15,600 bases of DNA from Nostoc sp. DedSLP01 (GCA_034530875.2 JAVRCJ020000075.1:1-15600), one strand, 5' to 3'; positions 1 to 15,600 are shown, counted from the stretch's first letter. Made by a program: numbers and translations. Notes: generated by a model not told the origin, from the letters alone.

Positions 1-111
1 TTATGCAACTCGATCTAGCTTAAAATCCACTCCCACTCATCCACTGTCTCTTGAGATTTTCTTTACGAATCAGCTCTGAAGCGCAAATAGATGCTGTATG
101 ACCAATTTAGG

Positions 112-132
112 AATTCTCATGAGATGAGAATT
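112..132. terminator. Inverted repeat AATTCTCAT-GAG-ATGAGAATT downstream of the operon, weak terminator or 3' hairpin candidate
   Basis: Perfect 9-bp stem 47 nt after the last stop codon. It is AU-rich and has no clear U-tract. Confidence 0.3.
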
Positions 133-178
133 AGATTTGCAGCTATTTATTGCCTCAGTCGTATCAGTTTAAGATTGA

Positions 179-3100
179 TTATTGAGTAGTGCCGATACCA
201 TCGCACAAATGCTTATCATCTTCTGGTATATCTTGGTTATATGTGAGATAGTTTCGTGCCCAATTACAAGCACTATCTAATAGGGGATTTAAAGCCAGAC
301 GGTCTAAGTCCCAAATCAAGACCGTGTTCTTTTGATCGACTCTATAACCCATAACGAATGTAATTAAAGTTTTACCATTGGAACTAAATATTACATCAAC
401 TACCTCTTGTTGATGCTTGATAGTTCGTAATTCCTTACCATTCAAATCCCAAAATTTAACAGTTTTATCTCCACTACCTGAGGCAAGGGTTTTACCATCT
501 GGACTAAAGGCAATAGTATAAATCCATCCTTTATGTCTTTTGAAAGTTCGTAATTCTTTGCCGTTTAAATCCCAGAGTTTAATAGTTTTGTCATTACTGG
601 CAGAGGCAAGGATTTTACCATCTGGGCTGAAAATAATACTAGAGACGCTTCCTTGATGTCCTTTGAGTGTTTGTAGTTCGTTACCATTTTTTAAATCCCA
701 GAGTTTGATTGTATTGTCATTACTGCCAGAGGCGAGGATTTTTCCATCTGGACTGAAGGCAATACTACTGACAAATTTTGTATGCCCTTTGAGTGTTTGC
801 GAGTTGTTGGTATTTAAATCCCAAAGTTTGATAGTTGTTTTATCTGTAGAGGCGAGAGTTTTACCATCTGGACTAAAGACAACACGAGTTATACCTTCTT
901 GACTATCATTTATAATTCGTGGTTTATTGGAATTTAAACTCCAAACTTTAATACTGCTGCTATTTTTACTAGCTTCAGTAGAGGCAAGAGTTTTACTATC
1001 GGGGCTAAAGACCAAACTGTTGATAGATCCAATATTTTCAGGGTTCAAAACAGTGTGTAGCTTTTTGCCATTTAGATCCCGAATTTCAATACTACCACTG
1101 TAGTTACCAGAGGCAAGAGTTTTTCCATCGGGACTCAAAGCAACACTTGTCACATCATCATTTTTATCTGCGGTAAAGGTTTGGAAGTTTGGCGATCGCT
1201 TTTCTTTTGAATCCCAAAGTTTGATAGTATTATCATCACTAGCAGAAGCCAAGCTTTTCCCGTCTGGGCTGAAAGCAACACTTGTCACATATTGGTCATG
1301 TCCTTTAAATATTGCTAATTTTTCACCATTTAAATTCCGAAGTTCAATGGAATTATCCTCAGTAACAATAGCTAGAGTTTTACCATCGGGACTAAAAAAG
1401 ACTTTTGTTGTGTCGCTGTCCATTTTATCCTTTTGAAAGCTCTTGAATTCATTACCGTTTAAATCCCAGAGTTTGAAAGTTTTATCTGTATATGTAGTCA
1501 GCAGAGTTTTACCATTGGGGCTGAAAGTAATACTAGTGATACTTTCCTTATACCCTTTCAAAATGTGCAATTGTTTACCATTTAAATCCCAGAGTTTGAC
1601 AGTATTATCTGTATCAGCAGTCGCTACAGTTTTACTATCAGGACTAAAAACGATATTATTTCCTTCATATTTAATATTTTTGAGTTCCCCACCATTTAAA
1701 TTCCAGAGTTGAACAGTATTATCTTCACCAACAGCCGCCAGAGTTCTCCCATCTGGACTGAAAACAATATTTTTAACTTCTGATTTATTATTAAAGGTTT
1801 TTCGTTCCTGGCCGTTTAAATCCCAGAGTTTGATGGTGTCATCTTCAGTTACAGTCGCCAGAGTTTTACCATCTGGGCTGAAAATCACATCTGTGACCTT
1901 TTGTTGATAGTTGAAAGATTGCAATTGTTTACCATTTAAATCCCAGAGTTTAACAGTTTTGTCATTGCTGGCAGAAGCGAGAATTTTACCGTCTGGGCTG
2001 AAGGCTACGCTATTGACAGAATTATCATGTCCAGTCAAAGTATTAGTCTCTCTGATGCGATCGACTACTTCCTGCAATGCTTCTAATACCAAGGGTTGAG
2101 TAAAGTTTTGCTCTTGTAAAATTTTTCCGGCTTTAATTCCTTGGACTAATGCTTCCAAATCTTGATGATAATCTGAGAGTGATAACGAATACCGACCTAA
2201 AGCCTCAGCTTTAGTTTTTTCAGCTTTTAGTTTCTCACTGAAAGCTAGATTTGCTAAACATGCAGTCACAATCAAAGCAATTAATGCTCCGCCAGCTGTT
2301 GCCCAAGCTATCGTAATTTCTTTACGGCGACGCGCTTCTTTTTCCTTTTGCTGGCGCTGGCGCAGTTCTATGCAAGCAGCAACATAGTCGGCTTCTAACT
2401 GATTTAAAAAATTAGTATGCTTTGCCAACACCTGAGCATCTTCTAATCTTCCACCCCGATGCACCAGATAATTTTCATCTTTTTGCTGCTTTTCCCAATC
2501 TAAAGCTGCCTGACGAATAGTTTCGCGCAATTGTAAATTGATGCGATTCTCATCTAACCACTTGAGCAGACGCGGCCAGTAGCGGATTAAAGCTTCATGT
2601 GCCACTTCCACCTCTTCACGATTTGTAGATTCGTCTACACTCGTCACTACTAATCGCGCACCTTCACCAGCTAACTTTTGCACCAATTGTTTGGTAGTTG
2701 CTAAATCACCACCCGCAGGTATCAGTTCGTCTAACCAAACTCGCCGTCTGGTGTCCCGGCGTCTTTCTCCTTCCAGGGCATTTTCATCTAAGCGGGTTAA
2801 GCGGATAAAGATATTCTTAACTTGGTCTTGTTCTGGTGCTGATAAGGTATTGTAGACATCATCGGCAGTTTGAGCGATCGCCATATTCACACCACCGATC
2901 GCTTCATATTCCACAGCACGCAACCATCTACCATACCGCCGCTTCCACATCTCCAACAATGCATGTTGCAATAGTGGCATTGCTCCCGGTTCGCCTTGCA
3001 CGTCATCCAAAATCGCGTTACTCAAGCCTGCTTCAAAGCGCAAACCCACTTGGGCGGCTTGCATTTCCATCGCTTTCCGCAATTCTGCCGCATCCATCGG

Positions 3101-4936
3101 GCCGATTAATTTTTGTCTCACTTCCATCAAATCTTTTAAATTGCGGTAGCTGGCACACTCACCCCAAAAATCTGCCCGCATGGTGACGATGACTTTTTGG
3201 TGTGGAATTAGGCTTAACAATTTTTCGATGAAAGTTACCCTCTCTGCTTCATCAGCGCATAAGGTAAATAATTCCTCGAATTGGTCGATTACTAATATTG
3301 AAGTTTGCCCTTGCACTGGAGAAAGACTAGTTTGTAGTTTTTCTATGGGGTGAGAGCTTGGCGTCATGTATGCTAACTGCAAATCAGGTTGTTTTTCCTG
3401 TAGCAGCGGTATTAAACCCCCTAAAACTACTGATGATTTACCACTACCAGAAGCGCCTAAGACGGCTAAAAAGTTATGTTCGGTCAACTTTTCTTGCAGT
3501 TGGGCAATTAGTTGTTCGCGCCCAAAGAAAAATTCGCGGTTTTCTACCCGGAAAGGATACAAACCGCGGAAGGGACAACGAGAATCATAATTTGGTAGCT
3601 GTCGATCTAACGCCAAACCATGAAAATTAAAGTCTAATATTTCCTCACAGAGATTATTGACTTCTTCTAATAACTGTTCTCGTTCCTGACGGATTTCTTT
3701 ACTCAATGCTGCAACATCAGCACCTAAAATATTTTCTAGTTTCTGGGCAAGAATCTCAAATTTTTGTTGCAGTGTTGGCGCTCTTTGTGGTAATAATTCC
3801 CGCAGACGTTGTAAACCATATTTAATTTCGGCGTTAGTTAGTTCGCGATCGAGTTGGTCGCTAAATAAGGGTCGTCCACCCAAGCGGCTAAACAATGCCG
3901 GAACTGTCAAATCGCCGCGCTTTGCTAAAGCGGCTGTAGCTTCGTGTAAAGCAGAATCAACTTCTCCGGATGCTCTGAGTTGTTTATAAAAGTTTTCTAT
4001 TAGGGTTTGGGCTGTTTTGATGGTGACTTTATCCGTCATTGCTACCACCGCAGGCATTCCCAAATCCCGGACTAATCTTTGCCCTAAGCCTCCTAAGGAA
4101 CCTTCAGCATCAGGGCTGGCGCTTTCGCAAGTACAAAGAAAGGTAAAATGGGGTAGCCCTTTGGCTCCTCGTAACGGGCGCAACCGGTCTAGTAGTTGTG
4201 TCGCTGGGATGGCATCTACTGTATTATCAGCTTTTGACCAGTAGACAATGGTTTCACCATTATCTGTTACCCTACCGTGACTGACGAAATGTAGTATTGT
4301 ATATTGTTTGTTGCGATCGCTCAGGTGAGTACATAGTTCGTCGATTGTCGGTAAACCAATGGCTCCATCAACTGTTGCTAAGATATCGCAAGGTATTTCT
4401 CCCAGTGCAGACTTGACGCTATGAACGCTTGCTGCAACATCGAAATCGGCTAATTTATACTTTAGGGAATCGCTAGGACTAGCAACTAAAACCAGCGCCC
4501 GCAAATCTCGCCGCCCAATGGGGGGAAAACGGCGGTCAGTAATTGCTGGAATGTAGAAAGAAAATGGTACTCGTTGGTTTAGTGCTAATAACTGCCATTC
4601 ACTATCGATAGGGGCGCAGAGTTTTTCCCAACGCAAGGTTCTTAATTCTGGATCTGATGCTTCAATAAAAAGCAACATTCTCAGTGGTTCTTCACTTTCA
4701 CGCATCGCACCAACAAAGGCATCGCGTAGATCGTCTCGAAATAGGTTTTTTCCCAGCAATGTACCGTAATCTTTGGGCTGTCCGAGAAGGCTGGTTAGCT
4801 GCTGAAAATTTTCAGGAGTTAGTTCGAGAGTACCTTCCGAGCGTAATGGCAGAAGTTCGCCAAATCGGGTGTGTTCTACAACAATTGGCCAGTTATTTTC
4901 TGATTTCCGCTGGATAGTAATCTCGAAGGTGTTCAT
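179..4936 (-). CDS. CHAT (caspase-like) protease - nSTAND1 NTPase - TM helix - 14x WD40 NLR-like receptor (paralog B), 1585 aa
   Basis: ATG at 4936, TAA at 179-181. CHAT dyad motifs LHFVSHG (H220) and FLCTCES (C270). nSTAND1 signatures CPFRGL..F, FFGRE, Walker A GASGSGKSS (K500), Walker B LVIDQFEELFT, MRADF, PGAMPLLQHAL and EVAHEALIRYWPRL. Hydrophobic helix ITIAWATAGGALIALIVTACLANLAF at about 2240-2318. 14 divergent WD40 repeats (FSPDGKTLA...LWDLNG) at about 310-2040. C-terminal ACNW...LCDGI tail. Confidence 0.93.
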   Translation of the reverse strand: MNTFEITIQRKSENNWPIVVEHTRFGELLPLRSEGTLELTPENFQQLTSLLGQPKDYGTLLGKNLFRDDLRDAFVGAMRESEEPLRMLLFIEASDPELRTLRWEKLCAPIDSEWQLLALNQRVPFSFYIPAITDRRFPPIGRRDLRALVLVASPSDSLKYKLADFDVAASVHSVKSALGEIPCDILATVDGAIGLPTIDELCTHLSDRNKQYTILHFVSHGRVTDNGETIVYWSKADNTVDAIPATQLLDRLRPLRGAKGLPHFTFLCTCESASPDAEGSLGGLGQRLVRDLGMPAVVAMTDKVTIKTAQTLIENFYKQLRASGEVDSALHEATAALAKRGDLTVPALFSRLGGRPLFSDQLDRELTNAEIKYGLQRLRELLPQRAPTLQQKFEILAQKLENILGADVAALSKEIRQEREQLLEEVNNLCEEILDFNFHGLALDRQLPNYDSRCPFRGLYPFRVENREFFFGREQLIAQLQEKLTEHNFLAVLGASGSGKSSVVLGGLIPLLQEKQPDLQLAYMTPSSHPIEKLQTSLSPVQGQTSILVIDQFEELFTLCADEAERVTFIEKLLSLIPHQKVIVTMRADFWGECASYRNLKDLMEVRQKLIGPMDAAELRKAMEMQAAQVGLRFEAGLSNAILDDVQGEPGAMPLLQHALLEMWKRRYGRWLRAVEYEAIGGVNMAIAQTADDVYNTLSAPEQDQVKNIFIRLTRLDENALEGERRRDTRRRVWLDELIPAGGDLATTKQLVQKLAGEGARLVVTSVDESTNREEVEVAHEALIRYWPRLLKWLDENRINLQLRETIRQAALDWEKQQKDENYLVHRGGRLEDAQVLAKHTNFLNQLEADYVAACIELRQRQQKEKEARRRKEITIAWATAGGALIALIVTACLANLAFSEKLKAEKTKAEALGRYSLSLSDYHQDLEALVQGIKAGKILQEQNFTQPLVLEALQEVVDRIRETNTLTGHDNSVNSVAFSPDGKILASASNDKTVKLWDLNGKQLQSFNYQQKVTDVIFSPDGKTLATVTEDDTIKLWDLNGQERKTFNNKSEVKNIVFSPDGRTLAAVGEDNTVQLWNLNGGELKNIKYEGNNIVFSPDSKTVATADTDNTVKLWDLNGKQLHILKGYKESITSITFSPNGKTLLTTYTDKTFKLWDLNGNEFKSFQKDKMDSDTTKVFFSPDGKTLAIVTEDNSIELRNLNGEKLAIFKGHDQYVTSVAFSPDGKSLASASDDNTIKLWDSKEKRSPNFQTFTADKNDDVTSVALSPDGKTLASGNYSGSIEIRDLNGKKLHTVLNPENIGSINSLVFSPDSKTLASTEASKNSSSIKVWSLNSNKPRIINDSQEGITRVVFSPDGKTLASTDKTTIKLWDLNTNNSQTLKGHTKFVSSIAFSPDGKILASGSNDNTIKLWDLKNGNELQTLKGHQGSVSSIIFSPDGKILASASNDKTIKLWDLNGKELRTFKRHKGWIYTIAFSPDGKTLASGSGDKTVKFWDLNGKELRTIKHQQEVVDVIFSSNGKTLITFVMGYRVDQKNTVLIWDLDRLALNPLLDSACNWARNYLTYNQDIPEDDKHLCDGIGTTQ

Positions 4937-5008
4937 AAATTATTCTTGAATGCTTTTTAGTGAATGTTCGCGCCTGGTGTAATTTATACTTTCATTCAGC
5001 AACACTGA

Positions 5009-8000
5009 TTAATTTGTGACGATACCATCGCACAAACCCCTATCACTCTCCTCTACATCTCGGTTATTCTTGAGATAATCTCGCACCCAATCGCAAGCCC
5101 TTACCATCAGAGAATCTAGATTCAAATCCCACAAATTGACGGTATATTCCCCGACATTGTTACTTGCAAAAGCGATGGTTTTACCGTCGGGACTGAAGAC
5201 TAAACTAAGGATATAAGATTGATGTTTAAGTGTATACAGTAGCTTGCCGCTTAAATCCCAAAGTTTCACGGTATTGTCAATACTAGCAGAAGCGATGGTT
5301 TTACCGTCAGGACTAAAGACCACACTTGTGACGCCCTGTTTATGCCCGTTGAAAGTTTGCAGTAGCTTGCCCTTTAAATTCCAGAGTTTCAGGGTTTTAT
5401 CATCACTAGCAGAAGCGATGGTTTTACCGTCAGGACTAAAGACAAGGCTAATGACCCCACTTTCATGTCCTGTGAAAGTTTGCAGTAGCTTGCCGTTTAA
5501 ATCCCAGAGTTTCAGGGTTTTATCATCACTAGCAGAAGCGATGGTTTGACCGTCGGGACTAAAGGCCACACTTGTGACGCGCTGTTTATGCCCGTTGAAA
5601 GTTTGCAGTAGCTTGCCTTTTAAATCCCAGAGCTTCACGGTTTTGTCATCACTAGTAGTAGCGATGGTTTTACCGTCAGGACTAAAGAAAAAGCTATTGA
5701 ACCCACTTTCATGTCCTGTAAAAGTTTGCAGTAGCTTACCCTTTAAATTCCAAAGTTTCACAGTTTTGTCTCTATTAGTAGTAGCGATGGTTTGACCGTC
5801 GGTACTAAAGACCATACTTACGGCGCTCTGTTTATCGTTGAAAGTTTGCAGTAGCTTGCCCTTTAAATCCCAGAGTTTCAGGGTTTCATCAGAACTAGCA
5901 GAAGCGATAGTTTGGCCGTCGGGACTAAAGACCACTTTTGTGACTATATCGTTATGTCCTTTGAAAGTTTGCAATTGCTTATTGTTTAAATCCCAGATTT
6001 TAAGGGTTTTATCAGAACTAGCAAAAACGATGGTTTTACCGTCGGGACTAAAAACCACACTATTGACCATATTGTTATTTCCTTTGAACGTTTGCAGTAG
6101 CTTACCGTTTAAATCCCAGATTTTAACGGTTTTGTCAGCACTAGCAGAAGCGATGGTTTTACCGTCGGGACTAAAGACAACGCTTGTGGTCAAAAGTTCA
6201 TTTCCTGTCAAAGTTTGCAGTAGCTTGCCGTTTAAATCCCAGATTTTAAGGGTTTTGTCAGCACTAGCAGAAACGATGGTTTTACCGTTAGGACTAAAGA
6301 CAACACTATCGACCCTATCGTTATGTCCTGTGAAGGTTTGCAGCAACTTGCCGTTTAAATCCCAGAGTTTCACGGTTTTGTCAGCACTAGCAGAAGCGAT
6401 GGTTTTACAGTCGGGACTAAAGACAACGCTTGTGATGAAAAGTTCATGTCCTGTCAAAGTTTGCAGTAGTTTACCGTTTAAATCCCAGATTTTCACAGTT
6501 TTGTCAGCACTAGCAGAAGCGATGGTTTTACCGTTAGGACTAAAGACAACACTATCGACCCCACTTTCATTTCCTGTGAAAGTATGTAGTAAGTTGCTGT
6601 TTAAATCCCAGAGTTTCACGGTTTGGTCATAACTAGCAGAAGCAATGGTTTTACCGTCGGGACTAAAGACCACACTATAGACCCCACTTTCATGTCCTGT
6701 AAAAGTTTGCAGTAGCTTGCCGTTTAAATCCCAGAGTTTCACGATTTTGTCATCACTAGCAGAAGCGATGGTTTTACCGTTGGGACTAAAAACCACACTA
6801 TTGACCCCACTTTCATGTCCTGTAAAAGTTTGCAGTAGTTTGCCGTTTAAATCCCAAAGTTTTACGGTTTTGTCATCATTAGCAGAAGCGATGGTTTTAC
6901 CGTTGGGACTAAAAACCACACTATTGAACCCATTATCATCTGCAAGAATATTGCGCTCTTTTACCCCATAAACTGATTTTCGCAAAGCTTGGATAGCTAA
7001 AACTAGGGGGCGACTTAGGGACTGGGTAACTTTTTGTTCTTTGAGGATTTTTCCAGCTTTAATTCCTTCTATAAGTGCATCCAATTCTTGATGGGAATCA
7101 AACAGTACCGAAGAAGATTGACTTATAGCCTCAGCTTTAGTTATTTCCGCTTCTTGCTTTTGTTTTTCCGCTTCTCCCTTTTGATGCAAAGCCACTAACC
7201 CGAAAGCAGCACTAATAATGACAGCAACAACTGCTCCCCCTGCTACTCCCCAAGCTGTTCTAATTTCCCGACGGCGATGCGCTTCTTTTTCTTGTTCTTG
7301 ACGCAGGCGCAATTCCCAACAAGCATTTACGTAGTTCGCCTCAAGTTGGTTGAGAAATCCGGCTTGTTTGGCTAACACCTGAGCATCATCTAATCTCCCG
7401 CCACGATGCACCAAATAATTATCATCTTTTTGTTGATTTTCCCATTCCAAAGCTGCCTGACGGATAGTTTCCCGTAGCTGCAAATCAGCCCGGTTTTCAT
7501 CTAACCAATTCAGCAACCGAGGCCAGTAGCGAATTAACGCTTCATGTGCCACCTCGACTTCTTCTCGATTCGTAGACTCGTCTACATTGGTAACTACCAA
7601 TCGCGCCCCTTCTCCGGCTAAACGATTGACTAATTCCTTAATCAGTGCTATGTTTCCACCCGCAGGTATGAGTTCATCTAACCAAACCCGTCGCCGTGTA
7701 TCCCGGCGTTTCTCTCCCTGTAGAGCAGTGTCATCTAAGCGGGTTAAACGAATGAAAATATTTTTAACTTGGTCTTGTTCTGGTGCTGATAAGGTATTGT
7801 AAACATCATCGGCAGTTTGAGCGATCGCCATATTCACACCACCGATCGCTTCATATTCCCCAGCACGCAACCATCTGCCATGTCGCCGCTTCCACATCTC
7901 CAACAATGCATGTTGCAACAGTGGCATTGCTCCTGGCTCACCTTGCACATCATCTAAAATCGAGTTGCTCAAACCTGGTTCAAAGCGTAAACCCACTTGG

Positions 8001-9883
8001 GCGGCTTGCATTTCCATCGCTTTCCGCAATTCTGCTGCATTCATCGGGCCGATTAATTTTTGCCTAGCTTCCATCAAATCTTTCAGATTGGGGTAGATAG
8101 CACACTCACCCCAAAAATCTGCCCGCATGGTAATTACAATTTTTTGGTGTGGAATCAGGCTTAACAATTTTTCGATGAAAGTTACCCTTTCTGCTTCATC
8201 AGCGCACAGAGTAAATAATTCCTCAAATTGGTCGATTACTAATATTGAAGATTGCCCTTGCACCTGGGAAAGACTAGTTTGCAGTTTTTCTATGGGGTGA
8301 GAGCTTGGCGTCATGTATGCTAACTGCAAATCGGCTTGTTTTTCCTGTAGCAGAGGTAGTAAACCCCCCAACACTACCGATGATTTACCACTACCAGAAG
8401 CGCCTAAGACGGCTAAAAAGTTGTGTTCGGTCAGCTTTTGTTGCAGTTGGGCAATTAGTTGTTCTCGCCCAAAGAAAAATTCGCGGTTTTCCACCCGGAA
8501 TGGATACAAGCCACGGAAGGGACATCGAGAATCATACGCGGGTGGAAGGCGATCGAATGCCAAAGCATGGAAGTTGAGGTCGAATATTTCCTCACAGAGA
8601 TTGTTAATCTCTTCTAAAGCCTGTTCTCGTTCTTTGAGGCTTGATTTGCTCAAAGCTGTAACATCTGCCTCTAGTGTGTTTCCTAGTTGCTGTGCTATCT
8701 GTGCGAACTTCTTTTCTAGAATAGGCGATCGCTCTGGCAGCAACTCTAAAATCCGCGTCAAACCATGTTGAATTTCAGCGTTGGTCAATTCTCGGTCAAG
8801 CTGGTCGCTAAATAAGGGTCGTCCCCCCAAACGGCTAAAAAGTGCTGGTACAGTCACATCACCACGTTCTGCTAAAGCGGCTGTAGCCTCATGTAAAGCT
8901 GAATCCACCTCTCCCGACTGTCTGAGTTGTTGGTAAAATTTCTCTGCTAGTGCCTGAGCCGTTTTAATAGTCACTTTTTCGGTCATCGCTATCACCGCAG
9001 GCATACCCAAATCCCGCACCAATCGCTGTCCTAATCCCCCTAATCCGGCTTCGGCGTCTGGGCTGGCGCTTTCACAAGTGCAGAGAAAAGTAAAGTGCGG
9101 TAAACCTCTAGCTCCCCGTAACACGCGCACTCTTTCCAGTAACCTTGTTGCTGTCACTACCTCCACTGTGTTATCAGCTTTTGACCAGTAGAGCAGGGTT
9201 TCCCCATCATCCCTGACCCTACCGTGGCTAACAAAATGTAGTATTGTATACTGTTTTGTTCTATCGGTTAGCTGAGTGCAAAGTTCGTCAAGAGTAGGTA
9301 AACCGATAGCACCATCAACTGTTGCCAGGACATCACAAGGGATATCTCCCAACGCCGATCGCACACTTTTAACAGTAGTTTCTACGTCAAAATTGTCTAA
9401 TTTATACCTTTGTGAATCTGAAGGACTCGCCACCAGCACCAGCGCCCGTAAATCTCGCCGCCCTATGGCAGGAAAAAGTCGGTCAGTAATGGCAGGTATA
9501 TAAAAGGAAAAAGGCACCCGTTGATTGATGGCTAACATCTGCCAATCTCCATCAATGGGAGCGCATAACCTTTCCCAGCGTAAAGTTCTGAGTTCTTTGT
9601 CTGCGGCTTCTATAAATAGCAACACCCGCAGGGTTTCTTGAGTATGACTGAGTGCCCTGACAAATCCATCACGCACGTCGTCGCGTAACAGCGCTTTCCC
9701 CAAAAACGTACCGTAATCCCGTACTTGTCCTGAAATACCGATCAAATGCTGCAAATCTTCATCGGTTAGCCGGAAATTACCTTCCGATCGCAACGGCAAA
9801 AGGACACCTGCTTGGCTGTGTTCCACTACAATTGGCCAGCTATTTCCTGATTTGCGTTGGATGGTAATCTCGAAGGTGTTCAT
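5009..9883 (-). CDS. CHAT protease - nSTAND1 NTPase - TM helix - 15x WD40 NLR-like receptor (paralog A), 1624 aa
   Basis: ATG at 9883, TAA at 5009-5011. Same motifs as the neighbouring paralog at a constant offset of 4947 nt (SHG, LCTCES, GASGSGKSS, DQFEELFT). TM segment TAWGVAGGAVVAVIISAAFGLVAL at about 7190-7260. 15 highly similar WD40 repeats. C-terminal ACDW...LCDGI tail. Confidence 0.93.
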   Translation of the reverse strand: MNTFEITIQRKSGNSWPIVVEHSQAGVLLPLRSEGNFRLTDEDLQHLIGISGQVRDYGTFLGKALLRDDVRDGFVRALSHTQETLRVLLFIEAADKELRTLRWERLCAPIDGDWQMLAINQRVPFSFYIPAITDRLFPAIGRRDLRALVLVASPSDSQRYKLDNFDVETTVKSVRSALGDIPCDVLATVDGAIGLPTLDELCTQLTDRTKQYTILHFVSHGRVRDDGETLLYWSKADNTVEVVTATRLLERVRVLRGARGLPHFTFLCTCESASPDAEAGLGGLGQRLVRDLGMPAVIAMTEKVTIKTAQALAEKFYQQLRQSGEVDSALHEATAALAERGDVTVPALFSRLGGRPLFSDQLDRELTNAEIQHGLTRILELLPERSPILEKKFAQIAQQLGNTLEADVTALSKSSLKEREQALEEINNLCEEIFDLNFHALAFDRLPPAYDSRCPFRGLYPFRVENREFFFGREQLIAQLQQKLTEHNFLAVLGASGSGKSSVVLGGLLPLLQEKQADLQLAYMTPSSHPIEKLQTSLSQVQGQSSILVIDQFEELFTLCADEAERVTFIEKLLSLIPHQKIVITMRADFWGECAIYPNLKDLMEARQKLIGPMNAAELRKAMEMQAAQVGLRFEPGLSNSILDDVQGEPGAMPLLQHALLEMWKRRHGRWLRAGEYEAIGGVNMAIAQTADDVYNTLSAPEQDQVKNIFIRLTRLDDTALQGEKRRDTRRRVWLDELIPAGGNIALIKELVNRLAGEGARLVVTNVDESTNREEVEVAHEALIRYWPRLLNWLDENRADLQLRETIRQAALEWENQQKDDNYLVHRGGRLDDAQVLAKQAGFLNQLEANYVNACWELRLRQEQEKEAHRRREIRTAWGVAGGAVVAVIISAAFGLVALHQKGEAEKQKQEAEITKAEAISQSSSVLFDSHQELDALIEGIKAGKILKEQKVTQSLSRPLVLAIQALRKSVYGVKERNILADDNGFNSVVFSPNGKTIASANDDKTVKLWDLNGKLLQTFTGHESGVNSVVFSPNGKTIASASDDKIVKLWDLNGKLLQTFTGHESGVYSVVFSPDGKTIASASYDQTVKLWDLNSNLLHTFTGNESGVDSVVFSPNGKTIASASADKTVKIWDLNGKLLQTLTGHELFITSVVFSPDCKTIASASADKTVKLWDLNGKLLQTFTGHNDRVDSVVFSPNGKTIVSASADKTLKIWDLNGKLLQTLTGNELLTTSVVFSPDGKTIASASADKTVKIWDLNGKLLQTFKGNNNMVNSVVFSPDGKTIVFASSDKTLKIWDLNNKQLQTFKGHNDIVTKVVFSPDGQTIASASSDETLKLWDLKGKLLQTFNDKQSAVSMVFSTDGQTIATTNRDKTVKLWNLKGKLLQTFTGHESGFNSFFFSPDGKTIATTSDDKTVKLWDLKGKLLQTFNGHKQRVTSVAFSPDGQTIASASDDKTLKLWDLNGKLLQTFTGHESGVISLVFSPDGKTIASASDDKTLKLWNLKGKLLQTFNGHKQGVTSVVFSPDGKTIASASIDNTVKLWDLSGKLLYTLKHQSYILSLVFSPDGKTIAFASNNVGEYTVNLWDLNLDSLMVRACDWVRDYLKNNRDVEESDRGLCDGIVTN
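5120..6950 (-). repeat. Intragenic tandem array of about 123-bp (41-aa) WD40 units, 15 copies
   Basis: The marker aaat(c/t)cca (WD/WN codons) recurs at 5124, 5253, 5376, 5499, 5622, 5745, 5865, 5988, 6111, 6234, 6357, 6480, 6603, 6726 and 6849. The period is 123 nt except one 120-nt unit and a 129-nt terminal unit. Confidence 0.95.
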
Positions 9884-9884
9884 G

Positions 9885-10025
9885 ATTGGGGAGTGGGGAG
9901 TGGAGAAGTGTGGGAGGTGTGGGAGGAGAGGGAGGAGAGGGAGGTGTGGGAGGAAGAAGTATAAATTCTCTTTCTCCTCACACTTCCCACACTACCTGCT
10001 TGCCCAATGCCCCCTGCCCTATGCT
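9885..10025. repeat. STRR-type composite intergenic repeat: heptamers plus a 9-mer array with an imperfect inverted copy
   Basis: ATTGGGG/AGTGGGG/AGTGGAG heptamers, then GGGAGG(TGT/AGA) 9-mers with GGG at 9912, 9921, 9930, 9939 and 9948. An imperfect reverse complement TCTCCTCACACTTCCCACACT lies at 9973-9993, followed by TGCCCAA/TGCCCCC/TGCCCTA/TGCTCTA heptamers. Such repeats are typical of heterocystous cyanobacteria. Confidence 0.8.
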
Positions 10026-11723
10026 CTAGCTCAGTTTCTTCAAGGTTTCTAGGAGACTAACTGTGGCTGAAAGTGCTGCTTGCAGCTTTTGGGTACGGTC
10101 AGTTGAAGCTTGGTCAACTGTTTTGGCAAATTGTTCTAGTGCTTGGTTGAGGTTTGTCTGGGCTTGTTGGATTGCAGATGTGTTAGATGGTTGTGGTGTT
10201 GTGGGTGCAGTGGGTAAATTTATTGATGCGATAACAGCGCGATCGCCTGTGGAATTATCGCTCACAACTAGGCGAACTGCGGGATCGCCAATAATGGCAT
10301 AACTGCGGGCGTCGTTGTTTGCTGTCCACATATCAGACAAATTCATCGGATCGGCGATCGCGCCATATTTAACTTCTTCTAATTCGGTACTCAAATCAGA
10401 TGAAAGTTCGGCGTAACGCTCGTTGAAATATTCAACAGCTGACCCCACAGGATGACCTTCTAACAGTCTCTTGAGAGTACTTTGAAAAACTGCCAATTGT
10501 TTGGTAGATTTTTTGCTATTGGTTCCCCACATAAAAGAGCAACCCCAAGCCCGTTCTACGTGGCCGATGACAGCTAAAGCACCACCATTGGGATGACTCA
10601 ATAGACGGCGGGGTAGAGGAGCAACAAAGGCATTAGGAGCGATTTGTAATCTTTCATTGGAGCCTTTTCTATGAGCAAACTCATCAAATCGAGGCGTACC
10701 GGCACCATAACAAGCAAAGTGAAAGGCAATTAGCCCTAGTAACCGAGCATCATCGCCAACATCGTCCGCAGAGAAGTAAAAATCTTCGGGAATTGGTTTA
10801 TTACCCCACTCTCTGTGACCAGGCCAGTCCTGACAGAGTAAAGCACCTTGATGGCGTAGTTGTCGTTCATCTCCATTGGGAAAGCCCATACCATGACTGG
10901 CAGTGAACAGCAAAGCAGGTGTTTCTTCACCACCTAATAGTTTCGCTAACTGCGCCTTTGTAGCTTCTTCTGCAAGTAAGGTTCGTACTGCCCAACTATT
11001 ATCTTTTTGGTCGTCAAGCATCCACTCAGCTAAGGGCTGAATCAAGTTCTCAGCACTGAGTTCAGTGGCTTTATCACCCTTGGTATTCACACCAAAAAAG
11101 CTAGCTTTACGAGCCAGGTTTAAATTGGTAGTTTCAGCCTGTACGACGCTGCGAGCATACTGAGCATATTCTTGGGGCGTATCAAAGTAGATCCGACCTA
11201 CAGCATACTGAACATCAAGTTGGTACTGGAAGCGATAAGGAATCGTTTCTGGATCGCCAACAATCAATAGATAATAAGGCATTTTATCTGGGTCAGCAGG
11301 CCCAGGGCCAACTCCATGACGCGACAAAAATTGATTCTTTGATTCCCCTGGACGATAGATATATTCCTTATAATAATTTTCGTTATTTTTCGTAGCTTGT
11401 TTTTGTCGATGCTCTAACAGTTCCTTGAGTGCTTCCTTGATTACTTCCTTGATTGCTGGGTTGTCATTATAAGCAAAGATAACTCCCCAACCTGTCTCTG
11501 CAAGGTTTTTAGGATCTACTCCTTCTATGGGCGCAAAGTCGGGTTCTAAACCTTTAACATGCAAATCCTTTCTCTTGAGTTCGCTGATTTCTATAGGATC
11601 GAACTCTTCGCCCTGAGCAATTTTAGAAACCTGTTCGGGTGTCAACGGAGGCAACAAATACTCTCCTGATGCACCATCAATTCCATTGAAATATAGCTCT
11701 TGTGTCAGTTGTTCTATACTCAT
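10026..11723 (-). CDS. Clan CD (caspase-fold) cysteine protease, peptidase C25/gingipain-like, with N-terminal extension and C-terminal helical tail, about 565 aa
   Basis: C25-like motifs [26 protein letters not shown] (H277), FHFACYGAG (C338), GGALAVIGH and terminal [12 protein letters not shown] at 11723 is preferred over the ORF-track TTG at 11732 because an AGAAGGA Shine-Dalgarno-like sequence lies about 10 nt upstream of it. No signal peptide is evident. Confidence 0.8.
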
Positions 11724-11765
11724 CTTACGCAATCCTTCTATTTCTAATTTGATGAAAATGTTTAA

Positions 11766-13160
11766 TTAATTACCAAACGCTGCCGACCATACAGCATGAG
11801 CTACTTCAGGATTGTCAAAGGCATTGTGAGCGCCTATGAATTGATCCAATAAGCTAGGAGGAACCACAATATAATCATTGCTGTTCAGGTTGTAAATTTT
11901 ACCTGATTCAAAGTTGTAAGATTTGTCCGAGGAGTGCATATATGTTATGTCGCTGCTAATATTCAAACCATCACCTTGGATTCCATAACAACCAACGCCA
12001 CCGACACCAGGGTAACTTGAGGTATCAATGTCAAAGTTTATATCTTGACCGCCAAGTATTCCCAGCGTTCCCGCCATAGGATAGGCATTCTTGACAGCCT
12101 TATCATACTTAGATTGAGTAGTAACAATTGGCCCTGCAACTTTCTTATCGGTAATAACAGACCGGAAGTAACCGGGAAGATTGTTTCTATGAGGGACATT
12201 TGCACAGAAAGACCAGAGTGATAAAGCGCCTTGGATTAAGACAAGAGAATTAACGGGACGGAGTAATGGTTTATTTTTACCTGCTACGGTGGCGGAGACA
12301 AGAATACATCCAAAGCTGTGTCCCATCAGATGAAATCGCACGCTATTATCTGTTACCTGTTGAAGTCTATTCAACAAATTGAAGCCGCTGGTTTCACCAA
12401 TTTTCTTAGCTAGGTCTTTCATTTTCCAGAAAGATAACAATCTCGGAATATTCAAAAATGCATCAGCAGCCGATTTCACACTTGTCTCAATTCCGAAGCT
12501 GACATCTTCTTCATCTTCTGCAAGAGTAGCTTGATATAGACTTTCAGGATCTAAATTTAATGATTCGTTTTCGCTCCAATCATCTTCTCCTTCATTAGTC
12601 GAAGATGCTTCCTTAATCAAAACCTCGCAGGCTGCACGTACCTCAGTTGGTAATGTCTCGGGTGCAACATCATATTCTGCTGCTGCTGTAAAAATTATTC
12701 TGAGGGCATCTCTGGCAGCTTCAGTATCAGCAATGCTCTGGGAATACTGATTAATTAACTCTTCCTGAGCATCATCTGTAGCCTCAAAAGACACAATTGT
12801 TTTGTTTGGAGTGACTTGACTTAAGTCTTCATTTCCCCAAGGCTTACTAGGCCAATGCAGACCAATTAACAACGGGTTAAATCCTGGGCGCAACTGTTGC
12901 ATTTTTTCAATATCAGCTCGGTTTTTACCCATAGCTTTAATCCATCTGTCATACTGATCTTTTGCCGCAGTAACGTCACCTTGCCATCCGTGGCTCATCA
13001 AGAAAACATCTGTGATTGGCTTTTTGGATTGCCTAGATTTAGATAAAGTATCTATTATTTTTTCGCTGATTAGTTCTCCATTATTTGTACGCTCTTTGCC
13101 ATTAGCATCAAAAGCTATTAAATAGTAGGCTAAAGAAGTTAGGGCTAATGTTTCTGACAT
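11766..13160 (-). CDS. Alpha/beta-hydrolase fold serine hydrolase (lipase/esterase-like) with large acidic insertion, about 464 aa
   Basis: Oxyanion motif FLMSHGWQG, LHWPS, nucleophile elbow HLMGHSFG (S282), candidate Asp in SKYDKAV (D353) and candidate His in GAHN (H445). ATG at 13160 is preceded by TAGAAGGATTTTTT (SD-like), so the ORF-track start at 13226 is probably 22 codons too long. Confidence 0.85.
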   Translation of the reverse strand: MSETLALTSLAYYLIAFDANGKERTNNGELISEKIIDTLSKSRQSKKPITDVFLMSHGWQGDVTAAKDQYDRWIKAMGKNRADIEKMQQLRPGFNPLLIGLHWPSKPWGNEDLSQVTPNKTIVSFEATDDAQEELINQYSQSIADTEAARDALRIIFTAAAEYDVAPETLPTEVRAACEVLIKEASSTNEGEDDWSENESLNLDPESLYQATLAEDEEDVSFGIETSVKSAADAFLNIPRLLSFWKMKDLAKKIGETSGFNLLNRLQQVTDNSVRFHLMGHSFGCILVSATVAGKNKPLLRPVNSLVLIQGALSLWSFCANVPHRNNLPGYFRSVITDKKVAGPIVTTQSKYDKAVKNAYPMAGTLGILGGQDINFDIDTSSYPGVGGVGCYGIQGDGLNISSDITYMHSSDKSYNFESGKIYNLNSNDYIVVPPSLLDQFIGAHNAFDNPEVAHAVWSAAFGN

Positions 13161-13236
13161 AAAAAATCCTTCTAAATCAGGTTGAGATTGATTCAAAGAA
13201 CGAGGAAAACTGCTGTAATTACACAAAAATGTTGGC

Positions 13237-13254
13237 TGCTGTTATTTAACAGCA
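13237..13254. promoter_or_regulatory. Perfect 8-2-8 inverted repeat TGCTGTTA-TT-TAACAGCA, candidate operator upstream of the four-gene operon
   Basis: Seen directly, 77 nt upstream of the hydrolase ATG. A related TGCTGTAATTACA lies at 13211-13223. The regulator is unknown. Confidence 0.35.
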
Positions 13255-13429
13255 CCCGTATTTTTTGCCTAAAGTTACTTTGGCAAGTATTTCGTCAACA
13301 AATCTTTTTGGATATACAGTAAGGTGACGAACTTCTAGTGTTTTTGCAACTCTTGACACTTTGGATAGGTCTACAGTTCGATCGCCATTAGTCTGTTCTG
13401 GCGTAATTTTACACAGTAATTATGTAAGA

Positions 13430-13527
13430 TATAGCAGGAGGCAGAAGGCAGGAGGCAGGAGGGAAAGTCTTACTATTCCCAGCATTCAAGCTTTGAAAAT
13501 GTCCTAACATATCTGGCTACAGCTATA
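13430..13527. repeat. Small MITE-like/dispersed repeat with TATAGC...GCTATA ends and an internal GCAG(G/A)AG x4 heptamer array
   Basis: TATAGC at 13430-13435 and GCTATA at 13522-13527. Heptamers GCAGGAG-GCAGAAG-GCAGGAG-GCAGGAG at 13434-13461. The right end TGTCCTAAC...TGGC...GCTATA resembles Nostocales dispersed repeats (from recall, not searched). Confidence 0.5.
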
Positions 13528-13916
13528 GTTAACGCCAAAAACCGCTAAAAACTCTGGCTGCGTGACCGGTCATATCAAGTCCAGTGAAAGACTTATCATC
13601 AGGGCTGATGCAGTGGACGCTCTAGCGCACAAAAATTTTAATAATAAGTGACGAGCTGGTTTTGAGATCGAGAGTTTTTATCTTTATACTACCTAGAAGT
13701 TTTCGTATTACTGGTTACAGAATAACTTTATGCCTTGCAAGCTACCTGAGTAATAATACTGAGTTTAAACGGAATTTTACTTAAAAATATATTAAAAAAA
13801 ATAATTTTATATCAGTACTGTAGCGCAGAAAAAATTAAAGTTTGAGTAGCATCTATAACGGTGAGATATCAAAATATGGTGTTGCATCTATGGCTGAAAA
13901 TAACCATCAATAGACA

Positions 13917-13943
13917 TAGAGACGTAGCAATGCTACGTCTCTA
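13917..13943. repeat. GTAG-family REP-like palindrome, possible mRNA 3' stabiliser or terminator of the chelatase gene
   Basis: TAGAGACGTAGCA-A-TGCTACGTCTCTA(C) has perfect 13-bp arms and lies 25 nt downstream of the chelatase stop codon. Confidence 0.75.
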
Positions 13944-13968
13944 CAAAGGTTTTGGGTAACGCTAAAAC

Positions 13969-15090
13969 TTAATGGTGATGATGGTGGTGATGGTGATGGT
14001 CGGCTAGTTGGGGATTAACTGCCACAGCTTGCTCTGACAATAATTGTGCAATATGAGCATCAGCCCATTGAGCTGCGATCGCTAAAAATTCTGGATGGTC
14101 GTTAACGCAAGCCATTTGTACGTAGTTTGTACCGGGATGCCGTTTTTCCAAAGCATGGATGATATGGTGTACATCCAACAGAGTTTCGTGGTTTTCGGTA
14201 ACAAAGCCTATCGGCATAAATACCACTACCTTTGCACCCAGCTGAACCAAATTGCTTGCTGCTTGCTGTGCATTTGGCTGCGTCCATTCAATCAAAGGCG
14301 TATCGTGATTGAGCCAACCCACGGAGATTAAAGGATAGCGGTTAATCAGCTTATCCCGTACTAAATCGTATAGCGCCTGACTTTCGGTAATTCCAGAAGT
14401 AAACCCTTTGGCTTTGTGGGGACAGCCGTGATTCATCAGCACAATACCGATTTGAGAAGGTAGGTAAGCTGCTGCTAAATCAGCATTAATTTTCTCCTCA
14501 ACTAAATGAGCCATCAAATCAATGTAGGCTGGTTCGTTAAAGAAAGAAGGAATATAGCGCTGTCCTTTCACCCAGTGTTCTTCACCATCAGCCAACTCAG
14601 CAAGAGCATTGTTAACTTGCTCGATCGCAATCCCGCTGGTAAAGATAGAATCAACAACTAGCAGTGGATAAATTAGTAACTTATCAAAGCCTTGATTTTT
14701 GATTTCTGCTAAGACTTGTTTGGGTAAAAAAGGCGCGCAGAAGTTGAAAGCTTTAAAAACTTGAACGTTGTTACCCCATTTTTCTTGTAAATGCTTCTCA
14801 ATGCCAGCACGCTGCTGTTCAAAGATGGCATTGTGTGGAGAGATAAAATCGTGGTGTGTGTGTCCCCACTCATGGCGGTCAAATACTGCCAAAACTTTTG
14901 CCAGGGGGGGATACATCCAGGTTGGTACTGGTGCAAACTTTGCAGTAAGTAAATTTAAAGCTTGTTCGTTATAGTTGGCGAAATCTTCGTAGCTTTCGAC
15001 TTCGCCGTAGCCCATCAGCAATACGGCTACACGGTCTTTGGCTGATAATGGCTCGTGGGTAGCGTGGACTTTTTCCGGCGTTGCAACCAC
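13969..15090 (-). CDS. hemH: Ferrochelatase (HemH)-family class II chelatase with C-terminal His9 tail, 373 aa
   Basis: GTG start with GAGGA SD. Motifs AVLLMGYGE (cf. VLLxNxGxP), LLIYPL, LMNHGCP (catalytic His, cf. FSAHGLP), EWTQP (cf. WLxP), PIGFVTENHETLLDV (cf. PISFVSEHIETLxE) and CVNDHPEF (cf. LNxxPxF). It lacks the C-terminal CAB helix of canonical cyanobacterial HemH, so it is probably a second paralog and the gene symbol is family-level only. Confidence 0.8.
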   Translation of the reverse strand: MVATPEKVHATHEPLSAKDRVAVLLMGYGEVESYEDFANYNEQALNLLTAKFAPVPTWMYPPLAKVLAVFDRHEWGHTHHDFISPHNAIFEQQRAGIEKHLQEKWGNNVQVFKAFNFCAPFLPKQVLAEIKNQGFDKLLIYPLLVVDSIFTSGIAIEQVNNALAELADGEEHWVKGQRYIPSFFNEPAYIDLMAHLVEEKINADLAAAYLPSQIGIVLMNHGCPHKAKGFTSGITESQALYDLVRDKLINRYPLISVGWLNHDTPLIEWTQPNAQQAASNLVQLGAKVVVFMPIGFVTENHETLLDVHHIIHALEKRHPGTNYVQMACVNDHPEFLAIAAQWADAHIAQLLSEQAVAVNPQLADHHHHHHHHH

Positions 15091-15162
15091 AATAACTTCC
15101 TCAATATGACCAGAGTGCAGAGAAATATAAAGTTAGAGGATAGCTTTAATATTTCCCCTACT

Positions 15163-15177
15163 AGTTAATTATTATCA
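15163..15177 (-). promoter_or_regulatory. Fur-family (Zur/Fur) 7-1-7 box-like site upstream of the chelatase
   Basis: The minus strand reads TGATAAT-A-ATTAACT, a 12/14 match to TGATAATNATTATCA, 73 nt upstream of the GTG start. Confidence 0.5.
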
Positions 15178-15220
15178 CATCCCCCCGGATGGGATAGGTG
15201 CAAAAATCAAAATAATACAT

Positions 15221-15260
15221 CAAAAGACATACTTTGGTTACAAAAGACATACTTTGGTTA
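15221..15260. repeat. Perfect 20-bp tandem duplication CAAAAGACATACTTTGGTTA x2
   Basis: Positions 15221-15240 are identical to 15241-15260. Confidence 0.95.
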
Positions 15261-15403
15261 CTAATGCATAGGTTCTGTTTTCTGAAATGGGTATCTGAAG
15301 CAGTGGCGGTTTGCTGGTCTGTGGGGTGAGGCAGGAGGCCGTTTTTGTAACGAGGATTTATATCAAGTTCAGATGATTAGTTATGATTGCAGTCCTCGCG
15401 TTA

Positions 15404-15559
15404 CCCTTCCCCAACCCTCCCTTAGTAAGGCTACGGTGTACACACAAGTCGGAGTTGCTTGTGAATTCCGGATTTTACCCCCCTTAATCCCCCCTTAACA
15501 AGGGGGGAAAAAGAGATCCAGTTCCCTCCCCTTTCTAAGGCTACGGTGTACACACAAGT
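15404..15559. repeat. Nested small dispersed repeats: CCCC(T)CCCCTT-N3-AAGGGG hairpin family plus two copies of the 24-mer TAAGGCTACGGTGTACACACAAGT
   Basis: The 24-mer is identical at 15426-15449 and 15536-15559. An intact hairpin CCCCCCTT-AAC-AAGGGGGG lies at 15489-15507. Confidence 0.8.
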
Positions 15560-15600
15560 AGACCCAGAGCGAGTTTCCAGCCAAAAAAGGTAGACTCAAA

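Follow-up and report, generated by a model that had tools for sequence, protein, structure and literature searches.

A C25-like protease, an alpha/beta-hydrolase and two CHAT-STAND sensors as a putative protease-gated cell-death or defence module in Nostoc sp. DedSLP01

The window analysed here, a stretch of 15,600 nucleotides from Nostoc sp. DedSLP01 (JAVRCJ020000075.1), carries four co-oriented genes on its minus strand according to ORF calls, encoding a hydrolase (HYD), a C25-like protease (C25) and two sensors (STAND-A and STAND-B), whose products probably cooperate as a switch for suicide or defence. The reading that we favour, with a probability of about one half, is that the locus is a cell-death or defence module gated by proteolysis and spread horizontally, in which the STAND sensors would act on C25 and C25 would cut HYD twice. 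The system is real and has no name, and its theme is already published. According to the passages drawn on here, a hydrolase zymogen is doubly cleaved in LcCaspase-LcHydrolase (Evans et al., 2025, bioRxiv 10.1101/2025.11.14.688446), a caspase-superfamily domain always has a neighbouring alpha/beta-hydrolase gene (Kaur et al., 2020, eLife, PMC7159879), and SAVED-CHAT cleaves and activates a second protease, PCaspase, in type III-B CRISPR-CBASS (Steens et al., 2023, bioRxiv 10.1101/2023.06.23.546230). Therefore, a first, sequence-only reading that did not recognise the arrangement as a named system still stands as far as the name is concerned, as none was found, but not as regards the theme. What is probably new is the C25-like/HYD/STAND variant of the protease-gated immune module.

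The features of the locus are collected in Table 1. The intergenic gaps of 42, 142 and 72 nt described from the sequence alone were recovered by the ORF coordinates, the four genes were all present, and the catalytic and P-loop residues that had been named are all conserved in homologue alignments. When the proteins were compared with the named anti-phage systems of PADLOC-DB v2 (HMMs), C25 and HYD matched no family, and the sensors gave only weak or WD40-driven matches, with the SAVED_CHAT profile matching weakly through the CHAT part (E 3.8e-5).

Table 1. Position of the genes and of their main features in the window.
Feature	Position	Strand	Description
HYD	11766..13160	-	464-aa alpha/beta-hydrolase, no family name, ATG start
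HYD site 1, V123-S124-F125-E126	12783..12794	-	Candidate cleavage motif, flexible loop
HYD site 2, V220-S221-F222-G223	12492..12503	-	Second candidate cleavage motif
C25-like cysteine protease	10026..11723	-	565 aa, ATG start, TTG 9 nt upstream
C25/STAND-A spacer	9884..10025	-	142 nt; G-rich arm and C/U-rich arm, long imperfect hairpin
STAND-A	5009..9883	-	1624 aa, CHAT-nSTAND1-membrane helix-WD40
STAND-A parts	CHAT res 59-340 (H220/C270); nSTAND1 455-821 (K500, D551)	-	Pfam and alignment
STAND-A membrane helix	res 880-898 = 7190-7246	-	Hydrophobic segment, nSTAND1/WD40 junction
STAND-A WD40	approx. 5132-6991	-	About 15 regular 41-aa repeats
STAND-B	179..4936	-	1585 aa, STAND-A paralogue, CHAT-nSTAND1-membrane helix-divergent WD40
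STAND-B membrane helix	res 876-894 = 2255-2311	-	Hydrophobic segment, nSTAND1/WD40 junction
STAND-B divergent WD40 region	approx. 302-2047	-	

The C25 protein scored 30.5 bits for Peptidase_C25 (PF01364; E 2.9e-7), above the cut-off of 23, with only profile positions 288-374, the C-terminal part, being aligned, and its orthologues are labelled 'C25 family cysteine peptidase' at NCBI. Its model (pLDDT 87.5) has the two-subdomain alpha/beta clan CD fold with a His/Cys dyad of the gingipain family, and the best Foldseek matches were gingipains K and R (Kgp and RgpB; E 6e-9 to 1e-7, TM 0.39-0.50), with separase and CHAT proteases ranking behind them. The dyad residues H277 (10893-10895) and C338 (10710-10712) were invariant in 37 diverse homologues. 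At its ends, the protein shows a conserved N-terminal domain of 58 aa and a C-terminal helical hairpin; the first 62 residues are missing from the Sinorhizobium C25, which makes it unlikely that all members have an N-terminal prodomain. A hydrophobicity scan of the whole protein revealed no segment of 19 residues reaching a mean hydropathy of 1.8, and a Pfam scan detected neither Peptidase_C14 (PF00656) nor any further domain. Thus, without a hydrophobic signal-peptide-like segment or another Pfam domain, C25 is probably cytoplasmic.

HYD matched no family in Pfam, NCBIfam or PADLOC; its own family comprises 2576 representatives at E<=1e-3. Its predicted model (pLDDT 74, pTM 0.81) is an alpha/beta-hydrolase fold, with 333 PDB representatives at Z>=8 and the Nir2 DDHD domain on top (Z 13.9); from this similarity, in which a DDHD phospholipase-type domain is closest, HYD is predicted to be lipase/esterase-like. 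Residues H57-G58-W59, G280-H-S282-F-G284, D353 and H445 were invariant in 49 homologues, so that S282/D353/H445 are the candidate triad and H57-G58-W59 the candidate oxyanion motif. The earlier proposal that the hydrolase is the effector gained detail, as HYD looks latent and gated by proteolysis, with putative Ser-Phe loop motifs around a helical insert.

Both motifs fall in low-pLDDT segments (109-127 for site 1 and 217-227 for site 2), flank the helical insert 129-217 in the model and read V-S-F-[DEG], not R-G. Among 48 C25-linked HYDs, S124 was conserved in 46 and F125 in 45 (plus two Tyr) at site 1, and V220 in 42, S221 in 42 and F222 in 46 (plus two Tyr) at site 2. In 22 polyproteins of the type C25-Trypsin-Endonuclease-HYD, every chain had S-[FY] in the linker following C25 (shuffle expectation 40%) and 20 chains had it between nuclease and HYD as well (shuffle expectation 19%), the motif being depleted in the trypsin domain (3/22), the trypsin-nuclease linker (5/22) and the nuclease domain (2/22). 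When HYD domains were sorted by their fused partner, [STA][FY] was present in 45 of 51 C25-fused domains at site 1 and in 42 of 51 at site 2, whereas the CHAT-fused domains showed it in 0/5 at both sites and carried [LV][LV]G-type motifs in 4/5 per site, these groups being small (5 CHAT fusions) and composed of related sequences. As the motif in the loops differs according to which protease HYD is paired with, HYD is most likely cut by C25 rather than by CHAT. The motif pattern fits two C25 cuts in HYD, as would be expected by analogy with the zymogen of Evans et al. (2025). From these residues we infer a P1 preference of C25 for Phe, not for Arg or Lys.

Gingipains are secreted enzymes that carry a signal peptide together with Ig-like or C-terminal sorting domains, and they are specific for Arg or Lys. 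Although the Porphyromonas enzymes RgpB and Kgp are the best structural match of C25, share its His/Cys dyad and belong to the Pfam family for which it scores above the cut-off, they are only about 12% identical to it, and C25 differs in its probable cytoplasmic location, in the P1 residue deduced above and in its context, a conflict system instead of secreted virulence proteolysis.

Domain fusions were also found in relatives, many of them in metagenomic gene calls where miscalled fusions are possible: in 29 long HYD-family representatives, C25 and HYD shared a single chain in 11, in both orders, and HYD and CHAT in 6, whereas 120 listed long C25-family proteins included 43 with HYD, 5 with C25-CHAT and 8 with nSTAND1 and C25 (3 of these with CHAT). 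Further fusion partners were nucleases, PLD, SIR2 and TIR domains. The HYD-CHAT chains, which lack C25, show that HYD can be partnered directly by a CHAT-type protease, and they are what would be expected if the two proteases acted in parallel, with the CHAT of the sensor cutting HYD (perhaps also C25) directly and C25 being an independent, broadly protein-degrading effector. This alternative, unlikely on balance and nevertheless the best of the rivals, is also in line with the caspase-like defence proteases without dedicated effector in passages of Evans et al. (2025) and with the broad specificity of PCaspase given in those of Steens et al. (2023). It does not account for Ser-Phe tracking C25 and being replaced by LLG-type motifs with CHAT, nor for its presence at both sites of the HYD in the window, and HYD is tied more tightly to C25, through the 42-nt gap and the many fusions, than to CHAT.

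Both sensors contain CHAT (PF12770; E 5e-19 and 5e-16), nSTAND1 (PF20703; E 1e-111 and 9e-109) and WD40 (Pfam; E 6.5e-180 and 1.5e-124) domains, and the CHAT residues H220/C270, Walker A K500 and Walker B D551 were conserved in at least 97% of 48 STAND homologues. STAND-B is 79% identical to STAND-A in CHAT and 91% in nSTAND1, whereas the WD40 regions are 50% identical; a third sensor paralogue was detected at another site of the same genome. The sequence-only reading had likened the sensors to Apaf-1 and did not include a conserved membrane helix that lies between ATPase and WD40 in both. Of 55 homologues, 48 have this single hydrophobic helix after nSTAND1, and in sister loci WD40 is swapped for CHASE2 plus additional membrane helices, both of which argue against soluble proteins. 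Therefore, as judged from these sequence features, the sensors probably span the membrane and carry WD40 on its non-cytoplasmic side.

In the mechanism that we propose, the sensor would be an NLR-like CHAT-nSTAND1 ATPase held by one membrane helix, with diversifying WD40 propellers probably in the periplasm. By analogy with known STAND and CHAT proteins, an outside ligand would produce ATP-dependent oligomerisation inside the cell and activate the N-terminal CHAT, which would then switch on C25, a stand-alone hub, probably by cleavage or recruitment; for this step we infer a role of CHAT from the association of genes and domains and from the SAVED-CHAT/PCaspase precedent. HYD would be held inactive by a helical insert of roughly 97 residues until active C25 cuts after F125 and F222, in the Ser-Phe motifs, and the insert leaves. 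What is left of HYD, an N-terminal and a C-terminal piece, would constitute the active enzyme, by which the cell would be killed or arrested, plausibly via membrane lipids.

A cleavage-free activation of C25 appears rather improbable. It would imply that C25 docks on the oligomerised sensor and is activated there, like caspase-9 on the apoptosome, through induced proximity or pairing with CHAT, which itself would have another substrate. C25 and CHAT have the same two-subdomain gingipain/separase/CHAT fold, the flexible segments of C25 revealed no conserved cleavage motif, and the chains with C25-CHAT (5) and with CHAT-nSTAND1-C25 or nSTAND1-C25 (8) among the 120 listed could bring the two together in this way. 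Nevertheless, no adaptor domain common to C25 and the sensors was seen by eye or in Pfam, and the intact CHAT dyad in 48 homologues implies some cleavage by CHAT.

The protease-gated module resembles LcCaspase-LcHydrolase, as described in passages of Evans et al. (2025), in the conserved pairing of a clan CD protease with an adjoining alpha/beta-hydrolase, in STAND or beta-propeller sensors (transmembrane STAND sensors being mentioned there), in two similar short motifs around a middle segment and in the proposed logic, by which two cuts would remove an inhibitory fragment and leave a toxic enzyme. In contrast, HYD has 464 aa and Ser-Phe motifs whereas the Lysobacter hydrolase has about 300 aa, as estimated from fragment sizes, and Arg-Gly motifs, the comparison of the two covering motif and length. 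Moreover, the protease is here a stand-alone, two-subdomain gingipain-fold C25 (Cys338), where the Lysobacter sensor has a compact caspase domain in its own chain, and the sensor of the window carries CHAT as a second protease.

With SAVED-CHAT/PCaspase, as far as the passages of Steens et al. (2023) go, the locus shares two clan CD proteases, a sensor-linked CHAT activated by oligomerisation and a free second protease downstream. The sensor differs, being a membrane-anchored STAND ATPase with WD40 instead of the cyclic-nucleotide-binding SAVED, for which a Pfam scan of the window proteins gave no match; the second protease is C25-like and not a Peptidase_C14, and the proposed target is a hydrolase in place of a sigma factor and an inhibitor. 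The order of CHAT, nSTAND1 and repeat sensor, the diversifying repeats and the enrichment in filamentous bacteria are those of the CHAT-nSTAND1 or 'transmembrane STAND' conflict systems in passages of Kaur et al. (2020, 2021); the triad of C25-like protease, this hydrolase family and STAND, and the S-F motif, do not appear in those passages or in those of Evans et al. (2025).

If the proposed module is true, it would be a second natural initiator-executioner protease cascade, now on a STAND (NLR-like) platform and closer in analogy to the apoptosome and inflammasome, and the gingipain-fold proteases, a large family that has no name and numbers 444 loci in species-representative genomes, would be a modular hub, hundreds of C25-type chains being joined to nuclease, lipase, sensor or further protease domains. 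Ser-Phe would be a predicted recognition motif that is directly testable, and the probable location of the ligand-binding repeats outside the cytoplasm would mean that threats are detected at the envelope and not inside the cell. The surprise is limited by the twice-cut hydrolase zymogens and CHAT-driven cascades already found in the published passages. More tentative, and doubtful as a whole, is a general version in which a transmembrane STAND with hypervariable WD40, sensing the periplasm or surface, would start a two-tier cascade from the CHAT initiator to a gingipain-fold, Phe-P1 executioner that processes zymogens or polyproteins (HYD here, and nuclease/trypsin/PLD polyproteins in relatives), with C25-like proteases as a widespread unnamed licensing hub of bacterial cell death.

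The association of the genes was analysed across genomes. Among 200 other genomes sampled from the same order, nine contained C25 and eight HYD, and the seven strong HYD matches came from seven of the nine C25 genomes, each directly adjoining C25. A scan of species-representative genomes yielded 444 C25 loci, and in the best 80 of these, HYD was found within 1.5 kb of C25 in 48, from several phyla and including two plasmids. Of these HYD-C25 loci, 31 had flanks of 5 kb or more on each side, and among them 28 contained a CHAT gene and 30 an nSTAND1 gene. The STAND gene was convergent in nine loci, and therefore the adjacency is kept without co-transcription. Further copies of the trio of C25, HYD and STAND were located on two plasmids, one from Nostoc and a conjugative one from Sinorhizobium, and in one Pseudomonadota genome; the HYD profile matched only one of 400 other Pseudomonadota genomes sampled. 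No phage records carrying C25 were found. The co-occurrence of homologues on which the sequence-only reading had staked its four-gene cascade is thus borne out across phyla, and these conserved neighbourhoods, together with the domain fusions, support that the four genes are one conserved functional unit.

This distribution also bears on what the unit is for. A role other than against phages, such as envelope stress, developmental cell death or kin recognition in filaments through periplasmic WD40 domains sensing self or neighbours, is improbable, despite sensor domains that probably face outwards and the enrichment of the system in filamentous cyanobacteria and Chloroflexota among the best 80 of the 444 loci. 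CHAT proteins such as HetF have roles in cyanobacterial division and development, and the similarity of the sensors to the NCBIfam HetF is weak. The patchy spread (9/200 genomes of the order and 0/10 in a sample of the same family), the plasmid carriage with transposases adjoining some copies, the tandem sensor duplicates with diverged WD40 and the effector domains fused in relatives are instead typical of conflict systems. That HYD-C25 and CHAT-STAND are separate systems, neighbours by chance in one defence island, is very hard to sustain: defence genes do tend to cluster and no CHAT was found within 10 kb of C25 at some loci (L035, L049, L081, L087, L096, L097 and L018), but nSTAND1 is nearly always present at the 31 evaluable HYD-C25 loci, in several phyla and both orientations, the neighbouring CHAT domains fall into a single subclade with 48-90% identity to that of the window, and C25, CHAT and nSTAND1 are also joined in single chains.

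Finally, the spacer between C25 and STAND-A folds with an MFE of -50.3 kcal/mol (z -2.65; 2 of 200 shuffles were equally stable) and contains a 14-mer present as a two-fold repeat.

The window is an entire contig of 15,600 bases in a genome of 8.57 Mb, and its minus strand carries five genes. The four-gene locus described in the sequence-only reading, with two CHAT-STAND-WD40 proteins (STAND-A and STAND-B), a C25 protease (C25) and a hydrolase (HYD), was confirmed, and its intergenic gaps of 42, 142 and 72 nt were recovered from the ORF coordinates. The fifth gene, of the ferrochelatase/CbiX type, is probably a metal chelatase unrelated to the module.

Coordinates of the features discussed in the text (window positions unless a locus of C25 or HYD relatives, L, or a genome, G, is named; G000, genome of the window)
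Feature	Coordinates	Strand	Remarks
Ferrochelatase/CbiX-like gene	13969-15090	-	ends in nine histidines
Stretch 5' of HYD	13161-13968		~800 nt
HYD	11766-13160	-	alpha/beta-hydrolase
C25-like protease	10026-11723	-	565 aa
C25/STAND-A spacer	9884-10025		
STAND-A	5009-9883	-	large CHAT-nSTAND1-WD40 paralog
nSTAND1 part of STAND-A	7421-8521		
STAND-B	179-4936	-	large CHAT-nSTAND1-WD40 paralog
nSTAND1 part of STAND-B	2474-3574		
Third CHAT-nSTAND1-WD40 paralog	G000:C2:202069-208044 (L117:7067-13018, minus strand)		~1985 aa
Distant HYD homolog and subtilase	L116:9481-12420 (G199)		HYD homolog directly downstream of Peptidase_S8 subtilase; 31% identity
Second arrangement of the C25 family	L041:9998-16713		similar in L042, L043, L047, L048, L051, L066, L069, L072, L077, L078, L080, L081, L087, L088, L092, L094-L099

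Pfam assigned CHAT, nSTAND1 and WD40 domains to each of the two large proteins. The 565-aa protein had a Peptidase_C25 match that was partial and above the cut-off, and PADLOC and NCBIfam returned nothing for it; HYD had no matches in Pfam, NCBIfam or PADLOC, the last of which has no model for either protein. The residues proposed earlier as catalytic or nucleotide-binding were all conserved, namely H220/C270, K500 and D551 of the CHAT proteins in 48 homologs, the dyad H277/C338 of C25 in 37, and S282/D353/H445 with H57-G58-W59 of HYD in 49. The predicted structure of C25 (pLDDT 87.5) most resembled gingipains K and R, with separase, the Craspase CHAT and SAVED-CHAT next, and that of HYD (pLDDT 74) has an alpha/beta-hydrolase fold. 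Foldseek found nothing for HYD in the PDB at E<=1e-3, and its fold was assigned by a wide VIA structure search, in which the nearest solved folds were lipase/phospholipase-like: the DDHD domain of Nir2 (Z 13.9), then RavL, venom PLA1, TesA and Tle3. In the protein atlas, HYD-like clusters from Actinomycetota carried automatic names only, with DUF900 in 14% of one cluster, and the small 'DS' protein gave nothing.

That the four genes form a functional unit is strongly supported by the neighbourhoods of their homologs, which, as the earlier grouping of the genes had implied, co-occur in related genomes, in the species-wide scan, on plasmids and in the genome of the window itself. Nine of 200 other genomes sampled from the same order had C25 and eight had HYD, and the seven strong HYD matches lay in seven of the nine C25 genomes, each directly adjoining C25; none of the 10 genomes sampled from the same family had either gene. 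The species-wide scan yielded 444 C25 loci, the best 80 of which, from cyanobacteria, Chloroflexota, Acidobacteriota, Desulfobacterota, Latescibacterota and a Beggiatoa relative, were classified with purpose-built HMMs. Within these best 80, HYD was found at <=1.5 kb from C25 in 48 loci, a different partner in 22 and neither partner in 10. In 31 of the 48 HYD loci the sequence extended >=5 kb to either side; a CHAT gene was present in 28 of these and an nSTAND1 gene in 30, counts that are lower bounds as the HMMs were tuned to one subfamily; at locus L019 Pfam identified a CHAT protein adjoining C25 that the HMM had overlooked. Only L035 among these 31 loci had no STAND gene, and in L058 and L067 this gene was truncated by the contig end. 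In 28 loci the STAND gene followed downstream in the same orientation, and in nine it was convergent, so that in the latter adjacency has been retained where co-transcription is not possible.

The trio of genes was also carried by a Nostoc plasmid, on which its products are annotated by PGAP as 'hypothetical protein', 'C25 family cysteine peptidase' and two 'CHAT domain-containing proteins', and by a conjugative Sinorhizobium plasmid. In Pseudomonadota, HYD was detected in one of 400 sampled genomes, which has the trio, and no relative of C25 was found in the phage collection. The genome of the window has a single copy each of C25 and HYD, together with three close CHAT-nSTAND1 paralogs. The third paralog is on another contig, with C25 and HYD absent nearby, and may feed the single C25/HYD pair. 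In three loci (L027, L028 and L030), C25 was 80-84% identical to that of the window and HYD just 52-53% (elsewhere ~75-82%), identities which suggest a swap of the hydrolase gene between different lineages of this module.

Fusions between the same domains were frequent. A profile search with HYD returned 2576 representatives at E<=1e-3, and among the best 150 of them 29 had at least 560 aa; 11 of these 29 combined HYD and C25 in a single chain, in both orders, six combined HYD and CHAT, and further ones joined HYD to non-specific endonuclease, trypsin or PLD domains. Long relatives of C25 amounted to 335 proteins, and among the 120 listed 43 also contained HYD, five were C25-CHAT chains and eight carried nSTAND1 with C25, three of them with CHAT as well. 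Precomputed Pfam labels among the listed relatives also included S8 subtilase, endonuclease, lipase families, SIR2, TIR, TPR and WD40; across these fusions, the C25-like domain is therefore a hub that recurs in architectures of the conflict type. Gene-calling errors may account for some of the fused chains, although such chains are numerous and both domain orders are found. Six proteins (P0151, P0154, P0160, P0173, P0184 and P0187) were fusions of HYD with a CHAT-type protease, of ~1050-1130 aa, and 22 others (P0122, P0288, P0295 and 19 more) were C25-Trypsin_2-Endonuclease_NS-HYD polyproteins of ~1700 aa, which look like self-processing toxin precursors. In L116 a distant HYD homolog adjoins a Peptidase_S8 subtilase, which extends the protease partners of the HYD family to a third class.

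The sequence-only reading had proposed a cascade in which CHAT acts on C25 and C25 on a hydrolase effector. With regard to the second step, HYD has in its predicted structure a helical insert (residues 129-217) that separates the oxyanion strand region from the nucleophile. Loops of low confidence, 109-127 on one side and 217-227 on the other, enclose this insert, and both of them carry one short motif, V-S-F-[D/E] or V-S-F-[G/S]. In the 48 HYDs linked to C25, S124 and F125 of the first loop (site 1) were conserved in 46 and 45 sequences, plus two with Tyr for Phe, and S221 and F222 of the second (site 2) in 42 and 46, again plus two with Tyr. The Sinorhizobium ortholog retains the S-F motif, and the Pseudomonadota ortholog its Phe alone. 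In an alignment of 22 C25-Trypsin-Endonuclease-HYD chains (~1700 aa), out of 37 C25...HYD chains, S-[FY] was present in the linker after C25 in 22/22 (shuffle expectation 40%) and in the nuclease-HYD linker in 20/22 (19%); it was depleted in the trypsin domain (3/22; 47%), the trypsin-nuclease linker (5/22; 40%) and the nuclease domain (2/22; 46%).

The motif also varied with the protease to which HYD was fused. With C25 as partner, [STA][FY] was found at site 1 in 45/51 and at site 2 in 42/51, and with CHAT in 0/5 at either site, where motifs of the Leu-Leu-Gly type occupied 4/5 at each. Both groups comprise related sequences, and that with CHAT is small (n=5). The loops of the distant, subtilase-paired HYD differed again from both motif types. 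Taken together, the linker pattern of the polyproteins and a motif that tracks the partner protease make a cleavage role of S-F likely, and suggest, rather than conclude, that C25, not CHAT, would cut the HYD of the window twice, after Phe. Such a double-cleavage logic was demonstrated experimentally in a different hydrolase/caspase pair by Evans et al. (2025; bioRxiv 10.1101/2025.11.14.688446). A complex prediction of C25 (residues 64-500) with HYD, run without controls, scored 0.00 and speaks neither for nor against binding. Support for the C25-to-HYD step is indirect and comes from sequence.

The weakest step of the proposed cascade, the activation of C25 by CHAT, is one that we infer. C25 is strongly associated with sensors that bear CHAT, and Steens et al. 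(2023; bioRxiv 10.1101/2023.06.23.546230) showed that a CHAT protease, once oligomerised, cleaves and activates a second protease. A conserved cleavage motif was looked for in the flexible segments of C25 and none was found, and the Sinorhizobium C25 ortholog lacks the N-terminal 58-residue domain; C25 may instead be activated by recruitment, without cleavage. A conserved 'LLGG' loop of C25 (residues 262-265) is similar to the LLG motif seen in hydrolases paired with CHAT; it was considered as a CHAT site and kept as a lead only, the tripeptide being common and the region confidently folded.

In STAND-A and STAND-B a single hydrophobic helix lies ~60 residues past nSTAND1 and ahead of WD40, and such a helix was present in 48/55 homologs. 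Sister loci have CHASE2, an extracytoplasmic sensor domain, and further membrane helices in place of the WD40 block. Since the ATPase has to be in the cytoplasm, the WD40 repeats probably lie outside it. The helix and the CHASE2 swap led us to replace the Apaf-1 picture proposed earlier with that of an outside-in transmembrane sensor. A conserved C-terminal Cys pair after WD40 (21/36 with a strict pattern) might have pointed to a disulfide in the periplasm, but this reading was discarded, similar tails being found in possibly cytoplasmic forms. Identity between the two sensors was 91% in nSTAND1, 79% in CHAT and 50% in the WD40 region, and STAND-A contains ~15 near-identical repeats of 41 residues that differ at few positions, a pattern typical of diversifying recognition surfaces. 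At the nucleotide level the nSTAND1 parts were up to 93% identical. The contrast between the 91% of nSTAND1 and the 50-79% of its flanks suggests that the ATPase is either strongly constrained or subject to gene conversion.

Compared with published protease/hydrolase modules, the protease of the window is gingipain-fold and stand-alone, its sensor is a CHAT-bearing transmembrane STAND, and its hydrolase is larger, with Ser-Phe rather than Arg-Gly motifs, LcHydrolase having been compared by description only. Kaur et al. (2020; PMC7159879) noted that the caspase-superfamily domains of their systems always have a neighbouring alpha/beta-hydrolase gene, which two caspase-like domains can accompany, and Evans et al. 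(2025) name 'transmembrane STAND ATPases' as sensors in another module. The literature searched, incomplete in coverage, contained no prior description of a C25-CHAT-hydrolase triad, for which we infer the biological role.

In 22 of the best 80 of the 444 loci, C25 was longer (637-751 aa), with a C-terminal domain of ~110 aa, and was followed by ~270-aa proteins and often by ~110-aa ones too, which share a domain of ~110 residues with this extension. The small ORFs had no match in Pfam, and presumably recall protease-associated proteins of the 'Pepco' type. The sensor in the cyanobacterial cases was CHAT-nSTAND1-CHASE2, and other neighbours were metallophosphoesterase, patatin, LCAT-like lipase, C14 caspase and CHAT-SIR2 proteins.

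As for regulatory signals, the number of promoter and terminator sites in the window did not exceed that of shuffles, and no terminator was detected in the minus-strand intergenic gaps. The C25/STAND-A spacer, with a G-rich arm, a C/U-rich arm and a 14-mer repeated twice, folds into a long hairpin (MFE -50.3 kcal/mol, z -2.65) and may act as an attenuator or a processing site, or represent a small repeat element. The stretch 5' of HYD gave no Rfam match, as was the case for the whole window, and has low G+C and no ORF of at least 50 aa; it may serve as a long leader or in regulation, and is still 72-78% identical in nucleotides to the equivalent position in nine Nostoc loci (L020-L026, L029 and L033).
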